From: Candidatus Acidiferrum sp.
Lineage (GTDB): Bacteria; Acidobacteriota; Terriglobia; Acidiferrales; UBA7541
Length of the DNA: 64,000 nucleotides
NCBI GenBank assembly: GCA_041476465.1
Contig: JBGOTL010000001.1
Span: 25,724 to 89,723, forward strand
Reading direction: 5' to 3'
Shown piece by piece: positions 1 through 64,000 of the stretch. The notes below the pieces were generated by a model. That model was not told the origin of the DNA, ran no database searches, and saw nothing but the letters and a program-made list of their open reading frames with translations. Position 1 is the first letter of the stretch, and each line of letters opens with the position of its first letter. The position numbers and the translations under genes were made by a program.

Positions 1-549
1 AGCGCGGACATTGCCGTTGAACGGAGACCAGGTTTTTCCGGCGTCGGTGGAGCGAAACGCTCCCGCAGCGGAGATCCCAGCGATCAGGCGCCCCCGGCCG
101 AGGCATTGGATGGAGTGGACCATCATGCCACCAGCGCCGGCGTTCCACTTTGCGCGCGTTGCATGAAGGCTCAGGCCGCGCACCATTTCCCAGTTTGCGC
201 CGTTATCGGCGCCGAGGTACACAACACCGGGCTCGTCATCGGCGCCGGGTGCGATATGCCAGATGCGCTTCAGCGTAGCGTCGGGAATGTCTTTGACTTC
301 GAGGCCTTTTTCGGAGACTTGCCAGGTCTTGCCGTGGTCGGTGCTGACCTCAAGATGCGAGCCAAACCAGGCCGTTCCCACAGCGGCATAGTGGCGCTTG
401 GGATCGCGCGGATCCTGCGCGACGTGATGAACTTCCTGACCGGCAAAGAAGGGGCCGTCGGCGCTCCACTTCTTGCGGTCCTTGGAAGAAAATGCGAAGG
501 CGCCCTTGCGGGTACCGACCCAGATTTTCAGCGAGGAATTTCGCGGCAT
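1..549 (-). CDS. BNR/Asp-box beta-propeller protein (exo-alpha-sialidase-like/WD40-YVTN), 3' part outside window
   Basis: Not in the ORF track because it has no stop in the window. Manual translation from ATG 549 (GGAGG upstream): MPRNSSLKIWVGTRKGAF...STDHGKTW...FRSTDAGKTW, with Asp-box motifs; frame open to base 1. Confidence 0.8.
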   Translation of the reverse strand, partial: MPRNSSLKIWVGTRKGAFAFSSKDRKKWSADGPFFAGQEVHHVAQDPRDPKRHYAAVGTAWFGSHLEVSTDHGKTWQVSEKGLEVKDIPDATLKRIWHIAPGADDEPGVVYLGADNGANWEMVRGLSLHATRAKWNAGAGGMMVHSIQCLGRGRLIAGISAAGAFRSTDAGKTWSPFNGNVRA

Positions 550-991
550 GTGGCGCCTCCGGTCGATGTGAATGTGTTGATCGAGGGAAAGCTGGCGAAA
601 GCATAACTTACAACAGAGGAAGGAAGAGGCCAATCGGGCTTTTCCGGGGAATATGGGGGCGCGAGGCTGCCCCGAGAAGATGAAGTGATTCTCAGAGGAT
701 GCGGGCAAGGGCAAGAGTTCTTCTCAATCTGAAACGTGAATTGAGAATGGGCTTGTTGCGCCCAGGTTTACCTGGGACCTACGAGTGCTTCGTCGCGGGC
801 CGGTGTGGGGCGCATGTCTAGTGGATGCAAGCAGTTAGACGGGCCCGGAGGGGTGTTTGTGTTCAAGGAACGTGGTGGTGAAATGGATGGAGCGATGGCC
901 GCGAGCATGCACCATTTCTAAAGGCGGGTGAGTAACCGGAAGAGGATTGTCGCAAAGGCAAGTCCTCGCACAGCTGCTCAAAGGTCGCACG

Positions 992-1333
992 ATGAAAAAA
1001 CAACGCCATCGCAAATACTGCCGCGGATTCTTAACCTGCTCTTTGATGATGCTTTCCTGCATGTTCCTGAGCCACGCCCAAGAAAATAGCCGAAAGCTAT
1101 TGAAGCGGGTGGAAGCGCAGTATCCGGCCATCTTGAAGAGCCGGGGCATTGGCGGGACGGTGCGCTTGAAGGTGGTCATCAAACCAGATGGAGCGGTGAA
1201 GGGCGTGGAAATTATCGGCGGGAGCGCGATATTGGCGGATTCTGCCGTGGCGGCCGTCAATCAGTGGCGGTTTTCACAAGGTGCAGCGGATACGACCATG
1301 GAAGTATCCGTGGTGTTCGATCCCCGTAAGTGA
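992..1333 (+). CDS. TonB C-terminal domain protein (energy transducer TonB-like) with N-terminal signal/TM segment
   Basis: YPAILKSRGIGGTVRLKVVIKPDGAV...AVNQWRF is a TonB_C pattern; start chosen at ATG 992 within ORF 947..1333. Confidence 0.8.
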   Translation: MKKQRHRKYCRGFLTCSLMMLSCMFLSHAQENSRKLLKRVEAQYPAILKSRGIGGTVRLKVVIKPDGAVKGVEIIGGSAILADSAVAAVNQWRFSQGAADTTMEVSVVFDPRK

Positions 1334-1526
1334 GGGATCGCAATCATTCATCGCAAGAACGCTAGCTCACTCTAGCCGTGTTTTTTCTCCAGACAATCTT
1401 CCGTAGACGTAAATCTTCATTTTCATGATGGAGCTCCATGGGGATTCTACAGGAAGACGACGAGAGAAAAGAGAAAAGACCGAGGATGCAAGGACCGAGA
1501 TGGAGACAACGCGAGAAAAGAGCGGT

Positions 1527-2498
1527 CTACTTCTTGAATTCCAGCCGTTGGCGCTGCAGCTTGTTGGCGGTGGTGCGTAGGGTTTCGGGCACATTTTTGT
1601 TCGTCGTGAGCTTTTTTAGGTCCATGGCATTCAGCATGGGAAGCATGTGCAACGTGACATCTAGCGGCGTTTTCGGATTGTTCAAGAGATTGCGGACCAC
1701 GGAATAGTTTTTGCGGAAGTTGCGATTGTTGGCGATGAGGCGAAGAATTTCGTCGGTGAGGCTGGACATGGAAGCGAAGGCTTCCACTTCCTGGTCGGTG
1801 AGACGCGGGGATTGCAGGACGGCGCGCTGAACAACTTTATTGGAGTCACGAATAAGGGTACGGCGCGCTTCGGAACCGCCCTTGATGGCGAACTGAACGC
1901 GCTGGGAGACGGTCATGGTGGCCAGCTTCTGCAAGAGAGTCTGGCGGCGAGAGATGTCGGGTTCGGCTTCCGCGGCGGCTTCGGCCAGAGCGGCTTCGTC
2001 GATGGCGGCGCCAGAGCCGAGGAGTTCGTGGAGCAGATTCTTCTGCTCCGCGGTGATGGAGGTGGAATGCTGGAGTGCGGCGGCGAGCGAAGGGGAATCG
2101 CTAACGCGATCCAAGTCTTCCATGAGCGCCTGAATGCCCAGGGTGGAGAGATGGCGGGCGACGGGCAAGAGATTCTCGGCGGAACAATTTTTGTTCTGCA
2201 CCAGCGCGTCGCAAATGCCGGGTTTGTCGGCGAGATTTTTCGCGGCATAAGAGAAGAGCGCGGGCAGGGCCTTCTCGCGCTTGAGGGCTTCGAGGAAAGA
2301 TTCCACGGGCTGTGAGAGCAGGGCATCCTGCGCGCGGTTCGCCACCATTTCATCGGGATCGTTCGCGAGGACGGAAAGAATCTCGGCGCGGTCCGGGGGA
2401 AGGAGATGCGCGCCACCAGTACACACGGCCATTTTGCGCTCGCGCGGGGCGCGTCCGTGACGCAAATCTTCCAAGACTTCAGGGCTGAGTGTTTCCAT
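1527..2498 (-). CDS. Conserved hypothetical alpha-helical repeat protein
   Basis: 323-aa ORF with host codon usage and repeated NP(K)TP-type helical motifs; start overlaps the rodZ-like gene end. Confidence 0.75.
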   Translation of the reverse strand: METLSPEVLEDLRHGRAPRERKMAVCTGGAHLLPPDRAEILSVLANDPDEMVANRAQDALLSQPVESFLEALKREKALPALFSYAAKNLADKPGICDALVQNKNCSAENLLPVARHLSTLGIQALMEDLDRVSDSPSLAAALQHSTSITAEQKNLLHELLGSGAAIDEAALAEAAAEAEPDISRRQTLLQKLATMTVSQRVQFAIKGGSEARRTLIRDSNKVVQRAVLQSPRLTDQEVEAFASMSSLTDEILRLIANNRNFRKNYSVVRNLLNNPKTPLDVTLHMLPMLNAMDLKKLTTNKNVPETLRTTANKLQRQRLEFKK

Positions 2499-3258
2499 TG
2501 GGTGCCTGCCTCAAATCCTTCTGGCTAAGCACTATTGTACCGGATGAGCCGGGAGCGCCGATGGGCGGCATAGCTTGGCCGTTCAATTCCAGCAACACGG
2601 CGCTGGAGTCCGTGGCGAAGATTTCAAACTGCCGCGATGCGGAGAAATGGCGATTCTCGCCTGCGCCAAGTTCCGCATCGAGGATGACCTTATCATCGGC
2701 GAGGATGCGGACGCGGGCGGCGGCGGAGGTGGAAATGGAGAGTTGGAGAGGTGTAGAAGTTGCGGCGGAGAGGGGAATCGGAGCCGCAGCGGGGGCGCTT
2801 GCGGCGGCCAGTGGGGGCGGGGATTGCGGCGGAACGTGCAATGTCGCGGCGGCCGCATGTCTTGCCGCGCGGTGAGCGGAGTAACGGCGCCAGCCATAAC
2901 GTCCGGCGGCGAACAATCCTGCAAGAACAATGAGGATGCCAAGAACAGCAAGGGCCGGGAGCCATCTAGGTAAGGGCGGGATACGGTTTTCAACCGGCGG
3001 CGGAGCAGCAGCGGCCTGATCGGCGCGGGCAAGATCGTATTCGCCGAGGAGGCTCTCTTCGTCCAGTCCGAGGTAATGGGCCACGGCGCGGACGAACCCG
3101 CGGTTGAATACGCCGCCGGGAAGTTTCCGCCAGTCTTCGTTTTCCAAAGCTTCAAGGAAGCGCGTGCCGATGCGTGTGGCAGCGGTAATTTCCGCGAGGG
3201 TGACTTCGCGCATCTCGCGTTCGCGCTTCAGGCGTTCTCCGAAATTTCCCATGGCCAT
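2479..3258 (-). CDS. rodZ: RodZ-like protein (N-terminal HTH, TM helix, DUF4115-like C-terminus)
   Basis: FGERLKREREMR...LEALENEDW..LPGGVFNRGFVRAVAHYLGLD HTH_25 motif, single TM segment, C-terminal beta domain (ELNGQ). Confidence 0.8.
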   Translation of the reverse strand: MAMGNFGERLKREREMREVTLAEITAATRIGTRFLEALENEDWRKLPGGVFNRGFVRAVAHYLGLDEESLLGEYDLARADQAAAAPPPVENRIPPLPRWLPALAVLGILIVLAGLFAAGRYGWRRYSAHRAARHAAAATLHVPPQSPPPLAAASAPAAAPIPLSAATSTPLQLSISTSAAARVRILADDKVILDAELGAGENRHFSASRQFEIFATDSSAVLLELNGQAMPPIGAPGSSGTIVLSQKDLRQAPNGNTQP

Positions 3259-3456
3259 GAATGGAAACCTGTGCCCGACGACTCCAAGTGTAACCGCAAG
3301 CGGTTAACGAAAGGTGCTGTGGAATCCCCTCGACGGCACTATAGGCGGGTGAAACATGGGCTGTCAAACAAAGGGGTTGGGGCGTCTTGCTGCCGTGGAA
3401 AGTGTCGCCGCTTGTGATATGGATGGCAAGATGGGAACGCCTGTACCACGAGCGGG

Positions 3457-3486
3457 TTGCACCTTTTTTTGCGAGGGGCCTATACT
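3457..3486 (+). promoter_or_regulatory. Putative sigma70 promoter of the GAF-GGDEF gene
   Basis: TTGCAC-N18-TATACT. Confidence 0.5.
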
Positions 3487-3590
3487 GACCAAAGATAAAC
3501 GGAGCTGGGAGAAGTGTATTTGCCGGGGCGTGTTCTGAACCTGGGATGCGCCAAGTCAGCTAAAATTCATAGAATCAGGTCCATCGAAAC

Positions 3591-4712
3591 GTGGAGGAAG
3601 CCAAGCAGTTTCCGGCCGTAGAGCGCCGCCGCAATCCCGGTGTTCCATTCGAACAGCGGGAGGCGGGAGAAGTCGCCGTCTTCCAGGAGTTAGGGAAGGC
3701 GCTGACATCGTCGCTGCAGCTCGATCAGGTTCTCCGCACGATCATGGAGAAGATCGACGAATTTCTGCGCCCGGATAACTGGTCGCTGCTGCTGCTGGAT
3801 GAAGCGAAACAAGAATTGTATTTTGAGCTGGCGGTCGGCAAAGCTTCGCAGGCGTTGAAGGATGTGCGCGTAAAGATGGGACAAGGGATTGCCGGGTGGG
3901 TGGCGGAGCACGGCGAAGTGGTGATCGTGCCGGATACCTCCAAGGACACGCGTTTTTTCGGGAAGGTAGACGAGAAAACGAAGATGGAGACGCGCTCGAT
4001 CGTGGCCGTTCCGGTGAAATTTCGCGACACCTGTCTGGGCGTGATCGAGCTGATCAATTGCGTGGGGCCGGAGGGATTCGATCCGCGGGACTTGAAGCTG
4101 CTGGAAGCGCTTTCTGACTTTGCAGCCATCGCGCTGGAGAACGCGCGGCACGTGAAACGAATTCACGAGCTGACCATCACCGACGATTGCACGACGCTGT
4201 ATAACGCGCGGCACATGGGATCTATCCTGGATACAGAGATCTACCGGTCGCAGCGGTATAACTACGAATTTTCGCTGGTGTTCATCGATCTTGACTATTT
4301 CAAGCAGGTGAACGACACGCACGGCCATCTGGTCGGGTCGCGGCTGCTGGCGGAAATCGGCAACGCGATGAAAATACGTTGCCGGTTGATCGATTTTGCG
4401 TTTCGTTATGGCGGGGATGAATTTGTGATCTTGCTGCCGCAGACTTCCAAGGACAATGCGTTGAACGTGGCCCGGAGATTACACAAGTTGATCCGCGAGA
4501 CGCCCTGGCTGGAGGCGGAAGGCCTGAACATAAAGATAACGGCAAGTTTGGGGGTAGCGTCCTACCCGCTGGATTCGCGGACCAAAGAGGGCTTGCTGCA
4601 CCTGGCGGATGAAGCGATGTACCTGGTGAAGAATACGAACCGGGACAGCGTGGCGGCGGCGAATATTGGAATTTTACCGCCGTGGCCGGCGGGCGCGGAA
4701 TCGGCGGAGTAG
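3591..4712 (+). CDS. GAF-sensor diguanylate cyclase
   Basis: N-terminal GAF domain; GGDEF motif (FRYGGDEF) with RxxD I-site (RLID); GTG start. Confidence 0.92.
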   Translation: MEEAKQFPAVERRRNPGVPFEQREAGEVAVFQELGKALTSSLQLDQVLRTIMEKIDEFLRPDNWSLLLLDEAKQELYFELAVGKASQALKDVRVKMGQGIAGWVAEHGEVVIVPDTSKDTRFFGKVDEKTKMETRSIVAVPVKFRDTCLGVIELINCVGPEGFDPRDLKLLEALSDFAAIALENARHVKRIHELTITDDCTTLYNARHMGSILDTEIYRSQRYNYEFSLVFIDLDYFKQVNDTHGHLVGSRLLAEIGNAMKIRCRLIDFAFRYGGDEFVILLPQTSKDNALNVARRLHKLIRETPWLEAEGLNIKITASLGVASYPLDSRTKEGLLHLADEAMYLVKNTNRDSVAAANIGILPPWPAGAESAE

Positions 4713-4911
4713 CTTAGCTCGGCAGCTGTTCTCTCATTTTTCTTCGTGCCAGCACTTTACATTGAGATCCTTTCCGGCAGGGCCGGAATCTTCCATCGCG
4801 CCCCGGCAGGAGCCGAGACGCACAGGATGACCGTTCCTAGAAACTCTATTTCGACCCACAAGCTCTTTTCCTGTTCTATACACCCATCCGAAATTTTGCT
4901 TAACTGAAAGT

Positions 4912-7233
4912 ATGAAGAGAAGCGAAGCGGCGAAGTATGCGCGATGGTCGGCGGCCGTGGCGCTGGCGCTTGCGGGCGTGACGGGCGTGGTGTACCTGGA
5001 GCGCGGATGGGTGGCGCATAGGGAGAGGAAGGCCGCGCCCGCTCCCGCCCCGCACGATGTGGAACGGCAGTCCAGCGGGTTGACGTTTTCGAAAGTGGAT
5101 GGAAACCGGACGATCTTCACGGTGCAGGCCTCGAAGTCGGTTGATTTCAAGGGCAAAGAGGCTAGCTTGCTGGAGGATGTGCGGATCACCATCTTCGGGA
5201 AGACCGGCGAGCGGCACGATGTACTGCACACGCAGAGCTGCCAGTATGGAAAAGAGAACGGGAGCATTACCTGCAGCGGGGACGTGCGGATGGAATTGCA
5301 GAGCGCGGCCGATGTGGAGCGCGGTGCGGCGCCGGGCATGACGGTGGAAACGCGCGGCGTAACTTTTGAACGAGCCAGCGGCCTGGCGCGGACCGAGCAA
5401 CCCGTGAAGTTTGTGTTTCCGAATGGGAAAGGCGAAGCGGTGGGAGCGGATTATCGCTCCGAGGAAGGAACGTTGCGGCTGCTGCGGGACGTTCGGCTAG
5501 CGCTGGCGCAGCCCACGGGTAGCAATGGGAAAAAGAAAGCCGCGAATGCTGCGGGGGAAGAAGTCCGGGTGTCGGGCAGCAGCCTGGAAATTGGCCGGAA
5601 TACGCGAACGATGAATCTGCAGGGTCCGGCGGAAGCAGAAACCGGGACGCAGAAATTAACAGCGGGGGAAATATCGCTGGTGCTCGATGCTGGATTTCAT
5701 GCGGAAAGACTCGTAGCGCGAGCGGGTGGGTCAGGAAAGCGGCCGGAATTGGCGTCGCTGGGAGGCCGCGGAACGATGGCGTTGAGCGCCGATGAGCTGA
5801 GGGCGCAATTTGCCCCGGAAGGGTGGGTGGCGCGGGTCGAAGCGAGCGGCGCGGTGCAAGGCTCGCTGCAGGGTGCCTTAGAAAAAGACGAGATGACGGC
5901 GGATAGCGGGGGAGTGGAGATGTGGGCGCGCGTGAGTCAGCCAAAGACGCTGGACTTGAACGGGAATGTTCATTTGCAAACGCAAAATAGTAAGACGGGC
6001 GAAGGCCGGACGCTGCAGACCAGCGCACTGCATGTGGATTTCAGCGGGGGCAAGGAAGGAGAGGCGAGCCGCCCGGTTAAAGCGGAGACGCGGGGCGCGG
6101 GGAGCATGGAGTGGACCGAAGCTGGGACGCAACCAGGCGGCACAGGGGCGCAGACACGATTAGCGGCAGACAAACTGGCAGTGGATTTTGGCGCGCTAGG
6201 AAAAGCCAGGCAACTCGTGGCGACCGGGAATGTGCAGACGGAGAGAACCGCGGCGGGGCGTGCGGCACAAACGGCTACGGCGCAGAGCGGCGTGGCGCAA
6301 CTTGCAGCGGGCGGCGGCTGGTCGCAAATGGATTTGCAAGGCGCAGTAAAGCTTAGGGAAGGCGAGCGCAGCGCGCAGGCGGAGCACGCCGTATTTCTAC
6401 GCGCGGCACAGTCCGCGGCTTTGACGGGGCAAGCTGTAGTCCGCGACGCCTCGACCGAGACGCATGCCGCTCGGATTACTTTTCTTCAGGGAACGGGTGA
6501 CATTCGTGCGGAAGGCTCAGTGCGCTCAACAGATTTTGCGCAGAGGGGAAGCACGGTGCATCTGGCAGCAGCGCCGGCGAATATCAGCTCGGATGGAATG
6601 CAGGCGAATTCCAAGGCCGGGCGGGCCGTGTACACCGGGCATGCGCGGCTGTGGCAGGGCGATTCGGTACTGGAAGCGGAGTCCATTGAGTTGCATCGGG
6701 ATTCTCGGGTGCTGACTGCTTCCGGAAACGTGCGAGCGGTGTTTCCGCAAGTGATGGTGGAAACGGCGGCGCAGGCGCCTGGCTCGCAGGGCACACGGAA
6801 AGGACCGATGCTGTGGCACGTATCAGCGGGAACACTGAACTACCAGGAGGTGGAGAATCGAGCACACCTGGAGCGCAATGTGGTGGTGCAGTCTGCAGAA
6901 CAAAGGATGCGCGGGGCCGCGCTGGATCTGTACTTCATGCGCGGCGGCGTGAGTGGACAGAACACCGGCGGCGGGGCGCAACAGATCAGCCGGGCGACGG
7001 GCACGGGCGGGGTGGTCGTGGAGCAGGGCGAACGGCGGGGGACCGGGGAACGCGGCGAGTACACCGCGGCGGACGGAAAATTTGTATTAAGCGGCGGAAA
7101 TCCAACGCTCTATGACGCTTCGAACGGCACGACGACGGGGCGTCAATTGACCTTCTTTTTAGCGGATGATACGATCATCGTTGACTCAGAAAATGGTTCG
7201 CGGACGTTGACGAGACACAAAGTTGAGAAATGA
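4912..7233 (+). CDS. LPS export LptC/LptA(OstA)-repeat fusion protein
   Basis: 773 aa, N-terminal TM anchor followed by tandem beta-jellyroll-like repeats; directly upstream of lptB. Confidence 0.8.
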   Translation: MKRSEAAKYARWSAAVALALAGVTGVVYLERGWVAHRERKAAPAPAPHDVERQSSGLTFSKVDGNRTIFTVQASKSVDFKGKEASLLEDVRITIFGKTGERHDVLHTQSCQYGKENGSITCSGDVRMELQSAADVERGAAPGMTVETRGVTFERASGLARTEQPVKFVFPNGKGEAVGADYRSEEGTLRLLRDVRLALAQPTGSNGKKKAANAAGEEVRVSGSSLEIGRNTRTMNLQGPAEAETGTQKLTAGEISLVLDAGFHAERLVARAGGSGKRPELASLGGRGTMALSADELRAQFAPEGWVARVEASGAVQGSLQGALEKDEMTADSGGVEMWARVSQPKTLDLNGNVHLQTQNSKTGEGRTLQTSALHVDFSGGKEGEASRPVKAETRGAGSMEWTEAGTQPGGTGAQTRLAADKLAVDFGALGKARQLVATGNVQTERTAAGRAAQTATAQSGVAQLAAGGGWSQMDLQGAVKLREGERSAQAEHAVFLRAAQSAALTGQAVVRDASTETHAARITFLQGTGDIRAEGSVRSTDFAQRGSTVHLAAAPANISSDGMQANSKAGRAVYTGHARLWQGDSVLEAESIELHRDSRVLTASGNVRAVFPQVMVETAAQAPGSQGTRKGPMLWHVSAGTLNYQEVENRAHLERNVVVQSAEQRMRGAALDLYFMRGGVSGQNTGGGAQQISRATGTGGVVVEQGERRGTGERGEYTAADGKFVLSGGNPTLYDASNGTTTGRQLTFFLADDTIIVDSENGSRTLTRHKVEK

Positions 7234-7265
7234 TCTGACCGCATTGCGGTCACCAGTGAAGAGGT

Positions 7266-7991
7266 ATGCTGAAGCTCCAGGCCGTCGAGTTAAGCAAATC
7301 GTATCGCGGGCGCAGGGTCGTTGACGACGTTGAGCTGGAGATCGGCCAGGGTGAAGTGGTGGGGCTCCTGGGTCCCAACGGCGCGGGAAAGACGACCACG
7401 TTCTATATATTGGTTGGTCTCGCGCGACCCGATTCCGGCCGAGTTCTGCTGAACGGCGAAGAGATCACCGACCTCCCGATGTACCTCCGGGCCCGCAGTG
7501 GAATCAGCTACCTTCCCCAGGAACCCTCGGTTTTTCGCCAACTGACCAGCGAAGAGAACTTACTAGCGGTGCTGGAAACGCTCCCATTGACGCCCGAACA
7601 GCAGCGCGACCGGCTGGAAGAGCTGCTCGTGCAGATGGGACTGGAGACCGTGCGGCAGAGCAAAGCTTATACGCTTTCCGGCGGAGAGCGGCGGCGGCTG
7701 GAAATTGCGCGCTCGCTGACGCTCCAACCATCGTTTATGTTGCTGGATGAGCCGTTCTCCGGGATTGATCCTCTTACGGTCAAGGATTTGCAAGACATTA
7801 TTCGCGAGTTGAGCCGCTCCGGGATCGGCGTGCTGATTACCGATCATAACGTGCGGGAAACACTAAACGTCACGGACCGCGCATACATCGTGAATCATGG
7901 CAAGATAATGAAGAAGGGAACACCAGAAGAGCTGAGCAACGATCCTGAAGTCCGCCGGGTGTACCTGGGCGATAGCTTTCGCCTGAACTGA
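7266..7991 (+). CDS. lptB: LPS export ABC transporter ATP-binding protein
   Basis: GPNGAGKTT Walker [20 protein letters not shown]; lptB-rpoN synteny. Confidence 0.96.
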
Positions 7992-8032
7992 GGCGTTAGA
8001 ATCAGGGTAGCCAAGGGAAGAACGGGACGGAA

Positions 8033-9475
8033 ATGGCCTGGCAGGGACTCAAACTAAACCTCAGGGTGGCGCAGAAGCAGATTCTGACGCCGGGCCTGGT
8101 GCAAATGGTCAGCGTGCTGGCGCTGAACCGGCTGGAACTGCGCGAGATGATCAACCAGGAGATGATTGCGAATCCCGTCCTCGAAGAGCAGAGCGAAGAG
8201 CCCACCGCGACCGACAACTACAGCGACGAAACATTTTTGAAGGCGGAGACCGAAAAGGTTCCGGAGAAGCCTGAGCCGAATCCGTTCGATGAGTTCGATG
8301 TGGGAAGTTTCTTCAACCAGTATCTGGATTCCGGCGGAGACGGCGGAAAATCGCAGGAGCGGGAAGTTTCCGAGCGGCCTTCTTTCGAGAAATTTCTCTC
8401 CTCACCGAGCGGACTCAGCGACCACCTGGCGTGGCAATTGAGCGTCACCATCTGCTCCGAGACGGTCAAGGAGATTGCGGAGAGCATCATCGGAAACCTG
8501 GATGAGAATGGGTATCTGATGGCCTCTCCGGAAGAACTGGCGCAAGAAGGGAAATATTCGCAGGATGATCTGGAAGACGCGCTGGCGGTGGTGCAGGATT
8601 TTGATCCCATCGGTGTGGGTGCGAAAGACCTGCGCGAATGCTTGCTGCTGCAATTGAAGGCGTTTGATCCACAGAATACCCTGGCGCACCAGATTGTCTC
8701 CGAGCACCTGAAGCAGGTGCAGTCCAATCAACTGAAGGAAGTTGCGCGGGCGCTGAACCGTCCGCTGGAAGTGGTGAAGCGCTCGATCGAGGTGATCAAG
8801 AAGCTGGATCCGCGGCCGGGGCTGCGCTACAACAAAACGGAGCCGCGGCTGGTCGAGCCGGATGTGTACTTCCGGAAAGTGGACGACCAGTGGGACGTCT
8901 TTCTGAATGAAGATGATATGCCGCAACTGCGCCTGAGCCCGACCTACCGGCGCCTGCTGGCGCGGGATGCGGCGGACAAGGACGTGCGGAATTACGTCAA
9001 GGAGCGCTTCACGGCCGCGATTCAGCTGATGAAGAACATCGAGCAGCGGAAGCACACGATTTTGCGCGTGTGCCAGTCCATCATCGCGCGGCAAGGCGAT
9101 TTTCTAAGACTGGGGCCGGATGCGCTGAAGCCGATGATGATCAAGGAAGTGGCGGAAGAAGTGGGCGTGCACCCTTCGACGGTGAGCCGCGCGGTAGCCA
9201 GCAAGTACGCGCATACCCCGCAGGGGGTGATCGAGCTGCGGTCGTTCTTCAGCGAATCGGTGAACGGTCCGGAGGGCGGCGGGATGTCGCTGCTGACTCT
9301 GAAGCGGGTGGTGAAGAAGATGATTGAGGAAGAGGATTCCGCAAAGCCGCTGACGGACGAGCAAATCGCCCATAAACTGGATGACGCGGGCATTCACGTG
9401 ACGCGGCGCACGGTCGCAAAGTACCGCGAAGACATGCGCATTCCCAGCACCCACCAGCGCCGGGTGAAGAGCTGA
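8033..9475 (+). CDS. rpoN: RNA polymerase sigma-54 factor
   Basis: RpoN box TRRTVAKYRE; HPSTVSRA HTH. Confidence 0.98.
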   Translation: MAWQGLKLNLRVAQKQILTPGLVQMVSVLALNRLELREMINQEMIANPVLEEQSEEPTATDNYSDETFLKAETEKVPEKPEPNPFDEFDVGSFFNQYLDSGGDGGKSQEREVSERPSFEKFLSSPSGLSDHLAWQLSVTICSETVKEIAESIIGNLDENGYLMASPEELAQEGKYSQDDLEDALAVVQDFDPIGVGAKDLRECLLLQLKAFDPQNTLAHQIVSEHLKQVQSNQLKEVARALNRPLEVVKRSIEVIKKLDPRPGLRYNKTEPRLVEPDVYFRKVDDQWDVFLNEDDMPQLRLSPTYRRLLARDAADKDVRNYVKERFTAAIQLMKNIEQRKHTILRVCQSIIARQGDFLRLGPDALKPMMIKEVAEEVGVHPSTVSRAVASKYAHTPQGVIELRSFFSESVNGPEGGGMSLLTLKRVVKKMIEEEDSAKPLTDEQIAHKLDDAGIHVTRRTVAKYREDMRIPSTHQRRVKS

Positions 9476-9488
9476 GCCGGCGACTCCT

Positions 9489-10364
9489 GTGAAGCGGCCC
9501 ACCAGACACGAAGGACGCCAGCTCGTCATCTTGACGGGTCTTTCCGGCTCCGGGAAAAGTACCGTTCTAAAAGCCCTTGAAGACATGGGCTTTTATTGCG
9601 TGGACAACCTGCCCGTGGAACTCATCCCTATTTTTGCGGAGCTGCATGCGGCGGGCGAGGGGGACTTTGCGCGCGCGGCCTTGCTGGTGGATGCCCGCGA
9701 GGGTGCGCAGCTTGAAAAGCTGCCCCCGCTGCTGAGGCATTTGCGCAACGATCATCCGATCACCCTTGTCTATATCGAAGCGAACGAGGATGCGCTCCTG
9801 CGGCGCTACAGCGAGACGCGACGCCCGCATCCGCTCGGGAAAGATTTTTCGGTGCGCGAAAACCTGCGGCACGAGCGCGCCCTGATGGAGCCCATCCGCA
9901 AACTGGCGGATGTGGTGATCGACAGTTCGCAATTCAATATGCACGAATTGCGGCACTTTGTGACGGCGCGGTTCAAGAATCCCGACAAGCGCCCGATTCT
10001 GGTGTCGGTGGTGAGTTTCGGGTACAAGTACGGAGTGCCGACGGACGCCGATCTGGTGTTTGACGTGCGTTTCCTGCCGAATCCTTATTTTGTTTCGCGG
10101 CTGCGGCGTTTCACCGGAAAAGATATCAAGGTGCGGCGGTACATCCGGTCGTTTTCGCAGACTGGAGAATTTCTGCGGCGCATCGAGGGCTTGCTGACCT
10201 ATCTGATTCCGCATTACATCCGCGAAGGAAAGAGCTACCTGACGATCGCCTTTGGATGCACCGGCGGGAAACACCGTTCGGTGATGCTCGGGGAAGAGAT
10301 GAAGAAAGCGCTCGAGAAGCGCGGATTTTCCTCGAAAGTGTTCCACCGGGATATCGAAAAGTAG
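9489..10364 (+). CDS. rapZ: RNase adapter protein RapZ (YvcJ/YhbJ P-loop protein)
   Basis: GLSGSGKS, VDNLP, FDVRFLPNP, GCTGGKHRSV motifs; GTG start. Confidence 0.96.
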   Translation: MKRPTRHEGRQLVILTGLSGSGKSTVLKALEDMGFYCVDNLPVELIPIFAELHAAGEGDFARAALLVDAREGAQLEKLPPLLRHLRNDHPITLVYIEANEDALLRRYSETRRPHPLGKDFSVRENLRHERALMEPIRKLADVVIDSSQFNMHELRHFVTARFKNPDKRPILVSVVSFGYKYGVPTDADLVFDVRFLPNPYFVSRLRRFTGKDIKVRRYIRSFSQTGEFLRRIEGLLTYLIPHYIREGKSYLTIAFGCTGGKHRSVMLGEEMKKALEKRGFSSKVFHRDIEK

Positions 10365-10433
10365 GCTGCAGGCTGCGCGCGGGGCGCAATTCAAATATAA
10401 AATCCGTGTTCAGTCCACGATAGGATTAGATTC

Positions 10434-11261
10434 GTGATGCAACTGCCCGACGACGTCGATCAAACCATAGAAGACGCTTGGCAACGTGCTCACCACATCC
10501 CCGGGTTTATGGTCGAAAATGAGGTTCGGTTCCTCGGCACCCTGGCCGCTTGCACTCCCGCGCAAGGGGCCATCGTGGAAATTGGCAGCTTTAAAGGTAA
10601 ATCTACGGTCATGCTTGCTTCCGTCGCCGGCAGATATGGCCGAGGGCCGGTTGTCGCCATCGATCCACATGCCGGTCTCTCCTATCTCGGCACACACGTG
10701 CCCGATCAAGATCCTACTTTCAACGAATTTCTCGCATCCATCAAATCCGCCGGCGTCGAAGAAAACGTCGAAGTCCGCCGCGCCTTCTCCCGCGATGCGG
10801 CCAGCGGGTGGAACCGTCCCATCCGCCTGCTCTGGATCGACGGCGATCATTCCTACCGCGGTTGCAAGGAAGACTTCGATCTCTTCTCGCCCCATTTTGC
10901 CGACGGCGCAGTGATCGCTCTCCACGATTCTCTAAGTGCCTTCGAGGGACCCATTCGTGTCTTTGTCGAAGAGGTTCTCCGCTCCGATCGCTTCGGCCCG
11001 TCGGGTTTCGTCAACTCCATCGCATGGAGCCAGTTTTGCCCGGCTGATGGCGCTCGCTTTCGCAAGCTGCGCAAGAAACTGGAAAGCCGCGCCTCTCGCC
11101 TTCTGCCCTTCGTGGCTCACGGGGCTTCCCCAACAGGTCTGCGAAAGATGGCTTTCAAACTAAATCGTTCGTTTGTCCCCCGCAAGCGCATATCTCCTGC
11201 CCAGTGGGCAGCGCTTCTCTCCGTTTCCAGTTCTGAAAAGTCCGCCCTTCTCGATCCGTGA
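10434..11261 (+). CDS. Class I SAM-dependent methyltransferase (Methyltransf_24-like)
   Basis: VEIGSFKGKST, LLWIDGDHSY, IALHD motifs; C-rich codon endings unlike the G-rich plus-strand neighbours. Confidence 0.88.
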   Translation: MMQLPDDVDQTIEDAWQRAHHIPGFMVENEVRFLGTLAACTPAQGAIVEIGSFKGKSTVMLASVAGRYGRGPVVAIDPHAGLSYLGTHVPDQDPTFNEFLASIKSAGVEENVEVRRAFSRDAASGWNRPIRLLWIDGDHSYRGCKEDFDLFSPHFADGAVIALHDSLSAFEGPIRVFVEEVLRSDRFGPSGFVNSIAWSQFCPADGARFRKLRKKLESRASRLLPFVAHGASPTGLRKMAFKLNRSFVPRKRISPAQWAALLSVSSSEKSALLDP

Positions 11262-11291
11262 TCATTGCGAAGTTCGAGTTCGGCGGCCTCG

Positions 11292-11342
11292 GAGAAGCGC
11301 GGATATTCGAGCAAAGTCCTTCACCGCGACATCGAGAAGTAG
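11292..11342 (+). pseudogene. Orphan duplicate of the rapZ 3' end (EKRGYSSKVLHRDIEK*)
   Basis: 40/51 nt identical to rapZ 10314..10364 (EKRGFSSKVFHRDIEK*), same stop, mostly synonymous differences. Confidence 0.88.
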
Positions 11343-11380
11343 TGGGCGGAATAAACCGCGAAAAGCAACCCTGCCTAAAC

Positions 11381-11409
11381 TTGACAGGCCGCGACGCGGC
11401 GAATAGCGT
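11381..11409 (+). promoter_or_regulatory. Putative sigma70 promoter of the msbA-yicC-gmk-rpoZ operon
   Basis: TTGACA-N17-TAGCGT. Confidence 0.6.
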
Positions 11410-11440
11410 AGCAAGTGAGAATGTCAGGGGAGTCTGAGGC

Positions 11441-13321
11441 GTGGCCTCGTTATTTTCACCGCAATTGAGACGGTTGTTGAGTTACGTCCGGCCGTACATT
11501 GTGCGGCTGGCAATGGGCGTGACGTTGGTGGCCTTCGTGGCGCTGGCGGAAGGCGTCGTGGCGCTGATGCTGAAGCTTGCGGTGGATTTCGTGCTGAATC
11601 CGTCGGTAAATGTCACCAGCCTGCCGTTGCTGACGCTGCCGGGTGGCCGGGCGATCTATCTGAATCAGTTTTTCCCGCCACGGATTCATAACGTTTGGAC
11701 GGTTTTTGCGATCTCCCTGTTGACGCTGTACATGGCCAAGGCTTTCGCGGAATATTTGGGAATCATCGAGATTCAGCATGTAGGGCAAGCGGCGGTGACG
11801 GACCTGCGCAACCAGGTGTATGAGCGTTTGATCCGGCAGCCGATTGGTTTTTTCCAACACAATCCGACCGGGCGGCTGATTTCCACGGTGATCAATGACG
11901 TGGAGAGAACGCGCATCGCGCTGAGCGATTACCTGGCCGACCTATTTCAAAAGGGCTTTACGTTTCTCGTGTTTGTAGGCGTTTTGTTTTATTTGAATTG
12001 GAAAATGGCGCTGGGCGCCGCGGTGCTCTTGCCGCTGGTGATCCTGCCGGTAAACAAATTCGGAAGAAAAATCCTGCGTTCCTCGGAGAACAGCCAGACG
12101 CGGCTGGGGGACCTCACCCAGATTCTGCAGGAGACGGTAAGCGGGAACCGCGTGGTCAAGGCGTTTGGCATGGAGGCGTTTGAGATCCGCAAGTTCCGGG
12201 AATCTTCCCGGCGGCTGTTGCGCGAAAACATGCGCTGGGTACGGGCAGCGGTAATCACCTCTCCGCTGATGGATCTGCTGGGGGCCATCGTGATTCCGTT
12301 GTTGCTGCTATACGCGCGGGATCAGATCCGGCATCAAGGGATGACCATCGGGCAGTTTTTCGCTTTTATTTATGCCATGTTTAACGCCTACATGCCACTG
12401 AAGCGAATGGGAAATGTCTACCAGCAATTTCAGGCGGCGCAGGGAGCAAGCACGCAGGTTTTCGCTTATCTTGATTGCAAAGAGGAAAAGAACGAACAGC
12501 CCGGCGCCAGGGTGCTGCCGCCGATCACGCGAGAAATAGAGTTCGATGATGTTTGTTTCGCGTATGAGAGTTCGTCCGCGGCAATATTGCAGAATATCCG
12601 GCTAAGAGCCCGCAAAGGCGAAGTGATCGCGTTGGTGGGATCAAGCGGAGCCGGTAAGACGACGCTGGTGAATCTGCTGCCGAGGTTTTATGAAGTCACT
12701 TCGGGGGCCATCCGCATTGACGGAATGGATATTCGCGAAGCGACGATCCGGTCTTTGCGCGAGCAGATCGCCATGGTGGCGCAGGAAAACATACTGTTCT
12801 ACGACACGGTGTGGAACAACATCTGTTATGGAATGTCGGATGTGCCGAAAGAACGAGTCACCGTGGCGGCGCAAACGGCATTGGCGCATGATTTCATCAT
12901 GGAGCTGCCGCAGGGATATGACACGATGATTGGCGAGCGCGGAACGCGGCTTAGCGGCGGGCAGCGGCAACGCATCGCTATTGCGCGCGCGATTCTGAAA
13001 GATTCGCCGATTTTGATTCTGGATGAAGCCACTTCGGAGCTGGATTCCGAATCGGAGATGTTTGTTCAAAAGGCGCTGGCCAACTTGATGGTGGGCCGGA
13101 CGACGTTTGTGATTGCGCACCGGCTTGGCACCATCCGCCGGGCGGACAAGATTTTGGTGCTCGAGGACGGACAGATCCGGGAGAGCGGAACGCACACGGA
13201 ATTGATGGCGCGTGGCGGAACCTATGCGCGGCTGCACGATCTGCAATTTGCCGATGACGAGATGCTAGCGCCAGCGCAGGAGTTGCTTTCGAATAGTTCT
13301 AGCCCGGTTAAAGCTTCATGA
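11441..13321 (+). CDS. msbA: ABC exporter, permease plus ATPase (MsbA-like lipid A flippase)
   Basis: TM domain plus GSSGAGKTT, LSGGQRQR, ILDEATS; near lpt genes. The msbA identity is inferred. Confidence 0.8.
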   Translation: MASLFSPQLRRLLSYVRPYIVRLAMGVTLVAFVALAEGVVALMLKLAVDFVLNPSVNVTSLPLLTLPGGRAIYLNQFFPPRIHNVWTVFAISLLTLYMAKAFAEYLGIIEIQHVGQAAVTDLRNQVYERLIRQPIGFFQHNPTGRLISTVINDVERTRIALSDYLADLFQKGFTFLVFVGVLFYLNWKMALGAAVLLPLVILPVNKFGRKILRSSENSQTRLGDLTQILQETVSGNRVVKAFGMEAFEIRKFRESSRRLLRENMRWVRAAVITSPLMDLLGAIVIPLLLLYARDQIRHQGMTIGQFFAFIYAMFNAYMPLKRMGNVYQQFQAAQGASTQVFAYLDCKEEKNEQPGARVLPPITREIEFDDVCFAYESSSAAILQNIRLRARKGEVIALVGSSGAGKTTLVNLLPRFYEVTSGAIRIDGMDIREATIRSLREQIAMVAQENILFYDTVWNNICYGMSDVPKERVTVAAQTALAHDFIMELPQGYDTMIGERGTRLSGGQRQRIAIARAILKDSPILILDEATSELDSESEMFVQKALANLMVGRTTFVIAHRLGTIRRADKILVLEDGQIRESGTHTELMARGGTYARLHDLQFADDEMLAPAQELLSNSSSPVKAS

Positions 13322-14271
13322 CCCAGAAGGACGCCATGCCAACAAATGCAGCAGCGGTGAAGCGGCTTGATTGTTTATCGATGACCGGCTACGCGCAGGC
13401 GCGCACGGAGCAGGCCGGATGGGCGGTGCGCGTCAGCGTGAAAAGCGTAAACCACCGGTTTCTAGACGTTAAACTGCGGATTCCGGAAGCGCTGGAGATG
13501 TACGAGCTGCGGCTCCGGCAGATTGTCCGCGAGCGGATTCACCGCGGGCACATTGATGTGCATGTGAACGTGGAACCAGGCAAAGCGTCGCCGGTGCAGG
13601 TAAATCACGTATTGGTGCAGACGTACCTGCGCGCCGCGGAAGAGTTGCGGCAACTGACCAAGGCTGCGACGGATATGGATGTGGTGGCGCTGCTGCGGCT
13701 GCCCGGGGTGATCGGTGGCTTGGGCCCGGTGTTGCCGGAGAGCGAGGAAGAGCAGGAGCAGCTCGGGCAAACATTGGATGCCTGCTTGCGCGAAGCGCTG
13801 GGAAAGCTGGATGATATGCGTCGCGCGGAAGGGCGGCATCTTGCCGAAGAATTGCGCGCAAGAGCGGCGCGGATCGGGGAAGAAGCCGAGAAAGTCCGGG
13901 GGCTGGTCACCACACTGCGGCCGGCATTTGCGCGGCGGCTGGACTTGCGGCTGAAAGAATTGCTGAATGGCGTCGCGATGGACCCGGGGCGGCTGGCGCA
14001 AGAAGCGGCGCTGCTTGCGGAACGCAGCGATATCAGTGAAGAATTGGACCGGCTGCGCAGCCACCTGCAGCAGTTCACAAAATTGCTGGAGGGCGCGGGC
14101 GAACTGGGAAAGAAACTGGATTTTCTTCTGCAAGAAATGCACCGCGAGGCGAATACCATGCTCTCGAAGACGCCGGGAGTGGAGAGCGAAGCGCTGACGA
14201 TCACCGGGCTGGCTCTAGAGATCAAAGCGGAGATTGAAAAACTGCGGGAACAGGTACAGAACATCGAATGA
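13318..14271 (+). CDS. yicC: YicC/YloC family endoribonuclease
   Basis: SMTGY, KSVNHRFLD, GKKLDFLLQEMHREANT, REQVQNIE motifs. Confidence 0.95.
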   Translation: MTQKDAMPTNAAAVKRLDCLSMTGYAQARTEQAGWAVRVSVKSVNHRFLDVKLRIPEALEMYELRLRQIVRERIHRGHIDVHVNVEPGKASPVQVNHVLVQTYLRAAEELRQLTKAATDMDVVALLRLPGVIGGLGPVLPESEEEQEQLGQTLDACLREALGKLDDMRRAEGRHLAEELRARAARIGEEAEKVRGLVTTLRPAFARRLDLRLKELLNGVAMDPGRLAQEAALLAERSDISEELDRLRSHLQQFTKLLEGAGELGKKLDFLLQEMHREANTMLSKTPGVESEALTITGLALEIKAEIEKLREQVQNIE

Positions 14272-14906
14272 GCGCGGAGAATGAAATTGTGCCGCTGGTG
14301 CTGATTGTATCGGGCCCTTCGGGATCGGGGAAATCGACATTGGTGCAGAGGATACTGGATCTGCCGGGGACCATGCCGTCGATTTCATGTACTACGCGGG
14401 CGCGCAGGGCGACCGAGGCCCGCGGGAAGTGCTATGATTTTGTGAGCGAAGCGGAGTTCGACGCGATGTTGGCGCGCGGTGAGTTTTTGGAGTACGCACG
14501 AGTTTTCGGCAATCATTCCTACGGCACGCCGAAGAAGTGGCTTGCCGAGTCGCGTGCCAAGGGTTTGGATCTGGTGCTCGAGATCGACGTCCAGGGCGCG
14601 GCGCAGGTAAAGCAAAGGCTGCCCGAATCGGTTGCGATTTTTATCTTGCCGCCCACGCGAGAGGAGTTGGAGCGCAGGTTGCGCAGCCGGGGGCAGGATT
14701 CGGACGAGGAGATTGCGCGGCGGCTTTCCAAGGCGCGTGAAGAGATTGCGGTTTTTGAGAAATTTTATGATTATTGCGTGGTGAATGAAGATGTGGAACG
14801 CGCGGGACGTGAAGCGCAGGCGATCGTAACAGCGCTGCGCTGCACCAGCGCGCGGCGCCGTGGTCGAGTACAAGAACTTCTGGCATCGTTTGGAGGGAAA
14901 GACTGA
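14268..14906 (+). CDS. gmk: Guanylate kinase
   Basis: GPSGSGKST, SCTTR, YGTP, LEIDVQGA. Confidence 0.97.
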   Translation: MSAENEIVPLVLIVSGPSGSGKSTLVQRILDLPGTMPSISCTTRARRATEARGKCYDFVSEAEFDAMLARGEFLEYARVFGNHSYGTPKKWLAESRAKGLDLVLEIDVQGAAQVKQRLPESVAIFILPPTREELERRLRSRGQDSDEEIARRLSKAREEIAVFEKFYDYCVVNEDVERAGREAQAIVTALRCTSARRRGRVQELLASFGGKD

Positions 14907-14907
14907 A

Positions 14908-15135
14908 ATGACTGTGCAAACGAAAGCTCCCGAGAGCCAGTTTGCGTACGTGGTGCTGGCGGCCCGACGCGCGCGACAACTCATGGCCGGAGCGCCACCG
15001 CTGGTCGAAAATCCAAGAACCCTGAAGGCCACGAGGATTGCGTGCGAAGAACTCGAACACAGCCTGATCGAATTCGAGTTTATCGAGCCCTCGTCGATTG
15101 ACGAAGACAAAGACGGCAACAAGCGGCGGAAGTAG
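14908..15135 (+). CDS. rpoZ: RNA polymerase omega subunit
   Basis: SQFAYVVLAARRARQLMAG; gmk-rpoZ-coaBC synteny; start moved to ATG 14908. Confidence 0.92.
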   Translation: MTVQTKAPESQFAYVVLAARRARQLMAGAPPLVENPRTLKATRIACEELEHSLIEFEFIEPSSIDEDKDGNKRRK

Positions 15136-15228
15136 AGCGCCGCAGAGGCGTTGCCCGCTTCGCGGGCACCAGGAGCATTGACCGCCCCGTCAAGACCGGG
15201 ATCTTCGACTTCGCGGTCATACTTTCAA

Positions 15229-16470
15229 ATGATGCGAATCACGCTCGGCGTGACCGGCGGAGTAGCGGCCTATAAAGCCGCGGAACTGGTGCGCCGTCTC
15301 CAACAAGAGGGGTTTGCAGTTCAAGTGGTGATGACGCGCGGGGCGCGGGAGTTCATCACGCCACTGACCTTTGCGGCGCTCAGCGGGCAGAAGGTCATCA
15401 CCGATCTCTTCGGCGATTCCTCCGGCGGCGAAGCCAACCTGGACAGCGCGATCGAACACATTGCCGTGGCACAGCGAACGGATTTGCTGCTGGTGGCTCC
15501 GGCGACCGCGGATATCCTCGCGAAGTTTGCGCGCGGCATTTCCGATGATTTCTTGACGACCTTGTATCTGGCTTCGACCGCGCCGGTGGTGGTTGCCCCA
15601 GCGATGAATGTGAACATGTGGCAGCACGCGGCGACGCAAGAAAACATGGAGACGTTGCGGGCGCGAGGCGTGATGATCGTCGCGCCGGATGAAGGCTATC
15701 TCGCCTGTGGCATGACGGGGCCCGGGAGACTAGCGGGGCAGGAAGCGATTGTACTGGCGGTGCGCGAGGCGCTGCACGTTCAGCGGGACCTTGCGGAAGA
15801 AGCGGTGATCGTCACTGCAGGCCCAACGTGTGAAGACCTGGACCCGGTGCGCTACTTGACGAATCGTTCCTCGGGAAAAATGGGTTATGCCGTGGCGGAA
15901 GCGGCGGCACGGCGCGGGGCGCGTGTGGCGCTGGTAAGCGGCCCGACGGTGCTGGAAGCGCCTGCTGGCGTGGAACGCGTGGATGTGCGGACGACGGCAG
16001 AGATGCATCGCGCAGTGCAGGAGCGTTTCAAGGCTTGTTCGATAGCGATTTTCGCCGCTGCTGTGGCGGACTACCGGCCAGCGGAACCTCATCAGCAGAA
16101 GTTGAAGAGGAACAAGGAAGCGCTGACGATTCGGCTGGAGCCAACACCGGATATTCTTGCGAGCGTGGCGCGAGAGAAGGGTGATCGCCTGATCGTGGGC
16201 TTTGCCGCGGAGACCGATCATGTGGCGGAGAATGCGCGGAAGAAACTGGCGGCGAAGAACGCCGATTTGATTGTGGCGAACGACGTGACCGCGGAAGGCG
16301 CGGGCTTCGACCACGATACAAATATAGTCACGCTCTTTTCCCGCGATGGACGCGACGTGGCGTTGCCAAAGATGAGCAAGGCGGAAGTGGCGCAACGCAT
16401 TCTGGACGAAGTGCTGCGGCTGCGCGCTGCGTCGCGCGGCAAGCAGGCTGCGAAGCATTCCGCGGATTAA
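15229..16470 (+). CDS. coaBC: Phosphopantothenoylcysteine decarboxylase/ligase
   Basis: GVTGGVAAYKA, PAMNVNM, TAGPT.E.LDPVRYLTNRSSGKMG, GFAAET; start at ATG 15229 or 15232. Confidence 0.97.
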   Translation: MMRITLGVTGGVAAYKAAELVRRLQQEGFAVQVVMTRGAREFITPLTFAALSGQKVITDLFGDSSGGEANLDSAIEHIAVAQRTDLLLVAPATADILAKFARGISDDFLTTLYLASTAPVVVAPAMNVNMWQHAATQENMETLRARGVMIVAPDEGYLACGMTGPGRLAGQEAIVLAVREALHVQRDLAEEAVIVTAGPTCEDLDPVRYLTNRSSGKMGYAVAEAAARRGARVALVSGPTVLEAPAGVERVDVRTTAEMHRAVQERFKACSIAIFAAAVADYRPAEPHQQKLKRNKEALTIRLEPTPDILASVAREKGDRLIVGFAAETDHVAENARKKLAAKNADLIVANDVTAEGAGFDHDTNIVTLFSRDGRDVALPKMSKAEVAQRILDEVLRLRAASRGKQAAKHSAD

Positions 16471-16477
16471 ATCCGAC

Positions 16478-17356
16478 ATGCCCGACCAAATTCCGGAAGC
16501 TCTTCAGAAAAAACTTCTTGAACGACTGAGCTTTTACAACGATCTTGGGATCCGCCTGTTTTACCGGGATCGCAGCGCCGTACCACGCTCCGAATCGCAT
16601 GCCATTACTTCCACCCCAGTGATTCTCGAAGAGGAAACCACGTTGGCCAAATCCAGATACAAGCCTGAGATGAAGAAGGCTGCACCCGAAAACATGCCTC
16701 TTGCGCCCACGGCCGTGAAGAGCGCTTTGCTGCCTGTGCCTGCGGGGCCATCCCTTTTCGAATCGGTGGAGAGAATTGCGGGCGATACACTACCGGTAAT
16801 TCAGAGTGATTTGGGCGAATGCACGCGCTGCAAACTGCATCGCACGAGGAACAAGATTGTTTTCGGCGACGGCAATCCGAAGGCCCAGCTCGTTTTCGTT
16901 GGAGAAGGCCCGGGCGCGGATGAAGATGCGCAGGGACTGCCATTTGTGGGCCGCGCGGGAAAACTCCTGACGCAGATGATTGAGGCCATGGGCTTGCAGC
17001 GAAAAGACGTGTACATCTGCAACGTGGTGAAGTGCCGCCCGCCCGAAAACCGCCAGCCGGAAAAGGAGGAAGTGGGGACGTGCTCCCCATTCCTGCTGCG
17101 GCAGATCGATGCGATCGCGCCGAAGGTGATTGTGTGCCTGGGAAGCACGGCGGCGCAGGCGCTGTTGGAGACGAATCGCGGGATCTCGCAATTTCGCGGG
17201 CAGTGGCTGGAGTTTCGCGGGCGGAAATTGCTGGCGACCTATCATCCCGCATACTTGCTGAGAAATCCGGCGGCAAAGAGCGAAGTGTGGAAGGACTTGC
17301 AGAAGGTGATGGCGGAGCTGGGGCTGGAAGTGAAGAAGGGCAAATCCTCGTCGTAG
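16478..17356 (+). CDS. Uracil-DNA glycosylase family 4 (Fe-S) with N-terminal extension
   Basis: CTRCKL, GEGPG.DED.QG.PFVGRAG, NVVKCRPP, TYHPAYLLR. Confidence 0.95.
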   Translation: MPDQIPEALQKKLLERLSFYNDLGIRLFYRDRSAVPRSESHAITSTPVILEEETTLAKSRYKPEMKKAAPENMPLAPTAVKSALLPVPAGPSLFESVERIAGDTLPVIQSDLGECTRCKLHRTRNKIVFGDGNPKAQLVFVGEGPGADEDAQGLPFVGRAGKLLTQMIEAMGLQRKDVYICNVVKCRPPENRQPEKEEVGTCSPFLLRQIDAIAPKVIVCLGSTAAQALLETNRGISQFRGQWLEFRGRKLLATYHPAYLLRNPAAKSEVWKDLQKVMAELGLEVKKGKSSS

Positions 17357-17378
17357 TTCGCAAGAAATCAAGAGAAAA

Positions 17379-17525
17379 GGGAAATTGCACGGAGTTCCCG
17401 GACACTGTACTGTGGGAAGCCTTGTCAGGTGCGGCTCCCGTGCTGTTATGCGGAGTGTAAGTACCCTGATTGTGCTCCCGGCCTTCGCATGACGGGAATA
17501 GTTCCCGGTAAGCCGGCTTGCCGGA
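17379..17525. ncRNA. Candidate structured RNA (long rod plus hairpin), family unknown
   Basis: Nested complementarity found by eye: 17395-400/17493-498, 17414-420/17474-479, 17425-432/17461-469, 17434-438/17452-456; separate hairpin 17504-17523. Confidence 0.35.
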
Positions 17526-17583
17526 ATGGAATCCGCGGCCAACGACTTTCAGAATTCGGGCTGCTTGATGGCAGAATAGGCGC

Positions 17584-18456
17584 ATGGGAATTTTGTTTGG
17601 GGTGTTGACGGCGCTCACCTGGGGCGGCTCGGATTTTATCGCGCGTTTTGCGACCCGGCGGATTGGCACGCTGCGCACGATGTTGTACATGCAAGCGGTT
17701 GGATTTCTACTTCTCACCTTCTTTCTTTACCACTTCAACGCATGGGGACACCTTTTTGACGGATCGGGCTGGCAGCCCTGGGGCTGGGGTTTGCTGGCGG
17801 GGATGGCCAATGCCCTTGCGACACTTTCGTTATATCGCTCCTTTGAAATCGGGAAGATGTCCGTGGTGGCCCCGCTTTCGGCCAGCTCTCCGGTGCTTAC
17901 CGTGCTCTTGTCGGCGCTCACGGGCGAAAGACTGACGGCGATGCGCTTAGTGGGCATAGCGCTTACCGTGCTGGGCGTGATCCTGGTTGCGGCGGGAGAA
18001 AAAGCGCCGGACGAGAACGATGTGGAAGCGGTGCGGCAAAACGGCAAAGGACTGGGCTGGGCGCTGGGCGCGGCGCTGGGATTCGGCGTGCTCTTCTGGC
18101 TGCTAGGGATTCGCACGGTGCCGCGCACCGGGCCGTATGCGGCGGTGTGGTTGATTCGCATGACGGGTTTTGTGGTTACCCTCGCTATTCTTTGGTGCAA
18201 GCGTTTGCCGATGCACCAGCCGCTTGGAAAAGGGAGCTGGCAACTGGCGGGGATGGGAGTATTGGATACTGGCGCGTTCCTGCTGAACAATCGCGGGTTG
18301 CAATTGGAGCAGGTGTCAGTGGTGAGCGTCTTGGCTTCGCTGTATGGCGCAGTGACCGTGGCGCTGGCAGCGGTGTTCTTGCGGGAACATATTGCGAAGT
18401 GGCAGTGGGCCGGAATCGCGGCAATTTTTTCCGGAATCTACCTGATCAGCAAATAG
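17584..18456 (+). CDS. EamA/DMT family transporter
   Basis: About 10 TM segments in two EamA repeats (SVVAPLS, SVVSVLASLY). Confidence 0.9.
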   Translation: MGILFGVLTALTWGGSDFIARFATRRIGTLRTMLYMQAVGFLLLTFFLYHFNAWGHLFDGSGWQPWGWGLLAGMANALATLSLYRSFEIGKMSVVAPLSASSPVLTVLLSALTGERLTAMRLVGIALTVLGVILVAAGEKAPDENDVEAVRQNGKGLGWALGAALGFGVLFWLLGIRTVPRTGPYAAVWLIRMTGFVVTLAILWCKRLPMHQPLGKGSWQLAGMGVLDTGAFLLNNRGLQLEQVSVVSVLASLYGAVTVALAAVFLREHIAKWQWAGIAAIFSGIYLISK

Positions 18457-18458
18457 CC

Positions 18459-18582
18459 GCTCGTGATGTAGGTGCAGGACTTCAGTCCTGCACATGACTT
18501 GGACCGTCACCTGGCGCAATTAATAGGCTCTGGGCTTCGGTCTTGCGCTCGTGATGTAGGTGCAGGACTTCAGCCCTGCACA
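18459..18582 (+). repeat. Two 36-bp REP-like palindromic direct repeats (GTAG family)
   Basis: 18459-18494 and 18547-18582, 35/36 identical; GTAG followed by stem GTGCAGGAC-TTCA-GTCCTGCAC. Confidence 0.8.
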
Positions 18583-18618
18583 GCAGTTTCCTTCACGGAA
18601 TAATTCTTACCCAGCCGT

Positions 18619-21600
18619 CTAGAACTCGTACCGCAGCGCAAACTGCATCACCCGCGGCTGCGTCAGCAAGCTGGTGTACGCGCCAAAGCTGCTGGGGGAC
18701 TGCGTCAGCGAGGTCAGCAGCGACGAACCCACACCCTGGGCGTTAAAGCGTGTAAGGTTCGGCACGTTGAACACTTCCCAGCGGAACTGCAAGCTTTGGC
18801 TCTCGCGCGGCATTTTCCACCGTTTGCCAAGGCTCATATCCCAACTAGCGAAGCCATCCCCACGAAGTACATTGCGCGAGCCAACCTGGCCTGGTAGCGG
18901 CAGGGTAAAGTCATCTTGCGCAGCAACAGGGTCCGCGAAAACGCTGACACTACCGTTGCGCTTGAAGACGCCGGTCTTCGGCCTGCTTGTCATTTGCGTG
19001 ACGGCCGTAAGGAACCAATTCGTAGGCCAGCGCTGGCCGCCATCCACGCTGAAGGGGAAACCACTGGTCCAACGGGCCAAGCCGGAAAGCTGCCAGTTTC
19101 CGATAACAGCATTTAGAACTCCGCCCGCGTTGCGGCCCAAGGCGTGGCCCTTGCCGATGGGCAGGTCAGCAAGCCAGTTGAGGTTCATCTGGTGGGTGAG
19201 GTCAAAATCGGAAACCGCGCGGGCCAGGTTCGGGGAAAAGTCATTGGCCAGACGGCTTCCCACCAGGCCGATATTCTGATAGCCATAAACCGAAAAGCCG
19301 ACTCGCGACGCCGCGGAGGTGACATCAATGGACTTCGAGAACGTATAGTTGAAGTCAAATTGCAATCCGCGGCTGAACTGCTTCCTCAGGCTTACCTGCA
19401 GCGCATGATAGTCTGACGTGCCTATGGAGCTCCACCCGTACATGGAGAACGCCTGGTTGTTCAAGTATTTGCCGGACTGTTCAAATCCAGCGGGCAGGCC
19501 AGTCAATTGGCTGGGCGGGCCGGAGAAGAAGTAGGGTGTAGATGAGCTGGTGTCCCCCAACCCCCCGTAGGAATCAATATATGCCAGCCCTACAATCTCG
19601 TCGCCGATCACGGAAAGCGCGGGGTTGTAGTAGAGGTCGAACACGCTTTGAAGCAGGTCATCAGTGGCATTTGTCCCAGAAGCGGAGTGGAATCCAGTAA
19701 AGAGGTCCTCATATTGGGTAGCGCCTGGCCGGAGCGGCGCTATCATGTCCACCCAGTATTGAGAAGTTGGGCCAAGCGTCGCAGAAGTAACGCTGGAGAT
19801 ATCGGCCGGTGTGATGACCGACTGGTAGAAATTGGCGGTACCGCCAAGACCGTTGGCACGGTTGGCGGCAGCAAACTTCCTCGCCAGCGTTGACATCGCG
19901 CTTGCCGCTGCATAGTAGTCGATCCCGGTTTTGGGGTCCACGACATCCAGCGGCTGAGCTAGATCGCGTTGCGTGAGCAGCCGGCGGCCGAAACGCCCGA
20001 CGTAGGACACTTGCAACGAGAATCGGTTGGGCAGTTCGCGGCCGACGGAAAAGTCCACGGCATAGGCATGTGGAGTTTTCAGGGTGTTGTCATTAGCCCA
20101 CAAGTTTGCTTGAGAGTAGGAACCCGCTACCTGCGGGAAGCCTGCCGGAGGCGGATCGTTCAGGAATTGGATGGGGGCTATCGGAATCGGCGGGGTGTTG
20201 AACTTGGGGATGTCGTTGATGCCAGTCACTCGCGGCAGGTCCTCTGCTCCCGTCTGAGTAAATGTGCAGCAGGGATTCTGCAAGGTTGTCGTCAAACCAG
20301 CCGCACCGACTGAATCGGAGGTGTTCAGCAGAGCGAACCCCGCGCGGTCGTAGACGCGGCTGAAACCTGCGCGAATGACGGTCTTGTCGTTCTCGCCGAA
20401 GATCTTCTTGAACAGGCCGCTCTTAGGGCGAGGTGAAAACGCGATGGAGATACGCGGCGAGAAATCCGACTTTTCAAAGTTGTAAAAGCCAGGGCCGTGG
20501 TTTACGGGTCCACCGAGGTTGAAAGAGATCGCCGGCATTGAGGTATACCCCAAGCCTTGTTTCATGTTCTTGACGTTGGTATCGAACTGCGTTCCCAGGC
20601 CGAAAGTCGGAGCGGTCTGGAAGCCATTAAGCTCCCAAGGCGGAGGGAAGAGCGACCAGCGCAGGCCGTAAGTCAGTGTAAAGTTCGGTTTAATTCGCCA
20701 GGTGTCCTGTCCGTAGAATTCATACCAGTTGAGCCCATAGTTCCGTTTTACCGGATCGCCCTGGGGCTGCGCGATGCCGTCGCGGTCCAGGTTATAGTTC
20801 GCTACCACATCAGAAATCATGCCGTACAAAGCCAGCAGCGGTCGGTCGTACTGGGTTGCGTTCAGCGGTTCTGGAGCGTTGATGAGAGGATGCGCGCCGA
20901 CGTTTGTGGGATCCAGCGTGCTCGTGACGGTATAGGCGAAACCTATCGGGGAGGTCCAGTTGGTGGTGCCCAGGCCCAGATGCGAGGAGTGCAGATAGCT
21001 GGTGCGGGGATCGCGGGCCAGGCCAATCGCGGCCCCGAACTGGAAAGCATGATTCTTCTTGGTCCAGGAGAAATCATCCAGAAAGTTGTGCGTACTCACT
21101 TGGAAGCTGTGACTATAGGTGAAGCCTTGATCCAGCCCCAGAAAAGAGTTCCAAGGTTGATTGGTATTTCCATCGACGCCATAACTCTGCCGTGTGTATC
21201 CATAATGGAAGGAATTGGCGATTGTGGAGCTAAGAATGGCGGTGTAGCCGAGGGCAAACCCCTTGCTATGGTCCGCGGTGGTTTGCTCGGGTGCATCTCC
21301 CGGCAGGAAGGGAGCTCCCGGGTTTCGCAAATTTTGCACCGCGCCGCGCCAGAAGAGAGTGTGCTTGCCGTCGGAGGTGAGACGGTAATCCGCGCGCGCG
21401 ATGAAGACATCGTTGTCCAGGCTGGTGGGAGCGCGGAAAACGAAGCCGGCATAGTTCAAACCATCACCCGCGAAAAGATCGTTGGTCACGGTCTTACCCG
21501 TGCAGAACGTTTTGTCAAGATACCCGGTGTGATTCGTCAGGTCGAGCATGGCGGGATCAATCCCGATGGGGGTGGTCCCTGGGGGATAGTTTGCCGATTG

Positions 21601-22698
21601 ACTCCGTGGGTCGAGGTTGAGGAGATCGGTGGGTGTAAAGGTGACAAGATTACTGTTCGCGTCCAAGTACCGAAAGATTCCCTGGCAGAGAGAGGGCGTG
21701 GGAATAACGCGCTCCGCGCGCTGCTCCTCCCGCTCGCGAGTCCCTTCGTAATTGATAAAGAAAAACAGGCGGTCTTTGCGCAGCGGTCCGCCCACCGATG
21801 CCCCGAAGATATTGCGGTTCAGCCTTAGCGGCTTATTGGGAGCGCCAATGTTCAGCTCCGACTGTTTCACAAGGTAGTCATTGGCGCTGGTAATGGTGTT
21901 GCGCAAATTCTCATAGGCCGAACCGTGGAAGATATTCGTACCGCCTTTGGTGACCAGGGCCACTTGCGCTCCCGAACCTTGCCCCTGATCCGCTCCATAG
22001 TTGGTAGTGGTTACCCGAAACTCCTGAACGGAGTCCTGGGTAACCGGCAGAACAGAGGTAAACGCGTATCCATTGGACTGGTCGTTCACATCAACGCCAT
22101 CGAGCGTGACGTTGCTCTGATCGCTCCGCGCGCCATTCACGGATCCGTTGCGCGTATCCTGATCTTTGTCTGCAACACGGTTGCCCGTGTAGGCCACTCC
22201 GGCTTGCAAGCTCAGCAAATCCGGCACATTTCGGCCTTCCAAAGGAATTTGGCGCACCTGTGTTTCGTCAAAAGAATTTCCAATCGAGGCGTCCACCATG
22301 TTCAGCGCGGGTTCCTCCGAACTGACCGTCACCGTCTCCTTACTGCCGCCGACTTTGAGCTGCACATTCACCGTCACTGGTGTGTTCACCAGCAGTTGCA
22401 ATCCGGTCTGCTCGTATTTCTGGAAACCCGGGGCGGCTACCCCGAGTGTGTACGTGCCCGGAGGAAGAAATAGAAATTGATAACCGCCGTCGGCTCCTGT
22501 GGTGGCGGCACGTTCGCTCTTGGACTCCGGATTCGTGAGCGTCACGGAGGCCTCTGCAACATACCCGCCGGTACTATCGGTCACCGTGCCTCGTAACGAG
22601 GTAGTCGCTTGGCCCCAGCTGGAGCTACCCGCCAGCAAAAGCCCCAGAATCGCTACCGCCAACTTCCATTGAATGTTTCTTGTCTTCACAGTATTCAC
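18619..22698 (-). CDS. TonB-dependent outer-membrane receptor, Oar-like, with carboxypeptidase-regulatory-like N-domain
   Basis: Signal peptide, LRGTVTDSTG domain, plug (GARSDQSNVTLDGVD, SVQEFRVTT), C-terminal LRYEF; probable GTG start 22698 (the ORF track extends to 22857). Confidence 0.92.
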   Translation of the reverse strand: MNTVKTRNIQWKLAVAILGLLLAGSSSWGQATTSLRGTVTDSTGGYVAEASVTLTNPESKSERAATTGADGGYQFLFLPPGTYTLGVAAPGFQKYEQTGLQLLVNTPVTVNVQLKVGGSKETVTVSSEEPALNMVDASIGNSFDETQVRQIPLEGRNVPDLLSLQAGVAYTGNRVADKDQDTRNGSVNGARSDQSNVTLDGVDVNDQSNGYAFTSVLPVTQDSVQEFRVTTTNYGADQGQGSGAQVALVTKGGTNIFHGSAYENLRNTITSANDYLVKQSELNIGAPNKPLRLNRNIFGASVGGPLRKDRLFFFINYEGTREREEQRAERVIPTPSLCQGIFRYLDANSNLVTFTPTDLLNLDPRSQSANYPPGTTPIGIDPAMLDLTNHTGYLDKTFCTGKTVTNDLFAGDGLNYAGFVFRAPTSLDNDVFIARADYRLTSDGKHTLFWRGAVQNLRNPGAPFLPGDAPEQTTADHSKGFALGYTAILSSTIANSFHYGYTRQSYGVDGNTNQPWNSFLGLDQGFTYSHSFQVSTHNFLDDFSWTKKNHAFQFGAAIGLARDPRTSYLHSSHLGLGTTNWTSPIGFAYTVTSTLDPTNVGAHPLINAPEPLNATQYDRPLLALYGMISDVVANYNLDRDGIAQPQGDPVKRNYGLNWYEFYGQDTWRIKPNFTLTYGLRWSLFPPPWELNGFQTAPTFGLGTQFDTNVKNMKQGLGYTSMPAISFNLGGPVNHGPGFYNFEKSDFSPRISIAFSPRPKSGLFKKIFGENDKTVIRAGFSRVYDRAGFALLNTSDSVGAAGLTTTLQNPCCTFTQTGAEDLPRVTGINDIPKFNTPPIPIAPIQFLNDPPPAGFPQVAGSYSQANLWANDNTLKTPHAYAVDFSVGRELPNRFSLQVSYVGRFGRRLLTQRDLAQPLDVVDPKTGIDYYAAASAMSTLARKFAAANRANGLGGTANFYQSVITPADISSVTSATLGPTSQYWVDMIAPLRPGATQYEDLFTGFHSASGTNATDDLLQSVFDLYYNPALSVIGDEIVGLAYIDSYGGLGDTSSSTPYFFSGPPSQLTGLPAGFEQSGKYLNNQAFSMYGWSSIGTSDYHALQVSLRKQFSRGLQFDFNYTFSKSIDVTSAASRVGFSVYGYQNIGLVGSRLANDFSPNLARAVSDFDLTHQMNLNWLADLPIGKGHALGRNAGGVLNAVIGNWQLSGLARWTSGFPFSVDGGQRWPTNWFLTAVTQMTSRPKTGVFKRNGSVSVFADPVAAQDDFTLPLPGQVGSRNVLRGDGFASWDMSLGKRWKMPRESQSLQFRWEVFNVPNLTRFNAQGVGSSLLTSLTQSPSSFGAYTSLLTQPRVMQFALRYEF

Positions 22699-23074
22699 CC
22701 CTGCTTTCTCTTGGAGTGCCTTGGAACCGGCTGAGACTACCAGCAGGGCAGCGTGCATTTTCAATTCCAGGATCGGGGAATTCGCAAACGACGGAGGATT
22801 CGTCAAACAAAAAAGCTCGGCGCTGAATTCCCGACCCCGGAACTTGCCAAAGGCCAACCCTGCTATAATTCAGCAAACTCAATGGCACGAACCTACTTTG
22901 CTTTGCCGCGCGTTGTCAAGAGCGAAACGCCGGGGCAAAACTGAGTTTCAGAATGCCGCGAATCAAAATTCCATCGCGCAGATCGAGGCAAATAATTCCC
23001 ACGAGCGTCGCGTAGTTCTCCCCCTGGCTTGTCTTTCTAATGTAGCTGGTCCTGCTGATACACTACACGGCGAG

Positions 23075-25570
23075 ATGAGCGAAATATTTTGCAATGTGGC
23101 TCTGCCGGTGCCGCTGCGAACCACCTTCACGTACGCGGTGCCGGAGGCCCTGCGCGCAACACTGCAGCCGGGGAGCCGCGTGCTTGTCCCGTTTCGCAAA
23201 AAAGCGCTGGTCGGCGTGGTGGTGGAGATGGCGGAGCGTGCGCCGGCAGGGACTCTCAAGATCCGCGAAGTCATCAAAGTTTTGGACCTGATCCCCACGC
23301 TGACGCAGAAACTCATCGAGCTGGGGAACTGGATCGCCGGATATTATCTGGCCCCGGTGGGCGAAGCGTTTCGAGCGATGCTGCCGCCGATGACGGAGTT
23401 GAAATTGCAGCGGCAAATTGTGCTGACGGACGCGGGGCGGGCGGCTGTCGAGAATTTGGGCGGCGGAGAACTGGAGCACGGGCTCGCGACGCGCGAGGCT
23501 TCGTTTCTGGCAATGCTTCATGCGAATAAGGGCATGCTGCAGGCTGCGTCTGCAGGAAAAGTCGGAATCGATGGTGCGGCGTTGCTGAAACTCCAGCGGC
23601 GTGGGCTAATTGAAATTCGCGAGAACGTGCTGGGGAGGAAACGCAAAACGCACGTGGTGGTTGCGTGGAAAGGCGGAGGCTCACTTGAAGTGCAAGAGAG
23701 ATCGGCAAAGTCGGGAGAAAAAGTTAACGCAGAGGAACGGAAGACGCAGAGAGAAGCAAAAGTAAGAGAATTATTGGAGACGGAGCGCGGGCCATTGCCA
23801 GTGCCGCAATTACTGAAGCTGGCGCAGGTTTCCCGCGCGGTGATCGCGCGGATGCTGCGCGATGGCTTGCTGGAAAGTTGGGAGGAGCGCATCGATCCGG
23901 CGGAAGATCCTTTCGATGCCGGTTATGTTCCGCCGGCGCATGAATTGAATGAAGAGCAGGAGCGGGTGATCAAGGCGATTCGCGCGCGATTTGAGCTGGG
24001 CGAATTCGGCGTGCAGCTATTGCACGGAGTTACCGGAAGCGGGAAGACGGAAGTATATCTGCGCGCCGTGCAGGAAACTTTGGCGCGCGGGAAAACGGCC
24101 ATCGTGCTGGTGCCGGAGATTGCCTTGACGCTGTGGATCGGGCGGCAGTGCCGCGGCTGGTTTGGCGCGCGGTTTGAAGGCGTAGCGGTGCTGCATTCGG
24201 CGCTGAGCGACGTGGAGCGCGCGCGCGAATGGTGGCGCGTACGGAATGGCGAGGCGCGCGTGGTGGTGGGGACGCGCTCGGCGGTATTCGCGCCGCTGGA
24301 AAATGTGGGGCTCATCATCGTGGATGAGGAGCAGGAGAACAGTTACAAGCAGGAAGAGACGCCGCGCTACAACGGGCGCGACGTGGCCATCCTGCGCGCG
24401 AAGCTGGAGGGAGCGCTGGCGCTGCTAGGCTCGGCGACGCCATCGCTGGAGAGCTATCATCATGCGCGAAGCGGGAAATACGAATTGCTGACGATTGCCG
24501 CGCGCGTCGAAAACCGTTCGCTCGCGAGCGTTGAAATTGTCGATCTGCGCGAGGAGTTCCAGAAGACGCAGCAGACCAGCCCTATCTCCGCCGCGCTGCA
24601 TGCGGGAATTCAAGAATGCCTGGCGGCCGAAACGCAGGCGCTGGTGCTGATCAACCGGCGCGGGTATTCCTGGTCCGTGCTGTGCCGCAGCTGCGGCGCT
24701 TCGGTGCAGTGCGTGAACTGCAGCATTTCGATGACTTACCACAAGCACCGCAATCGCCTGGAGTGCCACTATTGCGGATCGCTGCAACCGGCGCCGAAGC
24801 AGTGCCCCAAATGCCAGTCGCAATATGTTTATTTTTTTGGCGAGGGCTCGGAGAATCTGGAAGAGCGGCTGCGCAAAGAATTTCCCGGGGCGCGCATCGC
24901 GCGGCTGGACCGGGATACTGCCAGGACCAAGCGGCAGTATCAGGAGATGCTGGGCGCGTTTGCCAGCGGCGCTCTGGATATTCTAGTGGGCACGCAGATG
25001 CTGGCCAAGGGGCACGACTTTCAAAAGGTGACGCTGGTCGGCGTGGTTTCCGCGGACTCCTCGCTGAGCATGCCGGATTTTCGCGCGGCGGAACGCACCT
25101 TTCAATTGCTGACGCAGGTGGCGGGCCGCGCGGGGCGCGGCGATTTGCAAGGGCGCGTGCTGATCCAGACGTTTTATCCGGAACATTACGCGATTCAAGA
25201 CGCCGTGAAACAAGATTACATTTCGTTTTTTGAACGTGAGCTGCACTTCCGGCGGACCATGGCGTACCCGCCGTTTACTTCGCTGGCGAACGTCATTGTG
25301 CGGGATACCAGCCTGGAGAATGCCATTCGCTGGTCGCGACAGCTATCGGAATACTTCTCTCCACGCGATGGAAAGGACGCGCGGATTCTGGGGCCTGCAA
25401 CGGCCCCGCTGGCGCGGCTAAAGAAGGAGCATCGCTTCCAGTTTTTGCTGAAGTCTCCGAAGCGCTCGGTGTTGACGAAGCTGCTGAGCGGAGCCATGGC
25501 CTATTGCGATGCCAAAGAAATTCCGCAGACCGCGGTGCTGGTGGATATGGATCCATTGAGTTTGATGTAG
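23075..25570 (+). CDS. priA: Primosomal protein N'
   Basis: LHGVTGSGKTEVY, DEEQ, two CxxC zinc-knuckle pairs, GTQMLAKGHDF; start moved to ATG 23075. Confidence 0.97.
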   Translation: MSEIFCNVALPVPLRTTFTYAVPEALRATLQPGSRVLVPFRKKALVGVVVEMAERAPAGTLKIREVIKVLDLIPTLTQKLIELGNWIAGYYLAPVGEAFRAMLPPMTELKLQRQIVLTDAGRAAVENLGGGELEHGLATREASFLAMLHANKGMLQAASAGKVGIDGAALLKLQRRGLIEIRENVLGRKRKTHVVVAWKGGGSLEVQERSAKSGEKVNAEERKTQREAKVRELLETERGPLPVPQLLKLAQVSRAVIARMLRDGLLESWEERIDPAEDPFDAGYVPPAHELNEEQERVIKAIRARFELGEFGVQLLHGVTGSGKTEVYLRAVQETLARGKTAIVLVPEIALTLWIGRQCRGWFGARFEGVAVLHSALSDVERAREWWRVRNGEARVVVGTRSAVFAPLENVGLIIVDEEQENSYKQEETPRYNGRDVAILRAKLEGALALLGSATPSLESYHHARSGKYELLTIAARVENRSLASVEIVDLREEFQKTQQTSPISAALHAGIQECLAAETQALVLINRRGYSWSVLCRSCGASVQCVNCSISMTYHKHRNRLECHYCGSLQPAPKQCPKCQSQYVYFFGEGSENLEERLRKEFPGARIARLDRDTARTKRQYQEMLGAFASGALDILVGTQMLAKGHDFQKVTLVGVVSADSSLSMPDFRAAERTFQLLTQVAGRAGRGDLQGRVLIQTFYPEHYAIQDAVKQDYISFFERELHFRRTMAYPPFTSLANVIVRDTSLENAIRWSRQLSEYFSPRDGKDARILGPATAPLARLKKEHRFQFLLKSPKRSVLTKLLSGAMAYCDAKEIPQTAVLVDMDPLSLM

Positions 25571-25580
25571 TGGCGGGATC

Positions 25581-25604
25581 CGAAACACGAAATACGAAAT
25601 ACGA
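25581..25604 (+). repeat. Heptamer tandem repeat (CGAAAYA)x3
   Basis: CGAAACA-CGAAATA-CGAAATA-CGA directly after the priA stop. Confidence 0.75.
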
Positions 25605-25689
25605 TGGGATCTCACCACAGAGGGCACAGAGTGCTCGGGGGAAGCGCAAGCGTCTGCTGGGTAACAAAACAGCCCCCTGTACCCACCCC

Positions 25690-25980
25690 CGGTGTTTTTA
25701 CCAAAGAGTGCGCAATGAAATGAAAACAAAGGGCTTGGTCTGAAGACAATTGCAAAAGAGTGCGCACAAGAGTGCGTAAGAGATTGATTCTAAAGGGTTG
25801 AGAGAATGCAAAAGAGCGCGTGATTGCAAAAGAGTACGCAAATGTATCAAGAGAAATGAGTTAAGGGCAAAAGAAGCAAGAAAAATAGTTACCAAAATAT
25901 AAATAGGAAAGGAGATGAAGCGGTTAGTTAGATGTCTCCATGGGTAACTATAACACAGGGTAACTATGTGTCAAGAGGAA
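25690..25980. repeat. Purine-rich, internally repetitive intergenic element
   Basis: Five AAGAG(T/C)(G/A)CG units at 25704, 25756, 25768, 25812 and 25830, plus TGA(AAAC/TTCT)AAAGGG units; much more AT-rich than the flanks. Confidence 0.65.
25942..25974 (-). promoter_or_regulatory. Leftward sigma70 promoter with direct-repeat operator
   Basis: Minus strand TTGACA(25974-69)-N16-TATAGT(25952-47) with extended TGn; GGGTAACTAT repeated at 25942 and 25958. Confidence 0.6.
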
Positions 25981-26139
25981 AGCGCACTTGCTTGCTGCAT
26001 CCACTTTCCGTGCGGGGAGCGTCACCCCGTTACTTGCGAATCATAATGGGCCTGCCATTCGCTGGGCTCTGGTATGATGTGCTCCTGGCAAGGCAGTGGA
26101 GCCGCCAGTCAAGTTCTAGAGTATGAGGACATTCCTCCA

Positions 26140-26349
26140 ATGATTTTTCATGTTTCGCTTGAAAAAGCAGAAGACGGCTGGATTGTGGCGCAGTGCCCAG
26201 CCCTGCCCGGATGCATATCGCAGGGACGAGATGAGAAGGAAGCGCTGGAGAACATCAAGGAAGCGATCACCGCATGGTTATGGGCCGAGGATCAGAAGGC
26301 GGTGAAGGCCCTGGGGCCTGATCGCACGCCGGTTGTTGTAGCTGTTTGA
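26140..26349 (+). CDS. hicB: Type II TA antitoxin, short HicB family
   Basis: GWIVAQCPALPGCISQG.DE.EALENIKEAI; 69 aa, no DNA-binding domain; start moved to ATG 26140. Confidence 0.9.
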   Translation: MIFHVSLEKAEDGWIVAQCPALPGCISQGRDEKEALENIKEAITAWLWAEDQKAVKALGPDRTPVVVAV

Positions 26350-26364
26350 CGGTTGCGAGAGCAC

Positions 26365-26586
26365 ATGGGACGGCTCGGCAACATTTCCGGTAAGGAAGCG
26401 ACGAAAGCATTCGGCAAGGCGGGCTGGCAGATCATGGGGCAAGTGGGGAGTCACGTGGTACTGACGAAGGCTGGTGTGCGGACGAATCTTTCGATTCCGC
26501 AGCACAAGGAGCTTTCGACCGGAACGCTACGGGCGCTGATTCGAGCGGCGGGACTGACGGTTGAGGAGTTTGTGGAACTTCTTTGA
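26365..26586 (+). CDS. hicA: Type II TA toxin, HicA family mRNA interferase
   Basis: GWQIMGQVGSHVVL, IPQHKELSTGTLRALIRAAGL. Confidence 0.9.
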   Translation: MGRLGNISGKEATKAFGKAGWQIMGQVGSHVVLTKAGVRTNLSIPQHKELSTGTLRALIRAAGLTVEEFVELL

Positions 26587-26641
26587 AGACGCGGGGCAGG
26601 CCATCCAAATTCGTCTTAGCGCGTTAAAGGTGCGTCACATT

Positions 26642-26851
26642 CCACGCGAATTCTTTTTATCGAATTATCGCTCGGCCACCCATCGTGAGGTTGCTTAGTT
26701 CGTTCTCACTCCGGTCGGTTCTTCGCGCGAAGTTGACTCTAAACCCGCATGATTCGGTTATGCTTACCACAAGCTCCTTTGAAAAATCAGCCCGCAAAGG
26801 GTCGCCACGCGCCACGCGAATTCTTTTTATCGAATTATGGATCGGCCACCC
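26642..26851 (+). repeat. 40-bp direct repeat pair, 170 bp apart
   Basis: 26642-26681 vs 26812-26851, 38/40 identical (CCACGCGAATTCTTTTTATCGAATTAT..TCGGCCACCC). Confidence 0.85.
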
Positions 26852-26977
26852 GCCAAGAAATCTCCTGCTGGCTGGAATTGGGGGACCGCTAACTTCTGGA
26901 TTGATTCATTTTCGCTCCAGAGATCAAGGTTGTTAGATCTGGAGTGAGCCTCTACAATCAGGCCAACAGGTGATCAA

Positions 26978-27898
26978 ATGAAGGGGCTTCCTCCAATGCT
27001 TCGCCGCGCGCACATATGGATGCTCACCATCCTGATGTCGCTGACGGGTAGCGTATACCCTCAGGCTCCGAAGCCCACTCCACCAGTTTTCCCGGCATCT
27101 GACGACAATTTGGCGCAGCTTGTCAGGATTCTCCGCGCGAAGGCAAAGACTCTCGCAAGCGCTTCTGGAATGCGGTCGGGCTTTCAAGCGTTCATATCCG
27201 CACACAAGCTGCCGCCCGAGAGCATCCGCTATTCGGACTACGTCGTTGTGCGTTTGTTGTTTGAGGCGACCAGGGATGCAGGCTTCTGGAATCTCCATTG
27301 GGACATCACCGACCAACCGCCGAATTCGGACCGTATCTGGCGCCAATGGAAAAACGACCGCAAGCCATCGGCCGTGGAATCCACGGCCACCGCGGAGTGC
27401 GATGAACTCTCCGCGCTGTACGCGTTTCTTGTGGAGCGCGTCGGCGTCAAGAGTGTCGGACTGTTTTGGCCTGCGGCGAATCATACGGTTGCGGTTTGGG
27501 TGGTGCGCCCAACGGGGGGCCCCGTCGTTCGCGTGGTTGTGCCCACATCCCAGATCTTTCTCGATGAAACCGACCGCTTTGACACGAAGAAGTTCGATCC
27601 GTGGCGTCAGAAGACGATTTACGAATACACGCGCCGTGATGTTCCCGACACGTACGAACTTCCCAAGCCGCTCTTCGAGTTCTTGCTCCGGCAAGTGGAC
27701 AAATACGGAGGCGCTTCCGACATCACGCTGCAACAACTGCGCTATCTGCGCGAAGGCGTTTTTCTACGAACGTGGACTCCCGAGCAAGCGGCTCGTGACG
27801 CGCTGAAGAAACGGAGCGCCCTCGGTTCCGGACCGGCAGAAGACCTCTCGGCCTTTTGGAATTTCGCGGAGGACATGCGCTCCGGGCCTCTTCACTAA
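26978..27898 (+). CDS. Secreted hypothetical protein, possible transglutaminase-like Cys protease fold
   Basis: Signal-like N-terminus; ECDELSALYAFLVERVGV and NHTVAVW resemble the catalytic Cys and His segments of the transglutaminase core. Confidence 0.6.
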   Translation: MKGLPPMLRRAHIWMLTILMSLTGSVYPQAPKPTPPVFPASDDNLAQLVRILRAKAKTLASASGMRSGFQAFISAHKLPPESIRYSDYVVVRLLFEATRDAGFWNLHWDITDQPPNSDRIWRQWKNDRKPSAVESTATAECDELSALYAFLVERVGVKSVGLFWPAANHTVAVWVVRPTGGPVVRVVVPTSQIFLDETDRFDTKKFDPWRQKTIYEYTRRDVPDTYELPKPLFEFLLRQVDKYGGASDITLQQLRYLREGVFLRTWTPEQAARDALKKRSALGSGPAEDLSAFWNFAEDMRSGPLH

Positions 27899-28033
27899 AT
27901 GCCAGGTGCCCGCCCAAGGCGCGAGGCAACTCTGGAAAATCCAGGCGAGTCCAATTTACAATACTGATTTTGGTCCGAATAAGATGGTCCCTTTCAACAC
28001 CCCGAGGGGCCAACTGGCGTATGCCGACAAAAT

Positions 28034-28057
28034 GCGGGGCTAAAGCCCCACCCCTAC
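28034..28057 (-). repeat. REP-like hairpin (GTAG family)
   Basis: Minus strand GTAG-GG-GTGGGGC-TTTA-GCCCCGC. Confidence 0.65.
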
Positions 28058-28068
28058 AAATACTGAAT

Positions 28069-29448
28069 TCAAGATACGGAGCGTTTGCGCCAGAAGAAGT
28101 AGGCAGGGAGGCCTAGCAAAAGAAGGATGATGGCGGAGGTCAGATAGCGGAATTGCTGAGGGTCGCGGAAGGCGAGGTAGATGGCGTTGCCGACGATCGC
28201 CGATGCTGCCAAGACGAATAGCAGAGGCGTCCAGGGATAGCCGGGGACGCGATAGGGAAGCTCCTTGCCAGCCGAGGCGCGGCGCAGGGGAAAAATGGCC
28301 GCGGCGCCGAGGCCGTAGAAAATCCAACCGATGAAAATGGCGCCGCCGGCGAGTTCCGCGAATTTTCCGGCGCTGGCGAGCACGCACGACCATACGCCAA
28401 GGGCCACGATGGCCGCGGCGGGAGTTTGGAACCGCGGATGCACCTCGGCAAGCTTCTTGAAAAAAAGATTGTCGTTGGCCATGGCGTAGAACACGCGGGG
28501 CGCGGTGAGAATGACGCTGTTGGCCGCGCTGAAGGTGGAAATAAGAATGGTAATGGCGACGATCTTTCCGGCCCAAGGGCCCAGCACAGTGGTGATGGCG
28601 GTGGCCGCGATGGCATCGCTGGCGGTAGCGGCGGCCGGCCCGAGCGCCACGAGATACGCCAGTACGGCGATGAGGTAAAGAGCGGTGAGCGCCAGCGAAC
28701 CGAGCAGAAACGCGCGCGGGAAGCTTTTCTGGGGATCAATCACCTCGCCGGCGCTGTAGGTGCCGAATTGCCAGCCTTCATAGGCCCACAAAACGGCGAT
28801 CATCGCCAGACCAAAATTGGAGGCGAGGCTGAAGCCATGCCGCGTTGTGCCCAGACCTACAGGAAGCTCCGCGGTGTGATGGCCGAGAGAAAACAGAATA
28901 GCGCTGAGAAGAACGATCAGGGCGATCTTGACGAGCGTGGTCCAGTTTTGCAGGTCGGAGCTCTTGCGCGTGCCCCAGACGTTTACGGCGGTGACTACGG
29001 CAATCATCGCCACGGTAACGAGGTTCGATGCAGCCATTCCGAGAGGAATAATTTCGGCAAGATATCGCGTAAAGGCGCGGGCCAGCGCGGCGATCGAAGC
29101 GCTGGCGATGACCAGAAAGAGGCACCAGCCGTAGAGAAACGCCGGCAAGCGGCCGAAGCCATCGCGAATATAACAATACAACCCGCCCGCTTCAGGATTG
29201 GCCGCGGCGAGCTCCGCGTAGGTGAGCGCGCCAAGCAAAGAGAGGACGCCGCCGACGATCCAAACAAGAAGTGAATAGCCGACGGAGCCGCCAAGCTGCC
29301 GAAGGATGAGGCCCGGGGTGAGAAAAATTCCCGAGCCAATGACGGAGCCGACGAAAAGGAAGAGCAGGTCGCGCAAGCGGAGAGTGCGTGCGAGTGATGG
29401 CATTTGGGGGCCGCGCAGAGATGTATGCGCGCCGTGCGGGTGCATCAT
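28069..29448 (-). CDS. APC family amino acid permease
   Basis: VGSVIGSGIF, TYAELAA, WAYEGW; about 12 TM segments; start uncertain (29448 or 29403). Confidence 0.92.
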   Translation of the reverse strand: MMHPHGAHTSLRGPQMPSLARTLRLRDLLFLFVGSVIGSGIFLTPGLILRQLGGSVGYSLLVWIVGGVLSLLGALTYAELAAANPEAGGLYCYIRDGFGRLPAFLYGWCLFLVIASASIAALARAFTRYLAEIIPLGMAASNLVTVAMIAVVTAVNVWGTRKSSDLQNWTTLVKIALIVLLSAILFSLGHHTAELPVGLGTTRHGFSLASNFGLAMIAVLWAYEGWQFGTYSAGEVIDPQKSFPRAFLLGSLALTALYLIAVLAYLVALGPAAATASDAIAATAITTVLGPWAGKIVAITILISTFSAANSVILTAPRVFYAMANDNLFFKKLAEVHPRFQTPAAAIVALGVWSCVLASAGKFAELAGGAIFIGWIFYGLGAAAIFPLRRASAGKELPYRVPGYPWTPLLFVLAASAIVGNAIYLAFRDPQQFRYLTSAIILLLLGLPAYFFWRKRSVS

Positions 29449-29556
29449 AGACCGTCCGTCAATCGGTGAAAAGGGGAAAGACGAATTCCAATAAAAAAGA
29501 TTAAATACAGAGAACACAGAGGTCACAGAGAGGAAGTGGGTATTGGCAAAGAAAAT

Positions 29557-30558
29557 TCACTGACTCAAGATCGGCGCCGCCATAAAACAAAGCAGAAAAA
29601 CAACCAGGGCGAGGAAAGCGCCGAATCGCCGGCGGGGGTCGAGCGGCATTGGGTCATAGATGGGTACGGAGCGGAAGAAGCGGAGACCAAGGAGAATTAC
29701 AGCCCAGATATACCAGCCACTCCAATGGCGGAAAAACCCAAGCAAGACCAGGAAAACGGGAAGAAAGAAAGAGAGCAAGCGATGGCCGCGCGGACTCACG
29801 GAACGAAGGATATGGCCGCCATCGAGCTGCCCAACAGGCAATAGATTGAGTGCGGTGGCGAACAAGCCTATCCAAGCTGCACGGCCTACGGGAGGAAGAA
29901 GAAGAGTGCCCGCTGACACGCCGGGATGAATGATTGCGCTGAGCAAATGCAAGATGGCGGGAACGCCAAAAACAATGTCGGCGTGTTCCAGACTTGTGAG
30001 ATTCGGAACAATCTTGGCATGCAGGACTCCGTAGAGGAGCGCGGGGAAGGCGAGGAGAAAACCGGCGAAGGGGCCCGATGCGCCCACGTCAAACAGAGCG
30101 CGGTTGGTGCGAAAGGGCGAGCGGACAAGAATGAACGCGCCGAATGTGCCGATGAATGAGGGAAACGGAATAAAGAAAGGATAGCTGGCATAGATACGGT
30201 GCTTCCTGCATGCGAAGAAATGACCCAATTCATGCGCTAGAAGGATGGTGAGAAGAGTGAGCGAGAACGGCAGGCCGCGAAGGAGTGCGGTGGGGTGACG
30301 ATAGAGGAGCGGCCAGGCACGAATAAATTCGTCGAGAGAGACGGCTTGATTGTTGGCGTAGGCGGCTGCAAATTGCGCGCCTGCGACGAGACAACTGCAG
30401 AAGGTTAATAAGAACAGTACCGCCGCGAGAACCAGCGTCTTGACTGGGGGATGATGAGGAACAGCGGTGTAGTACGAGGCGATGGACGGAAAGGCGCGCC
30501 ACTGGAGGCCGCCAGGAATCGATGGAGTTGTGTTTCCCGAAATTGGGTTGGTGGTCAC
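29557..30558 (-). CDS. Site-2 protease family (M50) intramembrane metalloprotease
   Basis: HELGH and NLLPVGQLDGGH motifs. Confidence 0.93.
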   Translation of the reverse strand: MTTNPISGNTTPSIPGGLQWRAFPSIASYYTAVPHHPPVKTLVLAAVLFLLTFCSCLVAGAQFAAAYANNQAVSLDEFIRAWPLLYRHPTALLRGLPFSLTLLTILLAHELGHFFACRKHRIYASYPFFIPFPSFIGTFGAFILVRSPFRTNRALFDVGASGPFAGFLLAFPALLYGVLHAKIVPNLTSLEHADIVFGVPAILHLLSAIIHPGVSAGTLLLPPVGRAAWIGLFATALNLLPVGQLDGGHILRSVSPRGHRLLSFFLPVFLVLLGFFRHWSGWYIWAVILLGLRFFRSVPIYDPMPLDPRRRFGAFLALVVFLLCFMAAPILSQ

Positions 30559-30681
30559 GGGAGATGAGAGTCACAAAAAAGCTGCACGATTCAGTACAGC
30601 ACAGTTGAGCGAAGATGCGCCAGAGGAACTGCGAGAACAAAATCGAGGCGCTTTGAGAATTCTGGCTTTGTAGAGGTAAGT

Positions 30682-30969
30682 TTATTCAGCAGTTTTTGCA
30701 GCTCCGATGCCCTGGAGCTCTTTGCCGGGCTTGAAGCGCACGGCTTTGCCGGGAGGGATGGTGACTTCCTCGCCGGTGCGTGGATTGCGGCCGATGCCGG
30801 TCTTCCGCGGCTTCACGCTGAAGACGCCGAAGCGGCGCAGTTCGATGCGCTGGCCGCGGCCGAGGGCGCTCTTCAGCGCCTCGAAAATTGTTTCGACGGC
30901 CTGCTCCGCCTTGGTGCGGCTAATGCTTGTTTTCGTTACCACTGCATTTACTATATCCAGCTTAATCAC
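30682..30969 (-). CDS. HU/IHF family DNA-binding protein
   Basis: IELRRFGVF, GRNPRTGEEVTIP, VRFKPGKEL; GTG start after GGAGG. Confidence 0.95.
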   Translation of the reverse strand: MIKLDIVNAVVTKTSISRTKAEQAVETIFEALKSALGRGQRIELRRFGVFSVKPRKTGIGRNPRTGEEVTIPPGKAVRFKPGKELQGIGAAKTAE

Positions 30970-31110
30970 GCAGACCTCCGACGTACCGTGGGCAGATGCT
31001 AGAGAATGCGCCGTGGGTTGTCAAGACGTGACGGGTAATCTACACTGAACATCTTTTTGGGATGCGGTGGTCATGGCATCCTAGTTGAAACACAAATCGA
31101 GGAGGCATGG

Positions 31111-31665
31111 ATGTCCGTTAAGCCAGACCGCTGGATCCGCCACATGTCGCTGGAGCACAAGATGATCGAGCCGTTCACGGACCGCCAGGTGCGTGAAGGC
31201 GTGATCAGCTATGGTTTGTCGTCTTACGGTTACGACATTCGCGTGGCGGATGAGTTCCGGATCTTTACGAATGTGAATTCGACCATCGTGGATCCAAAAC
31301 ATTTCGACCCGCGGTCTTTGGTGGACTACAAAGGCGACGTTTGCCTGATTCCTCCGAATTCGTTCGCGCTGGCGCGATCCGTTGAATATTTCCGGATTCC
31401 GCGCAATGTGCTGACCCTGTGTGTGGGGAAGTCCACCTACGCGCGGTGCGGAATCATCGTAAACGTGACGCCGTTCGAGCCGGAGTGGGAAGGCTTCGTC
31501 ACTCTGGAAATCAGCAACACCACGCCGCTGCCCGCGAAAATTTATGCCAACGAAGGATTGTGCCAGGTGGTGTTCTTTGAATCCAACGAAGATTGTGAAG
31601 TGAGTTACAAAGACAAGAAGGGGAAGTACCAGGCGCAGAGCGGTATCGTCCTGCCGCGACTGTAA
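31111..31665 (+). CDS. dcd: dCTP deaminase
   Basis: [35 protein letters not shown]; start moved to ATG 31111. Confidence 0.97.
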
Positions 31666-31685
31666 TCAGGACTCAAACAGGAAGG

Positions 31686-31720
31686 AAGGGGCAGAGCGGT
31701 TAGCCGCCCTTTTTCATTTT
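31686..31720 (+). terminator. Putative intrinsic terminator after dcd
   Basis: AAGGGGC...GCCCTTTT followed by a T-rich tract. Confidence 0.45.
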
Positions 31721-31737
31721 TTGCTGGGACAAAAATC

Positions 31738-32679
31738 CTAGGGAGCCGGCGTCTGAGCGAGTGGGTAGCCTCGTTCGCGCCAGGCTTGCAGCCCGCCCTG
31801 CAGGGGACGTATGCGTTTGATGCCTTGTTTCCTGAGGAGCAGCGCCACACGGGCGCTGGTGGCTTCGTTGGGTCAAGTGCAATAGAGAATGATTTCGCGG
31901 TCTTGCGGCAAGCGATCGTTCTTCTCCTGAAGTTCCTTGGCGTCCATGCGGAAGGCGCCTGGTATTGTCTCGGGGTCAGCTTCGAAATCCAAGGAGTGGC
32001 GAAGATCCACGATGACCAGCTCTTCGCCGGCGTCGATCTTTTCTTTTAATTCTTCCACGGTCATGCGAGAGATACGCAGTTCGCGGAGGAATCGCTGCCG
32101 CGCAATGAATTTCCATGCGATGTAAGCTAGCAGGCCGCCGATGAGGATCACCAGCAGCCAGCCGCCGAGGGCCGCGGCATGCTCCGCAACGCGTTCGATC
32201 TGCCCGCTGAAGGCGTAGCCGAGGCCGAGGAAGCTGAAAGCCCAGAGGAACGAACCAAGGACATCGAAAAGGAGAAAACGATTCAGCCGCATGTGAAAGA
32301 TTCCGGCAAGCGGCGGAGCGATAGTGCTGAGGCCCGGGAGAAACTTGGCGAAGAGCAGGGAACGAGCGCCCTGCTTCGCGAAAACCCCTTCCGTGCGCCG
32401 GACGCAGGAATCGGGTTCGAGCGAGATTCTGCAGAGTAACTGGAGAATCTTAATGCCCTTGGCGCGGCCGAGTTGATACCACAGCAAATCGGCGGTGATC
32501 GCCGCCAGAACGACGGCAAACAGGGAAGCAAAAAAACTCATCCGGCCTGTGCCGGCCAGCGCTCCAGCCGCGAGAAGCAGAGGAAGCGCGGGAACGGGGA
32601 GACCAAGCTGTTCCGCGAAGACCCACGCAAGCAAGACAACGTATCCATGATGGACTAGAAATTCCAGGGTGCTGTGCAT
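31738..32679 (-). CDS. DedA/VTT membrane protein fused to a rhodanese domain; probable selenoprotein (TGA at 31875-31873 read as Sec, residue 269 of 313)
   Basis: The ORF track stops at ...IILYCT*. The same frame continues PNEATSARVALLLRKQGIKRIRPLQGGLQAWRERGYPLAQTPAP* (TAG 31740-38), completing the rhodanese fold. Confidence 0.88.
31840..31858 (-). promoter_or_regulatory. Bacterial SECIS-like stem-loop
   Basis: CAGCGCC-CGUGU-GGCGCUG: perfect 7-bp stem, 5-nt loop with G in position 2, loop starts 21 nt after the UGA. Confidence 0.78.
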
Positions 32680-32704
32680 AGCGCGGACGAATCCTCCAGA
32701 AAGT

Positions 32705-33310
32705 TTACTTCGCGGCGAAAGGGGCAGTACGCCCCCAGCTCCCGCTCATAACAAATTCACGGATAGCCTTGCGGGAGCGAGGAGCTGATTCGCGCTCCTT
32801 GTAAGGCTCCGGCAGTGAAGCGGGATCGCCTGCATATCCAATGGTCATGACGGAGACAGGATCCCAGCCGTTGGGAATGGCAAAAACTTCGCGCGCTTTC
32901 TCGACGTCATATCCCGCCATCTGATGCACGAACAAACTGCGCGCGGTTGCTTCCAGGCTGAGTAGCATGGTGGCGGCCCCGACATCGGAGAATGCATTGC
33001 GGTTTGGCGTTCCGTTTTTATGAAAGGCAAGCTCGGCAACAGAAAGCACAAGCACGGGAGCCTGCCGGGCCCATTTGGCATTGAACTCCACGAGAATGCC
33101 AATCATCTTCTCATAGTTTTCCGGGTCGTCTTTTGTAGCGATGAGATAGGCCCACGGTTGTTCGTTGCTGCTTGACGGCGCCCAGCGCGCGGCTTCGAAC
33201 AAGCTGCGCAGAATCTCCGGCGATACGGGTTTTTCGGAGAAGGCCCGGGGGCTCCAGCGGTTGCGGATGAGATTGTGAACCGGAAATTCAGTTTCAGCCG
33301 GCTTTTGCAT
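32705..33310 (-). CDS. Nitroreductase family protein
   Basis: IRNRWSPRAFS, AARWAPSSSNEQPW, HQMAG, IGY, R.RK. Confidence 0.93.
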   Translation of the reverse strand: MQKPAETEFPVHNLIRNRWSPRAFSEKPVSPEILRSLFEAARWAPSSSNEQPWAYLIATKDDPENYEKMIGILVEFNAKWARQAPVLVLSVAELAFHKNGTPNRNAFSDVGAATMLLSLEATARSLFVHQMAGYDVEKAREVFAIPNGWDPVSVMTIGYAGDPASLPEPYKERESAPRSRKAIREFVMSGSWGRTAPFAAK

Positions 33311-33388
33311 GGTTTTGCCTCGCTGCTTTGGATGAAAAAATAGCCACGGGCGGTACGTGAAAACCCCCGCGACAAATGCGCGGACAGG

Positions 33389-33850
33389 TTATTCCGGTTC
33401 GCCCTGCTGCACTTCTTGCAGAAGTTCGGCGAGGACTTTCAAGCGCGCGGCGGTCATATGCCGGAACTGGCGCTTGTGAGCCTCGCGAACCGGCTGGTCG
33501 AGAGTTTTTAAAATGTCCAGGCCTTGCGCGGTAATGCGCGTCTTGACGACCCGGCGATCATCGGTCTGGCGCTCCCGGGTGATCCAGCCGCGCTTTTCCA
33601 TGCGGTCGAGGAGACGCGTCATATCCGGGTCATGCGAGATCATCCGTTCGATGATGCTGCGGCAGGGGAGACCCTGGGGTTCCGCGCCGCGGAGGATACG
33701 CAGTACGTTGTATTGTGCGCCGGTAAGGCCGCGGGCCTTCAGCAGTTGATCGGCTTTCTGGCCGAGCGCGTTTGCCGTTCGCAGCAAGGCGACAAAGATT
33801 TCGTTTTCCAGGGAGGGAGCGAAGCCGGCATGGGGGGAGCGCGAACGCAT
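33389..33850 (-). CDS. MarR family transcriptional regulator
   Basis: LTGAQYNVLRILRGA, PDMTRLLDRME.RGWI.R.R...DRRVV winged helix. Confidence 0.95.
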   Translation of the reverse strand: MRSRSPHAGFAPSLENEIFVALLRTANALGQKADQLLKARGLTGAQYNVLRILRGAEPQGLPCRSIIERMISHDPDMTRLLDRMEKRGWITRERQTDDRRVVKTRITAQGLDILKTLDQPVREAHKRQFRHMTAARLKVLAELLQEVQQGEPE

Positions 33851-33856
33851 GGCTCG

Positions 33857-33885
33857 ACAATAGTCGTTATAACGATTAGTGTCAA
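33857..33885 (-). promoter_or_regulatory. marR promoter with palindromic operator; leaderless start
   Basis: TTGACA(33885-80)-N17-TATTGT(33862-57), 6 nt, then ATG; perfect palindrome TCGTTATAACGA (33864-75) in the spacer. Confidence 0.8.
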
Positions 33886-33995
33886 GAGGAAAATACCGGG
33901 ACTTCCGTGAGGCCCCCGGCGCGGGTCCGCCACTCCCGGGAAACGAGCGGGCCTCAAAAAAACACGTTTCGCGCGAGCGGAAGATTCTCAGGCGC

Positions 33996-34745
33996 TCAGG
34001 ATTTGCGCAGCGGGCGGAGGCAAATTTCGCTAAGAAAACTCTGCGCGCCCTGGGTGACCACCATGGCCACGGCGTGCGCGACGTCCGCGGCCCTCAACAC
34101 CTTTGCGGGGTCTTTGCGGCTGCTACCGCTAAACTCCGTGGCCACGCTGCCGGGGCAGATGACACTAACGCGAATACCATGCTCGCGCAGGTCCTCGGCC
34201 ATGCACGCCGAGAGGCCCTGGACGCCCCACTTGGAAGCGCAGTAGATTCCGCCGCCAGCAAAGGTATTTTTCCCCGCGAGGGAGCTGATATTGATGATGT
34301 CGCCGCCGCCACGGCGGATCATCCCGGGGGCGACGGCGCGGGAGACGAGGAAAACACTCTTCAAATTCGTGTTGAGAACACGATCCCAATCGGCTTCATT
34401 TTTTTCATGTGCCGGGCCAAACAAGCCAACGCCGGCATTATTGACGAGGATGGAGATGGGGCCGAGGGCGGCTTCGGTTTTCGTGACCAGCTCCGCGACG
34501 TCAGCGGAACGTGTGACGTCGGCAATTTGCGAAAACACACGCGCCCCGGATTTTTCCAATTCCCTGGCACAAACGTTAAGCGCTGCATGATCGCGGCCGC
34601 AGATGGCCACGGAAGCCCCAAGCGACGCCAGCCGCGAGGCGATGGCGCGGCCGATGCCGCGGCTTCCCCCGGTGACCAGGGCGACGGAATTCGCCAAAGG
34701 CTTTGGCCCCCTTGTTTCTGTATTTGCCGGGTTTATTTGCGCCAT
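33996..34745 (-). CDS. SDR family oxidoreductase
   Basis: TGGSRGIG, LVNNAG, NISS, YCASK; start moved to ATG 34745. Confidence 0.95.
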   Translation of the reverse strand: MAQINPANTETRGPKPLANSVALVTGGSRGIGRAIASRLASLGASVAICGRDHAALNVCARELEKSGARVFSQIADVTRSADVAELVTKTEAALGPISILVNNAGVGLFGPAHEKNEADWDRVLNTNLKSVFLVSRAVAPGMIRRGGGDIINISSLAGKNTFAGGGIYCASKWGVQGLSACMAEDLREHGIRVSVICPGSVATEFSGSSRKDPAKVLRAADVAHAVAMVVTQGAQSFLSEICLRPLRKS

Positions 34746-34909
34746 CAGAAATCTCCTCGTACAGGCCACTCTTTTTGTGCGACACTCATCTTAGCATTAA
34801 GGATTACGCGCGACTTGGTATCCCCGGAGGTGCACGGGGGATAGAAAAAGAAGCTGACGCGCCGAGGGAAGCAATCCGTAAAATACATACTTTGACGCCG
34901 GGTAACACC

Positions 34910-34939
34910 TTGCAGAGACCCGGTCGTTTTCCCTATAAT
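34910..34939 (+). promoter_or_regulatory. Putative sigma70 promoter of the 35065 gene
   Basis: TTGCAG-N18-TATAAT. Confidence 0.5.
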
Positions 34940-35064
34940 TCCAAAGTTTTCGAGCCACAGCGTGTCTGACCGCATCGGGGTCGGCGAAATTCCCAGGAAG
35001 AAGATTCCAGGGTGCACGGGATTCAGAAAATCCAGCATCGTAGTTTGAGCGAGGAGAAATCGGA

Positions 35065-36420
35065 ATGAACGGAACACGAAGGATAACGGGCCTCGCAATG
35101 TTTGCGGCGCTTGGCCTTTTCTTGGCATGCAGCGTGAACGCTTTGGCACTACCACCGGCGCAGGGGCAAGACGCAGGTGCGAGCAAACAGCCATACACCA
35201 TGCCGGAGTACAACGCCTATCAGGCGTGCGCGGCGGAGAAGAATCCTGCGCCGCAGATCAAGTGTATGGACGATTTTGTGGCCAGGTACCCCAACTCCGC
35301 GCTGCTGCTCTACATCTATCCGATCTATAGCCAGGCTTACAGCCAGCTGAAGAATTACGCTAAAGTGATCGAATACTCCGACAAGCTCGTAGCGCTCGGC
35401 GACAAGGTTGATACCAATGGCCAGTGGTCAGCTCTCTTTGCACGCGCCTACGCGTATACCGCGCTCAACACAAACGATGCGGCGCAAGCGAAGGCCGCGC
35501 GTGACGCAGCCGTCGCCGGCCTGAAACTCGTTCCCCATCTGACCAAGCCTGCGACCATGGACGACAAGGCCTTCGAGGCCCAGAAGACCGGGTCCACAAC
35601 CATTTTCAACGCCACCGGCGCCCTCTCCTCTCGGGCCATAAAGGATTGGCCGGCGGCTATTGGGTTCTATATGGCCATTCTCGCGATCAACCCGGATGAT
35701 ACCGCATCGAATTACCAGCTTGGCCAGGCGTACCTGGGTTTGGCGCCGCCGAAACCCATGGATGCGTTCTGGTATATCGCCAAGGCGGTGACTTCCAAGA
35801 GCACAAATGAGCAGCAGGCGAAGACCATCAAGGCATATTTGCGAAAACTGATGTTCAACTACCAGCAGGCGGCTTGCGACAACCTGACTGACGCTGAATT
35901 GAATGAGCTTCTGCAGCTTGCGGGAAGCTCGGCGGATCGTCCGGCGAGCTACCAGATTCCAAGCGCTGCGGATATGGATGCCGCACACAAGGACATGACC
36001 ATCCTATCGGTCATCACGGACTTGAAGGCGGGCGGCGACAAAGCCAAAGTGACGTGGCTGGCGGCGTGCGGTTTGGAGTTTCCGGATGTCCCCGGCAGAT
36101 TGCTGGAAGTCGTTCCGGGCGCCGATGCGGTGGTACTAAAGACTGGTTTCGTGACCAGCCAGGCGGAATTTGATGCGGCGAAGACTCCCAACATGGAATT
36201 TAAAGTCGCTGGTCAGCCAGGAGTGGAGAAACTGGAAAAAGACTCAGCGCCAAGAATTACGGGAACGCTGGTTTCCTATGACCCGGATCCCGCGTTCATG
36301 CTGCACTGGGACAAGGCCAAAGTGAACGCAGAGGATCTTCCGAAGGAAAAAGAGAAGCCGGTGAAGAAGCCGGTGAAGAAGCCCGTGGCCAAGCGTCCGG
36401 TGGCGAAGAAACCTGCGTAG
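35065..36420 (+). CDS. Secreted TPR-like helical repeat protein with Lys/Pro-rich tail
   Basis: Signal peptide, Ala-rich helical repeats, C-terminal KKPVKKPVKKPVAKRP. Confidence 0.75.
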   Translation: MNGTRRITGLAMFAALGLFLACSVNALALPPAQGQDAGASKQPYTMPEYNAYQACAAEKNPAPQIKCMDDFVARYPNSALLLYIYPIYSQAYSQLKNYAKVIEYSDKLVALGDKVDTNGQWSALFARAYAYTALNTNDAAQAKAARDAAVAGLKLVPHLTKPATMDDKAFEAQKTGSTTIFNATGALSSRAIKDWPAAIGFYMAILAINPDDTASNYQLGQAYLGLAPPKPMDAFWYIAKAVTSKSTNEQQAKTIKAYLRKLMFNYQQAACDNLTDAELNELLQLAGSSADRPASYQIPSAADMDAAHKDMTILSVITDLKAGGDKAKVTWLAACGLEFPDVPGRLLEVVPGADAVVLKTGFVTSQAEFDAAKTPNMEFKVAGQPGVEKLEKDSAPRITGTLVSYDPDPAFMLHWDKAKVNAEDLPKEKEKPVKKPVKKPVAKRPVAKKPA

Positions 36421-36450
36421 TAAGAGCAAGTTGCAACCCGAATGAAGATG

Positions 36451-36484
36451 AAACGGCTCTCTGACACCCGTCGGAGAGCCGTTT
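36451..36484. terminator. Bidirectional terminator hairpin between convergent genes
   Basis: AAACGGCTCTC...GAGAGCCGTTT perfect 11-bp inverted repeat. Confidence 0.8.
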
Positions 36485-36581
36485 AACTTTACTCGTTTAC
36501 TTTTTCAGACGGTCGAATTCATGGCCGGACATTGCGCCAGGAACCCTTTGGCGGCGTGCCAAGTCTGCCAGAAAGGTCTGG

Positions 36582-36800
36582 CTAGCGGCGGCCGCGGCGG
36601 TGGTCCAGCTTGTATTCGTCGATCTTGCGGCTCAGCGTGTTGCGATGGATGCCGAGATCCTGCGCGGCCCGGGACTGATTGCCGTTCGCGCGGTCCAAAA
36701 CACGCTTGATGAAACGCTTTTCGAATTCACCGACCGCTTCCTCGAACAGAATCCCGCGCTCCACCATCTGCGCGACTAGCCCTTCCAATTGGTCTTTCAC
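36582..36800 (-). CDS. Stand-alone Fis-type helix-turn-helix protein
   Basis: FEKRFIKRVLDRANGNQSRAAQDLGIHRNTLSRKI HTH_8 pattern; 72 aa. Confidence 0.88.
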   Translation of the reverse strand: MKDQLEGLVAQMVERGILFEEAVGEFEKRFIKRVLDRANGNQSRAAQDLGIHRNTLSRKIDEYKLDHRRGRR

Positions 36801-36848
36801 GTCAGCACGCTCCGCGGAAACAATCGTTCTATTTTGGGGGCCGGCTTG

Positions 36849-37757
36849 CTAGCTCAACTCATGCCCGACCAGGATGCGATACGCCTCCCGGTACTTGGCA
36901 CGCGTGGCGGCAACCACATCGGGGGGCAGGTCGGGTCCGGGCGGCGTCTTGGGCCAGTGGATCCGTTCGAGGTAGTCGCGCACAAACTGTTTGTCAAAAG
37001 AGGGCTGCGGGCCGCCTGGCTGGTATTGGGCGGCAGGCCAGAATCGGGAGGAATCCGGCGTGAGGGCTTCGTCGATCCAGATCAACTCGTTATTCAGAAT
37101 GCCAAATTCGAATTTCGTGTCGGCCAGAATCACGCCGCGGGGCTCCGCATAGGCGGCGGCGCGGCGGTAGAGTTCGATGCTGACGGCGCGGACGCGTTCG
37201 GCAAGATCCCTGCCGATGAGCGCGGCGGCCTGTTCGAACGAGATGTTTTCGTCGTGGCCGGTTGTGGCCTTGGTGGATGGCGTAAAGAGGGGTTCGGGCA
37301 AGCGATCGGATTCGCGGAGACCCGCAGGCAGTGCGATTCCACAGATTTTTCCCGCGGCGCGGTAATCCTTCCAGCCGGACCCGGAAACATAGCCTCGCAC
37401 GACGCATTCGATCGGCAGAGGCTGCGTTTTGCGCACCACCATGGAGCGGCCCGCGAGGTCGTCCTTAAACTTGTCGAAGGGAGCAGGGAAGTCCGTCGCG
37501 CTGAGGACATGGTTGGGGACAACCTCCTTCAAGAGGTCGAACCAAAACAGGGAGAGTTGCGTCAGGACGCGCCCCTTGTCGGGGATCGGCGTAGGAAGGA
37601 CGACATCGAACGCGGACAGGCGGTCGGTAGCGACGATCAGCAGCTTGTCGCCGAGGTCGTAGATGTCGCGGACCTTGCCGCGAGCGGCAGGCGTGAGCCC
37701 CGCAAATTGAGTTTCGCGAATGACACGGCTTGCAGGACTTGTAGACACTCGGAACAT
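36849..37757 (-). CDS. purC: SAICAR synthetase
   Basis: [54 protein letters not shown]. Confidence 0.97.
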
Positions 37758-37887
37758 TCCCCCGACAAAGTGAGAAGCATTCTAGCGCAGCGGTGCGCGA
37801 AGTCAAAGGCGCGTGTGGAGGAAACCTTAGGAAAATTTTTTGTAGCGAGAAGCCTCAGTTTGTAAGGAAGGTGACTAGAGGCGGGCT

Positions 37888-38247
37888 TTAAGCATTGACC
37901 TCATGCATTCTCTTGGCGCGTTGGCCTCCAAAAACATGGATGGTGCGCGTTCCGCTGACGCCTTCACCTCCGTGTGTCACGCCTTTGGGAATCAAGAATT
38001 CCTCACCTGCCAACAAACGGAAGCGATCCTCGCCAATGATGACTGTGTATTCTCCTTGCACCACGAGCATGTATTCGTCGTATTCGTGGCGGTGAGTTGT
38101 GCTCGCCCGGTCCTGTGAACATTTCCAAAAACAAGCCTGACTGCCATCCGCTCCGTCGAAAACGTATCCCTCGATGTCTTTCGTGTGTTGCGATTCGCTC
38201 GCAATCTTGTTGATGGGATTTTTCATGAACTCCGGAAAGTCATTCAC
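37888..38247 (-). CDS. Cupin domain protein
   Basis: HRHEYDEYM.V.QGE, IPKGVTH cupin motifs. Confidence 0.85.
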   Translation of the reverse strand: MNDFPEFMKNPINKIASESQHTKDIEGYVFDGADGSQACFWKCSQDRASTTHRHEYDEYMLVVQGEYTVIIGEDRFRLLAGEEFLIPKGVTHGGEGVSGTRTIHVFGGQRAKRMHEVNA

Positions 38248-38265
38248 GTGAACAAGGACCTCCGT

Positions 38266-41200
38266 TCACGCCGCAGAAGCCGCCGCAGCCTGTTGCCTCG
38301 GCGCCGCCGGTTCGGATTCTTCCCAGCGCACGCTCACGAGTTTCGATACGCCCGGCTCCTGCATGGTGACGCCGTAGAGCACGCTGCCCATCTCCATGGT
38401 CTTGCGGTTGTGGGTGACGATGATGAACTGCGTCTGGCTGCTCATCTCGCCAATCAATCGCGTGAAGCGCCCCACGTTCGCTTCGTCCAGCGGCGCGTCC
38501 ACTTCGTCCAGGATACAGAACGGGCTGGGCTGGTAACGGAAGATGGCGATGAGCAGTGCGAGCGCGGTCATGGCCTTTTCTCCGCCGGAGAGCAGCAGAA
38601 TATTCTGCAAGCGCTTGCCCGGAGGCGAAGCTACGACGTCGATGCCGGCGTCGCCGGAGCTGTCCGGCTCGGTCAAGCGCATCTCCGCCATGCCGCCGCC
38701 GAAGATGGTGTGGAAGGCTTCCGAGAAGTTTTTGTTGATGGCGTGGAAGGCCACCTCGAACTTTTCCTTGGTGGCAAGGTCCAGCTCGGCGATGGCCTGC
38801 TGAGTATCCGCGATGGACTGCAGCAGGTCGTCGCGTTCGCGCGTGAGGAATGTAAACCGCTGCTCGCATTCGTTGAACTCTTCGAGAGCCATCATGTTGA
38901 CGGCGCCCATGGATTCAATGCGCTCTTTCATTTCGCGGTAGCCGGCTTCCGCAGCGGCCAATTCATCGCCGGACATGAATGCCGTTTCCGTGGCGATCAA
39001 ATCCTCGGGCTGCGCGTTCACTTCCGCGATGCAAGTTTCCCGGAGGTGCTGCCGGTCTGAGTCGTTGCGCGCGCGGTCCACTTCCACGTGGCCGCGCTGC
39101 TCGCGGAGCTCCTGCAGCGATTGCCGGCCCAGGCGCAGGTGATCTTCCATCTGCGTGACGCGCGTGCGCGCCGCGTCCCATTCCTGTTCCAATTCGCGTT
39201 GCAGCGTTTCCAGGCGGAGTTTCTCCGCGCGGAGGCCTTCGAGTTGCCGCGAGAGTTCCGCGCTCTGTGTAGCCAGCGCGGCAGTCTCTTCCGCGATGGT
39301 GGTTTCCTGTTGGCGCAGCGCGGCTTCGCGGCGCTGCAGCTCGGCGCGCTCTTCCTGCAGCCGCGTGGCCAGCGCTTCGGCGGCTGAGAGACGCTCGTTC
39401 ATGGCCGCCAGCTCGGCGCGTGCGGCGGAGAGTTCCGCCTGCTCGGTTTGCATGGAGCCGCGCAACTGGGTTAGTTCTTCCGTGAGTCGCGCGCTCTCGG
39501 TTTCGGCTTCGGCGCGTGTAGTAGCGGCGGAAGCGTGCTGGTTCCTGGCGCGTTCTGCGCGGAGACGCACGGCTTCAACTTCGCGGCGCACCCGCGTCAA
39601 TTCATTCTGGCAGACGGTCAGTTCGAGGCCCAGCCGCGCGAGTTCACCCTGCATTTGCTCGTGGCGATGTCTGGCGGCGAACAGGTTGCGCTCGGCGTCG
39701 CGCTGTTCAGCGGTGACTTCCACGAGCGATTGTTCCGCGCTGCCCAGATCAGCGGACAGCGCATCGAGCGCCGCTTGTGTCTCGGCCGCACGATGCTCCA
39801 GTTGCATTACTTCAGCGTCCAGCGCGCGCAATTCGCGCTTCATACCGAGAGGGCCCACTTCATCCGGCCGGCCGCCGCTGACCATGCGGCCTTGATAGCA
39901 GGTGCCGTCCGGCGTTACGAAAGCGTACTGGGGATTTTCTCTCGCGAGCTTTTCCGCCGCGGCGATGCTGTCGGTAAGATAAGCGGCGCACAAGCGCGGA
40001 AGGAATTGTTTGGCGGCCGCGCCCAGCGGATCGCGGAATTCCACCAGTTTGTCGAGCCGGGAGATGACGCCGTCTTCGGCGCGGAAGTTGATGATCGGCT
40101 CGTACGCGTCCAGCCGCAGGTCGCGCAGCGAATCGACGAAAAATGTCGCGCGCCCGCCCACTTCATTGCGCAGCATGGAAACGCCCGCACGGGCGTGGTC
40201 GTAGGTCTGCACCACAACGTATTCCAGCTCCTCGCGGAGGTACTGCTCGATGGCGGCTTCATGCTGCTCTTCGACTTCCGCGTAATCGGCAAGCACGCCG
40301 ACGGCGTGGAAGCCTCTCCCACCGCTGCGTTCGTTGGCGGCGAAAAGCTTCTGCACCGCGTCCGTGGTGTACGAGCGGTCTTTCAGGATTTGCGTCAAAG
40401 TGGAATGGCGGGCGCGGACGCTCGCCAGGGAGTCGCGCAGGGAATCGGATTCTTTCGAGGCAGCTTCGCGCTTCTGGCGTAGCTCCGCGATTTGCGCCTG
40501 AAACTCCGCGGCTTTTCGATTCAGCGCGCCGAGCTGCCCGGTAGCGGCTTGCCACTCTTGGGCAGCGCGTTCGGCGTCCTCACGGATACGAATGGAAGAT
40601 TCCAGAAGCCCCATCTCGCCAGCTTCGAGTTTCCGCAGCGCTTCCCCTTGATGGACTAGCGCTTCTTCGGCCTGCTTTTGCTCGCCGTGGAGTCGCAGCA
40701 GGCTTTCCCCGGCTTCCGAAGCCGAGCGCCGCAATGTTTCAACGCGCATTTCGGAGTTGGAAATCTGTGCCACGCGGGATGCGGCTCGCTCGGTGAGTTC
40801 TTCCACGCACAGGGTGAGAGCACTCGACTCCGCTTGCACCGATGCAACTCCCTGTTGCTGCGCGGTGCTCCGTGCATCCCACTCCGCGCCTTGCGCCGTG
40901 GCTTGCGTCATCTCCGCGGTGATCTGGCCATGGCGCGCGGCAAGTTCTTCGCCACGCGTGCGGTTAAAAGCGATGCGGTTCTCGCTGCGATCCACTTCCA
41001 GCGCGGTGTGATTCAGCACGTTTTGATTTTGTCGCAGCTCGGCATCCAGAGCGTAGATGCGCTGATTCAAGCGGTCCTGCTCGCCTTCCTGCTGCTGAAT
41101 GGTTGTCGCGTGCTGTGTTTCCGTCGCCGAAAGCGCTTCCAGGCTCTTGGCCAGACGTTCGGCTTCGGCGTCCAGCTCGCGCGCCTTGCCGGCCAGCATC

Positions 41201-42141
41201 TGCCGGACGATTCCGCGCATCTGCTCGCGCACTTCCGAGTAACGCCGCGCCTTGGCGGCCTGGCGCTTCAACGAGCCGAGCTGCTTTTCCACTTCGACCA
41301 CGATATCGTTCACACGCGAGAGATTCACCTTCGAGGATTCCAGCTTGGCTTCGGCCAGGCGCTTCTTGGTTTTGAACTTGGTGACCCCGGCGGCTTCCTC
41401 GATGATCGCGCGGCGCTCCATGGGCTTGGTGGAAAGGATCATTCCGATGCGGCCCTGCTCGATGATCGCGTAGGAATCGGGGCCCAGGCCCACGCCCATG
41501 AACATTTCCTGGATATCGCGCAAGCGGCCGATGCGGCCATTAATGAGGTATTCGCTTTCGCCGGAACGGTACAGGCGGCGGCTGACGACTACTTCGCCGG
41601 GCTTGGTGACCAGCACTGGCCTGTCCGCGCTCTTTCTGCGGCGCCTGCCCTTGAATCCCAGCTCAGCGGAAGTTTCTACGCCAGCTTCGCTACCCTCGGG
41701 GGCCCCCTCTGCATTTAATGCTGCATTTCTTGCATCGTCGAGCGTGAGAATTTCGTTCTTCACGTTGAACTCTGTGCTCTCTGTGACCGGCGCCTGCCCC
41801 GACTCGGTCGGGGTGTTAAATTCCGGTTCGGTCGCCGCGCTTTCCATCACAAAGCGCGCGGCCTCAGCCAGCTCCGGGTCTTCCATGGTGATGGTGACTT
41901 CTGCCAAGCCCAGCGGCGGGCGCTTCACCGTGCCATTGAAGATGCAGTCGGCCATGCGCTCCGCGCGCAGCGACTTGTGGCTCTGTTCGCCCAGCACCCA
42001 GGAGATGGCGTCCACCACGTTGGACTTGCCGCAGCCGTTGGGCCCGACGATGCAGGTCGTGCCGGAGCCGCTGAAGGTGACCACGGTACGCTCGACAAAC
42101 GACTTAAAACCAAGAATTTCCACTTTTCGCAGCTTAAGCAA
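38266..42141 (-). CDS. smc: Chromosome segregation protein SMC
   Basis: GFKSF, GPNGCGKSN, coiled coils, hinge, LSGGEK, LDEVDAPLD; TTG start 42141 after an AGGGG RBS. Confidence 0.97.
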   Translation of the reverse strand: MLKLRKVEILGFKSFVERTVVTFSGSGTTCIVGPNGCGKSNVVDAISWVLGEQSHKSLRAERMADCIFNGTVKRPPLGLAEVTITMEDPELAEAARFVMESAATEPEFNTPTESGQAPVTESTEFNVKNEILTLDDARNAALNAEGAPEGSEAGVETSAELGFKGRRRRKSADRPVLVTKPGEVVVSRRLYRSGESEYLINGRIGRLRDIQEMFMGVGLGPDSYAIIEQGRIGMILSTKPMERRAIIEEAAGVTKFKTKKRLAEAKLESSKVNLSRVNDIVVEVEKQLGSLKRQAAKARRYSEVREQMRGIVRQMLAGKARELDAEAERLAKSLEALSATETQHATTIQQQEGEQDRLNQRIYALDAELRQNQNVLNHTALEVDRSENRIAFNRTRGEELAARHGQITAEMTQATAQGAEWDARSTAQQQGVASVQAESSALTLCVEELTERAASRVAQISNSEMRVETLRRSASEAGESLLRLHGEQKQAEEALVHQGEALRKLEAGEMGLLESSIRIREDAERAAQEWQAATGQLGALNRKAAEFQAQIAELRQKREAASKESDSLRDSLASVRARHSTLTQILKDRSYTTDAVQKLFAANERSGGRGFHAVGVLADYAEVEEQHEAAIEQYLREELEYVVVQTYDHARAGVSMLRNEVGGRATFFVDSLRDLRLDAYEPIINFRAEDGVISRLDKLVEFRDPLGAAAKQFLPRLCAAYLTDSIAAAEKLARENPQYAFVTPDGTCYQGRMVSGGRPDEVGPLGMKRELRALDAEVMQLEHRAAETQAALDALSADLGSAEQSLVEVTAEQRDAERNLFAARHRHEQMQGELARLGLELTVCQNELTRVRREVEAVRLRAERARNQHASAATTRAEAETESARLTEELTQLRGSMQTEQAELSAARAELAAMNERLSAAEALATRLQEERAELQRREAALRQQETTIAEETAALATQSAELSRQLEGLRAEKLRLETLQRELEQEWDAARTRVTQMEDHLRLGRQSLQELREQRGHVEVDRARNDSDRQHLRETCIAEVNAQPEDLIATETAFMSGDELAAAEAGYREMKERIESMGAVNMMALEEFNECEQRFTFLTRERDDLLQSIADTQQAIAELDLATKEKFEVAFHAINKNFSEAFHTIFGGGMAEMRLTEPDSSGDAGIDVVASPPGKRLQNILLLSGGEKAMTALALLIAIFRYQPSPFCILDEVDAPLDEANVGRFTRLIGEMSSQTQFIIVTHNRKTMEMGSVLYGVTMQEPGVSKLVSVRWEESEPAAPRQQAAAASAA

Positions 42142-42555
42142 GATGTCCCCTTTTTGTCGTCCACTGCGAATGCCAGCCAATCCATGCAGCCGTGGCAAAA
42201 ACACGCGAAGAAAGACGACGTTTCGTTCCTCGAGGGGAGGGACTATCGAGCAACATGTCGACCACTGAACAGTCGACTACGTAAACGTTTGGCAGGTTCT
42301 CAGTCAGAGGCCCAGCCGCCTGGCGCGGCGACCGGTTCACGGTCGCACTTAGGATGGCGGTACGGGAAAGAACACTAACACGAGGTTTTTGTTCTGTAAA
42401 GCCTCACGCCACCAATGGTAGCTCTCCTGCCAACACCACAAGGGAGGGGTACAACACCTCGTTACTTCATTGCTTCGCTGTGCTTTTGTTTCCCCAGTGC
42501 CAATCCAAGCAGACACCCTGCCATCCCCCAGCATCCAAACCGCTTACAATCTGTC

Positions 42556-42584
42556 TTGCCAGGCCGTGATTTATAAGTTACAAT
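42556..42584 (+). promoter_or_regulatory. TA operon promoter, probably leaderless
   Basis: TTGCCA-N17-TACAAT, then 7 nt, then GTG 42592. Confidence 0.6.
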
Positions 42585-42591
42585 GAAAGAC

Positions 42592-42921
42592 GTGATCGAG
42601 GTTCGCCATTACGTCAACCCCGCCGGAAAAGATCTCTTCGACGATTGGTTGACACAACTGGCGGATGCCCGCGCACAGGCGAAAATTGCGAGCCGAATTA
42701 ACCGGATTGCTGCCGGGAACTTTGGCGACTGCAAGCCGTTGCGGCAGGGTTTGTGCGAGCTGCGCGTCGATTGGGGACCGGGCTACAGGGTCTATTACGC
42801 GATGATAGGCAGGGAATGTGTATTGCTTCTCTGCGGCGGCGACAAACGAAAGCAGTCCTCGGATATCGACCGGGCGCTGCAATACCTCAGGGACTACAAA
42901 GAAAGGAGCGGTACCTCATGA
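42592..42921 (+). CDS. Type II TA toxin, RelE/ParE-like addiction module killer protein
   Basis: FDDWL..L.D, GNFGDCK, ELRVDWGPGYRVYY, LLLCGGDK; the ORF track's ATG 42583 overlaps the -10 box, so GTG 42592 is preferred. Confidence 0.9.
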   Translation: MIEVRHYVNPAGKDLFDDWLTQLADARAQAKIASRINRIAAGNFGDCKPLRQGLCELRVDWGPGYRVYYAMIGRECVLLLCGGDKRKQSSDIDRALQYLRDYKERSGTS

Positions 42922-43220
42922 AACGCAAAGCGAGTATCTCCCACGATGAGGCCATCGTTCGGCGGCTCCGGAAGGACCCGGATTTTGCCGCCGAGTACCT
43001 CAAAGCGGCGTTGGAAGATGAGGACGAACCACGCGTTCTGCTTATTGCCCTGCGCCACCTTGCGCAAGCTCAGGGTATCGCCAAAGTCGCCAAGGCCGCC
43101 GGCATTGAGAGAGAAAGTCTTTACCGCGCCTTGTCGGTTCACGGCAATCCTCGCTTGTCCACCTTAGTCGCGGTCACCAAGGCAATTGGGCTGAGACTTA
43201 CCGTCGAGGCCGCTCAATAA
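42918..43220 (+). CDS. Addiction module antidote protein (HTH antitoxin)
   Basis: AAEYLKAALE, VAKAAGIERESLYRALS..GNP.LST; ATGA overlap with the toxin. Confidence 0.9.
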   Translation: MKRKASISHDEAIVRRLRKDPDFAAEYLKAALEDEDEPRVLLIALRHLAQAQGIAKVAKAAGIERESLYRALSVHGNPRLSTLVAVTKAIGLRLTVEAAQ

Positions 43221-43310
43221 TTGCCGGCGCGTCTTGCTCGGTTGAACTCACGATAACGCTCTCGCTCCCTCCGCGCGGCCAAACGCCAATCCTTACTTCA
43301 GTTGATTACT

Positions 43311-45290
43311 TCATGGCTTCGCTTCCTCTGCTTTGTTTCCGGCCTTCTGCAAGTGCTTGTCATACCACGCCAGGATGCGGTTCAGGCGATCGAGGAGGTG
43401 CTTTTCTTCCTGAAAACCATGCTTCTCGCGCGGATACACCACCAATTCCGCTTCCACGCCATAGTGTTTCAGCCCGCGGTAAAGCTCCTGGCTCTGCCCC
43501 AGAGGATCGATGGTGTCGGCATCCCCTTGCAGAATCAGGATGGGCGTTTTCGCGTTTTTCAAATAGAGGAAAGGAGAACTATTCAGAAAGCCTTCGGGCT
43601 TCTCGTAAGGGACGCCGTAAAACCATTCGTCGTACGCCGGGTCGTCCTCGGTGCCGAATTCGGAGATGAGATTGGCCATACCCGCGCCGGAAACCGCGGC
43701 CTTGAATCGCGTTGTCTGGGTAATCGCCCATTCGGACATGTAGCCGCCGTAGGACCAGCCGCCAATGCCGAGTTTCTCAGGATCGGCGATGCCGCGGGCG
43801 ATCAAGTCGTCGATGCCCGCCATGACGTCTTTGAAATCCGCGCCGCCCCAGTCGCCGCGGTTCATCTCCACGAATTTTTCGCCGTAGCCCGTGGAACCGC
43901 GAATGTTCGGATAAAAAACGGCGTACCCTCGCGCAACAAGGAGTTGCCCCCAAGGTTCGATCATATCTTCCCAATTGCCGGTGGGGCCGCCGTGAATCAG
44001 CGCGACAAGCGGCAATTTCGATTTACCGTCGTAGACGGCAGGCTTTAGGAATGCGGCTTCGATTTCGACTCCGTCGAACGATTTGTACTTGTAGTACTCG
44101 GGAGAGCTAAGCGCGAACTCTTTCCAGGCGCTGTTCAAGTGCGTGACTTGCTGCGGTGGAGTCTTCTGATCCCAGATGCGCAGCTCTTGCGGGGTGGTTG
44201 CGGTTTGCCCCGGAAAGGCCACTTCGCCGGAACTTGAAACGGCGAACGCTCCAGGATTTGTCGTGATGGCTACGGCAGGATCTTTTCGAACGCCATCAGC
44301 GGTGAACAGGACAAACTTGTTGCGGAACCCATCGGCGTAGACGGCCAGCAGCGCACCGTCTTTCAGCCATTCAAATTCGGAGATGGGCCGGTCGAGGCTC
44401 CCACCGGTCACGTTGCGTGGTGCGCCGCCGTTGATCGGCAGAAGAAGAACATCGTTCGGTTGCGGGCCGCTTACGCCCACGCCGACATAGCCTATGGTCT
44501 TGCCGTCGGGGGAAACGCGCAGGTGCTCCACATGGCCACTGTTGGGTGAAGCCAGCAGCTTGGTGGTTCCATCGGAGATTTGCAGACTGTAGATACGATG
44601 TTCTTCGCGGTCCGAGCCAGGGTGCTCGGTGGCGTTGAGAATCAGGCGCTCGCCCGAAGCGAGCCAGGCGAGTTCGTAGGCCAGCCAATGGGAGGGAGTC
44701 AGAGCGCGCGTTTCGCCTGTTTTTACATGCAGCAGCCACACGCGATTGCGCTTTTCGTCTTTGTCCGCGACGCGCGCGTCGTCTTTATCTTTCTCTTTTT
44801 TTTCTTCCGCGTCGGTTGGCGCATCCGGCGCTATGAAGGCGATCTGCTGGCCGTCGGGAGACCAGGAGAAACTGTCGATGTCACGCTTGCCTTTGGTGAT
44901 GGCCAGGGCTTCTCCGCCATCCGCGTGCATGAGGTAGATCTGTTTTTGCTCGCCACGATTGGAAAGGAAAGCGAGCTGTTTTCCGTCGGGAGACCAGTGC
45001 GGCAAATTTTCTGATTTTTCGGAATAGGTAAATTGGCGCGCCTCGCCGCTGCTTTTTTCGTAGACCCAGATGTGGCGCGCGCGCTGATCACCCTTGCGCG
45101 GCTCGGCCACCACAAAAACGAGCCGCTTACCATCGGGGGAGAATTCCAGATCGGAAATGGCGCGCAAGTTCAGCGTGGCTTCCGGGGTGAGGAGCTTGGC
45201 TTTCTCGGGGGCGGGTTTATCCTGGGCCGCCAGATTGCTCGAGAAAACGGCCAGGGCTGAGAAGGCTATGATGCGGTGGAAGTGATTCAT
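43311..45290 (-). CDS. S9 family peptidase (prolyl oligopeptidase/acylaminoacyl peptidase)
   Basis: Signal peptide, WD40-like propeller, HGGP, GWSYGG nucleophile, catalytic Asp (GDAD) and His (EKHG). Confidence 0.95.
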   Translation of the reverse strand: MNHFHRIIAFSALAVFSSNLAAQDKPAPEKAKLLTPEATLNLRAISDLEFSPDGKRLVFVVAEPRKGDQRARHIWVYEKSSGEARQFTYSEKSENLPHWSPDGKQLAFLSNRGEQKQIYLMHADGGEALAITKGKRDIDSFSWSPDGQQIAFIAPDAPTDAEEKKEKDKDDARVADKDEKRNRVWLLHVKTGETRALTPSHWLAYELAWLASGERLILNATEHPGSDREEHRIYSLQISDGTTKLLASPNSGHVEHLRVSPDGKTIGYVGVGVSGPQPNDVLLLPINGGAPRNVTGGSLDRPISEFEWLKDGALLAVYADGFRNKFVLFTADGVRKDPAVAITTNPGAFAVSSSGEVAFPGQTATTPQELRIWDQKTPPQQVTHLNSAWKEFALSSPEYYKYKSFDGVEIEAAFLKPAVYDGKSKLPLVALIHGGPTGNWEDMIEPWGQLLVARGYAVFYPNIRGSTGYGEKFVEMNRGDWGGADFKDVMAGIDDLIARGIADPEKLGIGGWSYGGYMSEWAITQTTRFKAAVSGAGMANLISEFGTEDDPAYDEWFYGVPYEKPEGFLNSSPFLYLKNAKTPILILQGDADTIDPLGQSQELYRGLKHYGVEAELVVYPREKHGFQEEKHLLDRLNRILAWYDKHLQKAGNKAEEAKP

Positions 45291-45473
45291 GGATTCCCCC
45301 TGAGGTAAGAACTTAGGACTCTAACCGCGGAGGAGACCAGCGTCAAATGGACCGGAGGGGTGAAATTACGCGGGAGTGCGGAAACCAGGACGCGCTTCCA
45401 CATTGCTAGGACTTTGCAAGCTCGGATACAATCTAGCGTTTACACAAGCGCGGAAAAATGTGCTTGAGGCGCA

Positions 45474-46913
45474 ATGCAAGAAATCAGTTTTCACAATACG
45501 TTGAGTGGGAAGACCGAGCCGTTCGTGCCGCAGAAACCCGGCAAAGTGGCCATGTACACGTGCGGGCCGACGGTATACGACTACGCGCACATCGGCAATT
45601 TCCGCACCTTTGTGTTTCAAGACATTTTGCGGCGCTTTCTGAGGCTGCGCGGCTTCAAGTTGAAACACGTCATGAATCTGACCGACGTGGACGACCGCAT
45701 CATCGCCAATGCGGCGGCGGCGGGCGTGAGCATCCGTGAGTACACGGAGAAATTCGCGCAGGCGTTTTTCGATGATTGCAAGACGCTGAGCATTGAAGCG
45801 CCGGAACATTGGATTCGCGCAACCGATCATATCGGCGATATGGTGAAACTGATTCAGCGCTTGCAGCAGCGCACCTACACGTATCAGAGCGATGGCTCAA
45901 TCTATTACCGTATTTTGAAATTTTCGAAGTACGGAAAACTCTCGAAGATTGACGTGAGCGGGATGCAAGCGGGCGCGCGCGTGGATGTGGACCGCTACGA
46001 AAAAGAGAGCGCGCGGGATTTCGCGTTATGGAAATCGCCAAAGCCGGGCGAGCACTTCTGGGAGACACCGCTCGGGCCGGGGCGCCCGGGCTGGCATATC
46101 GAGTGCTCCGCGATGGCCATGAAGTATCTTGGGGAGACGCTGGACATTCACACCGGCGGCATCGATCTGTCGTTTCCACACCACGAAAACGAAATTGCGC
46201 AGAGCGAAGCCGCGACGGGGAAACCGTTCGCGCGCTACTGGCTGCACGCCGAGCATCTACTGGTCGAAGGCGAGAAGATGTCGAAGTCACTCGGCAATTT
46301 TTTCACGCTGCGCGACCTTTTCGCGAAAGGTTACAAGCCTTCGTCCCTGCGGTTTCTTCTGGCCAGCGTGCCGTACCGCAGACAGCTCAACTTCACATTT
46401 GACGGATTGCAGCAAGCGGCAAGTTCGGTCGAGCGTTTGCGAAACTTTGCGGCGCGGTTGAAACAAGAGAAATTTCCCTCGGGGAAGCAGGCTGGAATGG
46501 CCGCGCGCATCGCATTGGCAGGGGAGGAGTTTGACGCCGGGCTTTCCGACGATTTGAATACAGCACAAGCGCTGGCATCGGCATTTGACCTGGTTCGCGA
46601 AGCGAACATCGCCATGGACAAAGGCGAGTTCCGGCGGGGCGATATACCGGCCGTGGAGGAATTTCTGGCCAGGTTCGAGCGCGTGTTCGCGGTGCTGAAG
46701 GACCACGATGCGGAAAGGCTGCGAGCGCTGGGCTACGGAAGCGCCAGCGACGAATTTGGTGACACGGAAGTTGAAAAACGAGTGGCCGAACGGCAGGCGG
46801 CGCGCCAGCGGCGCGACTTCGCGGCGTCTGACCGCATCCGCAAAGAACTCGCCGACCGTGGTATAATCCTTGAAGATATGAAGGACGGCACCGTCCGCTG
46901 GAAACGCAAATGA
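45474..46913 (+). CDS. cysS: Cysteine--tRNA ligase
   Basis: CGPTVYDYAHIGN, GRPGWHIECS, KMSKS. Confidence 0.98.
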   Translation: MQEISFHNTLSGKTEPFVPQKPGKVAMYTCGPTVYDYAHIGNFRTFVFQDILRRFLRLRGFKLKHVMNLTDVDDRIIANAAAAGVSIREYTEKFAQAFFDDCKTLSIEAPEHWIRATDHIGDMVKLIQRLQQRTYTYQSDGSIYYRILKFSKYGKLSKIDVSGMQAGARVDVDRYEKESARDFALWKSPKPGEHFWETPLGPGRPGWHIECSAMAMKYLGETLDIHTGGIDLSFPHHENEIAQSEAATGKPFARYWLHAEHLLVEGEKMSKSLGNFFTLRDLFAKGYKPSSLRFLLASVPYRRQLNFTFDGLQQAASSVERLRNFAARLKQEKFPSGKQAGMAARIALAGEEFDAGLSDDLNTAQALASAFDLVREANIAMDKGEFRRGDIPAVEEFLARFERVFAVLKDHDAERLRALGYGSASDEFGDTEVEKRVAERQAARQRRDFAASDRIRKELADRGIILEDMKDGTVRWKRK

Positions 46914-47130
46914 AACACCTTCACTTTCTTAAACATGACCGCGTGGCCGTGGGTCCTCGTGTCCCCCGCAAGTTCCGCCCTGCGAATCTGCGTCCCAGCC
47001 TCTACAGCGTAGATTAGATTCGCCGCATCAGCAGTTTATGAATACACTCGCGATCTTCCTGTGGTTGCCTGCTCGGCCCTTTTTCGGCAACAGTTCCAAG
47101 CATCACTCTTAGGATTTTTTTGGAGGAATT

Positions 47131-48480
47131 ATGATTACGGCCACCGAAACGAAACTGCCCAGGATCAAAATGGCGCTGCCCGGGCCCAAGGCCAAGGAAG
47201 TTATCGCCTACGACGCCAGGTTTATCTCGCCCTCCCTCTCGCGTGATTATCCGCTGGTGGCGAAGCGCGGCTACGGCGCAATTGTGGAGGATCCGGACGG
47301 GAACGCCTTTCTGGATTTCGCCGCGGGCATCGCGGTCTGCTCCACAGGCCATTGCCACCCGAAAGTGGTGGAGGCCATTCAGAAACAAGCCGCCGAACTC
47401 ATCCACATTGCCGGCACGGATTTTTACCATCATCACATGCCGCAACTGGCGGAGCGCCTAGTCGCGACGATGCCGAAGTCCCACCACTACAAAGTGTTCT
47501 TCGGCAACTCCGGCACCGAGGCGGTAGAAGGCGCGATCAAGCTGGCGCGCTATGCGACGAAGCGGGACAAATTCATCGCCTTTTATGGGTGCTTCCACGG
47601 ACGGACGCTCGGCTCGCTCTCGCTGACGGCCTCGAAGAACACGCAGAGGAAAAACTTTGGGGCGTTACTCGGCGGCGTCGAGCACATCCCGTATCCTTAC
47701 GCGTATCGCTGCGCCCTGGGCCACGGCAACGAAACCTGCGGGGGTGAAATTATCGAGTTGCTCGAGCAGCAGATCTTCAAGCGCTTGTTTGCTCCGGAAG
47801 AAGTTGCGGCGATCATTGTTGAACCAATTCAGGGTGAAGGCGGATTCATTCCTGCGCCGGCATTTTTTCTGCAAGAGCTGCAGCGGCTCTGCAATAAGCA
47901 CGGCATTATTCTTATTCTCGATGAAGTGCAGGCGGGCATGGGCCGCACGGGGAAGATGTGGGCGTACGACCATGCAGGCATCACGCCGGACATCGTGCTC
48001 ACTGCCAAGGGCATCGCCAGTGGCATGCCCATCAGCGCTTTCATTGCCAAAGAGAGCGTCATGCAGTGGAAGCCCGGTTCGCACGGTTCGACCTACGGTG
48101 GCAATCCGGTTTGCGTTGCTTCGGCTCTGGCGACACTCGATTTGATCGAAGGCGGTTTGATGGCGAACGCGCGGATGCTCGGCGACTACATCTTCAGCAA
48201 AATCAAGGACTGGCCGAACCGCTTCAAAATTGTCGGTGATGTGCGCGGTAAAGGCCTGATGGTGGGAATTGAAATCGTGCGCGACCAGCGCACGAAAGAA
48301 AAGGCCCCGGATCTGCGGGACAAGGTTGTCGACAGCGCATTCCGCAAAGGCCTGCTGACGCTCGGTTCCGGCGAGAACTCTATTCGCGTGTCGCCTCCGT
48401 TGATCATCGACGAGGAGCAAGCGGACTGCGCGATTAATATCCTGGAAGAATGCTTCCGCGAAGCGGAGAAGATGATCTAG
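47131..48480 (+). CDS. Class III PLP aminotransferase (acetylornithine/4-aminobutyrate-like)
   Basis: NSGTEAVE, FHGRT, EPIQGEGG, DEVQAGMGRTG, TAKG. Confidence 0.92.
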   Translation: MITATETKLPRIKMALPGPKAKEVIAYDARFISPSLSRDYPLVAKRGYGAIVEDPDGNAFLDFAAGIAVCSTGHCHPKVVEAIQKQAAELIHIAGTDFYHHHMPQLAERLVATMPKSHHYKVFFGNSGTEAVEGAIKLARYATKRDKFIAFYGCFHGRTLGSLSLTASKNTQRKNFGALLGGVEHIPYPYAYRCALGHGNETCGGEIIELLEQQIFKRLFAPEEVAAIIVEPIQGEGGFIPAPAFFLQELQRLCNKHGIILILDEVQAGMGRTGKMWAYDHAGITPDIVLTAKGIASGMPISAFIAKESVMQWKPGSHGSTYGGNPVCVASALATLDLIEGGLMANARMLGDYIFSKIKDWPNRFKIVGDVRGKGLMVGIEIVRDQRTKEKAPDLRDKVVDSAFRKGLLTLGSGENSIRVSPPLIIDEEQADCAINILEECFREAEKMI

Positions 48481-48636
48481 CAGGTTGCTGAAAAAGTGAG
48501 TTGAGGAAGCGGTTTGCGGTTGCTCGTGAATCGCATGTAAGCATTGCGCGGGTGAAACGGCTAAAGTTGAGATTCTTCGGGCCCCGACAGGAGCCGGGAC
48601 CCTCAGAATGACAATTTTGACTTTTTCAGCAGCCTG
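48481..48636. mobile_element. 156-bp MITE with 17-bp terminal inverted repeats and CTAG target duplication
   Basis: Left CAGGTTGCTGAAAAAGT, right ACTTTTTCAGCAGCCTG (16/17 match); CTAG at 48477-80 and 48637-40; no transposase. Confidence 0.85.
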
Positions 48637-48758
48637 CTAGAACAAATTCGCCTTTAGCAGGAAATCCTTGAGAATCCCGTGGCCGCGCAAGATGAAGGTG
48701 GCAGCCACGGGTTTCTTGTTTATACTGCTGCTCATATGACGGTTCCGGTAACAGAATC

Positions 48759-49232
48759 ATGCCGTTGTTCTCGCGATTAATGTTCCTAGCGGTGCGCTGG
48801 GCCGCGCGCCGGGGACTGCGGGACGATGAGGAGCCCGCCCCGGGAGCAGAGAAACACGTTGCGCGAAGGACGGGGGTGCGCGGGGAAACGTATGCCTACT
48901 GGTATCTGCGGCGGCAAGGCTACGTGTTTGTGGCGAAGAATTACATGCCCCGCGGCGCGAAAGGGGAGATCGACCTAATCGGCTACGACGGCGAGACTCT
49001 GGCATTCGTGGAAGTCCGGACACGCACAACCAAGGCGGGAAGCACGGATTTGCCGGAACAGAGCATCACAAGAGAGAAGCAGCGCGTACTTATCCGCACA
49101 GCGCATCGGTTTCTGGGTAAACGCAGGGTGGAAGAATGTCCGTGCCGCTTCGACGTGCTGGCCATTGACAATTCTCCCGGCAAGGCTCCCAGCGTAAGAT
49201 TACATAAGGATGCCTTCAGTCCGCAGATGTAA
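48759..49232 (+). CDS. yraN: YraN family (UPF0102) endonuclease-like protein
   Basis: GETYAYWYLRRQGY, GEIDLI, FVEVRTR, RFDV. Confidence 0.9.
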   Translation: MPLFSRLMFLAVRWAARRGLRDDEEPAPGAEKHVARRTGVRGETYAYWYLRRQGYVFVAKNYMPRGAKGEIDLIGYDGETLAFVEVRTRTTKAGSTDLPEQSITREKQRVLIRTAHRFLGKRRVEECPCRFDVLAIDNSPGKAPSVRLHKDAFSPQM

Positions 49233-49339
49233 CCGATGTTGCGCGAATGGCACCACGGCAGGCCAAGAAAAGGTACAATTTGGGATTGGTTGGCATTCGT
49301 CCCGCGCTGGAGCGCTGAGGAACAATCAAGGAGGCAACT

Positions 49340-50368
49340 TTGCCGGAGTTGCGAAAAGATCCGATCACGGGCCGCTGGGTGATCATATCGACGGAACGCG
49401 GAAAGCGACCGTCGGATTTTCTGCGCGAGAGTGTGATCGCCAAAGAGAGCAATCTCTGCCCCTTTTGCCCGGGGAGCGAGGCGAAGACCCCGCCCGAGAT
49501 TCTCGTCTACGGGCGAAACGGGAGCGGGCCCAACACGCCAGGCTGGGGCATCCGGGTGGTGCCAAACCGGTATCCCGCGCTGGGGATTGAGGGTGATCTG
49601 GACCGCGAAGGCGAAGGACTGTTCGACAAGATGAACGGTGTGGGCGCGCACGAAGTAATCATCGAGACGCCCGAGCATGTGGCGACTCTCGCGACGCTTC
49701 CGGAGCGCGCGGTGGAAGACGTGTTCTGGGCATACCGCGACCGCATGCTGGATCTGAAGAATGACAAGCGTTTCCGCTATGTGCTGATCTTCAAAAACCA
49801 TGGGGAAGCGGCGGGGGCGTCGCTCGATCATCCGCACTCCCAGTTAATTGCGCTGCCCATTGTGCCGCGGCGCGTGCAAGAAGAAGTGGATAGTTGCTGG
49901 CATTATTACGACGAAAAAGAGCGGTGTATTTTCTGCGACATCATCCGGCAAGAACGAGATACCGGTGAGCGGGTGATTGGAGAGAACGAGCACTTCATCA
50001 CGCTGGCGCCCTACGCTTCGCGTTTTCCATTTGAGATGTGGCTGCTGCCCAAAGTGCACGGATCGTCTTATGAGAATAATCAGAGCACGATGTATGCCAG
50101 CCTGGCGCGCATGCTGAAGGAGACGCTGATGCGGCTCGACGTGGTGCTGGACCGCCCGGCGTACAACTTCATGATCCACACTTCCCCGATTGGGGAGGAG
50201 ATCAACGATCACTACCATTGGCATATAGAGATTATTCCGAAGCTGACAAAAGTGGCGGGTTTCGAATGGGGCACCGGCTTTTATATCAATCCGACGCCGC
50301 CGGAGGAATCCGCCAGGTTTTTGCGGGAAGCAAGAATCGCGCCGCCGGTGGCCACGCCGAAAAAATAA
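49340..50368 (+). CDS. galT: Galactose-1-phosphate uridylyltransferase family protein
   Basis: ELRKDPITGRWVII, CPFCPG, HPHSQ nucleophile; TTG start after GGAGG. Confidence 0.92.
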   Translation: MPELRKDPITGRWVIISTERGKRPSDFLRESVIAKESNLCPFCPGSEAKTPPEILVYGRNGSGPNTPGWGIRVVPNRYPALGIEGDLDREGEGLFDKMNGVGAHEVIIETPEHVATLATLPERAVEDVFWAYRDRMLDLKNDKRFRYVLIFKNHGEAAGASLDHPHSQLIALPIVPRRVQEEVDSCWHYYDEKERCIFCDIIRQERDTGERVIGENEHFITLAPYASRFPFEMWLLPKVHGSSYENNQSTMYASLARMLKETLMRLDVVLDRPAYNFMIHTSPIGEEINDHYHWHIEIIPKLTKVAGFEWGTGFYINPTPPEESARFLREARIAPPVATPKK

Positions 50369-50401
50369 GCGCAGCGGTCAGAAGGTGCAGCGTGTCGCGC
50401 C

Positions 50402-50430
50402 CTGACACCCCTGAACATTTTCGCTATACT
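50402..50430 (+). promoter_or_regulatory. Putative tRNA-Cys promoter
   Basis: CTGACA-N17-TATACT. Confidence 0.55.
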
Positions 50431-50439
50431 TAAAGTCTC

Positions 50440-50516
50440 GGCGCGGTACCCAAGTGGCCCAAGGGAGAGGTCTGCAAAACCTCCATTCGTGGGTTCGAAT
50501 CCCACCCGCGCCTCCA
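50440..50516 (+). tRNA. tRNA-Cys (GCA)
   Basis: Acceptor GGCGCGG/CCGCGCC, anticodon arm GAGGT-CTGCAAA-ACCTC, T-loop TTCGAAT, U discriminator, encoded CCA. Confidence 0.97.
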
Positions 50517-50886
50517 CGCATTTTGGGCATGCACTGCCAACGCCCGCCTTCCTACTAGTCGTTTTACCCACCAAGTTTTGAAATTTGCTCTGTCTGCCCA
50601 CGAAGCGCCAACTACCGATCTGAAAAGGTCCTTGCAGTCGCCGTGCTCAACCTATTCGAGAGCAAGATACTCTTCACCTGTAGGGGTCGCTGAGATCGAA
50701 TCGTGGCCCTAGTTTTCTTTTGAATGCGGACGGTAGAAGCAAACTAATTGAGTAGGGGAGATGTTCCAGATTGAACCAGGAATTTGAACTCGCTACATTC
50801 GAGTCCTTCGAACTGTCCCTGACGCCGATTTACATCCGAGAAGTCCATTCATTTCAACGCCTACAGGAACGTCTTGAGGCTGTGAA

Positions 50887-50901
50887 TGGCTGTCAAGTTG
50901 C
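50887..50901 (+). promoter_or_regulatory. Candidate sigma54 -24/-12 promoter
   Basis: TGGCTG-TCAAG-TTGC (GG-N10-GC) about 22 nt before the YfiR-like start. Confidence 0.45.
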
Positions 50902-50923
50902 CCTATGTTGCTGGGGGTGAAAT

Positions 50924-51547
50924 GTGTTCGTTGTACGGGGGAATGACGGAAGAGCTTTGCGAATTAAGTTCGAGACGCCCGGGGGTGTCGCGCTACGGTT
51001 CTTCCTCGCGGTGTGTCTACTGTGCCAGCCGCGGAGCATGGTCTCTGCGAGTCCTAATTCAACTTCCTCAGAATATCTTTTGAAGGCCAATTTTATCGCC
51101 AAATTTCCAAGTTTTGTGGAATGGCCAAAGGAAGCCTTCTCTTCGCCGCAGGCGCCGATCTTGCTTTGTGTCTATGGATATTATCCGTTTGGGACGTCGC
51201 TCGGGCTGGCGGCCAGTGGACAGACGGTTCGTGGAAGGCGTATGGAGGTGCGACTTCTGAACAAAGAAGAAAATCTAAGATTGTGTCACATCGTATTTGT
51301 CAGCCATTCAGAGGCGAAGAAGTACAACAAGGTATTCGAGGCTGTGCGAGGGGCGAGCGTCATGACGATTGGGGAAACTCCTGAATTTCTTGATGTGGGA
51401 GGCACAATGAGCTTTGTGTTCCAGCAGGAGTCACTCAAGTTTGAGGTGAACCTCGATGCGGTGACTGCAGCGCATCTGAAGATCAGCTCGAGGCTGCTGG
51501 CTTTGGCGAAGCACGTGGCGAGCAAAGTAGCGGAGGCGCGGAGGTAG
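50924..51547 (+). CDS. YfiR family (DUF4154) periplasmic regulator
   Basis: EYLLKANFIAKFPSFVEWP, LCVYG, CHIVFVS, FEVNL..V.AAHLKISSRLL.LA; start uncertain. Confidence 0.88.
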   Translation: MFVVRGNDGRALRIKFETPGGVALRFFLAVCLLCQPRSMVSASPNSTSSEYLLKANFIAKFPSFVEWPKEAFSSPQAPILLCVYGYYPFGTSLGLAASGQTVRGRRMEVRLLNKEENLRLCHIVFVSHSEAKKYNKVFEAVRGASVMTIGETPEFLDVGGTMSFVFQQESLKFEVNLDAVTAAHLKISSRLLALAKHVASKVAEARR

Positions 51548-51548
51548 C

Positions 51549-54500
51549 ATGTTTACCTGGAAGAAGCGCGAACTCACGTTACGCCAGCGTCTGACGCTGA
51601 TGACGATGATCACGAGCGGGATTGGATTGATGTTCGTTTGCGCGGGTTTTTTCTATTACGACCTTGGTGAATTTCGGACAAGGAAAGCGCGTGATATCGC
51701 TTCGACTACTGACCTGCTGAGCGCCAATGCAAACGCAGCGCTGGCATTCGACGACTCCAGGGCGGGCGAACAGACCTTGGAAGCAATGCGCGCGTATCCA
51801 GGTATTCGAACAGCAATTCTGTATCAGGCAGATGGCCGGCGGTTCGCGTGGTATCTCCGGCGGGACCTGGCCGGCAACTACCAACCTCCCGAAAGACTTT
51901 CGAATGGGCTGGTCTGGGCAAGAGATTTCTTGTCATTCACAGAGACAGTGTATCTCGACGGGAAGCCGGTCGGGATGCTTTATCTGGAAGCTGATTTAAG
52001 CGATTTACAGGAACGAGAGGCGCACTTTGTATGGACTTGGGCGGGAATGTCCCTGGTTTGTTTGCTAATTGTCTACCTTCTTTCCGCAGGGCTTAGCCGA
52101 ACGATTGTGCGGCCGATTCTCGAGCTGGCGGGGATCGCTCGTTTTGTGGCTTCGGAAAAAGATTACTCTCTCCGGACGCCTAAAGGCGCTGGCGGGGAGC
52201 TTGGACAACTGGGAGCTGATTTCAACCACATGCTCGAGGAGATCGAGCGTCGGGACCTGGCGCTCAACGAGGCCCGCAATTCACTGGAACACCGGGTTGC
52301 CGAGCGCACCAAGGAGCTCGAGGGGGAGGTTCTCGATCGGCGGCGGGCGGAAAATTCCTTGCGCGAACGTACCAGTTTTCTCGACACTCTGGTCGCTAGC
52401 AATCCCATCGCAATCATAGTGCACGATCGGAACGGGCGCGTCGAACTAGCGAATCCGGCCTTTCTCAGCCTTTTTGGTTACACGAAAGAAGAAGCCCTGG
52501 GCACGCCCATTCTTGACCTCATAGCAACACCGGAAATGCGTAAAGAGGTGGAACGCAATCAAGGGGAGACGCTTTCTCGAAGAGCGGTTCACAAAACGGC
52601 TCAAAGAATGCGGCACGACGGCCAACTTGTCGACGTCGAGATTTACGGAGTTCCACTCTTGGTCGAAGAAGAAATTCGCGGTGGATTGGTGCTGTACCAA
52701 GACATCAGGGCGCACGTGATGGCACAAAAAGAGCTAAGAAAGAGCGAAGAGCAATTCCGCACACTCAGCGAAGCCGCCCCCGTAGGCATATTCCGCGCGG
52801 ACGCCAATGGTCAGATCCTCTACGTGAATAACCGTTTGGCAGAGATGACTGGACGCCCTGCCGAAGAAGTCTTAAGCAATGGATGGATAACGGCCATCCA
52901 TCCGGACGACCGCGCGCAGGCAGCGAGCGTTTGGAAAACGGGGACTGGCATGGGGATGGAATTAAAGGACGAATACCGTTTTCTTACTCCGGAAGGCCAT
53001 GTGAACTGGGTGGAATGTGAGTCGCGCGCGATGCACGCTCCTGACGGAACTCTGCTGGGGTACGTGGGCGTCATCGAGGATGTGACGAAGAGGCGCGCGG
53101 CGGAGTATCGGCTGCTGGTAGCGAAAGAAGCGGCCGAGGCAGCAAATCAGGCAAAGAGTGAATTTCTGGCAAATATGAGCCACGAGATTCGAACGCCGCT
53201 GAATGGCGTCATGGGCATGACGGATCTGGCGCTCGATACCAAACTTACCCCGGAGCAGCGGGAATACATGGAGACGGTCAAGCTGTCGGCGGACTCCTTG
53301 CTCATTGTGATCAATGACATTCTGGACTTTTCGAAGATTGAGGCGGGGAGAATCGATTTAGAAGCGGTCGATTTCAACCTGCGCGATTGCATGGAAGAAA
53401 CGCTAAAAACGCTCGCCGTGCGGGCGGACGAAAAAGGTCTGGAGCTGCTGTGCGAGATAGCTCCCGAAGTGCCCGAGGTTGTGCGGGGAGATTCCAGCAG
53501 GGTGCGTCAAGTTCTAGTCAATTTGGTGGGCAACGCCATCAAGTTCACGGGCGAGGGGGAAGTTGCGCTGAAAGTTCAAGCCGACGGCGAGAGCGGCGAG
53601 GATCGCGTCTTGCATTTTAGCGTCTCGGACACGGGGATCGGGATCCCTCCGGAAAAGCAGGGGTTGATCTTTGATCCGTTTACTCAAGCGGATAACTCGA
53701 CGACACGGAAATACGGAGGAACCGGCTTGGGACTAGCCATCTCGACGCGCCTGGTGGAGATGATGGGAGGAAGAATCTGGGTGGAGAGCCAAGTTGGCCG
53801 AGGAACGCAATTTCATTTTACGGCGCGGCTGGGGGCTGCGGATGCAAAGGCCATCAAAGTGGGTTCCATTGCTCCGCCCGAGATACTGCGGGGCGTGAAG
53901 GTCCTGGTGGTGGACGACAACCAGACGAACCGGCGGATTCTCGCAGGGATGTTGAAGCGCTGGGATATGAAGTCGACGTCCGCGGAAGGCGGAGAAGAGG
54001 CCTTGGCGCAACTGTCCGCAGCTCGGGAAGCGGGGGAGCCGTACGCGCTGATTTTGACGGACATGCATATGCCGAAGATGGACGGCTTCACCCTGGTGGA
54101 ACGAATACGGCAAAGGCCGGAATTATCGACGGCCACCATCATGATGCTTACTTCCGCGGGGCATCGAGGGGATGCGGCACGCTGCCGGGAACTGGGGGTT
54201 GCTGCCTACTTGCTGAAGCCTATCCGGCAATCCGAATTGCGCGAAGCCATTGCCAGAGTGCTCGGGGCGCGAGAGCAAGATGGCGCAATTCCGCTGATCA
54301 CGCGGTACTCCTTGCACGATGCTCGCGACCCCAGGGCCTTCTTGCGCGTGCTGCTGGCGGAAGATAATGCGGTAAACCAGCGGCTGGCGACGCGGTTGCT
54401 GGAGAAGAGGGGGCACCACGTGACCGTGGCCGCCAATGGGCTCGAAGTGCTGGATGCGCTTACGAAAGAAAGTTACGACCTGGTGTTGATGGACGTACAG

Positions 54501-54755
54501 ATGCCGGAGATGGACGGGATCGAAGCAACTGCTGCGATTCGGAAAAAGGAGAAAGGCAGCGAAATCCACCAAGCAGTGATCGCTCTGACCGCGCACGCCA
54601 TGAAAGGGGATCGCGAGCGCTGCCTGGCGGCGGGCATGGATGGGTATCTTTCCAAACCGATCCGGCCGCCGGAACTGGACGAGCTCCTGGAGGGTTACGT
54701 GGCGCGGCGGATGGAAGCGGCGCATACGCTTGAGACTGCTGGGCGGAGCAGATGA
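51549..54755 (+). CDS. Hybrid sensor histidine kinase (YfiN-like periplasmic sensor, HAMP, 2 PAS, HisKA, HATPase, 2 REC)
   Basis: [37 protein letters not shown]; two receiver domains. Confidence 0.95.
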
Positions 54756-55162
54756 GCAACAAAGCGCCGACGCCGGGAGGACAGGACATGAATCAAGCAA
54801 ATAATCCTATTTCAAGACTTGCCGTGAATTTTCCCGAACTGCTCGAGCGGGTGGAAAATGACCGCGAATTACTTTGCGACCTGATTGGAATCTTCAGGGA
54901 GGAGTTCCCGCGTCTCCAACAGTCGTTGCAAGGGGCCGTGGCTCGCGAGGACATGAAACAGGTGGAAGTCACGGGCCACAGCCTGAAGGGCATGCTTTTC
55001 AACCTCTGCGTTACGAGGGCAGGGCGGGCCGCGTCCCGGCTAGAACAGATGGGGCGAGAGAGAGAAAGGTCGGGGCTGAGGGAGGCCTTGGCGGCTTTCG
55101 AGCACGAAGTGGCGGGCCTTGTGCCGGAGCTGGACGCGTACATGGCAGAGGTGCGGCAGTGA
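54752..55162 (+). CDS. Hpt domain phosphotransfer protein
   Basis: LLERVEND.ELL..L...F, GHSLKG; alternative start ATG 54788. Confidence 0.9.
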   Translation: MSNKAPTPGGQDMNQANNPISRLAVNFPELLERVENDRELLCDLIGIFREEFPRLQQSLQGAVAREDMKQVEVTGHSLKGMLFNLCVTRAGRAASRLEQMGRERERSGLREALAAFEHEVAGLVPELDAYMAEVRQ

Positions 55163-56148
55163 AGATTCTGATCGCGGATGATGAGGCGTTTTCACGACGA
55201 TTGCTGGAGAAAACACTGGAGCGGGCAGGCTATGAAGTAGTCTCGGTGAAAAATGGCCGGAACGCCGTAGAGAAATTGAGCGAGCCGGATAGTCCGCGCC
55301 TCGCGCTGCTGGACTGGGTCATGCCGGAGATGGATGGACCCGATGTTTGCCGCGCGGTGCGCCGGCAGCAGGGTCATCCCTATCGGTTTCTTGTGCTTCT
55401 CTCGTCGAAAGAATCCAAGAAAGACATCGTGACCGGGCTGGAATCCGGCGCGGATGATTATTTGACCAAGCCTTTCGACGCTGAAGAACTGAAAGCGCGG
55501 GTGCGCACCGGCGAGCGGATTCTGCGCCTGGAAGATTCTCTGGTAGAGGCGCGCGAGAGCATGCGCTACCAGGCGACGCATGACCAGCTGACCTCTCTGC
55601 TGAATCGTGGGGTGATTATCGATCTTCTCAGCCGCGAGCTATCGCGTTCGCAGCGCGAAGGCATCTCCACGGCCATTCTACTGTGCGATATCGACCAATT
55701 TAAGACGGTGAACGACACCTATGGCCACGTTACGGGCGACGAAGTTCTGAAAGAAATTAGCAAACGGCTGCTTTCTTCGGTACGTTCTTATGATTTTGTG
55801 GGGCGTTATGGGGGAGAAGAATTTCTGGTTATTCTGAACAACTGCGATCCCGGCAGCGCGGTGCCGCGCACGGAACAGATCCGCGCAAACATTGCGAACC
55901 GCCCGGTCTTGACGGCGCAGGGCGCGCTTCCCATTACCATGAGTTTTGGTGTTTTGCTGAATCAGGAGTGGGGAGCAAGGCCCGCGGAAGAATTGTTGCA
56001 CGAAACAGACGCTGCGCTCTATGAAGCAAAAGCTTCCGGCCGGAATTGCGTGCGCCTAGCTAAATTCCGCCGCGCGGAGGATCATGGGGGCGAAATGGGC
56101 AGGGAAGCAGAACCACGCGCCGCAGTTCTCAGCAAAAATCATCGATAA
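55159..56148 (+). CDS. Response regulator-diguanylate cyclase (REC-GGEEF)
   Basis: GTG start KILIADD, LLDWVMP, KPF, RYGGEEF with RxxD (RSYD); overlaps the Hpt stop. Confidence 0.93.
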   Translation: MKILIADDEAFSRRLLEKTLERAGYEVVSVKNGRNAVEKLSEPDSPRLALLDWVMPEMDGPDVCRAVRRQQGHPYRFLVLLSSKESKKDIVTGLESGADDYLTKPFDAEELKARVRTGERILRLEDSLVEARESMRYQATHDQLTSLLNRGVIIDLLSRELSRSQREGISTAILLCDIDQFKTVNDTYGHVTGDEVLKEISKRLLSSVRSYDFVGRYGGEEFLVILNNCDPGSAVPRTEQIRANIANRPVLTAQGALPITMSFGVLLNQEWGARPAEELLHETDAALYEAKASGRNCVRLAKFRRAEDHGGEMGREAEPRAAVLSKNHR

Positions 56149-56159
56149 ACGGCTTAGTC

Positions 56160-56609
56160 TTATTTTGGTTTGGAGCGGATCTGCTCCATCATTTGCCGCA
56201 TGGCCGCGCCCGAGCCGGGTGCGCGTTTTTCGCGCCACACTTCCAGCCGTTTGCATACTTCCTCGATCGCGGAGAACAGGTGTGGATTCTTGAAGGCCAC
56301 CCGCCAGACCGGCACAATGGTCCGCATGCGGTCCCACACCACGGCGATCTCGCCGTTATTTTCGAAGAAAAATTCGTCATTAATCAGGCCGCGATTCACG
56401 ACGCTGGCCACCATATCCCAGTAACTGGTTACCATGCGAATGTAGGTGTTCTCCTCGGTCCCTTGAGGGTACTTCTGCATCATTTCTTCAGGGGACGTGG
56501 GATGAAAATGCTCGACGAACCAAGCCCGCGCCTGGCGCAGACGCGGTTCGCGGCGCAGCTCGTACATGCGCAGCATTAGATTTACTTCGTCATAGGTAAT
56601 CTGGGGCAT
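56160..56609 (-). CDS. Conserved hypothetical protein (DUF4760-like)
   Basis: LMLRMYELRREPRLRQARAWF, YWDMVAS.VNRGLI; family label recalled, not verified. Confidence 0.75.
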   Translation of the reverse strand: MPQITYDEVNLMLRMYELRREPRLRQARAWFVEHFHPTSPEEMMQKYPQGTEENTYIRMVTSYWDMVASVVNRGLINDEFFFENNGEIAVVWDRMRTIVPVWRVAFKNPHLFSAIEEVCKRLEVWREKRAPGSGAAMRQMMEQIRSKPK

Positions 56610-56626
56610 TATACGTACTCCTTAAG

Positions 56627-57502
56627 CTAATTCGTGGGACCCGGCGCAATCACTCCCTCCCGGTTCGGCAGTGTCACCAGTTCCAGGCGCTGAACCTGTG
56701 AGACAGGAATACCTTTTCTCTGAAACTCGATCTGAATGCGGCGGCGCAGCTCGCGGGAGACATCATCCTGGCGAGTCGGCGCAGTCCGCACCTGCAGGCG
56801 CACGGTGGACGAGGTGCGGTCGTAGGATTGCACACCCAAGATGCGCGGCCCGTCCACCAGCGCCTGGGCCCATGCGGGATCGTTGCGCAAATCGGTTGCA
56901 GCGGCTTCTAGTGCAGGCATGGATTGCTCCAGCGGCGTTTCCGGCGCGATGGCGATGTCGATGAATGCCTGGGACCAGTCGCGGCTGAGATTTGCGACGA
57001 CGCGAGTATCGCCATTGGCGATGGTAACCAGTGCGCCACGAGCATCGCGTACAACGGTGCGCCGCAGAGTTAGATGCTCGACGCGACCAATAGTTTCACC
57101 TACCTGAATGAGATCGCCGACAACGTACTGATCTTCGAGAACAATGTAGAAACCGGTGATGACGTCGCGGACCAGATTTTGCGCGCCAAAGCCTATGGCA
57201 AGGCTGGCCAACCCAGCTAAAGCCGCAACGGGAGTGATGTTAATCCCAAACTCCGGGAGCGCGGTCAGCAAAGCGACCGCCCAGATGATCTTGCTTCCGG
57301 TGCTGTAGAGGACGCCGGCGAGCGTGCGAGTTTGCTGCTCGCGAACTTGCGCCAGGCGCACCTGCGAGGAGGCGGGTTTAATGAGCAAGTTGGTTACCGC
57401 GCGGAGGAAACGGTTCAGGAGCAGCGCGATGACAAAGATGCCGACAAGATGGAGAGAGTTTGAGAGTGTGAATTTCGGCCAGTGAGTGATGAGACTAGAC
57501 AT
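56627..57502 (-). CDS. mscS: Small-conductance mechanosensitive channel family protein
   Basis: LAIGFGAQNLVRDVITGFYI..EDQY.VGD, GRVE.LTLR.T.VR. Confidence 0.92.
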   Translation of the reverse strand: MSSLITHWPKFTLSNSLHLVGIFVIALLLNRFLRAVTNLLIKPASSQVRLAQVREQQTRTLAGVLYSTGSKIIWAVALLTALPEFGINITPVAALAGLASLAIGFGAQNLVRDVITGFYIVLEDQYVVGDLIQVGETIGRVEHLTLRRTVVRDARGALVTIANGDTRVVANLSRDWSQAFIDIAIAPETPLEQSMPALEAAATDLRNDPAWAQALVDGPRILGVQSYDRTSSTVRLQVRTAPTRQDDVSRELRRRIQIEFQRKGIPVSQVQRLELVTLPNREGVIAPGPTN

Positions 57503-57586
57503 AGGCTTTGTAAGGGGGCGAGTATAGCATTGGCGTAGCGATGTTGCGCCAGTGGAGGGCGGAAGCCCTCGATCGGCCCCGGGGAG

Positions 57587-57928
57587 GTGCTTGTGCCAGA
57601 CACGAGACGCAAATTTCTAATGACCATGGTGATGGCCGCACCCTCGGTGACGCTTTTGGCACAATTACCGAGGCCATCAAAGCCGGCATCCGGCCAGCAA
57701 CCCGAGAGCACCGAGACGCCGAATCTGACAGCTCCGACCAAGGCCATGCTCGAGGCCAATGCCAAAGAGCTGAAGAAAAAGGCTGAGAAGCTTTATCAAC
57801 TGGCAAGCGAATTGAAAGACGAAGTCGAGAAGACGGACTCCGCGCAAGTGCTTTCGCTGGGCCTGGTAAAAAAAGCGGAAGAGATCGAAAAACTCGCCAG
57901 AGAGATCAAGAGCCGCTCGAAAGGCTAA
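57587..57928 (+). CDS. Small exported helical protein with a twin-arginine-like signal
   Basis: TRRKFL motif, Pro-rich linker, charged coiled coil. Confidence 0.65.
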   Translation: MLVPDTRRKFLMTMVMAAPSVTLLAQLPRPSKPASGQQPESTETPNLTAPTKAMLEANAKELKKKAEKLYQLASELKDEVEKTDSAQVLSLGLVKKAEEIEKLAREIKSRSKG

Positions 57929-58038
57929 GCAGGGGGGCCGCAGTAAATCAGGAAGAGAATTCCCGAAGGGATGCGCTCTGGCGCAAGCCCTGGGGACACG
58001 ATAGAATGAGCAAGTAAGCGAGATTCACCGTATACTGC

Positions 58039-58115
58039 GCGCCTGTAGCTCAGATGGATAGAGCGCTGGTCTCCGAAACCAGAGGTCGGGAGTTCGAACC
58101 TCCCCAGGCGCGCCA
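58039..58115 (+). tRNA. tRNA-Arg (CCG)
   Basis: Acceptor GCGCCTG/CAGGCGC, anticodon arm CTGGT-CTCCGAA-ACCAG, TTCGAAC, CCA end. Confidence 0.97.
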
Positions 58116-58259
58116 TACTTTCAGCTACATACACGCCCGCGCTTCTAGTCCGAAACCTTACTGGGGGAACTTCTGCGGGGACCCCAAGCTCGACCTGTAG
58201 AGAGCAAACACCTGATCTTGGTTGTACCGCTCCAGTTTCCGCACGGCTTCTTGCCCAGG

Positions 58260-59381
58260 CTATTTTCTCAGAGCAACACCGTAAAAATAATCGTAAGTCT
58301 TTGAGCGATCTTGGGGGAGGGTGGTGCTAAAGCTTGAGAAGATCACCGATTGCCCTTCGAAACCCACGAAGACATCTTGTTGAGAAGTTGGCGTAGTCAC
58401 TCGGAACGTAAAGAGGCCGAAGCAGGGATCGTTTAGACTCAGAAATCCACCATTGTAGAGGGAGTAGACGTCGGAGACCGGCGTGAGTGTACCTTGCACG
58501 ACGACTTGCTTCTTGCTATCGGAGATGGTTACCTGCCCATTTGCGCTGATTGTAAGAGAGCCGTTATCGAAACTTGAAGAGCCAGTCTCTACGTTACCTT
58601 GACTACTCGAGGCAGCTAGTTTTTGGTAGAGACTAGTCTTGTATGTACCACTGAAAGTGGGATCGAAATCCTTTGATGCTGTTTTGTCGAACCCCAAGAA
58701 AGTACCGTCAGGCCTGTCGGCGACAAACGCGTCGCCCGCTGCGAATATATAGCTAACACCACCACTGACATCACCAACCTTCAAGAAATTCCCTGAAGGA
58801 TCTTGCTGGATACTTGAGGCAGGAAATGTGCCCAGGTGGAACGGAACAGACTGATAGTAGTCACCAAACGGCCAATAACTTGAAATCGTGATATTCCCTT
58901 GTGAATCCATTCCTGCAGAACCGAATTCGATTCCTCCTTGGGAAGTTCGGAATTCCATATAGTTGAAAGTCTGGTTGAAACTGCTCACTAGCGAAATCGG
59001 TGTGCTTACAACAGCAGTAATTAGCGCTTTCGTGTCGTGGGCTTGGCCGACCTTAGTGGCCTCAAGGAGGAGAGTGTAATTTGGCACTTCATCAGCCGCG
59101 ATCAGATTCCCAGTGGGGTCAGTAATCGCGTAAGTACCGTTGTCCTGTACCGTAAAAGTTGCGGTTCCGCTATCGCCATTGCTAATATCTTTGTACTCGA
59201 TTGTCTTGTTGTTGGGATCAAGCGAAATGGTTAGGAAGTCACCGACCGAAGCGGTTCCCGTGTAGGTGCGTACCGCGGCCGGCGTCGGAGGCGGTGGCAC
59301 TGCGTTGGCCCCGGTTGAGCCCGTGTTGCAGCCCGCGATGAGGAGCAGAAGTGCCCCGGCGGTAGTATTTAGGAATCTCAT
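58260..59381 (-). CDS. Hypothetical beta-rich lipoprotein
   Basis: Lipobox LIAG-C at residue 18 from ATG 59381 (AGGTGG RBS); Ser/Thr/Gly-rich; visibly lower GC than core genes. Confidence 0.8.
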   Translation of the reverse strand: MRFLNTTAGALLLLIAGCNTGSTGANAVPPPPTPAAVRTYTGTASVGDFLTISLDPNNKTIEYKDISNGDSGTATFTVQDNGTYAITDPTGNLIAADEVPNYTLLLEATKVGQAHDTKALITAVVSTPISLVSSFNQTFNYMEFRTSQGGIEFGSAGMDSQGNITISSYWPFGDYYQSVPFHLGTFPASSIQQDPSGNFLKVGDVSGGVSYIFAAGDAFVADRPDGTFLGFDKTASKDFDPTFSGTYKTSLYQKLAASSSQGNVETGSSSFDNGSLTISANGQVTISDSKKQVVVQGTLTPVSDVYSLYNGGFLSLNDPCFGLFTFRVTTPTSQQDVFVGFEGQSVIFSSFSTTLPQDRSKTYDYFYGVALRK

Positions 59382-59411
59382 GGCAGCCACCTACTTTCGC
59401 TAAGACAGAGG

Positions 59412-59427
59412 GCATGGTGAATGCCAA
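59412..59427 (-). promoter_or_regulatory. Candidate sigma54 -24/-12 promoter
   Basis: TTGGCAT-TCACC-ATGC (GG-N10-GC); predicted +1 near 59400, just upstream of the RBS. Confidence 0.45.
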
Positions 59428-59633
59428 TTCGGAACACACCTTAAGAATCGGTGCCCAACGAACACTATGTCCTATAGAATCAGCTAGTTGAATGGCTAAT
59501 CGGCTGGGAAGGAAGTTCTGCTAGCTAGCTGACGGAACGAGTGGCGGCTGTCAAGTATCTGTACGTGTGTTCAGAAAATGGACGGCGACCCAGATCGTTC
59601 CTGTAACTGCCACCAAAGTCGCTCAGCAGGATT

Positions 59634-60011
59634 TCATTCTTCGGTAGTACTCAGGTAGAGATGCAAGTAATTCCGGAGCGCGTTGAAGTCGATGGGTTTT
59701 GATAGACAAGCCTGGCATCCAGACCGGTAGATTTGTTGCTGCTCTGTCACCATGGCATGCGCGGTGACGACAATCACCGGGATATCGCGCGTTCTAGGTT
59801 CACGGCGCATCCATGCGAGAAGTTTGAGCCCGTCTTCGTTGCCGAGGCTTATGTCCAGCAAGACAATATCAGGGACACGCTTTGCAAAAACCTCGTAACT
59901 GGCGTTCAGGTCGCCTGTACACCAAACTTCAAAGCCTTCGACCTCAAGCCAATCACGGAGTAGCTCGCGATTTACTACATTATCTTCAACGACCAGAACA
60001 CAATGTTTCAA
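59634..60011 (-). CDS. Single-domain response regulator (DivK-like)
   Basis: VLVVEDN, VLLDISL, VTAHAM, SKPID; TTG start overlapping the kinase TGA. Confidence 0.92.
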   Translation of the reverse strand: MKHCVLVVEDNVVNRELLRDWLEVEGFEVWCTGDLNASYEVFAKRVPDIVLLDISLGNEDGLKLLAWMRREPRTRDIPVIVVTAHAMVTEQQQIYRSGCQACLSKPIDFNALRNYLHLYLSTTEE

Positions 60012-63000
60012 GCTCCTACCACCGGGATGGAAGTCACTACGCGCTCTAGCTGCTTGATCAACGGTCCCCGCCAGGAATCTTGCTTGCGGAAAAGTGATTC
60101 TGCGTGCGCGCGGACGTATTTTTCTTCCTCCTTGCTGAGATCCTTGCTGGTCAGAACAAAAACGGAAAGTTCAGCCGTTCGAGGGTTGGCCCGCCATTCT
60201 GCAAGCAATTCAAAACCACTTTTCTTCGGGAGTACCAAATCAAGAATGACCAACTCGGGTAAGGATTGAGCAACGCTGGCTTGTGCTTCGACACCATCGG
60301 ACGCAGTACGAACGGCGTAGCCGTGTACCGTGAGCAATTCAACAATCATCTCGCGAGTGGGCACATCGTCTTCCACGACCAAGATGGCCCGTCCGGGCAC
60401 CGGCCCCCCATGAAGCTGAAGGCAACGCTCCACGGCAGAAAGTAATGTCGATTTATCGACTGGCTTGACCAAATACTCGTCAGCACCGAGAATTGTTCCA
60501 ATGGCCGTTTGGTCGACTATGGTGACGACAATTACCGGAATATTGGACGTGCACGGGTCATTTTTCAACTGCAGTAATACATCCAATCCATGAACTGGTT
60601 TCATTAGAAGATCCAGAGTGATGGCATCCGGCTGAAGCCGAACAGCCATCTCTACAGCGAGGTCCGACTGATCACACCTGATTGTTTCGTAGCCGGAAGA
60701 GCCTAGCTGAGACTGTATGAGTTGGCCAATTGCATTATTATCTTCAACAATGAGAACTCGAGGAGCCTTGCCGAGCTTCGATCCAGCTGTAATCGGTCGG
60801 CTGGGTTTTTCCACGACGCTGGTGACCAGCGGAAGGAAAAAATAGAAGCAGGCCCCCCCACCAGGCGGGGTTTCGATTTCCAGTTTGCTGCCATGCAGTT
60901 CGACGAGGCGAGCGGTGATGGCCAGCCCCAAACCGGTGCCTTCCGTCGCGGTTCCGGATTGTGCCGCTCGAAAGAATGCTTCGAAGATTCGCTGTTGATG
61001 TTCGAGTGGAATTCCCGGGCCGGTGTCACGCACCGTTACTCTGACTCGGTCATCCACGCCGTGCGCCACAATTTCGATCCGGCCCCCTTCCGGAGTGAAC
61101 TTAATAGCGTTGCCTACCAAATTCATGAGTACCTGTTTGAATCGGGTAGCGTCGGCACGGACTACAAAGTTCGTCTCAACCTGTTGGCGTAATGATTGCG
61201 ATTTCTTTTCCGCCAGCGGGTAAAGGGCGCTGAGCACCTCGGCGAAAGCCGGCGCAATTGCAACATCCTCGCACGCGAGCTCCATTCTGCCCGCTTCAAT
61301 CTTGGAGATGTCCAGAATGTCGCTTATTAGTTTGAGGAGATGCTTCCCACCGGCATGAATGTGGCCGACATAGCGTTGCTGCCGATCGTTCAGCGAACCA
61401 TACCGCTCGTCCGCGAGCAAGTCAGAAAAACCCAATACCGCATTCAATGGGGTGCGCAATTCATGACTCATCGTAGACAGGAATTGATCCTTAAACTTAC
61501 TGGCGCGTTCCGCTTCTTCCTTGGCCCGCAAGATGATTTGCTCCGTCCGCTTGCGCTCGGTGATGTCCTCCGCAACCCCCATGAAGCCCTGGATGTTACC
61601 GGCCGTGTCGCGCAAGGTGGTCACGGAGAGAAACACCGGGAAGCGGGTGCCGTCCTTGCGGATGTACGTCCATTCGTTCTCGTCCGGCAGGTCGGTCCGC
61701 ACCGTTTTTCCGACAAAAACCTCGAACCCCGGCGCAACAGGAATGCCCAACTCCTGTGTGAGCTGCTGGGCGCGGCGCGCCATCTCTTCCGCATCGTGAA
61801 AGATGGCGGGCGTGACTTTGCCCACCATTTCTTCGGCCTTGTACTGCAGCATGCGTTCCGCCGCGGCATTAAATGATCGTATGGTTCCCTTGGTATCCAC
61901 GGAAATGATGCTGAAATTGGCGCTGTTAAGAATAGCATCCTGCTGCGCAGTGATCAGCTGGAGTTTGTGCTCGGCCCGCTTGCGCTCGGTGACATCTGTA
62001 ACGGTGCCCATCATCCTGACCGGATCGCCCTTGTCGTTCCGGAAGACGTGGCCCTGAGCGGAGATCCAATGAATCGATTTGTCCGGCCAGACGATCTGGC
62101 ATTCCATGCTGAGGTCGCCGGTTGCGAAGGCCTTTTCAAAACTCTTATTGACGGCCTCCCGGTCCTTCGGGACAACGTGGGTAAAGAAGGTTTCCCGGCC
62201 CCAGTCGGGCTGGAGCGATTCATAGCCAAATATTTGATCATGTCTAAGGTTGCGATAGGCCTTGTCGTTTACGAGATCCAGTTCCCAGATGCCCAACTGA
62301 GCCGCGTCCAGGGCGAGATTGAGTCTCTGTTCACTCGCCTTGAGCGCCTCTTCTGCCTGCTTGCGTTCAGAGATGTCCCGAATAATTGCCGTGAACAACC
62401 TTCGCCCGCCAACTTCGAACTGGGAAATCGTCGCTTCGATTGGGAACTCTTCGCCGCTCGCACGGCGCCCAACGAGAGTGGGGAGCAAGCCCATCCCGCG
62501 AGCGGTTACACCGGAATTCGCAAAGCCGCGGATATATCCGCCGTGCGCGGCTTGGAACCGCACCGGAATCAAACAATCGATGGGCTGGCCCACTACTTCG
62601 GTAGCGGGCCAGCCAAACAACTTCTCAGCCGCTGGGTTGAAAAGAGTGATGCGCTGGTCCTCGTCGATGGAGATGATGGCGTCCATCGCCGATTTGACAA
62701 TGCCCGCCAGCCGCATTTCACTCTTCTCTAGCATCACTTGCGCCTGCTTGCGCTCGGTGATGTCTGTAGAGACCACCAGACGTGCTCTTCTACCCCCATA
62801 AACTATGGGATGGGAGCTAATCTCGACGTCCATCAAGGTCCCGTCTTTTTTCCGCTGTTTCCAAAAACCGCCAGTTTCGGTGACCGGAGGCATGTTCGCG
62901 ATTCTTTCGAGCACAGCGGGAATTTCTTCGGGTGGATGGACATCCTTGATCGTTAGGGAAAGAAATTCTTCCCGCGAATAGCCAAAGTTTCTGATGGCTG

Positions 63001-64000
63001 ACTGATTGACGTCCAGGAAGGCAAGAGTTTCCAAGTCATAAACGCATACCGTATGGGGATTGCTGTCGAAAAGCAGGTGATATCTTTCCTCAGATTGGCG
63101 AAGCGCTAGTTCCGCCCGCCTGCGCTCGGTAATGTCGCCAAGAACAACTACGCCACCGTGTAGCGCGCCATCTTCGTCTCTGAGAGGCCTGCCTGTAACA
63201 CTTAATAAACGGCCCTGCGGTACAGCGGCATTACGCACGACGATCTCGATTGCGTCAACGCTCTCGCCGCGCATGGCTCGCGTCAGGGGCAACTGGTGGG
63301 GCGGATACGGGGTGACGCTGTCAGGAAAATAGACTCCGTATTGATCAGACCATTGTTCGGGAGTGGTGTCGGTAGCACCGATGCCCACGACTTGCTTTGC
63401 AGCCGCATTAAACAGAACAAACTTCCCCTGCGAATCAGCCACCACCACACCATCGGCAATGCTTTCGACAATCAATTGGAGAAGTTGTTTTTGGCGTTTT
63501 GTCTCCCGTTCGGCCTGGTTCTTTCCGGTGATGTCCCGGAACACAATGACGACCCCGAACGCAGCCCCCCCTTCCGCGAGAATGGGAGCCGAGTTATATT
63601 CAATTTCAAATTCTCTGCCGTCCTTGCAGAGCAAAAGGGTGTGGTCGGCCAAGCCGTCGGCCTTCCCTTTGCGAAAAACTTGCTCGACGAGGTTCTCAAT
63701 AGGACGGCGAGATTCCGTGTGCACGATGTTAAAGACCAGATCCATGGATTTGCCCCGAGCTTCCTCCAATTTCCACCCAGTAAGTGACTGGGCGGCGGAA
63801 TTCAAAAGATTCACCGTGCCGTTTATGTCGGTGGCAATTACCGCGTCGCCGACGCTGGAAAGGGCGCTCGAAAACCACTTTTCACTTCTTGCCAGAGCTT
63901 CTTGGGAACTCTTGCGATCGGAAAGCTCGGAGAGCAGGCAAATGAAAACAAGCAATAACGAAACCATGCTGGCAAGAATGCCGGTAATGACCATACGGGA
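60008..64000 (-). CDS. Multi-PAS hybrid histidine kinase with two REC domains, 5' end outside window
   Basis: Five PAS/PAC repeats, [31 protein letters not shown]; frame open to the window edge. Confidence 0.94.
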   Translation of the reverse strand, partial: SRMVITGILASMVSLLLVFICLLSELSDRKSSQEALARSEKWFSSALSSVGDAVIATDINGTVNLLNSAAQSLTGWKLEEARGKSMDLVFNIVHTESRRPIENLVEQVFRKGKADGLADHTLLLCKDGREFEIEYNSAPILAEGGAAFGVVIVFRDITGKNQAERETKRQKQLLQLIVESIADGVVVADSQGKFVLFNAAAKQVVGIGATDTTPEQWSDQYGVYFPDSVTPYPPHQLPLTRAMRGESVDAIEIVVRNAAVPQGRLLSVTGRPLRDEDGALHGGVVVLGDITERRRAELALRQSEERYHLLFDSNPHTVCVYDLETLAFLDVNQSAIRNFGYSREEFLSLTIKDVHPPEEIPAVLERIANMPPVTETGGFWKQRKKDGTLMDVEISSHPIVYGGRRARLVVSTDITERKQAQVMLEKSEMRLAGIVKSAMDAIISIDEDQRITLFNPAAEKLFGWPATEVVGQPIDCLIPVRFQAAHGGYIRGFANSGVTARGMGLLPTLVGRRASGEEFPIEATISQFEVGGRRLFTAIIRDISERKQAEEALKASEQRLNLALDAAQLGIWELDLVNDKAYRNLRHDQIFGYESLQPDWGRETFFTHVVPKDREAVNKSFEKAFATGDLSMECQIVWPDKSIHWISAQGHVFRNDKGDPVRMMGTVTDVTERKRAEHKLQLITAQQDAILNSANFSIISVDTKGTIRSFNAAAERMLQYKAEEMVGKVTPAIFHDAEEMARRAQQLTQELGIPVAPGFEVFVGKTVRTDLPDENEWTYIRKDGTRFPVFLSVTTLRDTAGNIQGFMGVAEDITERKRTEQIILRAKEEAERASKFKDQFLSTMSHELRTPLNAVLGFSDLLADERYGSLNDRQQRYVGHIHAGGKHLLKLISDILDISKIEAGRMELACEDVAIAPAFAEVLSALYPLAEKKSQSLRQQVETNFVVRADATRFKQVLMNLVGNAIKFTPEGGRIEIVAHGVDDRVRVTVRDTGPGIPLEHQQRIFEAFFRAAQSGTATEGTGLGLAITARLVELHGSKLEIETPPGGGACFYFFLPLVTSVVEKPSRPITAGSKLGKAPRVLIVEDNNAIGQLIQSQLGSSGYETIRCDQSDLAVEMAVRLQPDAITLDLLMKPVHGLDVLLQLKNDPCTSNIPVIVVTIVDQTAIGTILGADEYLVKPVDKSTLLSAVERCLQLHGGPVPGRAILVVEDDVPTREMIVELLTVHGYAVRTASDGVEAQASVAQSLPELVILDLVLPKKSGFELLAEWRANPRTAELSVFVLTSKDLSKEEEKYVRAHAESLFRKQDSWRGPLIKQLERVVTSIPVVGA

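Follow-up and report, generated by a model that had tools for sequence, protein, structure and literature searches.

The locus and its domain layout

The window, by which we mean the whole 64,000-nucleotide stretch of DNA that was analyzed, carries on its minus strand a called open reading frame (32679..31873) that starts with ATG at 32679, runs for 268 codons, and ends with REIILYCT followed by TGA. Past this TGA, the same frame runs on for another 44 codons, encoding PNEATSARVALLLRKQGIKRIRPLQGGLQAWRERGYPLAQTPAP before a TAG, and the read-through product has 313 amino acids, with IRPLQGGLQAWR as an example of a peptide located C-terminal to residue 269. The earlier note on this DNA had proposed that a selenoprotein is hidden here, and the in-frame TGA, the 44-codon extension, and a hairpin that follows the TGA are indeed all found at the minus-strand positions that it gave (Table 1).

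Table 1. Features of the DedA-rhodanese locus (window coordinates; residues refer to the read-through product)
Feature	Position	Strand	Details and evidence
DedA(VTT)-rhodanese CDS, predicted selenoprotein	31738..32679	-	313 codons including the predicted Sec269, then TAG; read-through translation and full-length Cys homologues
In-frame TGA, residue 269 (predicted Sec)	31873..31875	-	LYC-T-U-PNE active-site loop; codon aligned with relatives
True stop TAG	31738..31740	-	Translation
VTT/DedA membrane domain, residues 29-155	32215..32595	-	Pfam PF09335, 55.4 bits (cut-off 33.9)
Rhodanese domain, residues 207-302, with the UGA inside	31774..32061	-	Pfam PF00581, 50.8 bits (cut-off 22.2); NF041203; Foldseek
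SECIS-type hairpin (candidate) within the CDS	31840..31858	-	7-bp stem CAGCGCC/GGCGCUG; MFE structure, -12.5 kcal/mol
Apical loop of the hairpin	31847-31851	-	CGUGU, 5 nt, G at loop position 2; starts 21 nt past the UGA
Nitroreductase-family gene	32705..33310	-	Pfam PF00881; 25 nt upstream of the predicted selenoprotein gene
MarR-family regulator, head of the same-strand cluster	33389..33850	-	Pfam PF01047; upstream in relatives too
Sigma-70-like promoter match, just upstream of marR	33857..33885	-	TTGACA-17-TATTGT; consensus scan

The Pfam match to the rhodanese domain is whole only if the UGA is read through, and the helices and the GG..W motif that the called frame lacks correspond exactly to the residues that follow the UGA, as judged from Pfam, the AF2 model, and Foldseek. 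The AF2 model (mean pLDDT of 83.6) is all-helical through residue 203, and the C-terminal domain is matched by Foldseek to the rhodanese structures 3ILM, 3GK5, 3TP9, 5VE3, and YgaP 5HBO.

In canonical rhodaneses, a six-residue loop leads from the central strand to a helix, and this loop starts with the catalytic Cys. The AF2 model has a strand at residues 262-266 and a helix starting at residue 272, with Cys267 at the canonical nucleophile position and residue 269, the predicted Sec, at +2. Cys267 is likewise the canonical Cys in the alignments to 6PFZ, 3TP9, and 5VE3, with a two-residue insertion in the loop, but the alignment to 6MXV, which is gapless, places residue 269 on the catalytic Cys, contrary to the model and to the majority of the profile alignments.

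The membrane domain appears to be a divergent member of its family. It is 31% identical to E. coli YghB and shares the VTT/DedA fold with YghB/YqjA and UptA (COG0586, proposed undecaprenyl-phosphate flippases), but it retains only one of the four residues that are reported to be essential for E. coli YghB/YqjA. In the alignment to YghB, to be read at that level of identity, Glu39 is kept (as Glu23), Asp51 falls in a three-residue deletion, Arg130 corresponds to Lys112, and Arg136 corresponds to Ser118. The scores against the NCBIfam models are likewise far below the equivalog cut-offs (58 bits versus 236 for DedA and 53 versus 250 for UptA). The invariant membrane-domain residues of the family itself are Asp64, Cys83, Glu88, Asp90, and Cys92.

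The adjacency of the nitroreductase gene is kept in about 36 related loci, in Sec and Cys forms alike, and the two genes probably belong to one operon. In relatives, the cluster reads MarR, YceI, nitroreductase, and DedA-rhodanese. The promoter match upstream of marR is weak, as the consensus scan returned one site where 0.8 were expected. Among distant relatives, we found no widely shared neighbors, only DUF6125 and OsmC, in Acidobacteriaceae. Since the neighbors are conserved only in the Acidoferrum-like clade, an argument from context is valid for that close clade only, in which the cluster of MarR, nitroreductase, and DedA-rhodanese genes suggests that the protein has a role at the membrane that is related to redox reactions or electrophile stress.

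Codon 269, the downstream codons, and the hairpin

We compared the window gene with 80 related loci. The codon for residue 269 is TGA in 27 of these 81 loci, the window gene included, and TGC or TGT in the other 54. The earlier note had assumed a YC(S/T)CPNE loop in DedA-rhodanese homologues and had placed the UGA at its second Cys, so as to give a CxU motif, and both ideas are borne out by the alignment. The 120 best database homologues comprise 70 full-length proteins, of which 67 read LYCTCPNEA and 3 are close variants, and 50 that are called as ending in LYCT at exactly 268 amino acids. The full-length Cys homologues have 309-343 amino acids and are 68-80% identical to the window protein. 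Both loop positions are invariant in the family, residue 267 being Cys and residue 269 being Cys or, where the codon is TGA, presumably Sec. The repeated placement of one or the other at position 269 during evolution marks this residue as chemically critical.

The frame remains open for 43-68 codons beyond the TGA in all 26 TGA loci that were examined, and RPLxGGLxAWR is conserved. Among the UGA forms of the close clade, the codons upstream of the UGA give a pN/pS of 0.143/0.673, and those past the hairpin give 0.164/0.604. The sequence after the UGA is thus under purifying selection equal to that acting on the sequence before it, and the decay of the 44 downstream codons that the earlier note had named as a sign against its proposal is not seen. 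In addition, the tree shows Sec forms intermingled with Cys forms (nine changes by parsimony, of which at least three are forced), and relic hairpins are kept in some Cys forms (L049, L051, and L074), a combination that is typical of Sec-to-Cys turnover.

The hairpin begins 14 nt downstream of UGA269. Across the 26 UGA loci, 97.1% of cells are paired, compared with 19-70% in slid controls; the stem is mostly invariant, however, so that its invariance alone is uninformative on pairing, and a single compensatory pair was found (C-G to G-C, in three sequences). A further comparison is offered by the synonymous sites. Within the same clade, Sec forms have a pS of 0.133 for the hairpin codons and Cys forms one of 0.517. 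Third-position entropy within the hairpin is 0-0.4 in Sec forms versus 0.8-1.9 in Cys forms. The synonymous sites of the hairpin are thus frozen only in UGA forms, with Cys forms free of this constraint. The hairpin is also kept in loci whose proteins are only 48-59% identical (L060, L061, L076, L082, and L095) and in a metagenome-assembled genome (MAG) of Rokuibacteriota (L068), and among UGA forms it is almost invariant even where the proteins are only 48% identical.

The folding stability of the hairpin does not differ significantly from that of shuffled sequences, either over 43 nt (z = -1.24, with 27 of 200 shuffled sequences being at least as stable) or over 81 nt (z = 0.18). Since such stability is unexceptional in G+C-rich sequence, the case for a SECIS element is purely a comparative one, and the evidence from those comparisons lies far beyond chance. 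As in the E. coli fdhF-type SECIS, the hairpin lies immediately after the UGA and inside the coding sequence, and it has a small apical loop with a G, but the two sequences are unrelated, the predicted fold has no bulged U, and the SelB site is putative. A near-invariant hairpin across lineages at around 50% protein identity would be a clean case of a SECIS constraining protein sequence (S-A-R-V-A-L), and its conservation could help to define SelB recognition in Acidobacteriota.

Decoding machinery and competing readings

The genome encodes a complete set of selenocysteine genes, with profile matches above the curated cut-offs for selA (565 bits), selB (362 bits), and selD (354 bits) and a tRNA-SeC(tca) for selC at C15:29356-29454, so the lack of machinery that would have told against the proposal of the earlier note does not occur here. 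The presence of selA is consistent with Sec decoding but not discriminating, as this gene is equally common with the UGA form and the Cys form (23 of 25 genomes in each case). A codon-usage scan pointed to two further likely selenoprotein genes, an AhpD-like one with CHYU and a deiodinase-family one with SYTUPPF, and we found no FdhA-type selenoprotein with an in-frame TGA in the genome. A genome-wide scan for a TGA followed by a hairpin gave 590 matches, of which only the DedA-rhodanese gene looked real after tightening; with so many matches in a G+C-rich genome, the scan is uninformative on other SECIS elements. A rhodanese match on contig C79, 5.5 kb from selD, was suspected to be the tRNA 2-selenouridine synthase and is actually a protein with MBL-fold and rhodanese domains.

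Considering the alignments, the hairpin, and the machinery together, we consider it very probable that the gene encodes a true bacterial selenoprotein and that its UGA269 is decoded as Sec. Gene callers do stop the frame at 268 amino acids, and the truncated product is what stands in the NCBI record P0070 and in many JGI records, as one would expect if the TGA were a real stop created by a nonsense mutation or an assembly error and the downstream frame were a decaying remnant. However, the same TGA is present in 26 other independent species-level assemblies, and in 50 of the best 120 database clusters, which also means that it is not unique to this assembly. Given, moreover, that selection on the downstream codons equals that upstream and that the conserved hairpin accompanies the TGA only, a pseudogene or an error is effectively refuted, and we consider it extremely unlikely.

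Even if the UGA is read through, the inserted residue need not be Sec. Stable hairpins behind stop codons can promote read-through generally, and Trp, Cys, or Gly could be inserted by near-cognate or suppressor tRNAs; the element might also be a selenium-sensing switch that yields mostly the truncated, DedA-only protein. Such possibilities are very unlikely in view of the specific pairing of the codon with an invariant Cys, the complete selA/selB/selC/selD set, and the CxU motif shared with the nearest curated family, which is one of Sec proteins. Finally, the extreme nucleotide-level conservation of the hairpin region might suggest that the 268-residue DedA protein is functional as it is and that the 44 codons are conserved as a separate small ORF or only as an RNA element. 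Yet such an ORF would have neither a start codon nor a ribosome-binding context, the conservation beyond the hairpin is of the protein-level kind (pN is low and pS is high), the part that the rhodanese domain would otherwise lack is precisely what follows the UGA, and the Cys orthologues encode a single continuous protein. Two products from this locus are thus scarcely credible.

Known relatives and possible role

The best curated match to the C-terminal domain of the predicted selenoprotein is NF041203, rhodanese_LYCAU (rhodanese selenoprotein form 3). With the protein, the match covers positions 16-124 of the 126 in the profile and scores 97.4 bits, and the scan of the genome gave 93 bits, against a cut-off of 115. 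Both have the LYC-x-U motif and belong to a family of the Cys/Sec type, but NF041203 is a stand-alone domain of around 126 amino acids, whereas here the rhodanese domain is fused to a DedA domain of around 200 residues and the motif reads LYCTU-PNE. Since its score stays below the cut-off, the fused form is missed by annotation pipelines. The CxU form of rhodanese selenoproteins (form 3) had already been described (PMC13188914). Thus, the hidden selenoprotein of the earlier note is strongly supported by the pairing, the selection, the hairpin, and the machinery, but it does not make a new class, because the CxU family represented by NF041203 existed before; the DedA-rhodanese gene is a fusion variant of this known type.

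Other relatives are more or less distant. The Cys-type DedA-rhodanese fusions, annotated by PGAP as "DedA family protein/thiosulfate sulfurtransferase GlpE", are orthologous over their full length (at the 68-80% identity given above) and share architecture and synteny, but they carry Cys (TGC/TGT) at residue 269 and have no constrained hairpin. Fusions of COG0586 and PF00581 are known, and the role of their rhodanese domain has been called "unclear" (PMC10127716). A known selenoprotein with a UxxxxU motif also joins a rhodanese to a membrane module, but the similarity is faint (17.7 bits versus a cut-off of 805), and that protein has two Sec residues and another membrane partner.

The 2026 selenoproteome inventory does not include a Sec-containing DedA-rhodanese. 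This list, the latest comprehensive one, contains five rhodanese forms, none of them fused to DedA, and neither the 2026 review nor BSepDB nor deep-Sep mentions DedA. In the searchable literature, we found no paper joining DedA, selenoprotein, and rhodanese, or DedA, selenocysteine, and Acidobacteria, and no DedA selenoprotein among the listed matches that name both DedA and selenoprotein; an earlier report is nevertheless possible. As the earlier note had anticipated, standard pipelines truncate the gene, with P0070 labeled "VTT domain-containing protein" and many JGI records given as DedA-only proteins of 268 amino acids. The orthologous group, called as a 268-residue DedA/VTT protein, spans soil Acidobacteriota (Ca. 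Acidoferrum/Acidiferrum, other Terriglobia, and Bryobacterales) and a Rokuibacteriota MAG, and around one-third of the family would actually encode a selenoprotein of 313 amino acids. To repair these annotations, the fused form needs either its own model or a reduced cut-off, and the inventory would gain a rhodanese selenoprotein that is anchored in the membrane.

As for the way in which such a protein could be made and work, the hairpin would be bound during translation by SelB-GTP-Sec-tRNA(Sec), and UGA269 would then be decoded as selenocysteine to give the 313-residue protein. Its N-terminal 200 or so residues would form the divergent DedA/VTT integral-membrane domain, and the basic linker KFIARQRFLRELR that follows suggests that the C-terminal rhodanese domain is probably cytoplasmic. 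The Cys267-Thr-Sec269 loop would most likely be a Cys/Sec redox site or a site of sulfane-sulfur or selenium transfer, with a selenenylsulfide, or a perselenide or persulfide, as proposed intermediates, and the Sec form may be more reactive than its Cys orthologues.

The idea of the earlier note that a transporter or flippase is coupled to sulfur or selenium transfer, and the tie to DedA-dependent selenite handling, are speculation. In its most elaborate version, the protein would be a dedicated membrane device for the trafficking of selenium or sulfane sulfur, in which DedA moves selenite or a related chalcogen across the membrane and the cytoplasmic Cys-x-Sec loop, possibly via Cys83/Cys92, captures it in the form of a selenotrisulfide or a perselenide, which would then be handed to SelD or detoxified. 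We regard this version as improbable. If true, it would be a specific prokaryotic selenium-uptake system, of a kind that, according to the 2026 review, had not yet been identified, and it would give a mechanism for the old link between DedA and selenite (Ledgham et al. 2005, as cited in PMC10127716). Independently of such proposals, the family offers natural Sec/Cys pairs for enzymology.

Reading frame and family distribution

The earlier note described an open reading frame that ends at a TGA and continues in the same frame to a TAG, together with a hairpin whose loop starts 21 nt past the UGA and has G at its second position, and all of these elements are present as described (see table). 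Because the Pfam rhodanese domain spans the TGA, it is split in two by it, and the codons past the UGA do complete this domain, as had been proposed. In all 26 TGA loci examined, the frame remains open for 43 to 68 codons past the TGA, with a conserved RPLxGGLxAWR.

Features of the DedA-rhodanese gene and of the genes upstream of it (nucleotide positions in the window)
Feature	Position	Strand	Remarks
ORF as called	ATG 32679 to TGA 31875-31873	minus	268 codons, end ...DREIILYCT
Read-through extension	to TAG 31740-31738	minus	44 codons (PNEATSARVALLLRKQGIKRIRPLQGGLQAWRERGYPLAQTPAP); frame open past TGA
VTT/DedA domain	residues 29-155	minus	Pfam
Rhodanese domain	residues 207-302	minus	Pfam
Hairpin CAGCGCC-CGUGU-GGCGCUG	31858-31840	minus	stem starts 14 nt after UGA
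Nitroreductase-family gene	32705-33310	minus	DedA-rhodanese gene 25 nt downstream
MarR regulator	33389-33850	minus	upstream of nitroreductase gene

We searched a collection of 5.8 billion proteins and analysed the best 120 homologues. Seventy of these are full length (309 to 343 aa), and 67 of the 70 contain LYCTCPNEA, with close variants in the other three, which agrees with the YC(S/T)CPNE loop given for homologues in the earlier note; the remaining 50 of the best 120 are called at exactly 268 aa and end in LYCT. A locus scan with one genome per species yielded 80 loci, in which the codon aligned to residue 269 is TGA in 26 and TGC or TGT in 54, so that, with the window included, 27 of 81 loci carry the TGA (Sec) form and 54 the Cys form. 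The TGA forms belong mainly to Candidatus Acidoferrum/Acidiferrum and other Terriglobia, but two Bryobacterales MAGs and one Rokuibacteriota MAG (locus L068) have them as well. Since TGA occupies the same codon in 26 other species-level loci, it is not unique to this assembly, which rules out both sequencing error and a nonsense mutation private to this genome.

Nor does the sequence past the stop decay. Among 20 close TGA forms, the Nei-Gojobori proportions are pN 0.143 and pS 0.673 for the 60 codons upstream of the UGA, and pN 0.164 and pS 0.604 past the hairpin (codons +12 to +37), so the protein is under equal purifying selection on either side of the UGA. Sec and Cys forms interleave in a maximum-likelihood tree built from 75 family members, with nine changes by parsimony, at least three of them forced by well-supported branches, and only Sec forms are found among the window's nearest relatives. 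Such interleaving is the usual Sec/Cys turnover pattern of selenoprotein families.

The hairpin and the selenocysteine machinery

Taken alone, the hairpin is unremarkable given the G+C-rich sequence: its folding energy is -12.5 kcal/mol (z = -1.24), 27 of 200 shuffles fold equally well, and its 81-nt context gives z = 0.18 against shuffles. Its association with the UGA is another matter. Within the same clade, pS of the seven hairpin codons is 0.133 in TGA forms versus 0.517 in Cys forms, and third-position entropy within the stem-loop is 0 to 0.4 bits in the former versus 0.8 to 1.9 bits in the latter, while third positions on either flank are free to vary in both forms. In the 26-sequence alignment, 97.1% of cells are paired, versus 19 to 70% when the 3′ arm is slid. 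Of the sequences there, 17 close the stem with C-G, three with G-C, and one with U-G; two further pairs show G-U wobbles, and the rest of the stem does not vary. This invariance fits a protein-recognised element, yet by itself it says nothing on pairing. The hairpin is also kept in L068 and in TGA forms with only 48 to 59% protein identity to the window (L060, L061, L076, L082, and L095). Several Cys forms (L049, L051, and L074) retain the 7-bp stem with altered loops (CACCU, CACGU, and CGGGU), around 18 to 36 nt after the Cys codon, and these look like fossil SECIS elements from recent Sec-to-Cys replacement.

The window's own genome (3.8 Mb, 95% complete, 213 contigs) encodes the machinery that the earlier note proposed to look for, with selA (565 bits), selB (362 bits), and selD (354 bits) each exceeding the curated cut-off and a tRNA-SeC(tca). 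Elsewhere, selA was found in 23 of 25 TGA-form genomes, and its absence from the other two (2.0 and 3.7 Mb) may be due to genome incompleteness; it is likewise present in 23 of 25 Cys-form genomes and therefore does not discriminate between the two forms. A codon-usage scan of the own genome for in-frame TGA genes revealed two more with classic motifs. One, on contig C149 (1484-2065, minus), encodes a peroxidase-related AhpD-like protein with the TGA in C-H-Y-U (TIGR01926, 107 bits, above cut-off), and 11 nt past the UGA a small hairpin begins (CGCAG-AGUUU-CUGCG), with its loop from 16 nt onward. The other, on contig C27 (3490-4473, minus), encodes a deiodinase-family protein with the TGA in FGSYT-U-PPF (NF038285, 185 bits, below the cut-off of 250). 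Both are likely selenoprotein genes, and the Sec system is therefore used beyond the DedA-rhodanese gene. A check of this genome for formate dehydrogenase alpha subunits interrupted by an in-frame TGA found none; small redox proteins, not the classic FdhA, appear to make up the selenoproteome of this organism. Taken together, the Cys/Sec pairing, the downstream selection, the UGA-linked hairpin, the machinery, and the evolution of the family make it very probable that UGA269 encodes selenocysteine.

A separate rhodanese match lies around 5.5 kb from selD, on contig C79 (5508-6905; L102:358-1755). We rejected it as a tRNA 2-selenouridine synthase, given that this 465-aa protein combines MBL-fold and rhodanese domains, as in persulfide-dioxygenase/rhodanese fusions; the same check revealed no gene of the MnmH type.

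Active site and membrane domain

The top curated match of the rhodanese domain is NCBIfam NF041203, "rhodanese_LYCAU, rhodanese-related (seleno)protein", at 97 bits over nearly all 126 profile positions, below the cut-off of 115 bits. An AlphaFold2 model built with 35 homologues (mean pLDDT 83.6) is helical up to residue 203; the alpha/beta domain that comes next has Foldseek matches to the rhodanese structures 3ILM, 3GK5, 3TP9, 5VE3, and E. coli YgaP. Its central strand comprises residues 262-266 (EIILY) and the next helix begins at 272, which would make Cys267 the residue at the canonical nucleophile site, with Sec269 at +2 within the loop. The same placement results from profile alignments to 6PFZ, 3TP9, and 5VE3, which need a two-residue loop insertion, whereas a gapless alignment to 6MXV instead sets residue 269 on the catalytic Cys. 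Sec normally marks the reactive residue of selenoproteins, and Cys267, Thr268, Cys/Sec269, Pro270, Asn271, and Glu272 are invariant across the aligned family. The most economical reading would therefore be that Cys267 and Sec269 form a selenenylsulfide or sulfane-carrier pair.

The membrane domain is DedA/VTT by Pfam, but it falls far below the cut-offs of the E. coli-type DedA equivalog (58 bits vs. 236) and the UptA undecaprenyl-phosphate transporter (53 vs. 250). A DedA subfamily review names the basic residues Arg130 and Arg136 of YghB and mentions conserved, likely proton-binding residues (PMC10127716). In an alignment to E. coli YghB (31% identity), these arginines correspond to Lys112 and Ser118 of the DedA-rhodanese protein. 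The likely proton-binding residues of YghB/YqjA, which from the mutagenesis literature we take to be Glu39 and Asp51, are kept as Glu23 and lost in a three-residue deletion, respectively. The family has its own invariant residues (Asp64, Cys83, Glu88, Asp90, and Cys92), and we would not class this protein with the undecaprenyl-phosphate flippases. A strongly basic linker (KFIARQRFLRELR) follows the last helix, so the positive-inside rule predicts a cytoplasmic rhodanese domain. Cys83 and Cys92 (window 32404-32433, residues 83-92, LLCRISLEPDSCVRR) are absent from E. coli YghB and lie in a segment modelled with lower confidence; with Cys267 and Sec269, they could form a thiol relay.

Relation to known families and gene neighbourhood

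A review published in 2026, by its own account the fullest inventory so far of the prokaryotic selenoproteome, lists five forms of rhodanese selenoprotein, among them "form 3, NF041203, CxU" and TsoB, a rhodanese/DsbD fusion (PMC13188914). DedA is not mentioned in that review, the BSepDB paper, or the deep-Sep paper, nor VTT in the first two. COG0586-rhodanese fusions are noted in the DedA subfamily review, where their connection to undecaprenyl phosphate is called unclear (PMC10127716), and we found no literature combining DedA, rhodanese, and selenoprotein in the searchable library. The window gene differs from the CxU rhodanese selenoproteins in being membrane-fused and from Cys-type DedA-rhodanese fusions in containing Sec. 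As anticipated, standard pipelines truncate it: NCBI lists a 268-aa member as "VTT domain-containing protein", and JGI gives truncated ones only as "membrane protein DedA", with the Sec form unrecognised. The Sec-containing, membrane-fused DedA-rhodanese occurs widely in soil Acidobacteriota and is systematically mis-annotated. Selenoprotein specialists would not be greatly surprised by another Cys/Sec rhodanese form, but it offers a solid and useful annotation correction and a good enzymological handle. Shuttling of selenium or sulfur, coupled to a transporter, is a possible function; the stronger version, a dedicated device for selenium uptake or delivery, strikes us as very improbable.

The gene lies in the order MarR - nitroreductase - DedA-rhodanese - dcd, with dcd convergent and a promoter-like site ahead of marR, and this order is kept in around 36 close relatives, Sec and Cys forms alike. 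In close relatives, marR and the nitroreductase gene are separated by a YceI-like gene (polyisoprenoid-binding family; compare L020:1656-2264), where the window has only a 78-bp gap (33311-33388), so this gene was either lost here or gained there. The neighbours differ in more distant relatives, for example OsmC and DUF6125 in Acidobacteriaceae or FMN reductase in some genomes; the recurring theme, redox or electrophile stress, is suggestive only. Loci in MAGs titled Eisenbacteria, Dormiibacterota, Dongiaceae, and Saccharimonadales (L021, L022, L036, L039, L040, L041, and L048) share 71 to 79% identity and full synteny with those of Acidoferrum, and the taxonomy assigned to these SMAG assemblies looks unreliable.

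Follow-up and report, generated by a model that had tools for sequence, protein, structure and literature searches.

We found a locus in a soil acidobacterium of the Ca. Acidoferrum clade that looks like a real stress operon under autorepression by a MarR-type regulator, and whose last gene very probably encodes a selenoprotein, in which a DedA/VTT membrane domain is fused to a rhodanese domain carrying selenocysteine (Sec). The locus lies in the window, i.e. the whole stretch of 64,000 nucleotides that was analysed, and consists of three co-oriented minus-strand genes, marR, a nitroreductase gene (ntr) and the DedA/VTT-rhodanese fusion gene (dedA~rhd), in that order and with gaps of 78 nt (marR-ntr) and 25 nt (ntr-dedA~rhd), exactly as the first-pass annotation of this DNA had given them. 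The best explanation of the sequence evidence, a leaderless autorepressed MarR operon with a Sec-rhodanese fusion and a presumed role in quinone or electrophile defence, is in our judgement moderately probable. The regulation of the operon is ordinary; the Sec-bearing fusion is the part that deserves attention. The genes and regulatory elements are as follows.

33861..33878, no strand: putative MarR operator, 18-bp palindrome TAATCGTTATAACGACTA, one mismatch from perfect
33857..33885, minus strand: sigma-70-type promoter, -35 TTGACA at 33885-33880, 17-nt spacer, -10 TATTGT at 33862-33857
33389..33850, minus strand: marR, 153 aa, leaderless; PF01047, 46.5 bits
33311..33388, minus strand: marR-ntr spacer, 78 nt, with two weak hairpins with T runs and a GAGG ribosome-binding site
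32705..33310, minus strand: ntr, nitroreductase-family FMN oxidoreductase, 201 aa, no cysteine; PF00881, 77.9 bits
31738..32679, minus strand: dedA~rhd, DedA/VTT-rhodanese fusion gene, 313 aa with UGA as Sec; PF09335 and PF00581
32215..32595, minus strand: VTT/DedA domain of the fusion, residues 29-155; PF09335, 55.4 bits

The promoter that had been claimed upstream of marR, TTGACA-N17-TATTGT, was borne out: it matches 10 of 12 positions and is the sole sigma-70-like match in 31500-34200, a scan in which shuffled sequence gave a mean of 0.8 matches per region and which returned no second promoter-like site inside the unit. The form TTGACA-17-TATxxT stands upstream of marR in 71 related genomes. 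The perfect 12-bp core of the putative operator, TCGTTATAACGA at 33864-33875, occurs once in the 64-kb window (0.05 occurrences expected), and the operator as a whole takes up the promoter spacer and extends to the second base of the -10 element. Its conservation, proposed earlier as a check on the palindrome, could be followed together with the geometry of promoter and start in first 21 and then 71 species-level genomes of the Ca. Acidoferrum clade (MarR identity 60-76%); the palindrome is kept within the marR promoter in these 71 genomes, with the clade consensus TAGTCGTTATAACGACTA and 0-5 mismatches. The leaderless start likewise stands, the ATG at 33850 beginning 6 nt past the -10 element with no other start in the open frame, and in most relatives marR starts 5-7 nt past the -10 element. 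Its leaderless start and the operator lying within its promoter, both kept in 71 genomes, make marR look like the head of an autorepressed unit, as had been supposed, and we infer that MarR binds the 18-bp palindrome. In a whole-genome search, only the marR site matched GTCGTTATAACGAC within one mismatch; two-mismatch matches (5 per strand, against 12 with a reversed-pattern control) gave no evidence for a wider MarR regulon.

The regulator belongs to the MarR domain family (PF01047 at 46.5 bits against a cut-off of 24.6; PF12802 at 37.2), and among solved structures 3u2r ('Regulatory protein MarR', E 6e-28) is the nearest. Cys63 (codon 33662-33664) is indeed the single cysteine of the protein, and it is kept in 73 of 73 MarR orthologs although the adjoining residues vary; 3u2r has Ala at this position. 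The best NCBIfam matches are HpaR and OhrR, both far under their cut-offs (43.5 bits against 200 for the OhrR model NF052638). Membership of the OhrR subfamily of 1-Cys or 2-Cys peroxide-sensing MarR proteins was rejected, as the N-terminal Cys (around residue 15) is absent and the sole Cys is residue 63; this Cys lies in the HTH, whereas those of YodB, QsrR and OhrR are N-terminal. Control of nitroreductases and quinone reductases by MarR-type repressors is established in Firmicutes, as in the MhqR, YodB and QsrR regulons of Bacillus subtilis and Staphylococcus aureus, which quinones induce; there the repressor gene comes first in its operon and is autoregulated, the repressor binding a 9-9-bp inverted repeat in the promoter of its gene (PMC6798810). 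The present locus resembles these systems in combining a MarR-type repressor, with a palindrome at its own promoter to which it would bind, with a nitroreductase. It differs in belonging to another phylum, in a MarR that is not close in sequence, and in its effectors, which include a DedA-Sec-rhodanese and YceI instead of dioxygenases.

YceI enters through the relatives, in which the operon is commonly marR-yceI-(wrbA)-ntr-dedA~rhd. The three-gene unit of the window is a derived, reduced form. In the relatives, YceI scores 175 bits against PF04264, and WrbA, present in one subclade, scores 314-330 bits against type IV NAD(P)H:quinone oxidoreductase models. The yceI gene has been lost independently at least 3-4 times while marR, ntr and dedA~rhd stayed together, and neither these losses nor the wrbA insertion within the block ever parted marR from ntr-dedA~rhd. 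A tblastn search found neither yceI nor wrbA elsewhere in the window's genome at E<1e-5; as far as a genome that is 95% complete can tell, these genes are therefore lost and have not moved to another place. The 78-nt marR-ntr spacer is the junction that remained after the loss of yceI. It folds at -25.6 kcal/mol, with a terminator-like site at 33360-33344, whereas the marR-yceI spacers of relatives are unstructured; read-through is therefore less certain in the window than in the relatives, whose intergenic spacers (28-75 nt, no structure, AAGGAG ribosome-binding sites) count for co-transcription. The synteny proposed as a test was found inside one genus-level clade, and outside this clade the DedA-rhodanese gene stands alone: no linkage to marR or ntr was found in another genus of the same family (L177), in a sister family, in other acidobacterial families or for the paralogs. 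Since the flanking SDR gene (upstream) and dcd (downstream) are also syntenic throughout the linked clade, synteny is weaker evidence for a functional module than it seems at first.

The product of ntr falls within the nitroreductase superfamily by its PF00881 match, and its best solved relatives are 2fre (an NAD(P)H-flavin oxidoreductase, E 8e-29) and 4eo3 (a peroxiredoxin-nitroreductase fusion). It equals none of the characterised equivalogs compared, scoring 56 against a cut-off of 152 for the RutE-like model, 27 against 227 for NfsB and 45 against 150 for BluB, nor is it an NfsA equivalog in the NCBIfam search.

The evidence for selenocysteine lies in the 3' part of dedA~rhd, which holds three further features.

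31774..32061, minus strand: rhodanese domain, residues 207-302; PF00581, 50.8 bits; loop C267-T-U269-PNEATS
31873..31875, minus strand: in-frame UGA, read as Sec, residue 269 in the motif ILYCT-U-PNEATSA; the sole in-frame TGA
31840..31858, minus strand: SECIS-like hairpin CAGCGCC-CGUGU-GGCGCUG, beginning 14 nt past the UGA, within the SARVAL codons

The earlier identification of the third gene as a selenoprotein gene gained support from three sides: the occurrence of UGA where homologs have Cys, a conserved hairpin, and Sec machinery in the genome. Residue 269 is Cys in full-length homologs of 313-332 aa; of 80 clade genomes, 66 carry TGA, together with the hairpin, as codon 269, and 14 carry a Cys codon. 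Past the single TGA the frame is open in 26 of the 30 best relatives, with conserved downstream sequence. Of 63 distinct sequences of Sec forms, 61 keep all six pairs of the 6-bp hairpin core and 61 have CGUGU as their loop, the closing pair alternates between C:G (29) and G:C (16), and the constraint sits at synonymous sites; in the Cys forms the hairpin decays, with all 7 pairs in 1 of 14 and 9 different loops. More distant Sec forms have the loops CGGGU, AGUAU or AGUCU, the G being kept. The genome encodes tRNA-Sec (63.8 bits; ARAGORN SeC(tca)), SelA (468.7 bits), SelB (SelB-wing_3, 73.2 bits) and SelD (354.1 bits). Searched against Rfam, the region matched nothing up to an E value of 1; Rfam has no matching model for bacterial SECIS elements. 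The TGA at 31873-31875 is thus very probably a selenocysteine codon, and its recoding is as well supported as sequence analysis permits. The idea that Cys forms mark a lost Sec trait was rejected, SelA being present in 4 of 4 Cys-form genomes tested.

In gene calls and in the NCBI annotation the protein, labelled 'VTT domain-containing protein', stops at residue 268, many gene calls of homologs being 268 aa long and ending at the UGA; the Cys forms of this clade are named 'DedA family protein/thiosulfate sulfurtransferase GlpE' at NCBI. Among the 150 best representatives of 50%-identity clusters, 47 end exactly at ..YC[TSA]. That the TGA is a true stop, leaving a truncated DedA protein and a decaying rhodanese remnant, or else a sequencing error, would agree with these annotated ends at residue 268. 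We consider it extremely improbable in view of the same TGA recurring in 66 of 80 species-level genomes with an intact and conserved downstream frame, a hairpin kept in Sec forms and decayed in Cys forms, Cys at this position in homologs, the full Sec machinery, and 47 diverse clusters ending at the same residue.

Sec probably occupies the catalytic position of the rhodanese domain, in a C267-x-U269 motif. An ungapped alignment places U269 on the catalytic Cys of rhodanese 6mxv (UPNEATS against CGGGFRS), whereas an alternative gapped alignment to 6pfz places C267 there, and because of the latter this assignment of U269 is probable and not certain. The loop UPNEATS is acidic or neutral and is devoid of the basic residues typical of thiosulfate sulfurtransferases. 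Rhodanese selenoproteins with a CxU motif are known, namely 'form 3', modelled by NF041203 (PMC13188914). NF041203 shares with the window's domain a single rhodanese domain with LYC-x-U, Sec at the catalytic Cys position and coexisting Sec and Cys versions. The window's motif is LYCTU and not LYCAU, however, and its domain is the C-terminal part of a DedA protein, whereas NF041203 proteins stand alone at about 126 aa; the NF041203 model (rhodanese_LYCAU) matches at 97.4 bits over model positions 16-124 of 126, below the cut-off of 115. TsoB (NF045694; PMC13188914) is likewise a Sec rhodanese fused to a polytopic membrane domain with redox cysteines, but this membrane domain is DsbD-like and not DedA, and TsoB carries two Sec in UxxxxU; its model finds the rhodanese part of the window's protein weakly (E 7.6e-4, 17.7 bits against a cut-off of 805).

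A fold search with the whole AlphaFold2 model of the fusion (mean pLDDT 85) matched rhodanese domains only, including that of E. coli YgaP (5hbo, 2mrm), by which the locus resembles YgaV-YgaP. There, the gene next after that of a repressor encodes a rhodanese domain that is anchored in the inner membrane and faces the cytoplasm. YgaV is of the ArsR type and not a MarR protein, the YgaP anchor is formed by two helices and not by a DedA domain, its catalytic residue is Cys and not Sec, and the pair comes without a flavoenzyme.

DedA-rhodanese fusions are known as well (PMC10127716): the DedA (COG0586)-rhodanese fusions of Todor et al. 2023 have the same PF09335 + PF00581 architecture, and these authors call the rhodanese connection 'unclear' and make no mention of selenocysteine (PMC10127716). 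About one third of the sampled cluster diversity (47 of 150 best representatives) is of the Sec type here. The first-pass annotation knew of no description of this gene combination; in the papers searched, neither the operon nor the Sec-bearing fusion was found described, but the component types were already known. The additional Cys pair that it had seen in the DedA part (CRISLEPDSC) is real: C83 and C92 (codons 32404-32433) are kept in 80 of 80 clade orthologs and in 121 of 131 diverse cluster representatives, and their K/R-rich loop lies presumably on the cytoplasmic side. Strict coupling of this pair to the CxC/CxU motif was rejected, the co-occurrence not being strict across the 131 representatives; one paralog is without both, a weak hint of coupling only. 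A PDB sequence search with the DedA part returned no solved DedA structure at E up to 1.

Taken together, the following mechanism could be proposed. A MarR dimer most likely sits on the 18-bp palindrome that separates the -35 from the -10 element and would block RNA polymerase there until an inducer frees it. This inducer could be an aromatic ligand that MarR binds, or else an oxidant or electrophile that reacts with the invariant Cys63. The mRNA would start at or beside the marR ATG and run on through the cysteine-free FMN reductase gene and then that of the DedA-family membrane protein, whose UGA is very probably recoded via the SECIS hairpin 14 nt downstream and whose C-terminal rhodanese domain, with Sec at C267-x-U269, is expected in the cytoplasm. 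The ancestral operon also encodes a secreted YceI, a lipocalin-like lipid- or polyisoprenoid-binding protein; in one subclade WrbA, an NAD(P)H:quinone oxidoreductase, is encoded as well, and the window's operon has lost yceI. The flavoenzyme or flavoenzymes might reduce the toxic compound or re-reduce the Cys-Sec centre, and the Sec-rhodanese together with C83/C92 may form a membrane-bound site for thiol/selenol redox or sulfur transfer. As a role, inducible defence against quinones or other hydrophobic redox-active electrophiles seems most likely, WrbA and YceI pointing towards such compounds over selenite or tellurite. Counted against this explanation are the placing of the nitroreductase in no characterised equivalog, a loop without sulfurtransferase basic residues, linkage in one genus-level clade only, and the non-strict co-occurrence of the Cys pair with CxU. 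So is the fact that MhqR, the closest functional analogue, has no thiol switch (PMC6798810).

The main rival to quinone or electrophile defence, and the direction preferred in the first-pass annotation, is that the module handles reactive sulfur or selenium, with Cys63 sensing persulfide, polysulfide or selenite, the Sec-rhodanese accepting sulfane sulfur or selenium, DedA moving species across the membrane and the flavoenzyme giving electrons. It draws on a sulfur-transfer fold with Sec at the catalytic position, on the conserved DedA Cys pair and on the fold match to YgaP as a membrane-anchored rhodanese, the ygaP gene adjoining a small repressor gene. A rhodanese combined with a membrane thiol-disulfide domain is moreover a known selenoprotein (TsoB, NF045694), and a DedA protein has been tied to selenite resistance or uptake, as far as the citing article relays it (Ledgham et al. 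2005, via PMC10127716). We regard sulfur or selenium handling as possible but rather doubtful, the accessory genes being those of WrbA and YceI and not of a sulfide:quinone reductase, persulfide dioxygenase, TusA or sulfite exporters, the active-site loop being acidic or neutral, and no further sulfur or selenium genes lying nearby.

Two other readings bear on parts of the locus. The adjacency of the genes could be inherited and not functional, MarR acting mainly on itself or on some other target, with ntr and dedA~rhd as unrelated housekeeping genes downstream. The syntenic whole neighbourhood from SDR to dcd, the occurrence of the DedA-rhodanese gene alone in other families and as paralogs, and the terminator-like hairpins past marR in the window would fit this, but a unit with a single promoter-like site and a 25-nt ntr-dedA~rhd gap, the short, unstructured spacers with ribosome-binding sites in relatives, and a marR never parted from ntr-dedA~rhd through wrbA gain and yceI loss make it improbable. 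As YceI proteins are polyisoprenoid binders, the DedA part could also be an undecaprenyl-phosphate flippase (YghB/YqjA/UptA-like) that recycles the envelope carrier under stress, the rhodanese being only regulatory. The VTT domain and the COG0586-type fusions already noted (PMC10127716) agree with a flippase, as does the keeping of the E. coli YqjA residues E39 (as E23) and R130 (as K112). Compared with YqjA/YghB, however, two of the four essential charged residues are missing: D51 falls in a deletion and the phosphate-binding R136 is replaced by S118, the position being S, G or N in 80 orthologs. Membership of the COG0586 UndP-flippase type (YghB/YqjA/UptA) was rejected on the absence of these two, and with UptA models reaching 41-53 bits against cut-offs of 250-300 we hold the flippase reading to be highly improbable.

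Beyond the explanation in terms of quinone or electrophile defence, the DedA-Sec-rhodanese might be an unrecognised, widespread membrane redox device, in which electrons or sulfane sulfur pass between the cytoplasmic Cys-x-Sec centre and the conserved Cys pair of DedA, the co-encoded nitroreductase-type flavoenzyme recharges the device, and the substrate is soluble in the membrane, for example polysulfide, an isoprenoid quinone or a xenobiotic resembling a quinone. We deem this unlikely; if true, it would be the first functional assignment for DedA-rhodanese fusions and would make a DedA protein a redox enzyme or carrier and not a lipid flippase.

The operon offers experimental handles in its conserved promoter and operator and its one-cysteine MarR, and its conserved leaderless marR start is a clean case for leaderless translation in Acidobacteriota. 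DedA proteins are an active field, as undecaprenyl-phosphate flippases and lipid scramblases, in which the meaning of rhodanese fusions has been called unclear. Here such a fusion shares its regulated operon with a flavin reductase, in many cases also with YceI and in some with WrbA, and this leads to a testable hypothesis of quinone/electrophile or sulfur stress. As about one third of the sampled DedA-rhodanese diversity (the 47 of 150 best representatives above) looks truncated at the UGA, a sizeable group of selenoproteins of soil Acidobacteriota lies hidden.

The feature comprises three co-oriented genes, encoding a MarR-type regulator, a nitroreductase-family protein and a fusion of a DedA/VTT domain to a rhodanese domain, and the gaps of 78 and 25 nt between them reported by the first-pass annotation were measured at the same lengths. 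The genes and their neighbours are:

33996-34769, (-): SDR-family oxidoreductase gene, upstream flank of marR, co-oriented with marR
33389-33850, (-): marR, 153 aa, PF01047
32705-33310, (-): nitroreductase-family gene (ntr), 201 aa, PF00881
31738-32679, (-): DedA/VTT and rhodanese fusion gene (dedA~rhd), 313 aa with read-through, PF09335 and PF00581
31873-31875, (-): single in-frame TGA of the fusion gene, residue 269, ILYCT-U-PNEATSA
31057-31665, (+): dCTP deaminase gene (dcd), downstream flank, convergent

The SDR gene possesses its own divergent intergenic region. As nothing stronger than a weak T-run hairpin (33974-33962) separates it from the marR promoter, read-through from the SDR gene into the operon is possible.

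To judge from sequence comparison, the in-frame TGA very probably encodes selenocysteine (Sec), which bears out the initial designation of the third gene as a selenoprotein gene. The genome encodes the Sec machinery, namely tRNA-Sec (63.8 bits; called SeC with anticodon tca by ARAGORN), SelA, SelB and SelD. Full-length homologs (313-332 aa) carry a Cys at exactly the TGA position (LYCTCPNEATSA), and dozens of separate 268-aa protein clusters terminate at LYCT. A single TGA in an otherwise open frame was found in 26 of the 30 best loci of the genus, and the codon at this position is TGA in 66 and Cys in 14 of 80 species-level genomes. A hairpin (CAGCGCC-CGUGU-GGCGCUG) begins 14 nt past the UGA. 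Among 63 distinct Sec-form sequences, all six core pairs are present in 61, near-invariant even at synonymous codon positions, the loop reads CGUGU in 61, and the closing pair alternates between C:G (29) and G:C (16), whereas in the Cys forms the hairpin has decayed, with all seven pairs retained in only 1/14, nine different loops and a drift of the encoded residues as well (R to Q/H/K, V to L/T/M). TGA occupies the same position in more distant Sec forms from other acidobacterial families (51-61% identity) and in two paralog lineages (35-37% identity), and the loop variants of these retain a G where the downstream sequence was read. The tree requires at least three Sec/Cys changes, and SelA is still present in 4/4 Cys-form genomes tested.

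The two paralogous DedA-rhodanese loci, L155 (G033:C20) and L154 (G053:C1), carry their TGA at the catalytic position, in the motifs LYCT-U-PRDATSARVA and LYCT-U-RNEATS respectively, and have neither marR nor ntr nearby; in L155 the TGA is followed by the same hairpin core, AGCGCC-CGUGU-GGCGC. In the window protein, U269 probably takes the catalytic position of the rhodanese, as it falls on the catalytic Cys of the solved rhodanese 6mxv in an ungapped alignment. The assignment falls short of certainty, because a gapped alignment to another rhodanese structure would place C267 there instead.

The first-pass annotation had proposed synteny across Acidobacteria as a check. Linkage is seen in one genus-level clade, Ca. 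Acidoferrum, to which all genomes with the linked operon belong: marR lies upstream and ntr directly before dedA~rhd in 20/20 extended loci and in most of the 80 named loci. In all lineages sampled outside this clade dedA~rhd stands alone, i.e. in another genus of the same family (locus L177), in a sister-family genome (G041; Sec form, 64% identity), in five other acidobacterial families and in the paralogs. Among the 80 loci, most of the unclassified ones being interrupted by a contig end, the usual form is marR-yceI-ntr-dedA~rhd (about 60), an architecture with wrbA occurs in five, all of one subclade, and marR-ntr-dedA~rhd, the form found in the window, in four. In relatives, YceI has a signal peptide and a PF04264 score of 175 bits, and WrbA belongs to the true type IV NAD(P)H:quinone oxidoreductases, with scores (314-330 bits) over the cut-offs; neither gene was found anywhere in the window's own genome. 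The tree implies no fewer than three to four losses of yceI and a single gain of wrbA. The flanks are conserved in the clade, with a co-oriented SDR gene directly upstream of marR in 66/80 and convergent dcd downstream in 58-75/80. The case for a functional unit is therefore built not on independent recurrence, but on the single promoter, the short gaps, the absence of terminators in relatives and the survival of the block through internal gene gain and loss. The marR-yceI spacers of relatives are short and unstructured and contain AAGGAG. In the window, the 78-nt marR-ntr junction left by yceI loss (33311-33388) folds at -25.6 kcal/mol with two T-run hairpins, which makes read-through into ntr slightly less certain; the junction might, in this genome specifically, cause partial termination or attenuation.

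A near-consensus promoter with a palindrome in its spacer and a leaderless marR had also been described, and the same layout was found before marR, first in 20 relatives taken from the genome collection and, on extension, in 71 species-level genomes. TTGACA-17-TATTGT at 33885-33857 is the sole sigma-70-like site in a scan of 31500-34200. Its spacer holds the perfect 12-bp palindrome TCGTTATAACGA (33864-33875), which occurs once in the window against 0.05 expected, and the 18-bp extension TAATCGTTATAACGACTA, with one mismatch, covers the first two -10 bases. The marR ATG, the earliest possible start in frame, lies 6 nt past the -10, leaving no space for a Shine-Dalgarno sequence. The layout has the consensus cTCTTGACAaTAGTCGTTATAACGACTATxxT, and marR mostly starts 5-7 nt past the -10. 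The MarR proteins of genomes sharing this layout are only 60-76% identical to the window MarR. The operator consensus, TAGTCGTTATAACGACTA, is a perfect 18-bp palindrome with the core GTCGT-N4-ACGAC. By the usual behaviour of the MarR family, this putative operator would be bound by MarR. Only the leaderless start, which is neatly conserved, sets this regulation apart from that of an ordinary MarR unit.

The regulator itself is a generic family member, its best matches among characterised families (HpaR, OhrR, MarR) being far under cut-offs. Its single cysteine, noted at first pass, is Cys63 at the HTH start, invariant in 73/73 orthologs between variable neighbours (P/A/L/G/S before, R/S/K/N/G after); the closest structure, 3u2r, is an uncharacterised MarR with Ala in its place. 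The pattern is consistent with a one-cysteine sensor for oxidants or electrophiles but is no proof of one; the MarR-type quinone sensor MhqR functions without a thiol (PMC6798810). Genome G000 encodes a second paralog of MarR (contig C5:28047-28430), which shares 45% identity with the operon MarR.

Compared with E. coli YqjA, the DedA part retains the Glu of E39 (E23), but has K112 for R130, a deletion spanning D51 and S118 for R136, the last position being S, G or N in 80/80 orthologs. As UptA models moreover score far under cut-offs, it was not classed as an undecaprenyl-phosphate flippase. The additional Cys pair seen earlier, C83/C92 (LC[KR]IS[LI]EPDSC), has no equivalent in YqjA; it is invariant in the clade and present in 121/131 diverse representatives. 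Strict coupling between this pair and the catalytic residue is absent across the wider family, and in one paralog the catalytic residue has been lost together with the second Cys. Nine Lys/Arg at positions 72-112, around the pair, and six at 190-205, after the last membrane helix, would by the positive-inside rule put the rhodanese domain as well as the pair on the cytoplasmic side. An AlphaFold2 model of the DedA-rhodanese protein is confident (mean pLDDT 85, pTM 0.64).

In sequence terms, the operon combines a regulator of repressor type, whose leaderless promoter contains a putative operator, with a flavin reductase and a membrane protein bearing a Cys-x-Sec rhodanese domain that is predicted to be cytoplasmic. 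Its original interpretation as an inducible detoxification unit is partly supported, the underlying observation being confirmed. Tentatively, and at even confidence or somewhat less as regards inducer and chemistry, we read it as protection from quinones or from other electrophiles that are hydrophobic and redox-active, because the genes joining it in relatives code for a quinone reductase and for a lipocalin-like protein that binds hydrophobic or isoprenoid molecules, and because the control of nitroreductases and quinone reductases by MarR-type repressors is well established (PMC6798810). The main rival, that the operon handles reactive sulfur or selenium, appears rather unlikely; it rests on the rhodanese fold, on membrane rhodaneses of YgaP type, on TsoB, in which a rhodanese is joined to a membrane redox domain, and on an old DedA-selenite link cited in PMC10127716. 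The second-best solved relative of the nitroreductase, the peroxiredoxin-nitroreductase fusion 4eo3, would be compatible with a flavoenzyme re-reducing a thiol or selenol centre, which is only a lead.

The combination was initially thought undescribed. The literature search found no paper joining DedA, rhodanese and selenocysteine, nor any reference to DedA/VTT in either the selenoproteome review or the deep-Sep paper; its parts are known, as DedA(COG0586)-rhodanese fusions have been mentioned, their connection being called unclear (PMC10127716), and NCBIfam NF041203 models rhodanese-related (seleno)proteins named from the motif LYCAU, listed as 'rhodanese-like form 3, CxU' in a 2026 review (PMC13188914). 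The window domain covers this model nearly in full, but its score of 97.4 bits does not reach the cut-off of 115, and it is fused to DedA; it is therefore a relative rather than a member. LYCxU-like rhodanese domains, stand-alone, DedA-fused or in longer architectures, occur in 44/251 sampled Acidobacteriota genomes, mostly with an in-frame TGA. Loci of this type (L163-L192, e.g. L168, L169, L173, L179, L187) include open frames of 511-671 aa.

The DedA-rhodanese family was searched for among 1.84 billion cluster representatives, and the best 150 (P0122-P0271, 50%-identity clusters) were analysed. Of the 84 full-length representatives among these, 70 carry Cys at the Sec position, and 47 of the 150 terminate exactly at ..YC[T/S/A], as gene calls truncated at a probable Sec codon; a truncated form carries the NCBI name 'VTT domain-containing protein'. 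This points to a systematic mis-annotation of the DedA-rhodanese family in public databases. The main interest lies in a mis-annotated, widespread Sec-bearing DedA-rhodanese fusion, whose regulated context here makes its function testable.
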